From contig OX597838.1 of NCBI GenBank assembly GCA_951406725.2, forward strand, positions 6,448,001 through 6,512,000: 64,000 nt of DNA, written 5' to 3'. The DNA comes from Octopus vulgaris. Lineage: Eukaryota. The notes under the pieces were generated by a model. The model worked only from the letters and a program-made list of their open reading frames with translations, did no database searches and was not told where the DNA came from. Within the stretch, counting starts at the first letter, position 1, and each line of letters opens with the position of its first letter. This document shows positions 1 through 64,000 of the stretch, one piece after another. The translations under genes and the position numbers were made by a program.

Positions 1-103
1 GATACCCATACGCATGCGCGTGACGCACTCAGCCGGATACACTAACACACACGTATATATAAAGGGATACGCATTTGATAACCCTACCGTACCGATATCG
101 ATA

Positions 104-481
104 TGGAGGTGCAATGGCCCAATGGTTAGGGCAGCGGACTCGCGGTCAGAGGATCGCCGTTTCGATTCCCAGACCGGGCGTTGTTTGTGTTTATTGAGCG
201 AAAACACCTAAATCTCCACCAGGCTCTGGCAGGGGGTGATGGCGACCTCTGTTGTACTCTTTCGCTCCAACTGTCTCGCACTCTTCCTTCTTGCTTCTTG
301 TCCCCGACTCCCTACGCAACCGCTGAGCCTGGATGTGCATTCATCCATCCGTCGATGCTCTCGGTGTCGGGGGTTGACCTGCTTTCTCTTCCACGGGTCT
401 TGCATATAGCAAAGGACAGCGTTTCGGATTTCTCCCATCTTGCGAGCTCTGGGACGAAGACCGTTCGCTCAACAGCAACAA
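104..481 (+). mobile_element. tRNA-Arg-like SINE (octopus OR1/OR2-like head and body) with a third, distinct 3' tail ending in CAACAGCAACAA
   Basis: A box TGGCCCAATGG and B-box-like GTTTCGATTCC. Bases 104-295 match the copies at 30434-30729, 40459-40817 and 43094-43482; bases 301-481 do not match their tails. Confidence 0.8.
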
Positions 482-923
482 GTGACCCGCTTTGCACAAT
501 ACACCCAATCTCCAGAAACTCCGTTGAAATTACTCCATTCCGTCACATTTGTCTTACGAGTTAGGTTTGTTTGGCGAGCTTATGAAACTCTGTCTGGCAT
601 AGAACTGAATTAAATTGATTATTAAATAATATATGTGTGTTTATGGCTGTGTGTTTATATGGGTGTGTGTGTGTGTGTATGTGTGTATTTGTATGTGTGT
701 ATTTGTATGTGGACGCACATACAGGAGATGAGTTTTGATGTGCGTGGGTAGATGAAAATGAGATGGAGAGAGAGATGAATTTCAAACTAATTCTGTTGCA
801 TCTCAACCGTCCGCGAAAGCAAAGTTTCTCTCGACCATTGTTATATTTGCTTCTATTCGTGTTACTTTATATATACTTAGATGCATATACACTCATACAT
901 ACGCGTATCTACCACCTTATATG

Positions 924-926
<3 letters not shown>

Positions 927-967
<41 letters not shown>

Positions 968-1171
968 CACATACATATATATATATATATATATACTGGG
1001 AAATATTCATATATACATATAGTCATATTCGTGCTGAATTCATACATTCATACATTACTTGGGTAAACATATCTGTAGGTGGTCTGTGTATATACATAAA
1101 CACACGCACACGCACACACACAGCACAGAGGCACATACTCACACACATCTATATATATACGTATATATACT

Positions 1172-1244
<73 letters not shown>

Positions 1245-1374
1245 CTATATATAATGCTTCATAAACTACTCGCTTAAGCGTGGCATACATAGTCATCAAG
1301 ACAATATTTCACCCATTGATACATATATACACACAGACACATATACGTATATATATACCTATACATATACATAT

Positions 1375-1447
<73 letters not shown>

Positions 1448-1556
1448 TGCATAAATATATAGATATATATATACATATATATATGTGTGTGTGTGTACAT
1501 GTGTGGGTATAGTTGGTTGTGTGTAAGTATAGCTACCTGTTTGTATTATTATGTAT

Positions 1557-1589
<33 letters not shown>

Positions 1590-1590
1590 T
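927..1590. repeat. Compound (TA)n/(CA)n/(TG)n microsatellite field
   Basis: Directly visible; source of the YIYI/CVCV ORFs. Confidence 0.95.
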
Positions 1591-2906
1591 TCTTTAATAC
1601 ACATGTTTGTTATCGACTCAAATCTCTTAATATATTTTTTAATGTTTGTTTCCATTTCCTTTTGATAGTAGCAATTGTTGATTAAACTCTTTCTTACCAT
1701 CCATTACACTTTAATTTTAAGAATACTATAGTTAAAAGATCAAAGTGTTGTCGGGCATCAACTCATTGAGGTGAACATTCAATTTTATATGTCTTCCGTA
1801 TCTTAAATACGTACATACTTACATACATATATATGTGTATATATGTGTGTTCATGTATGTGGGGTTTTTTTTTGCTTTTTTACAGTCGTTATTGCACGCT
1901 ATATCTATTTTGCTTTCTTTATTATCTCTGAATATCGTACAAAATATTAAAGAAATTGTGAAAATATCTCGTATAGTTCATATTTGTACGATATTAATTT
2001 TACGCATAGATTTAGCTTTCCATCTTGAAACTAAATTATTAGCTTTCGCTTTATCTTCACTACATCGTTTGTCTATGACTTACACAGTGTTTACGTAAGT
2101 TTGAAACGTCTTCTTGTTGTTCACCCTGTTTCACCTTTTAACATTTTAACCAAGCAGTTCACTAAACAAGAATTGATAAAACATTTAGAAAACCAAAATA
2201 GGTAACTAGATTGAAATATTTAATTGAATCACGTTTTCACGGACCGTTTTAACTATCGTCCTTTGTTTCTTTTCAGCATGTATACCAACTATTTTAACTG
2301 TCAACATTCGGATCACAGTTTCCTGTATTAAATGTCCGTACACTTATAGACGGACGCTTTGTCTTTTCAAGTTGAGTGTTTCCGAGCTGCTAACATCCGA
2401 ACCTCTTCAAGATTTGTATTTGGAGATGAAAGACACGTTGTGTACCCATTCGTTGTTCACATGAGAGTTTGTTCACAATAGCCTCTATTGACTGACATAC
2501 GCAAATATCTTTCGAGTGCCTCGTGAGAATAGACCCACCACGTACGGCAAAGAAGAGCAAGCAATGTTATGATGCCTATGGCGAATAAAATTGTAAATTA
2601 TTGTTTTCCTCTCGATTGGAACCTTTACCGTATTTAATTGGAAATATGCAGCTAAAGAAAGTATTGTTCGTCTCCAGAAAATTTAAGAGATGCAAGGTAT
2701 CAAACATAGCGAAGACATTAGATGGTGGCGCATGAACAAGCTCGAAGATCTCGACATTGCATCGACGTAGCGTTTATATCATCTACTTACCAACACATCC
2801 AAAGTAAGACATACAGATTGGCAGATAACATTGACAGAATTAGCCATAAACTCAACTGGCTTCAAGCTCAACACTGGAACTCCATCGGACACGTCCTCAA
2901 TATTAC

Positions 2907-2907
<1 letters not shown>

Positions 2908-2975
<68 letters not shown>
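2908..2975. repeat. (ATT)n microsatellite
   Basis: Directly visible. Confidence 0.95.
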
Positions 2976-2976
<1 letters not shown>

Positions 2977-3272
2977 TAACACGTCGCATAGTATCCAGCA
3001 TCGTGATGTTGTTGATTGAAAATAATGTGCCTACTGGGTTTTTCTACAGGGATTTGTACTCTCTATCAAGTTACAACAATGACCTTAGACAGACAATACT
3101 TTATACACAGAAGTAGAGCTCGGGCATTGGAAAAATAGCAGCAGAGAAAACGATGAAAATACATCTCTTACTGATAAAAGAAATATCATAGTAGACAACA
3201 GAGGTGGAAGGAGATAATCAGAGAAAGACTTGAAAGTGAACCTAAGATCGTAATACTTCAGGTAAACTGAAT

Positions 3273-3480
3273 ATAACAAATAATCCAGAATCCTTGTCCG
3301 GTACCGGAACGATCCCAAAATCTAATCGATTCGTGCCAGTCCCGAGCCCAAACATCCCTGAAAGTTTCATCCGAATCCGTATAGCAGCGCTTGAGATATC
3401 TTCTCCACGGCCAAACAAACAAAAAAGAAAAAAAAAACAATCACATGATAATAATCAAAATTCTTTCCGCAACCATCCCC
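3273..3480 (+). mobile_element. HINE/DINE-1-like non-autonomous Helentron-associated element
   Basis: Motifs GATCCCAAAATCTAATC, AAGTTTCATCCGAATCCG and GAGATATC, then an (ACAA)n microsatellite; layout typical of DINE-1/HINE elements; recognised from memory only. Confidence 0.5.
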
Positions 3481-3540
3481 CTCTGTGACCATCACCATCA
3501 TTTATTGGACTTCGATTTTGTTGTAAATGTCACAACATAT

Positions 3541-3951
3541 ACTCTTTTACTTGTTTTCATTCATTTTGACTGCGGCCATGCTGGAGCACCGCCCTTAGTC
3601 GAGCAAATCGACCCCGGGATTTATTGTTTGTAAGCCCAGTACTTATTCTATCGGTCTCTTTTGCCGAACCGCTAGGTGACGGGGACGTAAACACACCAGC
3701 ATCGGTTGTCAAGCAATGCTAGGGGGACAAACACAGCAGACACACAAGCACACCACATATATACGTATATATATATATACATATATACGACGGGCTTCTT
3801 TCAGTTTCCGTCTACCAAATCCACTCACAAAGCATTGGTCGGCCCGCGACTATAGCAGAAGACACTTGCCCAAGATGCCACGCAGTGGGCCTGAACTCGG
3901 GACCATGTGGTTGGTTAGCAAGCTACTTACCACACAGCCACTCCAACGCCT
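3541..3951 (-). mobile_element. tRNA-derived SINE family B, full length
   Basis: Near-identical to 27041-27453. Minus strand has a tRNA-like head (GTGGCTGTGTGG ... GAGTTCAGGCCC), CORE-like CTTGGGCAAGTG, an internal (TA/TG)n and an AAAAGAGT tail. Confidence 0.85.
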
Positions 3952-4589
3952 ACGAGGAGTTACACAAAACCATCCTTCTGTTTAGGATTGTGTAATTTAC
4001 TAATATCATATCAAGATAATTAACAGGAAAATAGGTTACATTATTTTCTTTAATTCTATGCCCTAAGCCTTAACTTGGTATTTATTGTAACATTGAAGTG
4101 TATTTTTTCTCTTATAATTTCCTTATCTGTATACAGGTATATAAATGATATCCGTTTTTCCTTATTTTATCTCTGAAATATATATTTCGTCAGAAGCCAC
4201 CTTTTATTTTAAGAGATGAAATACAAATATTTATCTATTTTATCCATGTTCAATATAAGCAAATAGAAAAATTATTTTCAATAGTGAAAATAAAAACGGA
4301 GGCATTAATTTCCTAGTTTTTTCAACCGTATTTATATTTCATACATTCTAAAAACAACGTTTATACATTCTTGTAATAAAAATTTGCAGTAATACTAACG
4401 TGACATAAATAATAAATAAACAACAAATTATCCAGTACATCAAAATAATGTCGAAATTGATCCAAATGTATTTATTGTCCGCAACGTTTGACGCCATTGA
4501 AAGTTCACTAGAACCTGATGGAAAATTTGGTTGTTGACATCACCTAAGGGAATAGGATTTTCGAAAATGGCGAATGTTTAATTTGTTAC

Positions 4590-5265
4590 TTCATTCAGTC
4601 ACTGGACTGAACTGCTACCACACCGGGGCGCCGCCTTCCAAAGTATAGTCGAACAAATGGATCTTTTCGCTTTGACCGGCAGATTTTTAAAGAAATTCCT
4701 TTGTAACTAAACACTTTTAAACTTCGCATGCTGGTAGAATGTGTTTGTAAATAACGAACCGGAGTAATTGTATTCACCTCAATAGACGTCATTGATTGGT
4801 TGAAATTGCCGAAATGCAAGAAATTAAACAACAAACAGCTTACAGACTACAGAAGTTTCTCAAGAAAGCCAAGATAAAAATATGCTTTATAAACACATTC
4901 TACCAGTAAACGAAGTTTAAAAGGGTTTAGTTACAAAGAAATTATTTAAAAAAATCTGCTGGTCAAAGAGAAAAGATCCGAAAGATTTTACCTAAGTGCT
5001 TATATTTACACGTGTTACTTATTCGAACGTTGCAGTTTTGACGAACCATTAAATTACGGTGATTTGAACCCACAAATAGCGGTTATTCCGCGGTGGTGGT
5101 GAGCTACCACAAGGACATCCTCTCAAAAATACATACACACGATGGGCAGCTGCATTCGATTACCAAAGCCACACACAAGATTTTTGCCAGCCCAAGGTCA
5201 TATTGGAAGACACTTCAAAGAGGTATCCAGCAGTGGGACTGAACCTGACGTAGTGCGATTGGGAT
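4590..5265 (-). mobile_element. Degenerate SINE family B copy interrupted by a MITE
   Basis: Patchy identity to 3541-3951 on both sides of 4659-4979. Confidence 0.55.
4659..4979. mobile_element. MITE with GG...CC termini and roughly 90-bp imperfect TIRs (Merlin-like), related to 57486-57903
   Basis: GGATCTTTTCGCTTTGACCGGCAGATTTTT ... AAAAATCTGCTGGTCAAAGAGAAAAGATCC; internal sequence shared, in inverted orientation, with the 57.5-kb element. Confidence 0.8.
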
Positions 5266-6981
5266 TGCTGACCCCTTCGTGGTAATCGTTGTTCCCTAAT
5301 ATTGCATTTGAAGATATCCATATACCTTTGCTCTTTATTGTACCCATTTTGAGTGGTGAGCGTAGTCGATTATATAAATGCCTATGGATTTGGTCGATTA
5401 TATAGACGCCTGTACGTTGTGCCGCAAGACATTTCATGGAGCTTTATTTCGTCCCCAATCCATCGAAAGGAAAGTATTTAAGGCAAACATTACTCCTTCA
5501 GAATTTCGGGTCAGAGTGTATGGAGTTTGTATGCACAAACTAGAGTGCATTTTTTGACGCATTCTGACAAATTTCTGACTATTCTCTCAATCCAGCGTTT
5601 AATTCAGAAGAGATTTAAACCAACATAGTTTGGTGCAGCTAATTGGATTTGAGCAAAGATTAAATATGCATTATTTATTGGATGGCTGACTACAATGAAC
5701 TGTCCAGTGGAGATGACTAATAAAGAGCAAAAGATCCCGTACTACAATTGATATATGTTCTACAGCACGGATGTAGTTTTTGTTGTTCTTTTGTCCCACG
5801 TAAGTTCTGAATATTAAGTTTAATCGAACCAGTTCCGGCGTACACACTAACTATTGGTTTTAGGATATGCAGCTTTGATCATTCTACGTCAGTTTCATGT
5901 AAAGGCAAGGAGATTCAATTACTATTTTTGTAAAATGAAGAAGCACCGTGGGCACAGATTTCTTGAGAACATCAGCATTAATTATTTGGATATTTATCCT
6001 GGAGTTTAGAGCATAATGTAGGAGTATCTCTGATTGTGTCTCAACAAGAGATGAATTTACTCCAGCGATCGCTGACATGCCGCTCCCGAAAGCTTACACG
6101 GAAAGAATTACCTTGTTTAGACTTTTCTACAGCTAATGCCGTGGCTTCTGGCCTTAGGAATTGTCCGATTCATAACCGTATGTCCCCTGACCTACCTGAT
6201 ACACATCCACACTCTCTGTCATCCGTATGCAGTGGATGTTCCCATTCTCTACACATGCCACTTCGTCTGCATATATTTCTTCTAAAACGATAATAGTTTT
6301 AGAACAATTTGCTGCCCGTAAAGACTACTGGTACAGCCTCTTTCTTCAGGCAAAGCAACTTAAATAATTTGAAACATTCACACACATGCACCTCTGCATA
6401 CATGCCCGGACGCAACATTAACGTCTGAACGATTGCCTCACTGCACTAGAGAACTATTGCATGAGACAAAAAGACGATTTTCTCCATAACCGTATCAATA
6501 ACAACTTTAAACGATCCCAGCTGTGGGTTATGATCGATTGCAATATTATTCCCGAAGATGTTCGCCAATAAAAACATTTAAAATAAAATCAAAAGAGTCC
6601 TTATTAATTTCTTTTTATTGAACATCTTTTGACTTTCTAGTTTCTATTTTAATGTCAAGTTGATAAGAATGAAATATGCCTATGCATTTAATAATTTCAC
6701 AAAATGTTTCATACAAAAATAATAAGAAAAAAAAAAAGACCCGTGAACAGAAATGAAGGTTTTGTGATTAAAGGGACATTAAACAAAATGCTTTTCCGAT
6801 ATTGATTCTGTTTTTAAAATATCAGCGATTTATCCCTCGGCTTTCTTTCCAGAATTTTGATTTGGGTTCGAAATATGTCGCACAACTCATTTGAATTTGA
6901 GATTATGCAAACAATTCATTTTTAAAAATGATAAACAAACATCAAATTTATCAAAAAACATCTATCCTTATCCTCTTCGCA

Positions 6982-7072
<91 letters not shown>

Positions 7073-7139
7073 GTACACGCGCGCAGGAACACACATGCAC
7101 ACGTTCGCACAAACATACATACAGACAGAGAGACATATC

Positions 7140-7370
7140 TTTTACATGCTTATTCAGTCATTAAGTTGCAGCCGGGTTGGGGCACCGCCTTGAATATTTT
7201 TGCTTTTGAGTCGAATGAAGGGAAGGGACAGGATACTAATTATTTAGCCTGGTACTTTTTCTATCGCCCTCTCTGCCGAACCTCTAAGTTAAGGGGACAC
7301 AAACACACCAGTACCGGTTGTCAATCGCTGGTGGTGGGTGGGACAGGCACAGACACAAATACACACACAT
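7140..7370 (-). mobile_element. Degenerate SINE family B 3' fragment
   Basis: Similarity to the tail half of 3541-3951. Confidence 0.55.
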
Positions 7371-7464
7371 ATAGATGCATATATATAACGTATTTTACGT
7401 TAACATGCTGGACAGGTCAGTTTTAGCTTCCCTAATATTATAATGTAAACCTTTTTGACCTCAT

Positions 7465-7903
7465 AATATTCTGTGCCTGTATACCAATATTCCACTGAAC
7501 TTTTTAATAATTCCTTCTGGACACTATCGTTTACATTTTCGTGAGAATGTATATATTTGTTGTAATCTTTTGTGCCCAATATTTCAATGAACTTGTTAAA
7601 CTTTTTTATGTTCTTAACATGCTCTTGTCACCAAAGAATGTATATATATATATATTGTAGTACTCTGTGACAACCAATATTCTGTGCGTGTTTGAATATA
7701 CAGATACAATACCAATATCCCACTGAACTTTTTAATAATTCCTTCTGGAAACTATCTTTAACATTTTCTTGAGAATGTATATTTATGTTGTAATCTTTTG
7801 TGCCCAGTATTTTAAGGAACTTGTTAAACTTTCTTATGTCCTTAACATGTTTTTGTTACCAAAGACTGTATATATGTAATGTAGCAATTTGTAACAACCA
7901 ATA
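7465..7903. repeat. Diverged tandem duplication, unit about 210-230 bp
   Basis: ATACCAATAT(T/C)CCACTGAACTTTTTAATAATTCCTTCTGG...ACAACCAATA begins at 7481 and at 7709. Confidence 0.9.
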
Positions 7904-8074
7904 ATTAACGCAACCAAACTTTTACATGTTACTTTTGACGATCTTTTTCCAAAGATTGAAACCGGTAAAGTAAATAAACATCTTTTAAAATTTCATTTTC
8001 AAACCTTCTTTCGTATAAGATTCCACTCGTGCGGTACCCTACAACTCCATCTCGTTATATATATACATATATAC

Positions 8075-8130
<56 letters not shown>

Positions 8131-8135
<5 letters not shown>

Positions 8136-8637
8136 TGTAGTTGTGTGAGTGTCTGTCCCCTTCGATTTAAGATTCCTAACTCCTCCCACATTTTCCGGTG
8201 CAGTTTAACCAAATTCGGGTATCTTATAGTCGTGATTAATATCGAGCCCGTCTGGCTATTAGCGCGCGTCTACGATGAGTCTACGATTTTTAAAATATTT
8301 TAACATCATTTTTTATTCTATTTTAATGCATAACTTTTCGTGTGTCGATGGCGGCGGAGTTGGCGTCCACGCTCAAACACCTGAACCTGTGTTTGCTTCT
8401 TCCCCTTCTTCCCTCCCTCGTGAAGCTGTGGGGAAGGGAGCGTAAGGAAATCAACGTCGTAAAGCGTTGTCAAGGAGACCAACGTTCTTTTAGAACAACG
8501 ACTTCATGGCTTGAAGACACCAAAACAGAAATGGCTAAGAAAGCCCAAATTGGCATCTATAAGGGAAGTAACACTCTAAAAATGCTTATATAGTTATTTC
8601 CCTTACAAACCCGAGCAACGCCCGGCGATACTGCTAG
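8131..8637 (+). mobile_element. Non-autonomous Helitron
   Basis: 5' (TA)n-AAAACTGTAGTTGTGTGAGTGTCTGTC; 3' GC-rich subterminal hairpin CCGAGCAACGCCCGG (8611-8625) followed by CTAG|T (8634-8638). Confidence 0.75.
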
Positions 8638-11600
8638 TATATATATATATTGCTGTTTCATTTTATGAAAAGTTACGATTATATCTCCGATATCGCTCCG
8701 TAGATATTCTTGCTTAATTGTGTTCCTTATTTCAAATGTATCTATGACATTATCTGCGATGTCTCCCCCGTAGTGCATTACAGATCATGACACTCCATCA
8801 TTCAACATGCCGGGCAGAATAAAATTCATAATTATCAACTAACATTATATTTTCTTTAACGTATATCAGATCTTACTGGAGGTATCTCTTCTTAATGGTC
8901 TAACCAGCAGATATGTTTTCACTCACCTAACTATATGAAATATCAACTAATCTATAATATTTCCACCTACATAAAATATCGGCCGTCTATTATACGGTAG
9001 CATTTTCAAGAGAGTTAGACAGAATATGATATTACTAAATGTCTACTTGAAATGTAAATGTAAGTCTCCAATACATTTATACATTAGAATATGAATTGCA
9101 GAATGTATAAGCGATATTGTAGAATAAATAAAATATTGGATCGACCAGTTCACGAATTGTATGTTCAATTCCACTGTAGGCGGAATATTGATGTATTTCA
9201 AGGCAACAAACATTTGTTTCGTATTATATATTTCTCCTGGCGATTACGAAATATAGATTTCGCTGTCAATGAAGAGGTCAAACGGGCTGATATCTATATA
9301 TTTAAGGGCAAGTGTAGTGAGCATAAAAGAGCTATATTTGCATTTCGCTTCCAGTTATCTTATCATGATACTGTATTTAAGCCCCTGTAATGAACTTTAA
9401 CATAGAAACATCCTACTTTTTCTCGTTTGTAAATATTAGGTTCCAGGAAACACTGAAAGTAAACCAATATTTTTCAACGAGAACCATAACTCGAGAAACA
9501 AACTGGAAACCAATCAAATAAACAATACCTTTTCGATTAATAATGCTAGCGGAGAAATACGTATGTGTAGCTATATTGAATCTCCTTCACCTGCGCATTT
9601 TACTAAGTTTTCAACGTTGTAACGTGTGCGTCACGATAGCTTTTTCACCTGCTAGAAATAGAAACCAAATCTGACACAACTGCGCATTACATTTAAAAAT
9701 AATATATGGTGTACATTTTCTTTTTAACATTTATCCCTAAAATATAAGATTTGCATTGTTCAAATAACTGTGAATATTAGGTATGTGTAATTCGAGTAAA
9801 ATTCAGACACCCCAGGGAATTCTTACTTGTATACTAATGACTTGTAGCTACGTGGTATAATGTTACGCAACCGTAATATACTCTAAGGAATAGTAAACGT
9901 TTATTTTAGTGAATATCACTTTCTCCTGTGTTAGCAATAAGTTCTTACATCACTTGTTAAGCTTATCTCAACATATATTTTATAGAAATTACATCCAGCA
10001 CTGAGTTTTGTTGCTACGTTTCTTATACGACACGTCAGACGTGAACAAAGAATGAAATAGAAGATGAAAAATGGAGAATGGACGTATATGCCATATTTCA
10101 GGTCATTTTACCCCTTCATTAGCTCCCATCTAACCCACTAATCATCCTCGAGCACGTTGCTTAAATAGACATAATTTGAATCCCAAGTTGTTGTAGTATT
10201 TGGTCCTGCATCTACCTCAAAATAAGCCACAGAAATATCTGTTTTTTAGCTAAGGTATACACCTTAATTATTATTATTATTATTTTGTTTTTTGAACGGC
10301 AAATGCAAAATATCTCCCGTCAGAGGAGAATGACTAGTCATTACTCATGAAGCAATTTGAAATTTATCATTTCTGAGTCGATAAAATAAAAACGAGTTGA
10401 GTGCTGGGGTCTATGTAATCAGCTTATCCATTTCTCCTAAAATAGTAGCCTTGTCCCCATAGCTAAAACCAATACCAATATTTATTCAGGAAACTCCGTG
10501 GTTTCCCCGTAACTAAATCGTATTCAATTTCAGATTAGAAAAACTCTGGACTTTGATGATATCTAATACAACAATGCCACTTCTGGAAACGGAACAATGT
10601 GACTGCCTTTACCTAACTATATGATTTACGACAATTCTTGATTAGCCCTTAAAGGCGAATGAGACCACATTAATTTACGAAAAGATTAACATTAATGAAT
10701 CTACTTGCAATATTGGACAACTCTTAAACTTTTAAATTAGGCTCAGCTCGAGAGCTGCAGCCATGCTGTTGTACCGCTGTTGGCTTTCCTACAACTTCAC
10801 TGCATGAAATCCCCTCTGATTTCTGGCATTTGGTGAATGAGGGTGATTGAATCTGCTGCCTTGATCTGCGTTTCCTGCCGTGAGCAAAACTTATGCGGAG
10901 CTCGTGATCGGAGGGTCACCAGTTTTGCTTTCAAGATACCTATCCGCATCCCATGCAGGTTTGTAAAGTTTTTATATTTTTACGAGGGTATCGAAGAGCC
11001 GCGGGCCCTTGAAACCAAAACGATTGACGTATTTGGTTCCCCTCCTTGATGGCGGTGTTGAGATGTGTAAAACATTGGCAGATAAATTTAATGCGTGGTC
11101 GTCGACTTTACCATTATTTCATATGGAGGCAGATTAGTCTGTTGCTTGCATGAAGACTGTATCGCTTTGTTTTTGTTCTTTTGAGATTCTGCCGACCATC
11201 TACACTCTGCCAATCTGCATCTTCAAGGTCTTAGTATTTTGTCATCTTTTCTATTAGACACTCCAACCTGGCAAGGTAATTCCAAATCCTGACCACTGTT
11301 CCTACACCATTCCATGCTTTGATTTCAATTTTAAAATCAACTTACTTCTGCGTTCAATTCTAAGCATTTTTAGAGCTAGCCGAATATTTGTGTGAATATT
11401 TTAAACCGAAAATTTTATCATACGAAGTAATAAATATAACGCTTTTCTTTCATTCAATTTATTTTCAACTTCCTAGTTTCATATATTTCTCCATGTAATG
11501 ATATCTCCTCTATTCCCATACCTTTCTCTGTATATTAATATTTATATGGAGGTACAGCTTACATTTTTGTCTTGTAATTTGTTCATATGTTTATTCATTG

Positions 11601-12720
11601 AAATTTATGCATTTATATATGTGTGTATGTTTTATATGTGTGTCTTAGCGAGTTTGCGTGTGGGTGTATATGCAGTGATTGCGATTCTTTTCAATGTTTG
11701 TTGTATGTATTTCTTTTTGAATAGGATTGTGTTTTGTGTATGCGAGTGTGCATCACTCTAACTGCGTTATTATATTTGCAAATGCGTGTATTTCCTGTTC
11801 TGGGAGAACTTGGATGTTTTCCTGTATTAGAGTGTTTGTGCACGTAAAATGATTGTCTACGAGTGTATGAGCGTATGCATTTATGCATACCCATGTTTCA
11901 CTTGCGATTGTATCTTTGAAGGATGTGTGCTAATGTGTATTCCAACATTTCGCTGCAAAATGAGCAATCGCGCTTCCGTTTGTCGTTTTCGCTATAGCTT
12001 GTGGGAAGCAATATTAAAACGATCTCTAAAATTGCAATTCTCGCAGCGATTTGGCATGAAAGGAAATATAATTTCACTTTGTAACACGTAGCAACATTTA
12101 TTTGTATTTTAGATCCGTTTAATTCTCATAGATTTAGAATATTTATGTGGCAGATGTTGTCGGTACGGCGGAAAACATATAACTTATTAAATCAGTTTTC
12201 AATAGAGAAACGCAAGCTAATAATATAAATCGTTAGCTTATTCAGCAGGCAGCATAACTTGGGTAGTAGTGCAAGCGTGTAAATCTACCTCATTCAATTA
12301 CTGCTATCATTTTATCGATCGCAATACCAAATTTTTTCATTGTGGTCAGTACAATAGCAGACGAGATTGTTGTGGCGATCGGAGAAAGTGCCAAAATAAA
12401 TTTCAGGACTTTCATACAGGCGAAAGCAAAAGATAGAGATTTTATTCAGCCAAATTTATTATAATCGGTGCATAACTGAATCAGCCTGAGACATCCAAGT
12501 GATGGTTGAGAAAAGTTCATGACGACGAAGCCGAGAAAACAATAACGGAGACGAGCACAAGGCCACATACACATGCACACACAAACAAGTGCACACGACA
12601 CTAAATGTGACTAGGGTATTAGGAAACAGCACCATTTTGGTAACCCTTCCCGGTCGTATCTAGTGATATTTACAATTCTTTTTGGTGAAGCTTTGCAAAC
12701 TGATGTTTATATATATATAT

Positions 12721-12932
12721 AACGTTAATCCAAACAAGAAAAGAAAAACAAAAAAACAACAGCGCAAGGACGTGGAACAAATATAGTATTATTGGACACT
12801 CAGGAAAGAAGGGAAAAAGGAGGGTTTGACGTTTCGAGCGGAGCTCTTCGTCGGAGACATAGGAGAAGGAAAGATCCCGAGAAGGGAAGACAGGGGAAAA
12901 AATCGGTAGTGATACAGACGAGGTCACATACT
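12721..12932 (-). mobile_element. PLE-like terminal fragment in (TA)n carrying a hammerhead motif
   Basis: (TA)n on both flanks, T-rich 3' tail, hammerhead motif at 12824-12858. Confidence 0.65.
12824..12858 (-). ncRNA. Minimal type I hammerhead ribozyme motif (slightly degenerate)
   Basis: Minus strand GTCT-CCGACGA-A-GAGC-TCC-GCTC-GAAA-C-GTC-AAAC; palindromic ACGT stem III; U4C change and one stem I mismatch. Confidence 0.7.
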
Positions 12933-12950
12933 AATATATATATATATATA

Positions 12951-13183
12951 CATGGTTGGCCAGACGTCCCACAACTGTTAATCAGAATTCCATCAATACT
13001 ATAAATAATTCTGTATTGACTCGAATGGAAAAATGTGTCGCTCCAGAAATACATAAGTTCGAACAATTTTCATGATGTTTCCGATTTAGATGTTCTTATT
13101 AAATTCATTCCGTTATTAAACATAAACAAACCTTGGAATTAAATGGTCTTGATGTATTGTATGCTGAATTTTGACCAACCCCG
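12951..13183. mobile_element. Tc1/mariner-type MITE
   Basis: TA|CATGGTTGGCCAGA ... TTTGACCAACCCCG|TA: imperfect TIRs with a TA target duplication. Confidence 0.6.
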
Positions 13184-13194
13184 TATATATATAT

Positions 13195-13232
<38 letters not shown>

Positions 13233-13237
13233 ACATA

Positions 13238-13294
<57 letters not shown>

Positions 13295-13299
13295 TTATA

Positions 13300-13435
13300 T
13301 ATGACAGGCTTCTTTCAGTTTCAGTATAGCAAATCCACTCATAATGATTTGGTACCCCCGGGCAAATATTGTTGGCCCTTGTCCAAGCTTGCCGCTCAGT
13401 GAGACCGAACCACAGGCCTTATAGTTGGGAATCGA
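13300..13435 (-). mobile_element. Degenerate SINE family B 5' fragment
   Basis: GACAGGCTTCTTTCAGTTT...CAAATCCACTCA matches family B. Confidence 0.6.
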
Positions 13436-14039
13436 ATTTCATTTCTTCTCTTTGTGTTTGTGTCATTGCGATAGAAATAACATGAGTTCTCAGACTGCTG
13501 CTTACGTATGAAAAGAAGAGTATCTCCCTGTATAAAACCTCTTATCTAACACGGACCTTACCCATTTGTCTACAGCCGAATCCACATAATATGGCCCACC
13601 ACCCTCATCGCTTTCCTGATCAGGCCGACTAACCATACACAGCACAAACTTCATCGATCATATCTCTTTAAAAATGTCCGCAATGGTTGTGGGCACTAAT
13701 AATTTTTGTGTGTCTAGCTGGAAAATAAACATACCATCAATGTACACGATGCCTTCAAATATATTCATGATTAATATCGACTCTTCATTTCATGAACGAT
13801 AAAATAGCAATAACCTACTGAGCGTCATTAAATATGTACTCTGTATATTTGGCTTTATGAATATATGAGGAATCAATACATTTCTATTACGCATGTTTAA
13901 AATATTGCATATATATATATATATATGCATGTATGTATGTATGTATGTATGTAGAGTGCATATTAATGAGCGTTTGTATAGGTGTAAGTCACTTTTTCAG
14001 TGACATTCTCATTCTCGCTGTCCCTACACACTCACATAC

Positions 14040-14076
<37 letters not shown>

Positions 14077-14166
14077 GGGAGAAATAGAGAGAAAGATAGA
14101 GGGAGAGAGAGTGTGTGAGAGAGAGAGAGAGAGAGACACACACACAGACACACAAACAAACACACT

Positions 14167-14403
14167 CGTGTAACCTCGTCTGATTTTCCGTATAAATTCG
14201 ATGCTTACTTCCAAGGAATCTAATGCCCTTAGCTTAGTTTTTCCCTGCGGCCGGCTAGATTGGAACAATCTCAAGATTAACCAGCCGAAATTGCGAGGAT
14301 GGTCCGGTTCTTCACTGAGGATAGGAAGCTTCGAATGACCCTTTCTTGTGTTTTTTTGTCTTCTATCTGGATGTTTTGGGCTTTTGTCCCATATGGTGTA
14401 TTG
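14167..14403 (+). mobile_element. Interspersed structured repeat ending at (TA)n; second copy at 45045-45160 (minus)
   Basis: Shared CAGCCGAAATT..GATGGT.CGGT..TT.ACTGA.GAT.G.A.GCTTCGAATGA core followed by a T-rich tail. Confidence 0.6.
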
Positions 14404-14464
14404 TATATATATATATATATATATATGAAGATAGGTTGAAGGAAGACGTATTAAAGAGGCTCTC

Positions 14465-14552
<88 letters not shown>

Positions 14553-15709
14553 ACACATTTTAATATCCTACTGCTCCATATAGAATACGAACATAAAAAC
14601 ATGCAAGTGTTACTACTTCTGTGTCCGTCGATTCCTGCAAACCATCTTAAAATTAACGCAGAGCAGATCCCTGTGAAGGATGTCTAAATCTAACTTCATG
14701 CCTCCTATCAACGTACAATAAATTTCTTTTCGTCACAGAAACATCTCCAACATAGACATTCTGCAGTTTAACCGACCTCATATACGTTATGTCAATCTCA
14801 TATCTTGCACACGTTACGACAAAAACTTCACTGAGGTCTTGATACGTTAAATCAATTCTCACCTAGTAAAGTAAACAAACATATTTAGGTTTAAAATATG
14901 ACACCACTATAAGGAACGACACATGTAGAGCCTTTGAGGCAACTTAAAGTAAGCAAAATTCCTCTTCCACAGCACAGATGATAGGTAAATCATTACAACA
15001 TTTAGATACTAAAGATACTTTTTTGTCTACGGTAGATTATAACAGATATTATGCTAGAATATTTGAAAATTATTGCATATGAATTTGGGGAAATAATTTT
15101 CATATTAACAATTCCATTCAAAGGATTGACTTCCAGGTATAATTTAATTTAGAGTTGTCTCCACCCAAGCAAATAAAATCTACCAGCTTTTATTAAACCT
15201 AAAGGCTATTTATTGCAATTTGATGGATTGAACCTTTTTGAAATTTTTTTGCCATATTTTGGGGATGCGGGGAGTCTTGAAATTCTATAAATAATCTATC
15301 GAAGAAATAGTAAAATTTTCTCCAGCTCTGAATTGTGCTAAAGGCTCTGAAGCAACAGTGTATCATTTCAAAGGTTTTTCATTAGGGACTGAAAGTTATT
15401 AATAAACTGGCACCCCAATTTCTATAATTTAATAACAACAGCGAATTTCCTTAATGAATGCGGAAATAAACACGCATTCAGTTTAAAATTGTATGGTTTC
15501 ATGCAATTTTTCCTAATATATATCTATATATAAGTGTGTGTGTGTGTGTGCGTGTGTGTGTGCGTGTGTGTGTGTGGGGGGATACATATATATATATATA
15601 TATATATGCATAAGTGGGTGTGGATGTATACACTCACACACCATATATGCTCAAGAATTGAAGTATCTACATATATTCCAGTAAGTATATATGAATTGTA
15701 AATGGGTGC

Positions 15710-15752
<43 letters not shown>

Positions 15753-16509
15753 AGATATTTATTTATATTTGCGTATTTAAATATACACAAATACACATAC
15801 ACACACACATACGTGTATGCATACCAATGCCACTGTTTGATTTTAGGTATATTTCATTTATTTACTCTTCTCCTTCACGTATCTGTAAATGTCTTAAAAT
15901 GCCAGGTTTTCATCCTAACACTTCAATACTCAATACACACATATGGATTCAGCTCTTTGGAAATCTTGCTTCATTCACTCTCCGTCCCATCTTCCCACCG
16001 TTCCTCAATAAGTTCTTCCATGTTCATTCCTCCATTTTACTCCATTCACTCAGCTATTGACATAACAGTAAACCTTAATTTCTCTTATTTTCTTCCTAAT
16101 TAACATACTATTTCTATATAAGGCTTCTTGCCAAATTCTTTCACTATCATTTTATCAATTACTTATGTCATCCTAACCGGTTTTTTTTTTCCTTTACCTA
16201 ATCGATTCCATATCCATTTCCGAAGAAATTCTCCCTTTCTCCATAAAGTTATTGCATCGAATTGAATTTTCTGTTATTGTATGACACACAACTATTCTCT
16301 CCTTCATTTCTAGAAATTTCTTCTTCGTGTTTCTTTAATATTTTTCTAAATTCTTTTAGTTTCTCTTCCTTTTCATTTCTTTTCCCAAATTTGTTATATT
16401 TCTTCCCTCCTTATATACATAATTTTGCTTACATATATACTCAACTCGTATAGGAACCTCTTTTGATTGCTATTTTCCTACGAATTTTAACACACGCATA
16501 TATACCCAA

Positions 16510-16769
<260 letters not shown>

Positions 16770-16963
16770 CACTTACATACTTCCATGATATCAATACAGC
16801 AGAATCGACATTTTATTTAAGTTCTGAGGTTTGTAGAAGACGGAGTACTTTTCTAGTATTTACATTAAGACCGCTTTCATTTATTCATGAACAATGAAGG
16901 GCGAAATTTGTGGTGGACTGCCAACTGTTGATATATATATATATACATGTATATACATGTATA

Positions 16964-17034
<71 letters not shown>

Positions 17035-17161
17035 AACAGTAAAGAGTGAAAAAACTACAGAAGGCTTAAATGTTAAAAAATATATATATTTGCGTCAATA
17101 TGTCTGAAGAATATTAGAAAATTAAAAAAAAAGTAATTTCTCTTAAAATGACATAATTTAA

Positions 17162-17200
17162 AAGAAAGACCGGTTTCGCGTGTAGCTTTTGAAATTTCTT
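17162..17200 (-). ncRNA. Hammerhead-like motif with a non-canonical core
   Basis: Minus strand AAGAAA-TTTCAAAA-GC-TACAC-GC-GAAA-CCG-GTC-TTTCTT: perfect 6-bp stem I, 2-bp stem II, palindromic ACCGGT stem III, GUC triplet. Confidence 0.65.
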
Positions 17201-17344
17201 GCGACGTTATGTTTATGTTGAATAGTGTTATCTTTATGTTTATGTTCAGAAGAGTTCTAAATAAGGGGAGGTAGTGGGTGATTTCTTCCGGTGTAAGGGA
17301 GATAATCGCTTAATTTTTTTTCCTTTCCCTTGGTGTGAATTTCT

Positions 17345-17939
17345 CTATATCAGTATGTTCGGTTGGTTGAGTCTGGGCTTGTACTTTTCAATGAAGAATG
17401 TTTCCTTGTTTAGTCTAATTCGTGTTGATGATCCGAAAGCACATTGGTAAAATGGAAAGATTAAAAATTGTGGTAGTAGTTGCTTTGCGCATTTCTCAAT
17501 GTGCTCACTAACAGGTATCATTCTATATTCTGGGAATGCAATCTGTTGTCGATGCAGTGTGCATCTACGTCTGAGTGATAGTCCCGTGGAACCCACGTAG
17601 ACTTGGTGGCAGCCCGAGCATTTTATGACATAAATTATGTTTTCAGAGGCACAAGTAAAGTTAGATTTGATCTTGAATTTCTGTCCCTCTTTAAAGAGGA
17701 ATTCTGATCCTTCTAGCAGGTTAGAACATGTTGCACAGTTCGATCTACCACATTTTTTTACTTTTGCATCCGTAATTTCAGAAGACAATTTTGCCTTTGT
17801 GAGAATCTTTTTAAGTGATTTAGGCTGTTTGTAGCTTTTAATGATTTGGTGTATGTTTAGAATTTCCTTTAATTTGGGGTCTTTATGAAGTATTGGTAAA
17901 TTCTGGGTGATGATGGTGAAGGCTTCTTTGTTTCTGGGG

Positions 17940-17941
<2 letters not shown>
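17345..17941 (-). pseudogene. C-terminal fragment of a PLE polyprotein: RT thumb/linker, Cys-rich Zn finger and GIY-YIG endonuclease
   Basis: The frame stays open upstream of the listed ORF: NPRNKEAFTIITQNLPILHKDP...IKSYKQPKSLKKILTKAK, then CGRSNCATC...FTC, NIIYVIKCSGCHQVYVGST, R...H, EH, IFPFYQ, RLNKETFFIEKYKPRLN. No internal stops over about 198 codons. Confidence 0.92.
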
Positions 17942-17975
<34 letters not shown>

Positions 17976-17981
<6 letters not shown>

Positions 17982-18107
17982 AAACAGGACAGAAAATACT
18001 ATGGAAAGTCGTATACTATATTATTATAGGAAGACATTCCTATGATAATATTGTATACGACTTGTGAAGTTTGCCTTGCTTTAAAGTTTGCTGACCTGTT
18101 TAACAAT
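17976..18107. mobile_element. Fold-back mini-element with TGT...ACA TIRs and an internal 27-bp hairpin
   Basis: ATTGTTAAACAGG / CCTGTTTAACAAT; inner arms 18006-18032 and 18037-18063 differ at two positions. Confidence 0.75.
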
Positions 18108-18252
18108 TATATATCCGTTGCGTTGGAAATCTGCAATGGTTCCATAACTACCGTCTCGGCTATAAACCTACAGCCCCGGATATGCTTTACAGCACTTACC
18201 TAGCGTACCTAATTGTTTAGATCCCCTGTAATCAAAACCCCATACTTTGTAT

Positions 18253-18301
<49 letters not shown>

Positions 18302-18309
18302 TGTGTGTG

Positions 18310-18590
18310 AGTGATCCAAGGATGGGGTAGAAAGGGCTCCTTAGCCGTAGTGAAGGCAATCGATCTAGGAAGATAACCTTACAATAAATCACTGGGTCCG
18401 TAGCTTAGAAATACTGGGTTGACGTCCAGCGGGAACAGCTTTGTTTCATGGAGGAGGAAAGATCTTCTTTAGTACTTGGTTGTACAATGCTTTCCAATGT
18501 GTGTAGTAGTGGCGCGCGCACACATTATTAGCCATTTGAAAATACTATGAAAGTCTCGACCACGGTCGAACAATGATGATGAATGATGAT
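18310..18590 (+). mobile_element. Probable RTE-related short retroposon fragment
   Basis: GAAGGCAATCGATCTAGGA resembles RTE 5'UTR motifs; ends in a (TGA)n-like tail. Confidence 0.35.
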
Positions 18591-18983
18591 CCAAGGATTG
18601 AGGTTATTTCAGGAATAAATATGATATTCATTAGGGTCATTATCGTAGGGATATAGGTACTTATGTAGCACTCTGAGAAGAGGAAATCGATTTAAAGTTT
18701 AAGAAAGTTCTCCGGATAGAACAGAATACGTTGATTTGATACTGCGTTCATCTCACCCATTCATAATTTCAACCTTGCATTTCAATATCTGCAAACAACA
18801 GAGATTTGATCCATATATATCGCGAACATATGGATTAATGGTTGTATCGATGTTCCCCGTTCTATGAAAATCGACATTTTTGCTCTCTACGCACCACTCG
18901 TTCGCAAAGATCGCTGTTCTTTTCGCTCTGCCATTCCTAAATGTATTGAGATGATTATATATTCTCGATTTGAAACTGATGCA

Positions 18984-19027
<44 letters not shown>

Positions 19028-19599
19028 TACATAGACAGACACACACATGCACACTCATATCTATATACATACATACCTTGATACATACATACGCATAATT
19101 ATATATGTTTATATATGTTTGTGTGTGTATGTATTGTGCGTATACATATACATCTACATACAGAAGTTGTACCGAAAAACATTGAATTAGCAGCAATCAT
19201 TGAAATAAATATATAAAGAATGTTTATACACTATGATCACTGAACCATTATAAACGATATCTACTTTACAGCCATATCAATCAAATACAATCATTTCGTA
19301 GATAGCCGTACACACATATTTGGTTTGTTTGCTTTCTTTTACTGTTTCCTATATTTGAAAGTATTCAGTTCCAATTATTTTGAACTTATATAAGGAACTT
19401 ATAACATATATGTCTGTGACGTGTGTTCATTAATTACTAGTTTCTTTAGATAAATCTAAATTATTTTCAACTGTTGCCATCCGTGTGCTTTACATAAATG
19501 ACTCGTCTATGTAGATAAGTGTCTCTCACAATTTTATATCCTGATATGAATGTGTTGTAGCATATGTCTGCTATCAACATATGCAAAAACCACAACACA

Positions 19600-20040
19600 C
19601 TTCAGAATACTCCTCTTCTCACTCTTTCCCACTCATCTCGACTCTGCACTTCTTTCAATTCCCTGGTCACTCACTCCTCCCTATCCCTGATCTGCATCTC
19701 TTATCATTTCTTGATCTCACCCTGCTACAACACTCTCCTCCCACTGAACTGCCGACATCCTCCAGTCTATTCTATTCACCTTCTTTTTAACCGACTCTAA
19801 CCGTAAATTCTCTTCCATTATGACTTGAACCGCCACTTGCCCTTCTTTTCACCTTCAAAACAGAGACCACCTTTTCGTGAATACTTATATGCATCCATTA
19901 CTGGTTGCGTATTGTTGTCCTTTTGCACCCACTTTTTACTAACATTACAACTATTACGTAATTCTCAGCCTCCAGAAACAGCGGTCTGACCTGAAATACC
20001 ATACCCTCTCCTCTTACGTTTCTATAATACTTGTACCCCT
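19600..20040 (-). pseudogene. Highly decayed LINE (RTE-like) AP-endonuclease end and linker
   Basis: Minus-strand fragments LKVKRRASGGSSH and EENLRLE resemble the DV.V.RGA...SDH...LRL motif; purine-rich strand bias; many disruptions. Confidence 0.3.
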
Positions 20041-20236
20041 TGCGAATTTCTAGGTTCTAAAGGTAAAGATTTTCTCTCTTTCCCGACCGTCAGACTAATA
20101 CACCTCCTTCTTGTTCATACACCTGACTTCGTCTTTTGTTTTTCAGAAAATTTCAACTATATATATATGTATATATATATATATGTCTCTCTGTCTCTCT
20201 CTCTCTCTCTCTGTCTATATATATATATATATTTAC

Positions 20237-20280
<44 letters not shown>

Positions 20281-20287
20281 CTATCTG

Positions 20288-20359
<72 letters not shown>

Positions 20360-20361
20360 TG

Positions 20362-20404
<43 letters not shown>

Positions 20405-21511
20405 TTACATGTTTATTTATATTTTATATGCATCACTTTCTCTATCACAACTCAGGTGGAATCATTTTATAGCGACTCCTTACGCTGCGGACTTAGTTCT
20501 AGACATAATCTCCGGCATGTAAGCCCAAATTGTTAGAGCTCTATTTAGTGTTGTCTATATTGAGCTTCCCTAGATATTTACCTGTTGACAAGGTACATGA
20601 TTAAACGTAAATGTGCGTTGGTGTGCATGTGCATATGTATGCATGATGCATGTCTTTATGTGTATATGTTAGCATTAAAGTCTCATAATTCTGTCGTTCA
20701 CTGGAAATATCGTAGGAGCGTTTAGAACATTTTGATGCATGAGAAACTGTTGCTAAGTATACTACGCGTGTAAATATGGCTTCCTAGAACATGTGTGCAG
20801 AATTCTAACGAACTGGATAAGTCTTATTAAATTATACATCGAGACTATTTCATATTTTTATCTATAGCCATTAACATCTGATCCATTTTATATATATTTC
20901 CAAACATATCCAGAGTTGAACTTAGTCATACTGGGAAGAGTAACGGTCATTAACAAATAAAACAGAAGCAGTTTTATTTCGTCAGTATATATTCATTTCA
21001 TTTTACGGTCTTTCATCGCGTATCCATTAAATATGTTGACACTAACTTAACTCGTTACCAGTTTCTTTTTCATGGGTAATACATCATTACACTATATATT
21101 TTCGAAAGAATTTTAATTTCCTTTACTAGGTTATCATATATGGGATATTTTAGGTTTATTGCGCGACTGGTTCATCAGTTCTTTTTCATCTGGTTTTCGT
21201 TTGCTTTACTGATTCTGTTGCTATTTGTGCAAATATTTTACTGTTGCGTAGAAAATGTATCATGCCCATCACTTTCGATGAAGAGAAGTTCAAAATATAT
21301 TATAGCAGACTGATATTATAGGAAAATAAAAGCTAAATGATAAACTTTTTTCATCCACTTTACAGGGATGGTACACAACTAAAACCAAAACTGTAATATT
21401 GCATGCTGAAGTAAAATTATATATATATATATATATAGTCACCTATCTCGAAAAAGTGTAAAGAAGCAATACTAAATCTCTGAACGAGGTATAAACAGTA
21501 GCCGCACGACA

Positions 21512-21671
21512 ATGTGAAGTATATTTGCCACTTAAATGTGGCTAACCTCTAAGGGTGGATGCTACTGTAGCTTGTGTCTCCAGGAGAACATCTTCTCCAG
21601 CTGTCGATTGACACACTTTCTGTGCTCTATGAGTATTTGCAAAGGAAAGCCACATTTAAGTGGCAAATATA

Positions 21672-21679
<8 letters not shown>
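21512..21679. mobile_element. MITE with about 32-bp TIRs (25 bp perfect) next to (TA)n
   Basis: GTATATTTGCCACTTAAATGTGGCT (21519-21543) and its exact reverse complement (21648-21672). Confidence 0.8.
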
Positions 21680-21722
<43 letters not shown>

Positions 21723-22576
21723 TATATTCACATATATGTATATAAATGCATAGGTACAGAAGGAAAAAGAGAGATTAGCTGACAAGTAGAAAGTTCCAGC
21801 GTTTGCATAAAGGGAACGGCATCCAAATATTTAGAGGTGTAAAGAGAACATATGTCAGATGTCACATATATTTCCAAGAGGCAGTGAAATCTTTCCAGCA
21901 GTTACAATTATTCAGATATAATTCAAACACATTTCGTTTCCTGCAGCATTGTATTTTCTTTAATTTGGAATTACTATAATAATTACATCTGTCACAAAAA
22001 ATATCAATGATAGTTGTAAACGTTTATAATTACAAACAAAATTTTAATATGTTTTAAACCTATCAAATGAATATAAAGAAATAGAGTTTTCGAGAAATAT
22101 TTTCTCCTGAAGAGTATTAAAAATGATGTGTCACTACGATGTTATTGCATTCGCCTTAGGATGAGAAAATGATGAATACAACTGTTACACAGAATATCTA
22201 CTAATGTCCATGAGCGTTTATGCTCAAAATACTTAGCAAAAATACTAATGGCAAATTTAAAGTAATTCGAAACATAATAGGCATGTATCGGATGTGTTCA
22301 AATTTATTTCACGTTTGCTTCATCAATTCCAGTATAATTTGTACACGTTCAGTTTCCGTACAAATTTTTCTCACTCACGCTGTTAAAAGGTCGCAGTTTC
22401 GTTTGGCAAGAGTTGAGGGATCGAAGAATTAGTGTATATTTGCATTCGAATTGCATATATATTGAAATAATGACCAAAAGCATGCTCCATGTTTCCGAGT
22501 GATTTCTTTCTGTAATATAGTATTTATGCGTATCTTCATAACTAATACGAGTCTTTTAATATATATGTATGTATAT

Positions 22577-22807
22577 AAGGCGGTGAGCTGGTAGAATCGT
22601 TAACGCGCCGGGCGAAATGCTTAGCGGTATTTCGTCTGTCGTTACGTTCTGAGTTCAAGTTCCGCCGAGGTAGACTTTGCCTTTCATCCTCTCGGGGTCG
22701 ATAAATAAAGTACCAGTTTCGCACTGGTTCGATGTAATCGACTTAATCCCTTTGTCTGTCCCTGTTTGTCCCCTCTATGTTTAGCCCCTTGTGGGTAGTA
22801 AAGAAAT
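22577..22807 (+). mobile_element. tRNA-derived SINE family C with a MetaSINE-like central domain
   Basis: AAGGCGGTGAGCTGG head, B box GAGTTCAAGTTCC, GACTTTGCCTTTCATCCTCTCGGGGTCGATAAATAAAGTACC core, flanking AATATATATGTATGTA duplication. Confidence 0.85.
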
Positions 22808-23622
22808 ATATATGTATGTAAATATATATACATATGTGTGTATGCATACATATATATATAAACACACGAATACATATATGTATGTGTGAGTGCACACGTG
22901 CGAATGTGCGGCTGTACATGAGTGTGTTTGTGTGTGTGTATATATATATATATATGTGTGTGAGCATAAAATACAAACGACAAATGATCAAAAAGCTTCG
23001 TTTTGTCAGGCACTTTTGATGCATGTTATGAAATTCAGCAAACAATGTCTAACTCGTTTAACTGTCTCGTGAAACGGCTCAGCAAAGGAAGACAAGAAAA
23101 AATTTTCAGATACACATTTACTGATAAAAAATGATTGGAATTGTAATTCTTCCGGTTTGAATCACACAAATAGCACAAACAATAACTCGCAGACACACAC
23201 AAGAGTCTTCTATATATAGAATTATTTATATATGCGCGTATGCATAAATATATGTTTACATACGTTTAAATTTATAAAACGTACGTATATGTAAAGAAGT
23301 ATTTTTAAACATATTTTAGTTATATAGTTATACATACATATATATATGTTATACTTACATATGCATATATACTGATGTATATATTTATGTATGAATGGAT
23401 TTATGTGTTATGTATATTTGCATATATGTAAGTTCGCCTTGTCCAATTTATTCTTTAAATTACGTATAAACAATCTCTCATGGGTAGTTTTCTTTCCTCC
23501 ATCTGTTCCTGTTGCCCTTTCTTTCATTTACTCTCTGTCTCTCACCATGTACACACACACATACACACACACACATATGTATACATATACATGTATATAT
23601 ATTTACATATGTATGCATGCAT

Positions 23623-23666
<44 letters not shown>

Positions 23667-24135
23667 ATGCATGCATGTATGTATGTACACATGTATGTAT
23701 GTATGAATGCATGTATGTATGTATGCATATATATATGTATGTATGTATGCATTTATGTATGTATGTGTGCGTGATTCAATGCACAGAGATCTGTGATGCT
23801 GACACGAGGTCATTCTTGCTGGCACATTACTAATACCACAACGTGAAATCAAAGCGAAAGAATAAACAAAAAAAATGTTGTCAGAAGAGAGGTGTCAGCT
23901 TAAGTTTGATTTTAATTCGTAAATTACTTACAGGAACTGTCAAAGACTTCTTCGAGAAACTAAGTTAAAAGATCGATCTGAAGAAACGAAAAGAAAACAA
24001 ACACTTTAAATGGTTTTTAAATTGCTTCCGAAATACATTAGATTGATTATAACGAAAAGAATTTCTTTATATTCATACATATACACATATATATATACAT
24101 ATTTGTCTGGGTGTGTATGCATGCGTGTATATATA

Positions 24136-24195
<60 letters not shown>

Positions 24196-24469
24196 CGTGT
24201 GTATACGTATGTATCCGATATGCACACACTCATACATGCTTCTAAATACATACATATATAGAGATACCCAGGCATGGCTCTGAGTTAAGGGGTTAAATTA
24301 CGAACGACGTGTTTCCGGTTTCGGCCTCATTTGTAGGTCCTTGGGCGAGTTTCTCTCACGATAGCGTTAGACGAAACCGCAGTGAGAAGATTTTCATAGA
24401 TATAGACCGAAAGAAGCCGGTTGTGTTATGACTGTGAGTTGTATGTTTACAAACACACCCACAGAAACT

Positions 24470-25002
<533 letters not shown>

Positions 25003-25741
25003 TGAGTTAGCAAATAGGTCTGTATTTGCTGTTCGGGATTTCATTGTATGAAGATTAAGTGAGTATTTCTTCAAAATGTTCATTAGGATTATGGAATTCA
25101 CTTCAAAGGTCAATCTATAAATTTTCTTTTCCATCTAAGAAAGCATTTAAAAGTGTATAATTCTGTTCTTGAAGCCAGCTATGATGTGATGATTATTGGA
25201 TCGTTCCATTCTTTTGTATCACAAACAACGGAATATTAATAACAGATACAAGCGCTAATGTTCACCGACATCCATATCCAAAATAAAGAAAATCTACATT
25301 CATTGACTGTGAGGTCCTTATTTTTAAAGCATCCATTACAATTCTTTTATTTTCTTGTATCATGAGAGGCCATAGAGAAATCCTGCGGTAGATTCCAAAA
25401 ATAGTTCAATTTGAAAATTCCTCTCAACAAATTCCAATATATAAAATAGATATGTTATTGATACTTGTTGCCTCAGTATGGAAAATAAGCTTATATTAAC
25501 CATTTTGAAGCTAGAACGTTTGTGACGGGAATATTTGATTAATTTAGTATCAACGCAAGTCTGTGAGATTTTGGAAAACTTAAATCCTCGCTGAAAGATT
25601 TGCATTTGTGTTCTTCACTTCTGTTCAACGAAGTATCTAAATGCATTCACGCATACGCGTATTTTCAAACAAAAAACCTATTTTGTATACAAATATGTAT
25701 ATATACATCATGCATCTACACACATACACTTACACACACAA

Positions 25742-25805
<64 letters not shown>

Positions 25806-25983
25806 TATAATATATAATATATATATAATATATATATAATATATATATACATATATAATTATATATATATATACACACACACACACACATACACACACAC
25901 ATATATATATATATATATATGTACATATATTATATATACGTATGAAGGTATAAGGTGAATGAAAAATGTTATTTGCAACCAAC

Positions 25984-26050
<67 letters not shown>

Positions 26051-27040
26051 CATATATATATATATATACATTAATTGCATTCATAAAACTGCCGGCGATG
26101 GTATATGTGAAAAATATACAAACATATTCATGTATGCATCATAAAATATATCCAAATTTTTTTAGCAGGGAATACTTATCAGGACATAAGAAAAAGACAA
26201 ATATGTTCTTGAGAATCTACCTACTATATATGTATATATATATATATATCTTTTGCATTATCAGTTACGTAGCCGTGAAGTTTAAAATACGTGTTCATAT
26301 GATAAATATTGAAATGACAGCTTGTCATTCACAATCTTCCATATCTTGGAAGTAGTATTCATCGTGTAAGTGGGGGGGGAGTTTAAATCTATAAAGAAGT
26401 CCGATAAGTTTGTAACTGCGAAATATAAGGGGAAAAAATGTGTGGGACTAAGTCTTGGATGATTGGGTGATAAAAAATGATTGAAATTGTGTGAGTGTGG
26501 TGGAGTATTAGGTGGGTGAGAAACAAGCGAGCTGACTGGAATGAGAAATAGTAATAAATAAGAAAGAATGATACCGGTGTTCGCGTCGGAGTTGTGTGTG
26601 CGTGGTTATCTTCCAGAAAAGAGAACAGAAATATTTTTTGCAAAGATATTTAATACAATTTCGCCTTACGTATTCAAGAGTCTCTCGTGAACTCACTCTC
26701 ACCGCTAAATCTCTCTTACCGTGTCTAAAACGTTTATATAATCTGTGTTTTCCTCATATTAAAACCCTATTCTTTTAACGAAAACTGAATCCATCCATCA
26801 ATCCATCCATCCACACATACATAGATCGATACATACATACACACATACACACTTGTATACACATAGCACACATTTATTCAAAATTATATATAACTACATG
26901 TATGTTCACAAATATATATATATATATGTATGTATGTAAGTGTGAATGTGAATGCGCTGAATTGTACCTGTGTCTGTATGTACGTGTATGTTTGGTGTGT
27001 GGTGTGTGTGTGTGTGTGTGTGTATGTGTTGTGCTCATAT

Positions 27041-27453
27041 ACTCTTTTTACTCTTTTTACGTGTTTCAGTCATTTGACTGCGGCCATGCTGGAGCACCGC
27101 CTTTAGTCGAGCAAATCGACCCCGGGACTTATTCTTTGTAAGCCCAGTACTTATTCTATCGGTCTCTTTTGCCGAACCGCTAAGTGACGGGGACGTAAAC
27201 ACACCAGCATCGGTTGTCAAGCAATGCTAGGGGAACAAACACAGACACACAAACATATTCACACACACTTATATATATATACATATATACGACAGGCTTC
27301 TTTCAGTTTCCGTCTACCAAATCCACTCACAAGGCATTGGTCGGCCCGGGGCTATAGCAGAAGACACTTGCCCAAGATGCCACGCAGTGGGACTGAACCC
27401 GGAACCATGTGGTTGTTTAGCAAGCTACTTACCAAACAGCCACTCCTGCGCCT
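27041..27453 (-). mobile_element. tRNA-derived SINE family B, full length
   Basis: Near-identical to 3541-3951; head GGCGCAGGAGTGGCTGTTTGG...GGGTTCAGTCCC. Confidence 0.85.
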
Positions 27454-28197
27454 ATGTGTATATTGTTTATGGTTCCTTTTTTCAGCCACGAGAGGAACAG
27501 GTAAAACCAGGATGTTAATGACAAAATCACTAGAGGTATATATATTATGCTAAGCATTTACATTATTACTCCCTTAATTTGAAAGTGGTTTCACGATTAT
27601 TCTACAAAACGCCCATAAATTTTCTCAGCATTTCCTGTTCCATTGATATTCCCATCTATGGACTTCAAAGGAAGAGCGATGAATCTCCACTCAGTTTAGT
27701 AACAGCCATATAAATAGCATTTTGATTAGCTTTCGTTGTTGTACAATTTATTTCGAAACTATTATCTGAAGTCACTTAATCACAGAGCAGGCTTAAAATA
27801 TTACAATTTCATATTTATCCCATTGCAAAATACGCAATATATGTACAGCAAAACGAAAGATAGGTTGGGGTTTTCACGAATCAATGAAAAACTAATAAAT
27901 GTAAACGATTCAGCAGATAAATATGAGATCAATCACTTTTTAATATTAAATTTAATGACATATTCTGTAAAATGACAGGAGCAATTTCAGAGATAGATTT
28001 AATTAGAAGCTTTCACAAAATCCGCCATGGTCAACGTTGCATTTTATCATTAATAGCTCTGCAGCTGTGGTATATAAGTTTGAGCTCAATCCCATGGCGC
28101 AGAACCTTATAAATCTGTCTTTTTCAGTGGCCCCGGTCCTAACTTGTCGACAGATTTCGTAGACAGAATCTAAAAGAATGTGGTGGTATATATATGC

Positions 28198-28237
<40 letters not shown>

Positions 28238-28280
28238 ATGTGTGTGTATGTGTGTGTGTTTGTGTGTGTATATATATATG

Positions 28281-28311
<31 letters not shown>

Positions 28312-28395
28312 GTATATATATACATATATATATATAGAAATTTATATATACAAACATTTATTGTATGTATATGTATCTATACATATGTATATATG

Positions 28396-28497
<102 letters not shown>

Positions 28498-29372
28498 CAT
28501 GTGTATGTGCGTGTCTACTCGATCTGCAGCCAGTCAGGGATTTTAAAGAAGTTCTCTGTGCAAAATGCTGCAAGTTGGCCAGGAAACCATGGAGACACAA
28601 ATGCGTAGAAAAAACATGCGACGAAATATTTTTAAATACGTTTGAACAAAATGCGTTTGTAATATTTCCCATTTGTGATCGAAAACTTGAATCGTGCCAT
28701 GAGAATTTGCCATTTACAGAAAAAATATATGGTTCCCAATCTAGAAACATACTAACGAATATTCATTCTGATATAAAAATCAATGACTACACGATAAAAA
28801 TCGATCTCAAATCAGTGTTTTTTTGTTCGCGTGAATAAACAGGACATCATATGAGTCTGTAGGCACGAAAATATATTTCTCTTCAGTTAAATATCAAAAA
28901 TAAATAAATATAATAATGTTAAACGAGCGGGATTTGATGACATTAATGCTTTACAGTAACCGGAGCGCTATACAGTCGACATACGCAGGAAAACGTTTTT
29001 TTTTTACGCATGTTTAACCTGAAATAAAAATAGTAATATATTAGATATTTCGGAATGTTTCTTGCATAGAAAGAAGAAAAACAGGCTTGAAATGTTATCT
29101 TAGTTAAATATCACAGTGTTAAAAATTGATGACAACTGTGGTGCGGAATTAGATATCAATATGAATTTTGAACACATGAATTTCAAGTTAAGAAGAAGTT
29201 TGCCTCGTAAACACCCGTCGTTCTGATGAAGAGGAAATGGCGGAAGAAAACATTAAGCGACTGACATACTATAGATATACAATGATTAATGTGTTGATAT
29301 TGATGAGATATATTACAAGAAGACCATAGTCTGCTATAACATATATCTATACATTTACCTAAGTGTATCTTC

Positions 29373-29475
<103 letters not shown>

Positions 29476-29542
29476 TGTTCGTATGTATGTGTGTATATAT
29501 GTATATATAGTTATTTCTTTTATACGTATTTTCGTATGTGTG

Positions 29543-29589
<47 letters not shown>

Positions 29590-30433
29590 GCATGCGTATA
29601 TTCATCACTATATACATATACACGCAACAAAACACATGCGGAGCTGAATGTCGCATAATTGTTTTTTTTTTTCTTTTAAAACAACTCGTAGTTTTAAAAC
29701 GATAAGAAAAGAAAAATGTTTTTCACTGAAATATATTTTCAATTTATTCTCGGGTTATCTGTCATTTTATGAGTAATAAATGTAAATAGAAATAGAGAGA
29801 ATTTTAATCTTGACTAATTTTTTAAACAATTTTAATTCAACTAACTTTAAACATCTGTGATATTAAACAGATAAGAGCAATTTATTTTTTAAATGCAATA
29901 TAATTTCAATTTTTTTTTTAGCACGCACGTCTACTGGTTACGTAAAACGACCAACATAGAATAGAAATTTCCATGTTTTAACTTCTTCATTGTTATCGAC
30001 AATAATTATTTGAAACTTTGGGACAAGGCCAGTAAAATTCCTTCCGTAGATGACTACAGGAAAAACACTAGGAAAGCGTTCATGATATGAGCACACCCCT
30101 GTAGAAATGTATATTGTGGTCGCGTTTGGATTTACCACCAGTTCGTAGCTTTTCAGCTTATTATTGTTATTACGTTTGTTCGGAAGGTAGTGAAGTTGAC
30201 GGAATCATTCAAGTATCTGGCAAAATGCTTACTGGTATTTCGTGTGAAAATTTTTGTCCTAAGCTCAAATCCTACAAAGGCCAGTTTTGGCTTTTCTCTG
30301 TATACGTGCTACTCTAGTGCTGGAGTGGATGTAAAAAATATACCCGTTCCCGCAAAATTGCTGTCCTTGTGACAAATTTAGAAGTGTTGTTGTATTTTGT
30401 ACAATATATACATATATATATATATACATATAT

Positions 30434-30729
30434 ATCAATGTGATCACGTGACTGTCCAGACCATCAGATGTTGCTACACACCGCTGGTCACAATGCGCTT
30501 CGCATTGTTTTAGCCTTCGAAAGGCGCCACCCCGCTGGCTAAGCGAGCAGGCCAACAGAAGAAAGAGTGAGAGAAAGTTGTGGCGAAACAGTACAGCAGG
30601 GATCGCCCCCACCCCACTGCCGGAGCCTCGTGGAGCTTTAGGTGTTTTCGCTCAATAAACACTCACGACGCCCGGTCTGGGAATCGAAACCGCGATCCTA
30701 CAACCGCCAGTCCGCTGCCCTAACCACTG
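30434..30729 (-). mobile_element. OR-like tRNA-Arg SINE, tail type alpha
   Basis: Shared head and body; the tail (30434-30555) also occurs alone at 34205-34325. Confidence 0.85.
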
Positions 30730-30819
30730 TTTCTCAGTTTCAAAATATTTAAATGTGGAAATATTGAAATACCGCCTTCACTGTAATTTTCCTACAAATC
30801 ATGTCAGAATGTTCATCCT

Positions 30820-30875
<56 letters not shown>

Positions 30876-31696
30876 CGTATATGTGTATGTGTATGTGTGT
30901 GTTTGCCAGTGTATGTTTTGTACATACATCAGCATCTATGAATATGTATGCATGTATTTATGTATGTTAGTATCTAATCTATGCATGTATGTAAGTATGT
31001 ACGTATGTCTGTATGGATAGTTGTTTATTTGTATAGATACAGAGAAATATCCTTACATCTCGTTTCTTTGTTGTCGGAATAGAAAGTTTTTCAGACCAGT
31101 TTAATTGTTTTTCTCTTTTTACGCTTGACATTTGCCTTGTCACTGCATTCTAAAGCATGTCATAATTATGCGTAAATATTTCTTGTCCCTTGAATTCTCA
31201 CCGACGTTCAATAGATATTTTTTTTTTTTCATTATTTTCTTAACCATCGACATTCTAAGATTTGCTCCTTGTGGATATTTTCTATAGAATATTTTTCCCA
31301 AATGTATTTGTTGCTGTTGCAGAAGAAATCACTACTTTTTTTTTTTGTTCTTTTGTTGGCTTCCCAGGAATAAGCTGATTGCTGATTGTTAGACGTGTTT
31401 ATATGTCAAACCTTTTTAAATGTTCCTATTTGTGCATTGATGATTACGAATTGGAGATGTTGATACAAGTACGAAATTCTATAACTAGCTGGGCCATAGG
31501 ATGAACAATATCGGTATTATCATATCTCTCTCGCTCACTCGTTTACATGCATACATTTTGACTGTCATCCTTCTCTCTCTCTCTCCTTTTCTCTCTATAT
31601 ATGTATGTGTATGTATAAATTTATATATATGTATGTATATTTATGTATGTATTATATATATATGTATTTATTTATCTATCTATTTATGTATCTCTA

Positions 31697-31765
<69 letters not shown>

Positions 31766-31950
31766 ATATATAAGCAAAAAATAACAGACTATCGATAGAT
31801 TGAGAGATGTCAATACCTTACAGCTCCTAGAAACAGTTGTCGTGAACGGACATTTATCCATCGACTTGTATCTACTTATTTGCTACTAATGCACCAAAAG
31901 GGATCCATGACCCGTCGGACATCCTAGAGTTTCCCAAACACCATATTATC

Positions 31951-32004
31951 AATACAACGTTCGCTTTGGACCAGCCGCTAGACTTTAAGTACTCGTCAGA
32001 TATA
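31951..32004 (-). ncRNA. Degenerate type I hammerhead motif in a (TA)n-flanked island (31774-32105)
   Basis: Minus strand ATAT-CTGACGA-G TACTTAAAGTCTAG CGG CTGGTCCAAAG C-GAA-CGTT-GTAT; one A of GAAA missing, long decayed stem II. Confidence 0.5.
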
Positions 32005-32273
32005 TATTCTCTGTGCACACAACCTAGATATTTTACTAGATCTACTTCAATATTGTGTATCTTTACACGTGTGACGGGTTGCTTACCGTTCAATTCGACC
32101 AAGCCTATATATATATATAATTTATATATATATATATATAATTTAATACCCGATTTTATCCTGAAAAAAAGCCAGAAATATATAGACATATATATTCAGC
32201 TTGTCAGAGCTTCCTAAAATTATAAAAATGACGTCAGTAGTCAAGAGCTCCACTCTGCTGTCAAGGATTACAA

Positions 32274-32320
32274 TTTGAAATCTGATGATTACTACGAATG
32301 TATGAAAGCGCTAACTGAGC
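32274..32320 (+). ncRNA. Degenerate hammerhead motif in a (TA)n-flanked island (32141-32398)
   Basis: CTGATGA (32282-88)-TTAC-TACGAAT-GTAT-GAAA-GCG-CTA; palindromic AGCGCT stem III; stem I poorly paired. Confidence 0.45.
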
Positions 32321-32393
32321 GTTATGAACATTACGATACATTTATTTTAAAGTTTAACACACTTCAACATATGGAAACCAGACCATGTTTTAA

Positions 32394-32471
<78 letters not shown>

Positions 32472-34151
32472 TACATACATATAGAGAGAGTAGATACACT
32501 CTACAAATTTGTTATATAACCGCAGCCGCATTGCTGGGACGTATATAAGGTAAAAGAATCAAAGAACACACGCACTCACTCACTCTTCTTCTCTCTCTCC
32601 CACACACACTCGCACAAACACACACAAATATGCATATATATATATATGTGTGTATAGAATGAGAGAGTGAGAGAGAGAGAGAAAGTGTCCACATGTATTC
32701 AAAGCACAGGCTAAACTCTGCTCTATTCAAATATTTCGACGCTAGCGAGTTGTGCTAAAATTTTAATATAATTCCATAATATTCCTCGACGAATATGGAA
32801 TACTACAAATGAGTGGGGCATCCTATTTTGCTGAGATATTTGCCGTTATACTGCCATATACTGAGTTTGTAAGAAAAGGTGAAAGATGCAGGAAGTATGC
32901 ATTATTAAATGGGCCAATGTGATCAAGTGTTATTTTAATGACAGCGCGATGAAATGATTGGGAAATAAATATCATAAAGAAAAGAAGAAACGAAAGAAGA
33001 GGACAACGAATTTATTAATGACGATAAGAATGGTAGAAACTAATTTGTAATATGTTGATATATTAATTTTGGCAAAACATATTAGTTGCTATTTTTGATG
33101 TTAATGTTATTTCGTACGCTTTCCGCCATGGCCGTTTAGCTGCATTTTCTCTTTCATATCATTTAGAAAAAGTGATGGACAATTAAATGTGAGATGATTT
33201 ATAAAATGAAACATAAACGATGAGAAATGCTATCAATATGGTATTTATAAAATATTGAATTCAGAATGATATTATGGTAACTATTAGGTTTCATAGATAA
33301 AAGAGTTATTATGCGGATATTAAGAATTTTAAATACGTTATTGAATATTAAATTATAATACTGTTAGTTCTATCTTTGGTGTACATTGTTAACATGAAAT
33401 TTCAAAGATGTAGGGGTGGATATGAATTATTGTCTTCATAGATAAGCAACATGAAATATTCTGATATTGTGGAAAACATGTCTCTCAGAATTTCAAATTC
33501 TTCTGCAAACAAATAATCAACTAAAGTACAATGTACAAAGCTGACATTTTGTTAAAAAGTGATTTTCGCTAAAAAAATATTACAAACGGGGGAACTACAA
33601 AGGAGAGAAATTTAGCATTACCCTTACCAAATAAACACTTAAATATATTTAACTAGAGTCCAATTATAGTGTTTTATTCAACGCCACTTAACTTCAAAGG
33701 AACATCTTTAAAATGAAAAAAAAAAGGAAACATCTATGAGAAAATCGCCACCGCCCCACAAACAAAGGGGGAAAATGACAACGACTGAAATTTGAGTTAA
33801 TGAATCGAATTTCACAACTGATGCGAAATATCGAGTGAAAAATGAAATATATCAATGAGAAATATTAAGGCTCAACTCAAGAAAAAGCATACGAATATAT
33901 CTCTCTCACATTATCTGTATATATAATTAGATATATATACCCACACACACACACACACACATGTATATTTGTGTTCAAAAACATATACATACACTTCAGA
34001 GTTGGTAGCAGTTTTGCTCCCTTGCTCGCAATTTTATTGAATGTAACTCTGCATCATTAACATGCTATGGGAGATGACCTCTTGGGGTTAAAAAAATTGC
34101 AGTAGAGTCCACTGGATCTGACTGCCATGTTTAAGTGACTACGAGCATATA

Positions 34152-34200
<49 letters not shown>

Positions 34201-34204
34201 GTAT

Positions 34205-34325
34205 CACTGTGATCACCGTGACCGACCAGGCTATCAGATGATGCTACACATCGCTGGTCACAATGTACTTCTCATTTCTTTAGCCTTCAAATGACGCCAC
34301 CACGCTGGCTAAGCAAGCAGGCCAA
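34205..34325 (-). mobile_element. 5'-truncated OR-like SINE (alpha tail only) in (TA)n
   Basis: Matches 30438-30555. Confidence 0.8.
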
Positions 34326-34424
34326 TATATATATATAAAAATATATGTGTGTGTGTATTTATATATATAGGTATATATATATATATATATATGTAATTAT
34401 TTTTATTTTATCGCAATTTGATTT

Positions 34425-34495
<71 letters not shown>

Positions 34496-35436
34496 TAGCG
34501 ACATGATGACACCAAAGGATGGTGCAATGCCTTCAGTTATTTGGGCAAAGTTAACCCATCGATCATATAGTCTTATAATATGAGGTTACCGATGATAGAA
34601 AACCGTGTCGTAGCTAATTTGAGAACTTTAGAGTAAAATACGGAATAATTCTTGAAATGTCTGATTCCAAATATCATCGTTCCAAATCACGTACCTTGTT
34701 ACACGTGGTCACTTAAATACCACATAACCCCCGATTCTTTCTTTCACTCACTTTCTCTTTCTTTCTCTCACTCTGTACTTTTCCTTGTCACAATTTTCTG
34801 TCACGCACACATGGACACACATTCGAACGGAAAGACAAACCTCCAGAGGACAAACGTACGAAGATAAGAGACATATTTCTGTAATGTTATTTAAATATTC
34901 TTGAAAGGTTTATTTTCCCGACGTAATTAATAATAGAATATTTCTAAGATAACATTTCATTAATTTTTCAGTTGTTATTATTTAAATATAATATACGATG
35001 AACAGTGACATAAACTTTCATAGCATATTGCTTAAGGCAACTTCAAAATTTATTTACATGATTGCGATGTTTATTATACTGCCTTTGTTTTTGTTTAGTT
35101 AGATAACAGGGTAAAGACATTACAAGGATAGGTAGAGCGGATGATGAGAAAAATAAAATAGAATGAAATAAAATAAAATAAAATGGGATAAGATGTGATA
35201 GAGGAAAAATGTAATAAAATGAAGTGAAACAATACAGAAGACAATAAAGGTAGTAGAGTACAATTTTGAATTTTCTGTAATAGGTTGGTGGAAACAAAAT
35301 TTTAATGTTCGGGGACATGAAAGTTCTACAAAAAATATAAAGGAGTGCAGGTTGTTCCGCAAGAAATTGTGGAAAACCCATGTGCACGACAGTGAAGCCG
35401 AGAATATAACAACTGATTCCACGACACTTACATGTC

Positions 35437-35482
<46 letters not shown>

Positions 35483-35931
35483 GATTTGGTCGAATAAGTA
35501 GATATTGTTTTAAGGTCTAATGTTGATTTATATTATCTGATCCTCATATCTCTACGTGAAGAGAAATCGACGCTTTTTTTCTTATGCAGTGTCTATAGAT
35601 TTTATATGACAGTATGTTACCTCTTACAAATGATAACTTCGAATCATGCCAATACGTCAGTGGCATCATAAATATATCATAATTAGCTCTGGAACCAGCA
35701 ACTGTTATCTTGCAATATGATAGCCGACTTATAACTATTATGACAAGGGATAACAAACTTCAGTGGACTCATGTATTAAGGACAAGTCTAGATTTAACAT
35801 ATCTTTCACACCATTTTCTACTTTAATATAAAAGTATAGCAACGGTAATTCTGTACATGGGATAAGATGCGATAAAGAAGAGAAATGGAAGAAAATGAAG
35901 TGAAATAATACACAACGCTATAAAGGTAGTA

Positions 35932-36158
35932 ATTGGCAGAAACGTTAGCGCGCCTGGCGAAATACTTACCGGTATTTCTCCTGCCGCTACGTTCTGAGTT
36001 CAAATTCCGCCGAGGTCGACTTTGCCTTTCATCCTTTCGGGGTCGATTAAATAAGTACCAGTTACGCACTGGGGTCGATGTAATCGAATTTATCCGTTTC
36101 TCTATCCTTGTTTGTCCTCTCTGTGTTTAGCCCGTTGTGGGTAGTAAAAGAAATAGGT
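35932..36158 (+). mobile_element. SINE family C
   Basis: Matches 22577-22807. Confidence 0.85.
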
Positions 36159-36789
36159 AATTCTCTACACGTATTTGATCAAGTCATTGGTCATTTCACA
36201 GGGAGTTCTCCTCGATGAAACCTCTAAGTGCGAATCAAAATATTGATCTTTCGTATGATTTCAGTACGGTTTATGTAAAACCGATCTTGACATAGGGTGC
36301 AAATATAGGAATATGTAAAAAATGGTAGGGTTCATAGTTCCCTGAGTCGCGAACATCACTAACGCTGTCTTGAGGAAAGACAGAAAATACAATGAGTGTC
36401 TTGAATACTGTGAATAGATTTGAGGAATTATACGTTCCTGCAGAGACACGTATATGTAGGATTTGTTGGTTGTAAGGTTCACTAGATACTCAAATATTTG
36501 GGACTTGAAGGAGATGAAAGATGCGGAAGCTGCTGAAGAAGTAAATATTTATATCTGCCACAGGAGTGGTGATGGGAATAGAAACATTTGGCCCACATTC
36601 ACTACATTTGACGCAACAATGCTCGAGATGTTGTGTAGGAGGTCTCTCTGGAGTCGTGTCTGAAAGAGCCGAATAATCTACACAGCTCTTTAACCGCTTG
36701 GTGAAGACACTTTCTACATCCGGAGACGAAGTATAGCTGCACTTTCGGTACATACTTGCTACCCTAAATGTATTGTGGTCGCCGTAAGA

Positions 36790-37115
36790 TGAAACCCTTC
36801 ACTTTTCGGGCTTGAATAGCCATGGGATTGCACTTACAAAGTTACCCCCACAGCCACAGGTCCTGGCAATGTTGTGTACGGAAGTCCGGCTATCACCCAT
36901 GCATAGCAGACTCTTCTCTCCACGCCAGAGATGGTACCCAAAGGAAATGCTGAGACTAATATATCTTGGTATCAGTGATCTCACAGTTCATTTCTACAGC
37001 TGAGTGAACTGGAGCAACGTGAAATAAAGTGTCTTGCTCAAGAACAAAATATACACACCCAAGTACAGGTATCGAATTCACAACTTCATGATTATGAGTC
37101 TGATGCTGTAACCAA
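36790..37115 (-). mobile_element. Old tRNA-derived CORE-like SINE family D
   Basis: Minus strand TTCGATACC B-box-like motif, then CTTGAGCAAGACACTTTATTTCACGTTGCTCCAGTTCACTCAGCTG; relatives at 41933-42090 and about 48880-49100. Confidence 0.6.
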
Positions 37116-37539
37116 AGAGAATTACACTTCCGTAGAGTTTATCTAAAAAAGCAAAAAACAAAAAAAAACACTCCCTTTCTTAGAATATTTTCACGTGATT
37201 TTTTGAAGATTCGGTTGTTATGTTCAGCAACAAGTTGAGAAAAAATATGAAGCCAACTTCACTAGAGTCAATTGTATCAAATTTCTATGCTGTGCACGCA
37301 ATAAGTACTATTATAAATCTAAGTGAAAATATTGTTTATTGTTAACTATTAAGTAGTAAGATTTCGTTTTGGTCTGAAAAATACCCCTCGGTCATTATAC
37401 GAATCTCTCTTTAATCAGAAGGAAATTAAGCGCGAGTAGAATTCTATATTTAAAAATGTTTTACAATCACAGCTGTTATATTTTTCCATTACGCCAGATA
37501 AGTTATCATTAACTCAAGCCGAATATCGATTGCATAGTT

Positions 37540-38855
<1,316 letters not shown>

Positions 38856-39289
38856 TGTGTATTACATCAGGACCAAAAAGGAGAAAGCGTGGTGGCGTCG
38901 ATACGGAATATCGCTACTTTAAAGAACTCGTATTTGCGATCAACAAGCTCTTAGTTCGATCCCCTGTACTGCATATTAAATTTGGCAAATTCTATTAACG
39001 CTTGATGTAACAGGAATTAGGTCGAAATTATCTGTATTGAGTCTGGTCAAATAGATAGTACCAGTAATACAATAGTCGTCTTTGGCACATACGTTTCAAC
39101 AGTGATAGTCGAAGGTGATTGCATAAATCTTAAGTGTTACCTTTCCGTTAAACTGGAAAGATCTGTTTGGACATTACGAGCGCGAGACATTTCTTACATA
39201 GTAAAATAACGACATACAGAGATGCATTCCAGATGTTTCAAGACATATTTCTTTAACAAATCTGTGATGTCGTGTAGCAGAAGTACTCC

Positions 39290-40187
39290 ATGCTCACAAT
39301 TAGGTCTTTTCTCTTGAATAACCGTTTTGAGTCGTTCCATGTATTGATCTTAGAGTTCCGCGTTAACCGTTTGGTTCCGTTCAAGCAAATCGTAATGGGT
39401 AATCCCTTCCCAGTCCTATCATGGGCACAGCGTCTTTTTACGCGGATGAAAGTCTTGTTTTACGCGTGGTGTCGCTTGTTTACCGGGGCTAAGCCATTCC
39501 TTTCGCTACTTCATATTGATGAACAGGCACCAGTTTCGTCGCCAGTAAAGATTTCGTAAAGAAATCGCTGCTTGTGACCATGAGTTCAGCAGTGACGAGC
39601 ATGCAAACCAACGGAGATTGTGGTTCGTTGATTTTTGTTGTTGTCACTTAAACCATGCAAAACCCATGATCCATACTTCTGAACATTTCCCATCGAGTGA
39701 AGATGCATCTCTTTAGTAATGTGGGAGCATTCCATTTTCTCTGCCAGTTCCCTTTCTGTTATTTGACGAGAATTTTCGTGCAAAATTTGGTTTATTCGTT
39801 CTTCATCGAACACAAGTGGACGGCCAGAACGAGGTGCGCCTTTGAGGTAAAATTTCTATTTTTGAACTTGGCATACCGATCACTAGCGTTTCTATCAGCT
39901 ATAACACCCTCTCCATACACAGCACAAATGTTGTGAGTAGCTTTTGCGCCCTTAGAACCTTGATTAAAATCGAAAGAAGGAGGTGTCGAAAACGCTCGTT
40001 TATTTAAACTTGACATTCCATTTTAATGATTTGAAAATAAACAAAAATTAACTGGAAAAAGAAAATAGATTCCAAAATGATTCAAAACTAGAATTCTGGA
40101 AAAAACCCCAAAATATTCCAATATTTAAAAACGCGATAAATTCCAAAATAATAAAAAAACGACAGGAAGATAGTTGGCAAGCGAATA
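39290..40187 (-). mobile_element. Mariner transposon 5' relic: TIR plus frameshifted transposase (two HTH regions, WVPHEL-like linker, start of the DDD domain)
   Basis: ATHNICAVYGEGVIA...YAKFK; RQITERELAEKM...HLHSMG...YGSWVLHGLS; TGDETW; EWLSPGKQATPRVKQDFHPRK; TIR-like TA|TTCGCTTGCCAACTATCTTCCTGTCG at 40160-40187. Confidence 0.88.
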
Positions 40188-40201
40188 TGTATACCATATA
40201 T

Positions 40202-40241
<40 letters not shown>

Positions 40242-40458
40242 CTACTTACGGCAGGAGGCACAAAGGAATGCCGTTCCATCCTACTCACCAATTTACAAGA
40301 AACTTTGCACCAAAAGTTAATCACACTTAGCGGCATTCCTGCAAAATTGACTGGTTAGAACCAGTGGCAAATAACAGACATTAGAAAGAAGAGATTACGT
40401 AGCTTATAATTATAGTTGTATTCTGATATCTCTTTTCATCTCGTGGCACTTCATTGGT

Positions 40459-40817
40459 TAAGAAGACGAGGATTCCGGTTGATACAACCAACGGAATAGC
40501 TTGCTCGTGAAATCAACGTGCAAGCGGAAGAGCACTTCACAGAAACGTATACCCTTAACGTAGTTCTCGGGTAAATTCAGCGTGACACAGAGCGTGACAA
40601 GGCTCCCCCTTTGAAATACAGGTTCAGCAGAAACAGGAAGAAAGTTTGATAGAAAGTTGTGGTGAAAGAGAACAGCAGGGTTCGCCACAACTACATACCG
40701 GAACTTCCTGGAGCTTTTGCAGTGTTTTCGGTCAATAAACACTCACAACGCCCGGTCTGGGAATCGAACCCACGATCCTACGACCGCGAGTCCGCTGCCC
40801 CTAACCACCGGGCCATT
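40459..40817 (-). mobile_element. OR-like tRNA-Arg SINE, tail type beta (diverged copy)
   Basis: Colinear with 43094-43482. Confidence 0.85.
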
Positions 40818-41242
40818 ACTAATCCTAACATGAAATGCGTTCAGTTATGATTAGTTAAAAGTACAACATTAGTCTGTTCTGTTGTGTAGTGTTAACTAAT
40901 ATTACGTTATACATTACACTTTTTACTGAAACGCTAAATCGTAGTAGCTCTACTACACTTTATCAATAATAGTGGACTAAAAATGTTTCGGAAGAATAGT
41001 GAGTAACATACATATGTATAAACGTGAGTTTTTTCTGAAATAGCTTATAGGCTTCTTACATTAAAATCCTGCTCAGCAAGATATTTTATTTTAAGGACCC
41101 TATTGTATGCTATATCAGAAAAGTTTCAATTTTAATGTACTGGTAGATATCTAAGCGTATATCGCCTTGAGTAAATACATGACATAGCTAAGTACCAAGC
41201 AAATATGCAGACATTATGGATTGGAGACTGTGAGCAGTATGC

Positions 41243-41284
<42 letters not shown>

Positions 41285-41309
41285 TTTACATATGCACACA
41301 CACACATAG

Positions 41310-41405
<96 letters not shown>

Positions 41406-41932
41406 ACTGTGCATGTGCGTATGAATGTATTTATGTATGTATATTTGTATGCATACATGTATGTATATATGTGTGTATGCATGTGTGCGTGTGTATTTTA
41501 TACCAAAATTCAATGTTTTGTACACGTAGGATTAATATAATAGATATCTGGGGAAGTTTCTGCTGATGGAAAATGGTTTGTAGTATAGCGATATATTTGG
41601 ACTCCATCAGAACAAGGGCTGACAATACACTTGAACAGATCCCACTGTTTCTTCGTGTGATAAAGAAACTCGGGAATATATTTCATAGCTATAAAAATAT
41701 GGACTGTTATAGATACATATTCGGATAATAGAATATATTTCATCTTTTACTTGCTTCACTCATTGGACTGCAGCCATGACTATTCACCTGCGTGAAAGGC
41801 CTTTGACGAACCGATCGCGTTCATTTGCGATATATTTACCTTATCGTACGCTTTTGCCGATAGAGTATGATAGCGAGAATTTTTACTTCACTTTTCTCCG
41901 TCCACTCAGGTATAGAAATGTATACAACTAGT

Positions 41933-42090
41933 GGAGAAGCATCACTTAGTGGTTAGCGTGTTGGATTCATGACCGTAACATTGTGGTTCGAGCCCAAGAC
42001 CGGGCGATAGCTTGTGCTCTGAAGCAAAACACTTTATTTCGCGTTGCACCAGTTCACTGAGCTGTGGCGATGAGTTGAACCTGATGAGGA
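41933..42090 (+). mobile_element. SINE family D fragment, nested among decayed family B pieces (about 41745-42445)
   Basis: TAGTGGTTAG A-box-like and GGTTCGAGCCC B box; CACTTTATTTCGCGTTGCACCAGTTCACT. Confidence 0.6.
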
Positions 42091-42471
42091 ATGTGCATCA
42101 CCGGGCTTTCTCGAACAAGATACGCTACATGGCTGCAGCGGCCGAAACCCCCCAAGTGGTTAAGGGACATGTCAATTGTCAACCTTTTGCCGAACAGCTA
42201 AATTAAGGGGTCGTAAAATATTTACTGTCGTGATTTTTCCGGGGACCAACACAGTGACTCACAGACAGACATAAACACAAGCAGACATCAACACGCACAC
42301 AGCCATATATGCCGAAGGCTTCAGTCATTCTCCAATTTCATTTTGGACAGCCCCATGCAAGACAAGTGCCAAACGTTCACGAAGTGGGACCGATCCTAGA
42401 ACCATATCGGTGCTAGCAAAAATTTTACGACACAACTCTGCCAGCGTAAACTCTGTATATATATGTTTGCA

Positions 42472-42884
42472 TAAGGCGGCGAGCTGGCAGAGACGTTAGC
42501 ACACCGGGCGAAATGCTTAGCGTTATTTCGTCTGCCGATACGATCTGTGTTCAAATTCCACCAAGGTCGACTTTGCCTTTAATCATTTCAGCGTCTATCA
42601 AATAAGTACCAGTTACGCACTGGAGTCGATGTAATCGACTTAATCCCTTTGTCTGTCCTTGTTTGTCCTCTCTGTGTGTAGCTCCTTGTGGGTAGTAAAG
42701 AAATAGGTCTGTCGTTACGTTCTGAGTTCAAATTCCGCCGAGGTCGACTTTATTTTTATCCTTTCGAGGTCGATGAATAAAGTACCAGTTTCGCACTGGG
42801 GTTGATGTAATCGACTTAATCCTTTTGTCTGTCCTTTGTTTGTCCGCTCTACGTTTAGCCCATTGAGGGCAATAAAGAAATTTA
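42472..42884 (+). mobile_element. SINE family C head-to-tail dimer within one 16-bp TSD
   Basis: TATATATATGTTTGCA at 42456-42471 and 42885-42900; second unit starts at about 42707. Confidence 0.85.
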
Positions 42885-43093
42885 TATATATATGTTTGCA
42901 CCAAAATATCGGCAGTTTAATGACAAAAGGAAGTAAAATATAAAGATGAAAGATACATATGTATTTTCCCACACACACCACACGCACCACATTTCAGAGA
43001 AACAGTGAAGCAGGGATTCTATTCGTAAGAAGAAACGATAGTTAAATATATGGTAAAATATTTAATGAATGGATTTTCTGCTGTGAATGATAT

Positions 43094-43482
43094 GGAATGG
43101 AAGCACTCCGTCGGTTACGACGACGAGGATTCCGGTTGATCCGAATCAACGGAACAGCCTGCTCGTGAAATTAACGTGTAAGTGGCTGAGCATTCCACAG
43201 ACACGTGTACCCTTAACGTAGTTCTCGGGGATATTCAGCGTGACACAGAGAGTGACAAGGCCGGCCCCTTTGAAATACAGGTACAACAGAAACAGGAAGT
43301 AAGAGTGAGAGAATGTTGTGGTGAAAGAGTACAGCAGGGATCACCACCATCCCCCGCCGGAGCTTCATGGAGCTTTAGGTGTTTTCGCTCAATAAACACT
43401 CACAACGCCCGGTCTGGGAATCGAAACCGCGATCCTACGACCGCGAGTCCGCTGCCCTAACCACTGGGCCATTGCACCTCCA
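43094..43482 (-). mobile_element. OR-like tRNA-Arg SINE, tail type beta, full length with TSD
   Basis: 13-bp TSD CTGTGAATGATAT (43081-43093, 43483-43495); A box TGGCCCAGTGG, B-box-like GTTTCGATTCC. Confidence 0.9.
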
Positions 43483-44219
43483 CTGTGAATGATATAATGC
43501 AATGCAAAATGCTGAAATATGCCTGAAGATTTCTTCTTTACTCGCCAGTCATAATACAATCATATCACACATCGATTAAATTTCTTCCCTTATTAGAAAG
43601 AGAGAAAGAGAGAAAAAGGGAGGGAGAAGAAAGAGAGAGGGCAGAAACAGAATGTGAGATAGGGAGGAAACAGAGAGAGAGGGGGTGAAGGGAGAGTGAG
43701 AGAGAGAGAGTGAATAAAAAACATTATAATTATTTCTAATTAGCTTTTAAGTTACCCGTTAAAGAAGTCAACGTGACCTTAGGTTTTTCTTTTGAAGCTG
43801 ACAACCTTTCTCTGTTATTAAAAATCTAATTTTTGGTTGTGTAAACTAATATAGTGAAAATATTTCTCACCGCGTATATCGCCTTCAGTTACATCCTCCT
43901 ATAACGCGGACTCCGAGATCTTTATCGCGGTACGGAGCACATGTACTTTATCGGGTTTCATTTCAAATGCGGAATTTAATGATTGAAAAAAGAAAAAATT
44001 ATCCCGAGGGACATAATGTAGTTAGCAGGATAAAATATCAGCAAACTTGCCAAATAGTGTGTTTAGTAGCGTTCTAATTCTATTTTTCTATTTTTTTCTT
44101 TTTTTGTTATTTAGTATGTAATTAAATACCCAAAATATTACATATTCTATGCTGTCTTGTTCATAGAAGAAATAGCAACAACCTCATTCTGTCCGTTTCT
44201 CGGCTCCCTCTATTCTTCG

Positions 44220-44268
<49 letters not shown>

Positions 44269-44280
44269 TTCTTTCTCTCA

Positions 44281-44325
<45 letters not shown>

Positions 44326-44440
44326 GAGGGGTATATATGTGTGTATGTATGCATGCGTATGTTTAGTTGTATGTGTATAAACATATATAGATATGTAAAT
44401 GATATATGTATATATACTACACAATTACACACACACACAC

Positions 44441-44493
<53 letters not shown>

Positions 44494-44989
44494 TCTTAGT
44501 ATGTTTATGCAGCTTTACAATTCTCGAAAACCATTCTCCGCACTGAAAGACACACACAGGTGCAGTATTTTGTATTATTTTCATTAATTAATTAAATTAT
44601 TAATTGATCGATCGGCATCGCTAAGCCATTCATTAAGCAGCCACGCACTTTTCAAATATCTACTGCAAATAGCTTGGATGTCCATTTTAATCAATAAGCT
44701 GTGAATACGTCTGTTTCTGATCGCGTGTGTCCTTCTTTGCAAGCGTGAATCTCTTTTTCGAATGAATGTATATTGTATTATTGCCTTCATGAAACTCTAT
44801 CAACGCACACAGGCAAGCATACTCGTAAATGTGTGTGTGTGTGTCCTTGAGTGTGCATGTGTCTATGTACGTATGTATATTTGTATATCTATCTATATAT
44901 ATGTATGTATATATATTATATATAGGTTTGTGAGTGTGTATACAAATATAATTATATACAATTATATATATATATATATGTACTTATGC

Positions 44990-45026
<37 letters not shown>

Positions 45027-45044
45027 TGAATGTTTTTATATATA

Positions 45045-45160
45045 ATGAACGTGAAACACAGGAAGGGACGAACACGGAACACAGACAAATCATTCGAAGC
45101 CTTCAATCTTCAGTCAAACACCGAACCATCATAGCAAATTTCGGCTGTTCAATTCTGACT
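45045..45160 (-). mobile_element. Second copy of the 14.3-kb structured repeat, in (TA)n
   Basis: Reverse complement aligns with 14282-14350. Confidence 0.6.
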
Positions 45161-45341
45161 ATATATATATATGTCTGTGTGTGTGTGTATATCTATATAT
45201 ATATATATATCTAATGTAGGATAAATTTTTTTTCGAAAAAAATGTTATCAATGGCCAGCGTATTAAAAAATACCTTTAAAGGTTAAATTTATAACCTTCC
45301 ATGGGTATGAGTAATTATCTCATTTATTTCTTTTGCCACAT

Positions 45342-45396
45342 GTATCACTGACGAAGTGAGGGCTGTTATGAGCTAACCCTGAAATCGGTCCGATAT
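45342..45396 (+). ncRNA. Type I hammerhead ribozyme motif in a (TA)n-flanked island (45212-45545)
   Basis: GTATCA-CTGACGA-AGTG-AGGG CTGTTATGAGCTAA CCCT-GAAA-TCG-GTC-CGATAT; stem I 5/6 paired; near-palindromic A(T)CGGT stem III. Confidence 0.7.
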
Positions 45397-45542
45397 GATA
45401 ATAATGGTATTTATTAGAAATTTCTGTCGACCTTTTTTTCGAGTAGCGTGCGTATTGTGAAAAAATTATATGGTTAATGTACAATATGTCCAATTTTTCG
45501 GCATATTTGCATCAGAAACCTTTTCGTTTGCCCTTATTTATG

Positions 45543-45578
<36 letters not shown>

Positions 45579-46579
45579 GTTCTTATACGAAACGCATTAT
45601 ACGGGATAATTTTGCAAATACAAACGTTTTTTCTTTTCTTTTTTAACCTACCTGCCAGTTAAAAGAATACTTCATTCACCCAACGGCAGAAGCGGATCGA
45701 TTGAGCAAAACTGTATATGTTATAATCAGTTTGTGTCCTTAGCAATTCAATACAGACCACCGAACACTGCGCGTCTATTCTTCTGCTGCCCCTACTATAC
45801 TGTAAACCCAAGTCAAACCAGTTCGAACACAGATGTGCTTTTGTGTGTGCTGACAGACTTCAGTGAGTATTGACATGGTTGCTCACATACTTAAGAAACA
45901 TACACACATAAACCGATACACATATGTACACACACACGCATATGATCATCTCTGATATTGACTTTGGTATTCTGGTGTTATATTTCATATTTTCTTCACC
46001 AGATCTGTTATATGATTTTTTTGTCGAACTTTTATGGCGTTCTCTGCAATTATGTTTAGAGATTTTAGAGATGATTTCTTAAAATAAAAATTCTGCATGA
46101 AAAACACTGAAAAACAGCAACAACAACAACAACAAAGAACAAACAAATATGATAGTTAACACGATTAATGAACATAAATATATAATATTTAACATGAATA
46201 ATAAACATAAACTATATAGGCTATAGATGAATGACAGATGTCATATTTACTTTCTCTTCCTAATATATGAAATGTTATCCTGCATATAATGTTCAATAAT
46301 GTGAGGCTATGAAATCGAAATGGCTGATACACAAGTAAATTGAGATAGATAATTATCGATGAGATCAAAAACATTCGATTGATACTTTCATTTCCAGATA
46401 TAATCTCTTCAATTTAGCTTCTAATGACAGCAACATTTTGTTTCTTTTTTCATTTTTTTCAGATTTTGTATGAAGATCGGTAGCATAAAATTATTTGTAG
46501 TACATCGTCTCTATAAACAATTATATGAATATATGTTTGCTTATCTATAATACGCACACACACACACACACTTATATGC

Positions 46580-46634
<55 letters not shown>

Positions 46635-46849
46635 CATACATAGAAAGAGAGTGAGTGGAAGATAGACAGAGAGAAGGGAGTGTTATGATAGCCAAGTGTA
46701 AGAATGTGTGCTCAAGTTAGTCTTTGGTGGTTATGCATTTACATTCCTATCAATGGCTATATGTGGAACACTTTTGACCCGATGTACTTAAAGATATTGA
46801 CATTCGCGCCCAATTTAAATGTGACTTCAGGAGAATAGGCGTGTATACG

Positions 46850-47230
46850 CATTGTCGCAGCTCTAGTGCTGCACTTACAGTTTTGTTTGCCAACCACATT
46901 GATTCGGGAGCTGTCCCAAGGTATGGTACCATGCGACTTGTCAATACCAATATATCCCGAGGTGTTCTAAAGCCCTGTGAGTGGATTTTCGTCTAAAAAG
47001 ATCAAATACATTCGTCATATATATACACACAGACACATCTAAGTTTCTCTGAACGTTTGTGCTTGTCTCCGTTCTGTTGACAATCTATGTCGGTTTGTTT
47101 ACTTCGCCGTAACGTAGCAATTCGGCAAAATAAACCGAAAAAATAAGTAACAGGTATTTATAATCAATAGTTAGTCGGTTCGATTTATACGACTAGAAAT
47201 TCCTGAAGGCTTTGCCACAACATGGCCTTC
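46850..47230 (+). mobile_element. Decayed SINE family B
   Basis: CCAACCACAT, GTGAGTGGATTT and AACGTAGCAATTCGGCAAAA match family B in sense orientation. Confidence 0.5.
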
Positions 47231-48435
47231 GATGTTTTGCTGACATCCCACATTCATGGAATGAGCGCAGACAGACACGGATGTGAAAAATCAGAGAGCG
47301 TGTGTAATTTTATAAAACCGTCTGTAATGTTATAACATCGTTTAAAGAGCATACAAAATGAAGGCCACTGAGAGCTCCTACAAATATGCCCGGTGAAGAT
47401 TTACCATATTTTATTTATTCGTACATTGTTAAGCGTTAACACAAAAACCGCTGTTATATTGAACGACAGAAATAGAACGTTAGGCCAATGTGTCAATATG
47501 AATAATAGAAATATTCGCTCGGAGATAGCAATCTGGCTATGAATAGTCTACAGACACAGCGACTGTAAAATTAGACGTTGACTTTGAAACCAAGGGCCAA
47601 TGTGTCACACTTACCACAATGGAGAAAGATGGTCTTGTTGTTGCGTTTCCCGTTTTTATTGTTGTAATAGTTGTTGTTGGGGTTAAAGGTGTGGTTGAGA
47701 GATAGTGAAGATACGGGACGGAATGTTGAATAAATAACTGCCGCGGTTTAATTAATTTCAGATAATTTGATTTTTATTTAAATTTGCAAAACAAAACAAA
47801 ATGTAGTAAATAGATACTCAGGGCAACGACATTAGTAAAGGTAACGCTAAGTTGAAGTGTAATAAAAAAAAAAGACAATAACAGGATAAACAACAGCATT
47901 TAACTGTAAAAAAACCAAAATTGCAATAAAATACCGGAAAACCATCAACGATATAAAAAGTTACAGAGAGGTCAGAAATACAGGAAAAGCAACGGCAGCA
48001 GGGGCAGTAGGAGCAGCAGTAACAATAACAGAAAAAAACACAGCATCAACTCTGTCCAAAAGACGCTGGAAACTACAACGACATCAACAGCAACAACAGC
48101 CACAAAAACGGCGAGAAAACTACAGCGCAATAATAAAGAAAACTATACAATATCCGAAAAAGGAAACTTTAATAGATTTCTTGAGGAGACGAAGAAGAGT
48201 AAACAAAAATTAGAGGAATAAACATTGATAACAGACAAACAATAATAGTATAATTAGAGAATTTTGAATGTGCTGAATTGATAGAGTCATTAGGGCCCTC
48301 GGCTAAGACGGCTTGCATTATTTATTTCATCTCTCTGCGCTGAGTGTTCAAAATCCGCAGTGGGCAACTGCCTTTCTTTATTGGCTTCATTTTCTGTCGT
48401 TCGTCATTATTTGTGTGTGTGGGTGGGGGGTCGAT

Positions 48436-48830
48436 TGAGTTCAAATTCCGCCGGGGTCGACTTTGCCTTTCATCCTTTCGGGGTCGATTAAATAAGTACC
48501 TATTTCTTTATTACCCACAATGGGGCTAAACACAGAGGGGACAAACAAGGACAGACATGGGTATTAAGTCGATTACATCGACCCCCCAGTGCGTAACTGG
48601 TGCTTAATTTATCGACCCCGAAAGGATGAAAGGCAAAGTCGACCTCTGCGGAATTTGAACTCACAACGTAACGCAGACGAAATACCGCTAAGCATTTCGC
48701 CCGGCGTGCTAACGTTTCTGCCAGCTCGCCGCCTTTAAATAAGTACCAGTCGATTAAATAAGTACCAGTTACTTAATGAGGTCGATGTAATCGACTTAAT
48801 CCCTTCCCCAAAATTTCAGGCATTGTGCTT
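48436..48830. mobile_element. Family C SINE (minus, 48501-48734) inserted in inverted orientation into another family C copy (plus)
   Basis: 13-bp TSD TTAAATAAGTACC at 48488-48500 and 48735-48747. Confidence 0.85.
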
Positions 48831-49939
48831 CCAGTAGAAATGATTTTGGCGGGGAACGATGAATAATACACCAGTCCACACGTATGACCTCGTGATCGTA
48901 GAATTCCAGGTTCGACGCCTGACACCAGACGTTTTTAATAAAAAAAAAAAAAACACTTCATTTGAAGTTGCTCAGGTCTGCTCAGCTGGCATAAGTGAGT
49001 CATCCTGAGATAAACTGGCGTCCCGTCCAGGAGCTCTGTGGATACGCCAGAGAAATATTCAGACTGGGTCTATGAGTTTATATGACAAGGCAAGGAATTT
49101 TAACTATATTTGCTTTTACCTTATGCTTTTCCAACTTAATCTTCGAGCGATTTGAAATGAGGTGAGAAAGAACCGAATAAGTAGTGGAAGGCATTTCCTC
49201 CGCTGCTTTAACGTTTCTCCCATTTCATTACACAAACAAATTAAAATACCAATGATAATACGAAAGTTAAACAACATCGCATCCGACAACAACAACAACA
49301 ACAACAACACCAACAATAATAAATAAATTAACCATAACAATATTAACTACCATAGCAGTAGCGATAACTATAACAATATTTTAAGTAGAGTTCGTCCAGA
49401 AGATAGTAAATATTTGATATCATGTCAATTCAATTAACTTGAAGAAGTTGCGAGATTATTATTTCTATTTTAATAATATAAAACTGAGGGAAAATATAGA
49501 AATTTTTGCAAAACAAAACAAAAACCAAAAATAATACACAGTTATTTCTAAAAAACAAAATATTTTTTCTCTCGTTGAATTTGTTTATGTAAAGAGACAG
49601 CTGTGAATGTGAAATTGCAAAAGTATATAGTTTTTATTTTACAGCATTCTTAACGATCATCAACGAATCCCTAATATTGAATAACAATAATGATTAAAAT
49701 ATAGGAGTAAAAAAAAAAATATTGCTATATTTTATACAGCTTTATTTTTGTTTTTGTTTGTTTCCAGCGGCTGTTGCTCGGTCTACACTAAAGGTTAGTA
49801 AACTAATCGACAATAACAACACAAACACAGCAAACCCACCTGCCCACCCCCACTTTACTTCTTCCTCTGCTCAAAACTAATAATACTACTGTTATTACCG
49901 CTATTGCTTGTATTCTCTTCTACTCTAGGCACATGAGGG

Positions 49940-50208
49940 AGGGTGCCAGTCGATTAGATCAACGCAACTGGTACTTAATTATCGACCCCGAAAGGATGAC
50001 AGATAAAGTCGACCTCGGCGGAATTTGAACTCAGAACATAAAGACAAGGAAAATACCGCTCAGCATTTCGCCCGGCGTGCTAATGTTTCTCATTTCTTTA
50101 TTGCCCACAAGGGACTAAATATAGAGGGGACAAACAAGGACAGACAAAGGGATTAAGTCGCTTAGATCGACACCAGTGCGTAACTGGTACTTAATTTATC
50201 GAACCCGG
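49940..50208 (-). mobile_element. Two tandem partial family C SINE units
   Basis: The tail of one unit joins the head of the next at about 50091. Confidence 0.8.
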
Positions 50209-50220
50209 AAGGGTTCAATT

Positions 50221-50790
50221 GTCCAAAAAGAAATGGATAAGTTTTCAAAGTACGAAGACCTCGAAATTTAAGTATTGATGATGTGAGACGTGATTGTAAA
50301 AGCACTACCAATTATAATTGGAATATTGGGCATGATAAAAAAAGAACATATAAAAAAAAAACGCAGAAGCTATACCTAAATCCTCAACACTACACACTGT
50401 CCCAAAAACATCCCTGCTAGGAACAGCCCACATCCTACGTGAAACACTATCAGCTCAATAAAGAATCTTTAAAAAAACAAACCACAAACTCAAGACACAC
50501 TCTATACAACAGTTAGTCACTGAAATAAACTCACGCCTGCAAGCCAAGTGCGAACGTCTTACACACTCAACACACAAGCAGTGACACAAGAAAAGACTTC
50601 ACTGCACCTGAAGAGGGCATAAAACAAACAAGATAAAACACTGGTAAAGAACACAGAAAAGAACACACAATGTTGTACACACCCCATAAAGACAAAGGTG
50701 TAGCAGGAGCCGCTGTAGGAATTAGTCTCCAACTACCAAATGTTGAAGAATTATATAATAAAATTATATAATTATATAATAAATAATTTT
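50221..50790 (+). mobile_element. 3' end of an R4/Dong-clade non-LTR retrotransposon (restriction-like endonuclease C-terminus and 3'UTR), decayed
   Basis: KEMDKFSKYEDLEI*...LPIIIGILGMIKK [frameshift] ...KTSLLGTAHILRETLSAQ* (ends 50461); TAA-rich tail near 50755-50790. Confidence 0.8.
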
Positions 50791-51994
50791 GTGCCAAATT
50801 TATTATGTAAGGAATTACTAAGTTTTTAATTCGGATTGAAAGTGTAATGAAAATTATACATCGACGAAGAGGTTCTACGCAAAAGAAACATCCCTGGAGT
50901 TGCTTCCTTTACTTACAAGAAGAAAACTTGAAATAACATTTAATATGGTGCCATACCAGTATTTTCCCAATGCAGCAGAAACTTATTTAAAAGGGGCGGG
51001 CGTTTCACGTGTGTGAATGTCTGTGTAATTGAACTTCTGAAATATATTTTTATTTTATTTTCTCAATTATGTACAATTTTGTACACTTGTTTATAATTCT
51101 GTCTTCACCGGTCCAAGTCCAGTAATTAGAAAAAAAAATATATGCAAATGAATCACATCCATTATTGCCGCCCCGAATTCTCATTACAATTTACATAATG
51201 TTACGAAATGAGCTCTTGTTTTCTACTTGCTCACTGCATAATTATTTCAGCTTAACTTTGTAATGCTCACTAATTACCTTTTTAATGGTTAATTAAATAA
51301 ATAAACACACCTAGGTAATACAAAACTCATTACGAAACCCAAAAGACCAACCTGCATCTGACGTTTATTATCAGATTTTACCTCGGAACATATAGTGGTT
51401 AAGATCATAAACGCTAATTCTTTTAGCGAACTACATAATTATTTATTTGTTCGTAAGAATAATATCTTACTTCATATGTACATTTTTAATTATCTCCTTC
51501 TTAGCAAAGAACAATTTTCAGCATTATTAAAAACCTATCAGTTTTGTTCTTCGTATTTTTTAGATTTCTTTTAATTGATAGAAAGAAATTCTCTATGTAG
51601 TTATATCCTTAACGGTCTGGAAAAAAAAGACAATTCTTAATTACGTTTTTTCCCCCAGATGTCTTTTCTCTTTTCTTTTTGCTTTTCTCTTATCGTTTTC
51701 CTTTCGCTACAAACGTTGCTCGTACTTGGAACATTCTTAAAGGTTTCTAACATTATTTGCCTGACGAATCACGTTATGATGTAAGTCTCGTGGGGTGGCT
51801 GGGTATTTAGGAATTCAAAATAGCATTAACGCTGTAAAATCGGGCGCTATATTAGTTAAGCAACTTGCAGAGACATAAGTGTAAACCTCATTGAAGCTAT
51901 GAACAGCACCACCTTCTCCAAACACCACCAACATTGCACAAAGGAACTAATTTCTAGAAATCAGAACTGCAGCAGCAACAACAGTGGAGGCGGT

Positions 51995-52085
51995 CGGAAA
52001 ATCGTGGTTTCGATTCCCAGACCGGGTATATATGTGTTTATTGAGCGAAAACACCTAAAGCTCCACGAGGCTCCGGCAGAGGGTG
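51995..52085 (+). mobile_element. OR-like SINE fragment
   Basis: GTTTCGATTCCCAGACCGGG...TTTATTGAGCGAAAACACCTAAAGCTCCACGAGGCTCCGGCAG. Confidence 0.8.
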
Positions 52086-52817
52086 GAAGACTGGAATAGT
52101 ATTATAGATGGAGCATGTAATTAAGTGTGATGAGTTGAAGGAAAATGTGTGAAAAGAAAAACGCAAATCAGTACATACATTTTTAACTCTGATAAAAGCC
52201 GGAACTGTGGTTGGTTCCGGTTTTCATAAGTGTGGACTGTCACTAAACTCCTCCAGTTAGAAACTTCGTATGAACACAGAAAAGGCGTTAAATTTAGAGA
52301 TGGAGTTTAACAAAGGACTTAATTTTGATCGGTTATCTATATAAGTCATAATTTCTTTGATTCGCACGGTCAACATAGAGTGGTTGAATGGAATACGCGA
52401 ATCGTTTCGTAGCCGAATTAGCGAAATTGTCATGGACCAATTGTCCGACGCTCTTGAAGAATTCTCGCTACTTCAATAACCTCGACGCTTAAGTGGGCGT
52501 TCGCTCTTGCATCCATTAACTATTGCAGTTCTTTTACTATTTTACTATTTTGCTACATTATTGAAATATTTGCTAGCATATTATATACTTTTTTTTTTTA
52601 ATTTGGTGTTGAATTTTATTTTTAGATATAATAATCACAATTGTTGGAGATTCTATTCCTTCGCGATTTCCGAGTGCGTTGCTAAGGCCTCCCACAATGA
52701 TCAAGTCAAACGTTTATTGGATCGTATAATATCGGTAATCATGATTCCGTCACTGTCCAAACATCTTTTCGAGTTATCGAGTCGACTTGAATATTCTTTT
52801 TCGTTAGTTCTCCATAC

Positions 52818-52871
<54 letters not shown>

Positions 52872-53362
52872 CATAACATAATATGATATAATATAATATA
52901 ATATAATATAAATATATATGAATATATGCATATATACATGCATATATGTACATGCCGACATATATATGTATATATACATGCATATATGGGTACAGGACAT
53001 CAGAAAAATGTTGAACACAATGAGAAATGAAACATAATTAGAAAAATATAGAAGCGAGACATAGAGCAAAAGGAATATTCCCCTTCTTCCGTTGTCCATG
53101 TTTCATCTACTCCATATATATATATATATATATATACATACATAAGTTGAATAAATAGAGTCAACAGGAAGGTGTACGTTTGGGTAGTTATTTAATAAAC
53201 AGTATATAACGTATTCTGTTAAATTGTTATTGTTCAAAGAGTCTTTGCCGCTCTTCATAGTAAACGATAACTTGTGATGTTATTATTTAGTGAAATATCT
53301 TGTTTCAAGTGCTTTCCTATTTTGGATATTTCCTTTTTCTTGTGCTGCATTCCTTGTAATAT

Positions 53363-53427
<65 letters not shown>

Positions 53428-53699
53428 TTCTTTCTCTCTCGTTCATTTCAATTGTTAAATTATGTATTTTCCTTATTCAATTTATTAAGTATTCAGATAT
53501 ACTTTTATTTATTTTTATCTTCCATATTTCCCTCCGAGTAAAATTCTAAATGTCATTTTGTTAGGTAACAAATATAGTTTTATTATGTTCAGTTGGTGAA
53601 CTTCTTCCTTTTGTTACTAAAGCGCTTAATTCATATAATATTTATTTTAATCTCAAACTGTTATTCTTATCCGTTTATTCTTTATGTAGAATCAGTTTG

Positions 53700-54040
53700 A
53701 GGCGTAGTGAGCTGAAGTTGCCAGTTGCTAGAGCATTGTCAAAAGTTATTTGTAGCATTCTTTGAGGTCGATAAAGTCAAGTACCAGTCTTAATCTGAAA
53801 TCGACTAAAACACCCTCCCCAGAATTACTGGCCTTGTGTTCTGTTATAAACAATTTAAAGGCAGTGAGTTGGAAGAATTACTGGAGCCTCAAATAAAAGT
53901 TTTCGCGTACTCAGATCAACTTTCCTCGGGTAAACCTTGCCTTCCTTCCTCAAATTGTGAATGAAATAAAGTACCATTGAAGTAGTTGCGTCGGTGTTAT
54001 CAACTAAACCCACTTCTCAGGTCTCTTGACCTAACGAAGT
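53700..54040 (+). mobile_element. Two decayed family C-like SINE remnants
   Basis: GAGGTCGATAAAGTCAAGTACCAG and CCTTGCCTTCCTTCCT...AAATAAAGTACC. Confidence 0.5.
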
Positions 54041-54218
54041 CCCAAACCATTTAGTATTAGTTCGTATCTCTTCGTTTTCCAAGGTGCACCTTTTCATTTA
54101 TAATTTTCTTACTAGTTAAATTATTTCACTTAATCAGATATTTTCGTTAATCAATACAAAGTTACACATCCATCCACCCTTCCATCGTCTCCGTCTACTA
54201 TTCCTGAGAGGTTCCTGG

Positions 54219-54219
54219 T

Positions 54220-54270
<51 letters not shown>

Positions 54271-54277
54271 CAGCAGC

Positions 54278-54314
<37 letters not shown>

Positions 54315-54330
54315 ATAGTAGCAGCAGCAA

Positions 54331-54362
<32 letters not shown>
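54219..54362. repeat. (TAG)n/(CAG)n trinucleotide repeat
   Basis: Directly visible. Confidence 0.95.
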
Positions 54363-55456
54363 ATCGTTTCAGATGCTTGTTTTACATATACCTTGAGACT
54401 GGACATTTGTTTTAACGTTTCTTACACAAATGTTAGAACGCCATGTCAACTGGTTTTGTTTCGAAACTAGAATAAGACACATTATTACTGAATTTCTCCT
54501 GTATTTCTTGCATTTATTGACGTTTATTCCCATTGCTCTCGCATCGAGCACTCGTAAATTTTTTGGTCTCAATGCTAGTGATATTGTTAACAATTAATTT
54601 CAAAAGTTGTCGTGACAGTGGTGTTGGTGTTAAATAATATCACAAAACTTGCTTTTTTGAAAAATAACGAGATGTGTGTTTTCGGAATTGAAATCTGTTT
54701 CAACACCTGAAATTCTATGAGTCTCTGATGTCGCACACTATATTGATGGTGCCATAGTGAACGGAATTAATGAAGTATGAGTAATAGAAGCATTAGTAAC
54801 TGTAACAAAATTGGTAAATGATCCATATGGGACTTTTAAATTAGTCACATTGTCTGTAACATATGTCATGCAACCATTTCGGAAGTTCGTACAAAGCTTT
54901 GCATATAAACACAGGATTTATTATATAGCTTGCATATCAGTATACGACAGATAACTCTTCCTGTATTATATTTTATCATACTTTAAAGGTAGCAGAAATA
55001 TCTGAAATGCAAAGGGCTAAAAATTGTCAATAGGAGGTCACAAAGGAGTTATGATCTGAATCCTGCCTAGGTTGTAAGGACTTAAGGGTCGAAACACTTG
55101 TATAAGTAGTGTATCTTCTTCTTCTACAGATTGTAAGAGCTTATAGGTCTAAAGCCTGAGGCGTGTTTCTTCAATGAAGAAATTCCGCTGTGCATCTCAC
55201 TCGCCAGTTACCACTTCAATTCATTCTTTCTTAAGCGAAGAAAAACAACGAAAGTGAATTGGCTTTTACTACAGACTCTATCTCATTGCGTGACGTTCAT
55301 GAAATAGTAGTCAAATATACTCGAAATTCTTTTTGCCATTTTCAGTATAATTAGGCAATGTAGAAATGGGTGAAACTTGTGTATTGGACAGGGAGCGGAG
55401 GAGGAAATAACCATGAATGCATCAATAATGATTGGACCACAAGAAATAAGAATATA

Positions 55457-55572
55457 TATTCATCTCTAGGTGTTTAAGGAGCGCAAATTAACAGTTAATT
55501 AAAGTTTACAAAATTATTCACCTCCAGGTGTTTAAGGAGGGCAAATTAACAGTTAACAAAAGTTTACAAAAT
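55457..55572. repeat. 58-bp tandem duplication
   Basis: TATTCA(T/C)CTC(T/C)AGGTGTTTAAGGAG(C/G)GCAAATTAACAGTTAA..AAAGTTTACAAAAT x2. Confidence 0.92.
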
Positions 55573-56832
55573 TAACAAGAACGAAGCAATACCAAAGACA
55601 TTGTACATCATTCGATTGTAAATTATTTGTTTTGAATTTATAATTTGTGTAGTAGATGTAAATTAAATGCAATGAAGAAATGAAGTTATGTTACGTTGCC
55701 TATCACCTTGTCCTCAAGTTTTGACAGAATACATAAGCCGTGATTCAGATGCGTAATTTATTTCAAATTCTGACAAACAGTAATTAATTGTGTGGCCTGT
55801 ACCAAAACAGACAGATTTTCTACACCTTTTATTTTCTGGCTGTCGTTGCTTCAGTTTCTGCGACACGTGTATCGAAACAAATTTCAATACGGAAAATAAA
55901 CATTTTGCTATTCAGCAGAAAAACACAGAAAATGTTTTGCGATATTATTTAACACCACTGTTTCGACAACTCAATTTAATTGTAAAGAATACCGCCAGCA
56001 TTGAGGTAAAAATTTATGAGTACTCGATGTCAGAGCAATGGGAATAAACGTCAATAGCTCCAAGAAATACAAGAGAAATTTGGTAATAACGCCTCATCCG
56101 AAATTCAAAACAAACCCGATTCCTATATTATCGTAACATTTGTGTAAGAAATTTTAAAACAGAAATCCAGCTTGAAGATACATACGCAAAACGTTTCTTC
56201 TACTACTACTACTAATACTACTGCTACTGGCTGCTTATACACCTGTAGTGCTGTTGATGATGCTGCTGCTGTTGTTTTTGCTGTTGTTTTTCACGTTGGC
56301 AATCATGGTGGTTTCCAGCTACAGATGTCGTTGCTAAACACTGCATACGATCTGACAAAAGCAATCCGACAAAGAATATTCAACACTTATTCCCGGAAAC
56401 ACACATTCATCCACCAATTTAAATATGAGTGGAATGTATTGCTTGTTTCTAGCTATAAAAGGAAACCACGAAGGTCTACTCTTGACTCATATGAGTACTA
56501 ATTAAGAGAATTTTTAACATAATTAGGGCATCACGGTTTCTTCATTCTGATAAATTTCACATTTCGTGTCATGCACAAAAGCTTAGTATTTCGAATTATT
56601 TATAGCGCTGTTTATTTAAATGCTTGCGTTTCGGTTTAGATGTGTCCGCCATAACGAAATTTAATAGTGGTTTTAGGTGTTTTTCTTTATAGCCAGATTT
56701 TGGTGTATTGTTAATTGGCAAACCTGAACTTATTAGGCTTAGAATGGAAGGTATTGGGACGACCAGAACTTTAACCTCAAAAAACAAACTCTGGTCCAGA
56801 TATAAGGGGGCACTTTTAATAAATTTGTGTGA

Positions 56833-56880
<48 letters not shown>

Positions 56881-56935
56881 TTATATATATATATATATCT
56901 ATATATCTATATATATATGTATGTATGTATATGTG

Positions 56936-56972
<37 letters not shown>

Positions 56973-57284
56973 GTTTATATATATATATATATATATGAAT
57001 ATTTATTTATTTAAATATACGAACAAGGACGCTGCTGCTAGGAAAAATTTCAGGATCATAAGCGCTCCAAATAATATGTTTAATGCCATTTCTTCCGGGC
57101 CATTACATTTTGAGATCGACTACAATCGAACGGATTTATGCGTTTCATTCTTTTGCGTTCGAAATAAACTAATTCGTAAGTTAGAAATTGGGGCGACCCA
57201 AAGCCCTAAAAACACTTAGTCTTGAGCCAAATTTAGAAACAATAAAGATAATAATGGTCCCAATTTTTTTCTACAAGGGCAGCA

Positions 57285-57465
57285 GTTTGTAGGGGAGAGG
57301 ATGAGTCGATTACACCAGCCCCAATATTCCACTGGTACTGAATATATCAACCCGCGAAAGGAGGAATGTCAAAGTAGACCTTCCGAATTTTAATTCGGAA
57401 CGTAGCAACGGGCGAAATAATGCGAAGTATTTCATCCAGCGTGTTAACGATATTGCTAGCCGGTG
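57285..57465 (-). mobile_element. Decayed family C SINE
   Basis: GAGTCGATTACA, CTGGTACT, GTCAAAGTAGACC, GGCGAAATA. Confidence 0.6.
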
Positions 57466-57485
57466 GTGGTGTTAGTAGTAGTAGT

Positions 57486-57903
57486 GGATATTCGGTTTCA
57501 ACGGCAGTTTTTAACATAATTTATAGGTAACTAAAAAATGTTAAACTTTGTATACTGGTAGAATGTGTTTATAAAACATCTTTTTTCTCTTGGCTTTATT
57601 GAGAAAATTCTATAGTTTGTAAGATATTTGTTGTTTGTTTTCTTCAATTTCTGCAATTTCAACCAATCAATTACGTCCATTGAGGTAAACTCTTTCTGTG
57701 CCGTATGAATATGTCCATCGTTTAAGAAGCAGATTGGGTTTATTTACATTTCTGAAGAAAAAAAGATACCCTTCTTCCCCACTCCAAACCCTAATCCTAA
57801 CCCTAACTCTAAAACAGATTGAAATGCAATAGATCGATACTAGGGTCATAATTATGGGTGACAATTTCATATGAAAAAACTGCCGTTCAAACCGAAAATA
57901 TCC
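57486..57903. mobile_element. MITE with GG...CC TIRs, internal (CCCTAA)-like repeats and an 8-bp-compatible TSD (Merlin-like)
   Basis: GGATATTCGGTTTCAACGGCAGTTTTT ... AAAAAACTGCCGTTCAAACCGAAAATATCC; GTAGTAGT on both sides; CCCTAATCCTAACCCTAACTCTAA at about 57789-57812. Confidence 0.85.
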
Positions 57904-57964
<61 letters not shown>

Positions 57965-58696
57965 CCGCAGCAGCATCTGCGCAATTTCTTTTTCATAATG
58001 CACAGAAAAAAAGATGTCTCCTATTTGTTTTAATACGTAAAAAAATGTCGTAATAATAAATACATTGCGAAAAAACATTTCTGCAGATGTTAGTATGATT
58101 AATAAATGGTTTGTAAAGAATCTCCTGAAAATACTTGCTGACAATATTATTGATACTACTTGGTACTTGTTGGAATCGTTCCTTGTAAGTTAGCTGTCAA
58201 TATCGTCAGGTATCAGGTTATTTATCGGTCTATTTTTACCATTTACAAAAAGGCTGGTTGGACACATTTTATAACCAATTAATACAATATCTGAGACGGT
58301 ATCTTTCATTCCTATTTCGCCTCTTGCTTAAAATACACTCATCCGTTATTGATATATCAATCATCGTTACTGTATTGTCATTTATGTCATTGAAAACGCC
58401 GCCCCTCTATTGTAACTAATTTGGGTGATCCGGCCATATGTTAGAACCGAATGGGAGCTTCACAGGTAGACAAGTATATGAGCGACAGGGAATTAGTCTT
58501 GCAAGAAATATTACTGCGTCGGCCATTTACATACTAGAAGCAATTTTTTGTCTGTTTTGATTTGTCTCTAAGTATACTTAGTGACAAACCAATATTGAAC
58601 AACTTGATACAATATCGTTCAAGAACACAGTATTGTTTCAGAAAATAATGCATATTATTGACACCACTCTTCCATAAACATATATTAATAACAGAA

Positions 58697-59111
58697 AAGG
58701 CGGTGAGCTGGCAGAAACGTTAGCACGCCGGACGAAATGCGTGACCGTATTTTGTCTGCCTTTACGTTCTGTGTTCAAATTCCGCCGAGGTCGACTTTGC
58801 CTTTCATCTTTTCTGCGTCGATTAAATAAGTACCAGTTATTTACTGGTGTCGATGTAATCTACTTAATCTGTTTGTCTGTCCTCGTGTGTCCTCTATGTG
58901 TTTAGCCCCTTGTGGGTAGCAAAGAAATAGGTATTTCGTCTGCCGATACGTTCTGGGTTCAAATTCCGCCGAGGTCGTCTTTGCCTTTCATCTTTTCTGG
59001 GTCGATTAAATAAGTACCATTTATTTACTGGGGTCGATGTAATCGACTTAATCCGTTTTTCTGTCCTCGTGCCCCTCCCTGTGTTTAGCCCCTTGTGAGT
59101 AGTAAAGAAAT
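58697..59111 (+). mobile_element. SINE family C head-to-tail dimer within one 14-bp TSD
   Basis: ATATATTAATAACA at 58680-58693 and 59112-59125; second unit starts at about 58930. Confidence 0.85.
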
Positions 59112-61036
59112 ATATATTAATAACACAGAGGACTATAAACATGGCTAACATTACCGAACGAACGAATTTACACAATACATATCTTTGTATCTAAGGCTTG
59201 AAATATTTACCCCAAGCGAGAATGAATTTTTATTTACTTATTTATTATTTATTTTGTAATTGGATTTTGCTTGCAATTATTTCTCTAATTTAGTTTCATG
59301 CACACATATATCGTAAAAAAATGTATCGGCTTGCGCCTTTGCCTCATTTGCTCAACGTTTTAGCTATCCGTTTTCTTACCGTATTTCTTGGGAGAATTTC
59401 ATTGAATCTCAGCGAATAAATTATTCCATTGCCTACAAATAATTAAATAACGTATGATGAAGAATCGAAAGAAATTAGTGGTTATGCGTATCGGCAGTTT
59501 ACTTCAGAGGATCTAGAAGAGAAACGTAAAGTGGAGTAGTTTTCACGGTGACGAGTGAAAACTTAATTGTTTCGGAGGTTTATAATTCGAACAGACGTTA
59601 ATATGTTTGCTACATAAACGGAAATAATATAAACTTGTAGTTAAAAAAAAATGTGAGATGTTTCAATCACCAAAGTAGAGAAATTGTTATAAGTTACTAT
59701 TATCCCACTTATAATAGGGAAACCACAACATACTTGAATCTTTCTCTTCTGCTCTGTCATTCAAATCCAATAACCACGTTCATAGAATCCACTCTAATCG
59801 GTTTCTTGAGATATACATTCTCATTGATGAAACGCGTAAGCGGTCTAAACTTTACAGGCTGTACTTATATAGTAAGATGATAGAGATGACAACAATATCT
59901 TCCTCAAATCAAGTGTTACTCAATATTAAAGAGAAATATACAGGGACATAAGATAATACTCTCTTCACTATTTATACAATGGCGATAATCTTCCGGCTGG
60001 AGCGCTTCTTGTCATCGATTTACTAATGCAGAGCTAACATAAGTTGTAAATAACAAAGAATAGCTGAGAAGGAGAAAGTTTACTAAATTAAGCAAACTTT
60101 CATCAAAAACACACTCGGGCTGCTCAAAAGTGACTGAATAGGTTAGCGGTGTATTTGGCCAAATATTATGTCTGGATATAAAATGAGTTAGTGTGGACAA
60201 ATTTGAGCTATGATTTCTTTGCTTATCCCAATCTCTTACTAATCGTTACAGGTACATACGTATCAGCAAACAATATAGTTGTACTTGAGCCATTCTCAAA
60301 CTGAAAGATGGAAGATGCAACGCAGAGATATCGGCAGCAGTCATCTCTCGGTTTTATCGGTACTCTTTATTATTCTGCATTTACTGGACCAGAGTGCATG
60401 TTGTGGGTTTCTAAAACTTCTCAAGTACTCCTAGTCTAGGACCTGACACTCAGCCTCATTATCGTGATTACCCTAATCACTTGACCACAAGACAAAAATA
60501 TATATTAAATTCCTTATGCCAGAAACCTCCTAAAATATTCTCTTTCGCGTATACATAACCGTTGTAGGAGTTAGATGTGACGTGTAGTGTTACAATGTTT
60601 TATAATACGTTGGTCTCTTACGTTCCACTCCAAGTATTGCAAAACTATTTGGTTATGGTATTTACTGCAAATGTTTTATTGATATAGATTATATTTTTGC
60701 TATATATATGAGAGCTTAGAATTTTTATTATTAAAGTCAAAATATTAATTTATTAGTTTCATTCGAACAGTTTTGACGCCCAGAGTTTTAATTTCCTCTA
60801 TGCTGAAATACTTATTCAACGCTGAATTGTCAAATCCATCAATTATCTCACCTCACTTGAGTTTCAAATTAAGTGTCCATCTCGTCCGACTCACCCGTCT
60901 GTTTCGGTTTATTGTCATCGTTTTGCATTTTACTACTCTGTTCCTGGTTTTAATTTTCGTTAATAGAATGCTTTGACATTATAAGTTTTATGTAATTCAA
61001 ATGTAAAAGACGATGAACTTCTAGTATTCTTCTTCA

Positions 61037-61040
61037 TCTA

Positions 61041-61126
<86 letters not shown>

Positions 61127-61210
61127 AATATATCTATCTATCTATCCATCTATCTATCTATCTATCTTTCTATCTTTCTATCTATCTACCAATCTATCTA
61201 TCTATCTATC
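61037..61210. repeat. (TCTA)n/(TCTG)n tetranucleotide repeat
   Basis: Directly visible. Confidence 0.95.
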
Positions 61211-64000
61211 AACCCATTTGTTCCTCTGTGTCTCTAAGTGTTTATATCTCTGTCTTTCAGTGTTTTTTCTTAATTTTTCAAGCAAACATGCTATACTCTA
61301 AGAACAAAGAAAAGACCATATTTTCTACTCTTCTGAAATACACCAATAAACTATCTTATGGAGCTGAAAATGCCGTACTCTTCGGGACTACGAGAACCAT
61401 CGACTGTCTTAAAAGTAATTTTGAACTACATCAAGTTTTCGTAAAACTTGTATATTCCATTAAGTTTTAAAAGCAAAAGAAATGGTACCAAGATTTCTAG
61501 TAAACGTCACTCTTCCCGTGTTAACGAACACTACCATGTTCCAATAGCAGCCGGTCCCATATTTTATAAACTTCACAACGAATTCTTTCTTCTTTCTATG
61601 ATTTCAACTGTCAGTCTCTAAAAGTTTTATCTTTGAAGATTTTTGGCAATGTATTTGTATGAGTAATTAACTAAATTTTCACGTTAAGAATATATTGATT
61701 TAACTATCTGTTTGTAAAGCAACGTCGTTTAAATCGTAATCATCTATTGTTTGAGGCCCTAGATTTCAATGAATATAAATTTGGTATTTGTGTAGGAAGC
61801 TATATTTGATTAGTTTCTAAGGAAATCCTAAAATAGCATCGATAGCAGTTGAAAAAGTCACCCTTTTCTGTTCATGAGGAAGTTGCATAAAATTTCGGTC
61901 GTTTCTTTTGGCTGATTTACAGTGGTAAACTTACTGTGATTAATGACAAAGAGATAAATGTCTCATCTATTTTTAAAGATGCTATCCTTGAACACGCTTC
62001 CCAAGCGATCAGCTAATAGCGAATGTGGCAGTAACACAAGAAAGCAATACATATGATGCTACATTCTGTTATAAACTGTGTAAATACTGTAATACATAAA
62101 TAAATAACGCAGTATATGGGTGAGATCCTCGTAAGCAGAATACAGTGTAGGCCTATTGATACCGAATGGTGTTAATAATCAACGGAAGAAAATACTGGAA
62201 TATTTTTTTCTGTCAGTGAAAATAGCGGTTCTCAAGAAGAGGAAAGCAGAAAAGAAAAAAAAGATTAAGCAAACGAGACGCTCGTATTGAGAAGCTCGTA
62301 TACAATAATGGTAATAGTTTCCAGATAATTTCGGTGTTTGTATGTGTGTTGAAAAGATATGTTCAGATGAAGCTGCTGATGATATTTAAGCGGATGTGTT
62401 CTGAAATTTATCAACAGAAAGTTTCTTGCTACGTCTGGGCTACCGGTCAACAAAGTCGTCATTACCAAATACAGTACTCCTAAATTGGATTTCGTTCATG
62501 GAATTTATGATGTATCGTATTACCTTGCATTTGTAACATATTAAAGTGTATGTATTTTTTCAAGTGCCACTTTAGCCTCAACTTCAAGATGTTTGAAACA
62601 ACCGTAACTCCGCTATATATTTGACCCTAGAATTCACTAATTAGCGAGATTTCACTTACACTGAGAGCAACAACGCCAGTTATATGTATTATTGCACGCA
62701 TCCAGTGCATACCTCGTTAATATTTCTTAAATAAAGAGAACAATTAGGGACCATAGTTGTCATTTTGTAAACCTTGTGCACCTCGATTGTTTTCCATTAT
62801 TTTCCTACAATTTATTTCGTACTCTCCAAGTGCACAAATAAACTGACCAAGATAAGCATTTTACCGCAAGGAAAGATTGTCCGCCAATTACTCTTATTAC
62901 TTACGGAGAATGAATATAGCAACACTGCTGATAGCTGCGACTTAAACGGAATGACTTCAGCCTTCCCCCTCGTCGGTTGTATCGAGAGTAAGGAATCAAT
63001 ATCCACAACACTGCATTCTTAATTGGGCATAAAGTGAAAAATTAATGCAACGACGTATATCAAATATTGAGAACGGTTCATATATATTTTCAAAGTGCAT
63101 CAAAGTAAGCGTATCACATAGTATAAAACGTTTTTTTAAAATTGCACCACAAGTAAGCGTAGTAGCCAGTACAAATCACGACCAAAAATTTTCTTTTAGT
63201 ATACCAGAAAAAGAACAGGAAAATAAATCGTATTCTAAAATATATTGGAAAACCGCGCCCGACAGGCGTGATAGACCATTCGATATTTAGTGACTCTTTA
63301 AGCTCCTTCTTACCGCACTTAAAATACATAAATATATACCTGTCAAGTAATGCTGACTGAAAAAAAATCGATTGTGCTTTTCTCCGACTCTTGTGGCCTT
63401 GTGCTAATGTTTGAAATCAATAAAAATATATGACGAGAGAAATGAAAAATGAAAAATTGGGAACAAGAATATATCATGCTTGACTATGCGTGTTTTCTCT
63501 AAATAGAAAATTGGCTTGTGTATTTTTAAACTTTCGTAATTTATATTAGGTTAAAGATTATGAAAACAAGTTATATATTTTTATAACATATTGACTGTAT
63601 AGGCGGTATGTGCCTGAGAAAGGGGAAAAATTTAATTAGAAGATTTGGTATGAAAAATGTTATTAGAAATATATTGTGATTTAAAACATGACTAAAGAAC
63701 CTTTATAATTGTAATCTATTATATATTAATATCTGACAAAGGAAAATATAATAATTTGAGGAAAGAGAAAGAAGAATTGTAATTTAAACGTACCAGTTCA
63801 GACAGAATAATTCCGTAACACCAACATATATACGGAGAAACGTGTGCAGCTGTAGTATAGTATACTAGGCATGATATATAACGTTATGTACGTTTGGCTA
63901 CCTATACACCTATATCTATGTATATGTGGTTATTTCTCCCTGTGTCTGTCTCTTTCACTTTCTCTAATATACTCATGCATTCGCACACACATACACACAC

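Follow-up and report, generated by a model that had tools for sequence, protein, structure and literature searches.

The window analyzed here, a 64,000-nt stretch of Octopus vulgaris DNA (contig OX597838.1, positions 6,448,001 to 6,512,000), contains on its minus strand a 5'-truncated copy of a Penelope-like retrotransposon (PLE) of about 910 nt (17031..17941), which comprises the end of an open reading frame and the 3' UTR/pLTR of a parent of about 4 kb. The C-terminal 198 codons (17345..17941, minus strand) encode a CX4CxxC linker with the sequence CGRSNCATC and a GIY-YIG endonuclease and end at a TAG that is private to this copy; the GIY-YIG profile match of this frame is weak (19.6 bits vs a cut-off of 22.6). 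The copy is bordered by two (TA)n runs, neither assigned to a strand, of which the one at 16977..17031 forms the 3' junction and is likely the target site, with the same arrangement in siblings, while the one at 17941..17977 borders the truncated 5' side. The window copy stands alone as a 3' end, and its own element has no same-strand partner motif. Further along the window, the stretch at 18330-18420, located between microsatellites, resembles by eye a part of another repeat.

The initial annotation had placed a hammerhead-like motif about 145 nt past the GIY-YIG stop. Its letters could be read exactly as given on the minus strand of 17162-17200, and the distance to the stop at 17347-17345 is 144 nt, although the stop itself occurs in the window copy only. 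Read 5' to 3' on the minus strand, the motif consists of the 5' strand of stem I (AAGAAA, 17195..17200), a U at position 2.1 (17194) that is unpaired in this copy, its partner A1.1 apparently having been lost in the ancestor of its subfamily grade, and the core U3-U4-C5-A6-A7-A8-A9 (17187..17193), which in the family reads U3-U4-G5-A6-A7-A8-A9 and here carries a private G5C substitution at 17191. The core is followed by a stem II of 2 bp (G10.1:C11.1 and C:G, the latter U:A in older lineages) with a 5-nt loop (17178..17186), by G12-A13-A14 together with the palindromic stem III ACCGGU (17169..17177), which is predicted to pair between two copies (partial text of PMC4209133), by C17 with the predicted cut site (17167..17168) and by the 3' strand of stem I (UUUCUU, 17162..17167). 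The cut predicted between 17168 and 17167 had been rightly placed, with C17 at 17168. GAAA, A15.1:U16.1 and the NUH triplet are all present (GAAA-CCGG-UC); a core with intact G5 and A6, be it CUGANGA or the U3-A8 covariant, is found in the family and not in the window copy with its C5, which also lacks the 2.1:1.1 pair that would close stem I directly beside position 3.

Relatives of this copy are abundant in the 2.8-Gb genome. A DNA search, in which the best 40 of 2,406 candidates were scored, gave 42 matches with full-length siblings at 93-96% identity, and a protein search (best 150 of 20,468 candidates scored) gave 95-100% identity. The frames of the fetched full-length copies span 806-869 aa, with RT+GIY-YIG frames of 811-850 aa in full-length siblings, and both of the two full-length frames tested exceed the RVT_1 cut-off of 29.6 (30.9 and 32.4 bits). 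Many of the 566 homologues found at E<=1e-30 carry RT and GIY-YIG domains, with PF01541 present in the full-length ones. In five elements (L080, L081, L086, L101 and L109) the motif occurs twice on the same strand, 3,977-3,997 nt apart, and inverted truncated arms with TA flanks are seen at many loci of the family. Judged by its sequence, the layout is that of an EN+ PLE with a Neptune/Nematis linker: as outlined in the partial text of PMC8557442, elements of this type likewise have a C-terminal GIY-YIG, a CX2-5CxxC linker, pLTRs, tandem and inverted copies, (TA)n targets, a hammerhead near the 3' end and an optional frameshifted ORF1. Hereby, we call the family Neptune-like by the CX2-5CxxC linker and the (TA)n junctions and not by an RT tree, the linker being common to Nematis too (PMC8557442).

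Two further observations concern the host element. The full-length elements possess, ahead of the RT frame (L080:2066-4501) and overlapping it in the -1 phase, another frame of about 495 codons (L080:753-2240). No early ATG is present in the RT frame, and a G/C-rich stretch comes after a U-UUU-UUA heptamer located near L080:2171-2178. Programmed frameshifting between the two frames appears likely from these features, and a frameshifted ORF1 has already been drawn as an option for PLEs (PMC8557442). Moreover, the PLE RT/GIY-YIG proteins P0026, P0040, P0054, P0065, P0076 and P0083 are filed under bacterial symbionts of bivalves; the assemblies in question are likely contaminated by the host, a difficulty to which PMC8557442 draws attention.

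The unusual core was considered in the initial annotation as a possible family-level rewriting, i.e. UUUCAAAA including G5C would characterize the family, and this reading is refuted by counts. When position 5 was left free and the 32 other letters were fixed, 140 genomic matches were obtained, 135 of which keep G5; the exceptions have C (two), A (two) or T (one). Likewise, G5 is near-fixed in two other organisms (contig depths of 53,012/53,046 and 11,100/11,100), two further runs having no coverage at this position, and present in all three RNA-guessed contig runs that cover the site. While two C5 copies do exist, which is what a family-level UUUCAAAA would need, they are only two of 140, and the second one (L061) likely acquired its C5 by an independent mutation, since it has other subfamily markers than the window copy; virtually no probability is thus left for this reading. 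The same holds when copies are picked by protein similarity instead of by motif: among 79 distinct endonuclease ends, 75 could be parsed, yielding 72 UUGAAAA cores, one UUCAAAA (the window copy), one UUGAAGA, one AUGAAAA and no CUGANGA, and of the four unparsed ends three read UUGAAAA by eye and one is without the motif.

The intact 198-codon frame, which had been put forward as an argument against random decay, does not serve this purpose, because the frame's own stop is private, TAG at 17347 being a substitution in a codon that reads CAG in siblings, where the frame continues, and because the probability of finding no internal stop after its six private substitutions is 0.71. Over 881 nt, 16 substitutions in total occur in the window copy alone, and its tip length of 0.022 is tied for the longest among close siblings. 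G5C is among the core mutations employed to block catalysis (partial text of PMC11875169); since it blocks catalysis elsewhere, the window copy, which also has no same-strand partner, is likely inert, that is, a mutated, probably dead version of the U3:A8 minimal hammerhead carried by a Neptune-like element. For a non-catalytic role of the window copy itself there is no evidence. Being a case of decay in a variant already published, it carries little weight, and it is the family that may be useful.

The second component of the proposed rewriting, a compensatory exchange of C3:G8 for U3:A8, was borne out at the family level. With the eight letters after AGAAA left free, the scaffold gives 1,552 genomic matches (reversed control: 0), and among the matches listed (100 of 1,552) 90 read UUUGAAAA with U3:A8 and ten read UUUGAAGA with U3·G8, while none has C3:G8. 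U3:A8 in PLE hammerheads is already published and not new: U3-A8 hammerheads with about 1,300 hits are described for the Cercyon PLEs of Schistosoma (PMC4209133), and natural U3:A8 covariation as well as earlier in vitro activity is reported in the partial text of PMC3088659. The U3·G8 form (UUGAAGA) belongs to a lineage with unpaired U (L101, L103, L311-L330), has 167 matches and includes full-length tandem copies such as L101; of the 20 loci fetched, 19 are unpaired at the matched site. For the activity of a U3·G8 pair no source was found in the literature searched, outside which lie the papers on 3:8 exchange by Przybilski & Hammann (2007) and Nelson & Uhlenbeck (2008a, b).

The third component, an extra U in front of position 3, is indeed common to hundreds of siblings (706) but it is not an insertion: the U corresponds to U2.1, which is unpaired because its partner A1.1 is lost. 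An alternative register, with U2.1 opposite U1.1 and a shifted stem, was rejected by inspection since an A·C mismatch arises. Exact counts with position 8 free, which therefore include U3·G8 copies, amount to 635 for GUA with A1.1, 49 for GUC with A1.1 and 706 for GUC without A1.1 as in the window copy; by subtraction about 160 of the 1,552 remain, the patterns differing slightly in extent, and, going by the listed rows, GUA lacking A1.1 probably makes up most of them. Beyond these, 483 matches differ in the second base of stem II. Of 30 loci from these older lineages, some of them overlapping, 29 have A1.1, with U, A or C at position 17 and often G-U...A-C as stem II. The oldest lineage (L281, L286-L289, L295, L298-L305) has about one clear pair left in stem II, G...C closing an A-rich loop, together with an intact U3:A8 core and a GUU site. 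Hence, as regards the reading as a family-level variant, U3:A8 and the unpaired U stand and G5C does not, and the unpaired extra base, common to about half of the family, is its only mildly unusual feature.

To order these forms we calculated a tree of 60 copies (36 of the 79 earlier rows, 10 paired-GUC rows with one duplicate dropped, and 14 older rows) from which the motif columns had been removed. The tree forms a ladder from paired GUU through paired GUA and paired GUC to a 100/100 branch leading to an initially unpaired clade, which holds the window copy and within which paired GUA is nested. From this topology, A1.1 is inferred to have been lost in one ancestor. The direction of the ladder is itself inferred, because the root was set on the most diverged copies, four named rows that do not form one exact side of a branch (a five-row GUU clade does). 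Divergence within the groups agrees with this direction, being 1.75% for paired GUC, 0.3-0.7% for the unpaired groups and 0.08-0.14% for the nested paired GUA; for the latter, the youngest subfamily with 635 copies, the mean is 0.14% in six sampled copies. Six changes of pairing are required on the tree, among them a loss confined to L258 and the solitary paired copies L105 and L256. The youngest paired-GUA group sits on a long UTR branch (0.19), which suggests recombination and makes the number of re-pairing events uncertain. Other attempts at rooting were of little use: a search for a closer outgroup in the genome with the C-terminus of P0001 (75-77% identity) led, in all of the 13 loci inspected out of 30, to the same family or its older lineages, and an amino-acid rooting on P0001-P0006 offered two weakly informative sites only. 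A tentative reading of the whole, for which we see a limited chance, is a lineage series in which a stem I base was lost, one branch gave up its Watson-Crick 3:8 pair for U3·G8, hundreds of copies were made, and the stem was restored in the youngest burst.

One may ask whether the likeness to a hammerhead is a product of chance in an AT-rich UTR. Folding of the motif alone is no better than that of shuffled sequences (z +0.93), and none of the Rfam hammerhead models, with which scoring had been proposed, matches the window motif, be it in 14000-22000 or in 101-nt stretches of the window copy and of the fully paired family form L080 (E up to 10). A chance origin is nonetheless highly improbable, given that position and layout are those of canonical hammerheads in related PLEs, in line with the initial assignment to the minimal Penelope type. 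A descriptor scan of 80 metagenome loci of related elements found motifs in ten, namely eight canonical cores and two UUGAAAA (L214, L232). Hereby, L171, L174, L176 and L178, at 43-48% protein identity, combine canonical CUGAUGA cores with the layout of the window family, down to the short stem II and the palindrome in stem III, and their stem I sequences are unrelated yet complementary; L214 and L232 are more distant. The canonical L171 itself scores 19 bits against Rfam Hammerhead_1 (RF00163), the gathering score of which is 34. From these relatives it follows that ordinary PLE hammerheads are homologues of the window motif and that the exchange at 3:8 recurs. Chance would likewise have to account for the 1,552 scaffold matches as opposed to none for the reversed control, for the covariation expected of a structured RNA, which is seen at stem I, at stem II (U:A/C:G at pair 2 across lineages) and at 3:8, and for position 17, which is U, A or C across lineages with no G among the rows inspected, so that NUH is kept. 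The motif is thus, with good confidence, a mutated minimal type I hammerhead of a PLE family in which U3:A8 is the norm, with a private G5C that likely leaves this copy inactive.

Among published hammerheads, those of Cercyon in S. mansoni are the closest parallel, being minimal type I motifs with a U3-A8 core, palindromic stem III, G10.1:C11.1 and predicted dimer action that reside in the pLTRs of an element with RT and GIY-YIG (PMC4209133). The two differ in helix II, which has 2 bp in the window family and 7-8 bp in Cercyon, in the extra base between 9 and 10.1, which is present in the Cercyon consensus and absent here, in a 2-nt palindromic insert in stem III of the window family, and in U2.1 being unpaired in about half of its copies with U3·G8 in one lineage (PMC4209133). 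The 2-bp stem II with G10.1:C11.1 and no base after A9 is as in the canonical-core relatives L171 and L176, and in the partial text of PMC3088659, which also reports U3:A8 covariation among natural core variants, a 2-bp stem II is noted as common. Three saltern hammerheads described in the same source, all from viral metagenomes, have additional bases (2a, 2b) separating stem I from position 3; the one tested, with an insertion of 2 nt, was impaired in cleavage, and such insertions were called unprecedented. In comparison with these cases the window family has a single U orphaned by partner loss and occurs in hundreds of copies of an animal retrotransposon. Hammerheads with unpaired U and with U3·G8 were not found for animals in the literature searched, of which Lunse, Weinberg & Breaker (RNA Biol 2016) was not a part. 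That paper, going by its title, reportedly deals with small PLE-associated hammerhead variants that cleave as dimers. Among the papers listed for octopus Penelope hammerheads none deals with this family, judging by the titles and the opening lines of the abstracts.

Position and anatomy of the motif, its occurrence once per pLTR and its palindrome, all observed in this analysis, are compatible with the dimer mechanism drawn in PMC4209133. Two copies would pair via their palindromic ACCGGU stems, for which we computed a self-duplex of -8.3 kcal/mol, and, as predicted, would cut 3' of position 17, thereby setting free RNA of unit length that is possibly circularized and used as template for reverse transcription primed at (TA)n (PMC4209133). 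In the predicted dimer minimum the paired forms have hammerhead-like stems, unlike the unpaired GUC form as represented by the window copy and its G5 sibling L002. At their 3' side, genomic copies terminate at an internal TA run that is about 135 nt downstream of the cut site, so the templates would have been uncut there or circular. Among 262 segments, a sample biased to motif-bearing copies, no 5' end was found within 3 nt of the cut, the nearest being at -7, -4 and +4. For parts of the region there is coverage from four RNA-guessed contig runs, which, being contigs, carry no RNA-end information. The unpaired U probably lowers the function of the motif and would not have abolished it, since elements with unpaired U kept multiplying; the youngest burst, by sequence, has the 2.1:1.1 pair again. 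A slower reaction of the unpaired form is probable because extra bases before position 3 impaired the saltern hammerhead (PMC3088659). Of the published metazoan minimal hammerheads only weak cleavage in vitro is reported (PMC4209133).

An alternative is that after the loss of A1.1, and in one lineage also A8G, the motif stopped cutting and was either kept as a dimerization or RT-binding signal or merely hitchhiked, cleavage being dispensable. Such a view could draw on the 706 unpaired GUC copies, on full-length tandem elements that recur through no fewer than four subfamilies in succession, on the 167 copies with U3·G8 in addition, on the impairment by 2a/2b insertions (PMC3088659), on the lack of 5' ends at the cut in the motif-biased sample, and on PMC8557442 (partial text), where the function of hammerheads in EN+ PLEs is called unclear and Naiads are described to spread without canonical ones. 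We nevertheless regard it as unlikely. The core apparently continued to be conserved: on internal branches 17 core sites show one change, as opposed to the 18.3 expected if they evolved like the 242 UTR sites, with 11 changes at seven free sites, and during the unpaired-U phase a modest signal is left, with one core change, A8G within the 3:8 pair, vs 6.2 expected (P 0.015). This test is inflated, since core letters were fixed in the patterns by which many of the rows had been retrieved, and the tip branches are likewise depleted (5 vs 18.8). The motif-free tally of the 79 ends, the variation of position 17 within NUH and the covariation of stem II point weakly in the same direction. In the unpaired phase the only move at position 17 was from C to A, stem I is fully paired once more in the youngest subfamily (635 copies), and unpaired copies could have moved in trans or via mixed dimers.

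On the preferred reading, the unpaired-U and U3·G8 variants probably kept transposing with a weakened ribozyme. Whether hammerhead cleavage is needed for PLE retrotransposition is stated to be open (PMC8557442). Should cleavage be absent from the unpaired-U and U3·G8 forms, PLE mobility would do without the ribozyme; should the dimers of these forms cleave efficiently, they would represent core variants that we did not find in print for animals. The family provides a natural series of six variants in succession, with paired GUU, GUA and GUC, unpaired GUC and GUA, U3·G8 and again paired GUA, which comes with rough ages and copy numbers, so that activity can be compared to transposition success.

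A family consensus with canonical CTGANGA, which had been named as the outcome that would overturn the initial reading, was not encountered: there is no canonical-core sister family among the matches listed (100 of 1,552 core-free matches) or among the 79 protein-picked ends. Searches based on CUGANGA, as well as Rfam, overlook all copies of this family. CTGANGA matches do occur in the genome (109, of which 100 are listed) and were considered as a sister family; among the matches listed they mostly belong to a different 359-bp repeat. Tandem repeats of about 359 bp with a canonical CUGACGA hammerhead are found at G000:C1:20002279-20004541 (L113-L119) and at about 100 other places, often in an inverted PLE-like arrangement (109 pattern matches vs one in the control), and look like a retrozyme of the kind described in PMC7229834. 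Two canonical-core matches, at G000:C3:49264151-49264173 and C14:28478707-28478729, combine a GC...GC stem II of 2 bp with a stem III palindrome identical to that of the window family, of which they are possibly a canonical relative.
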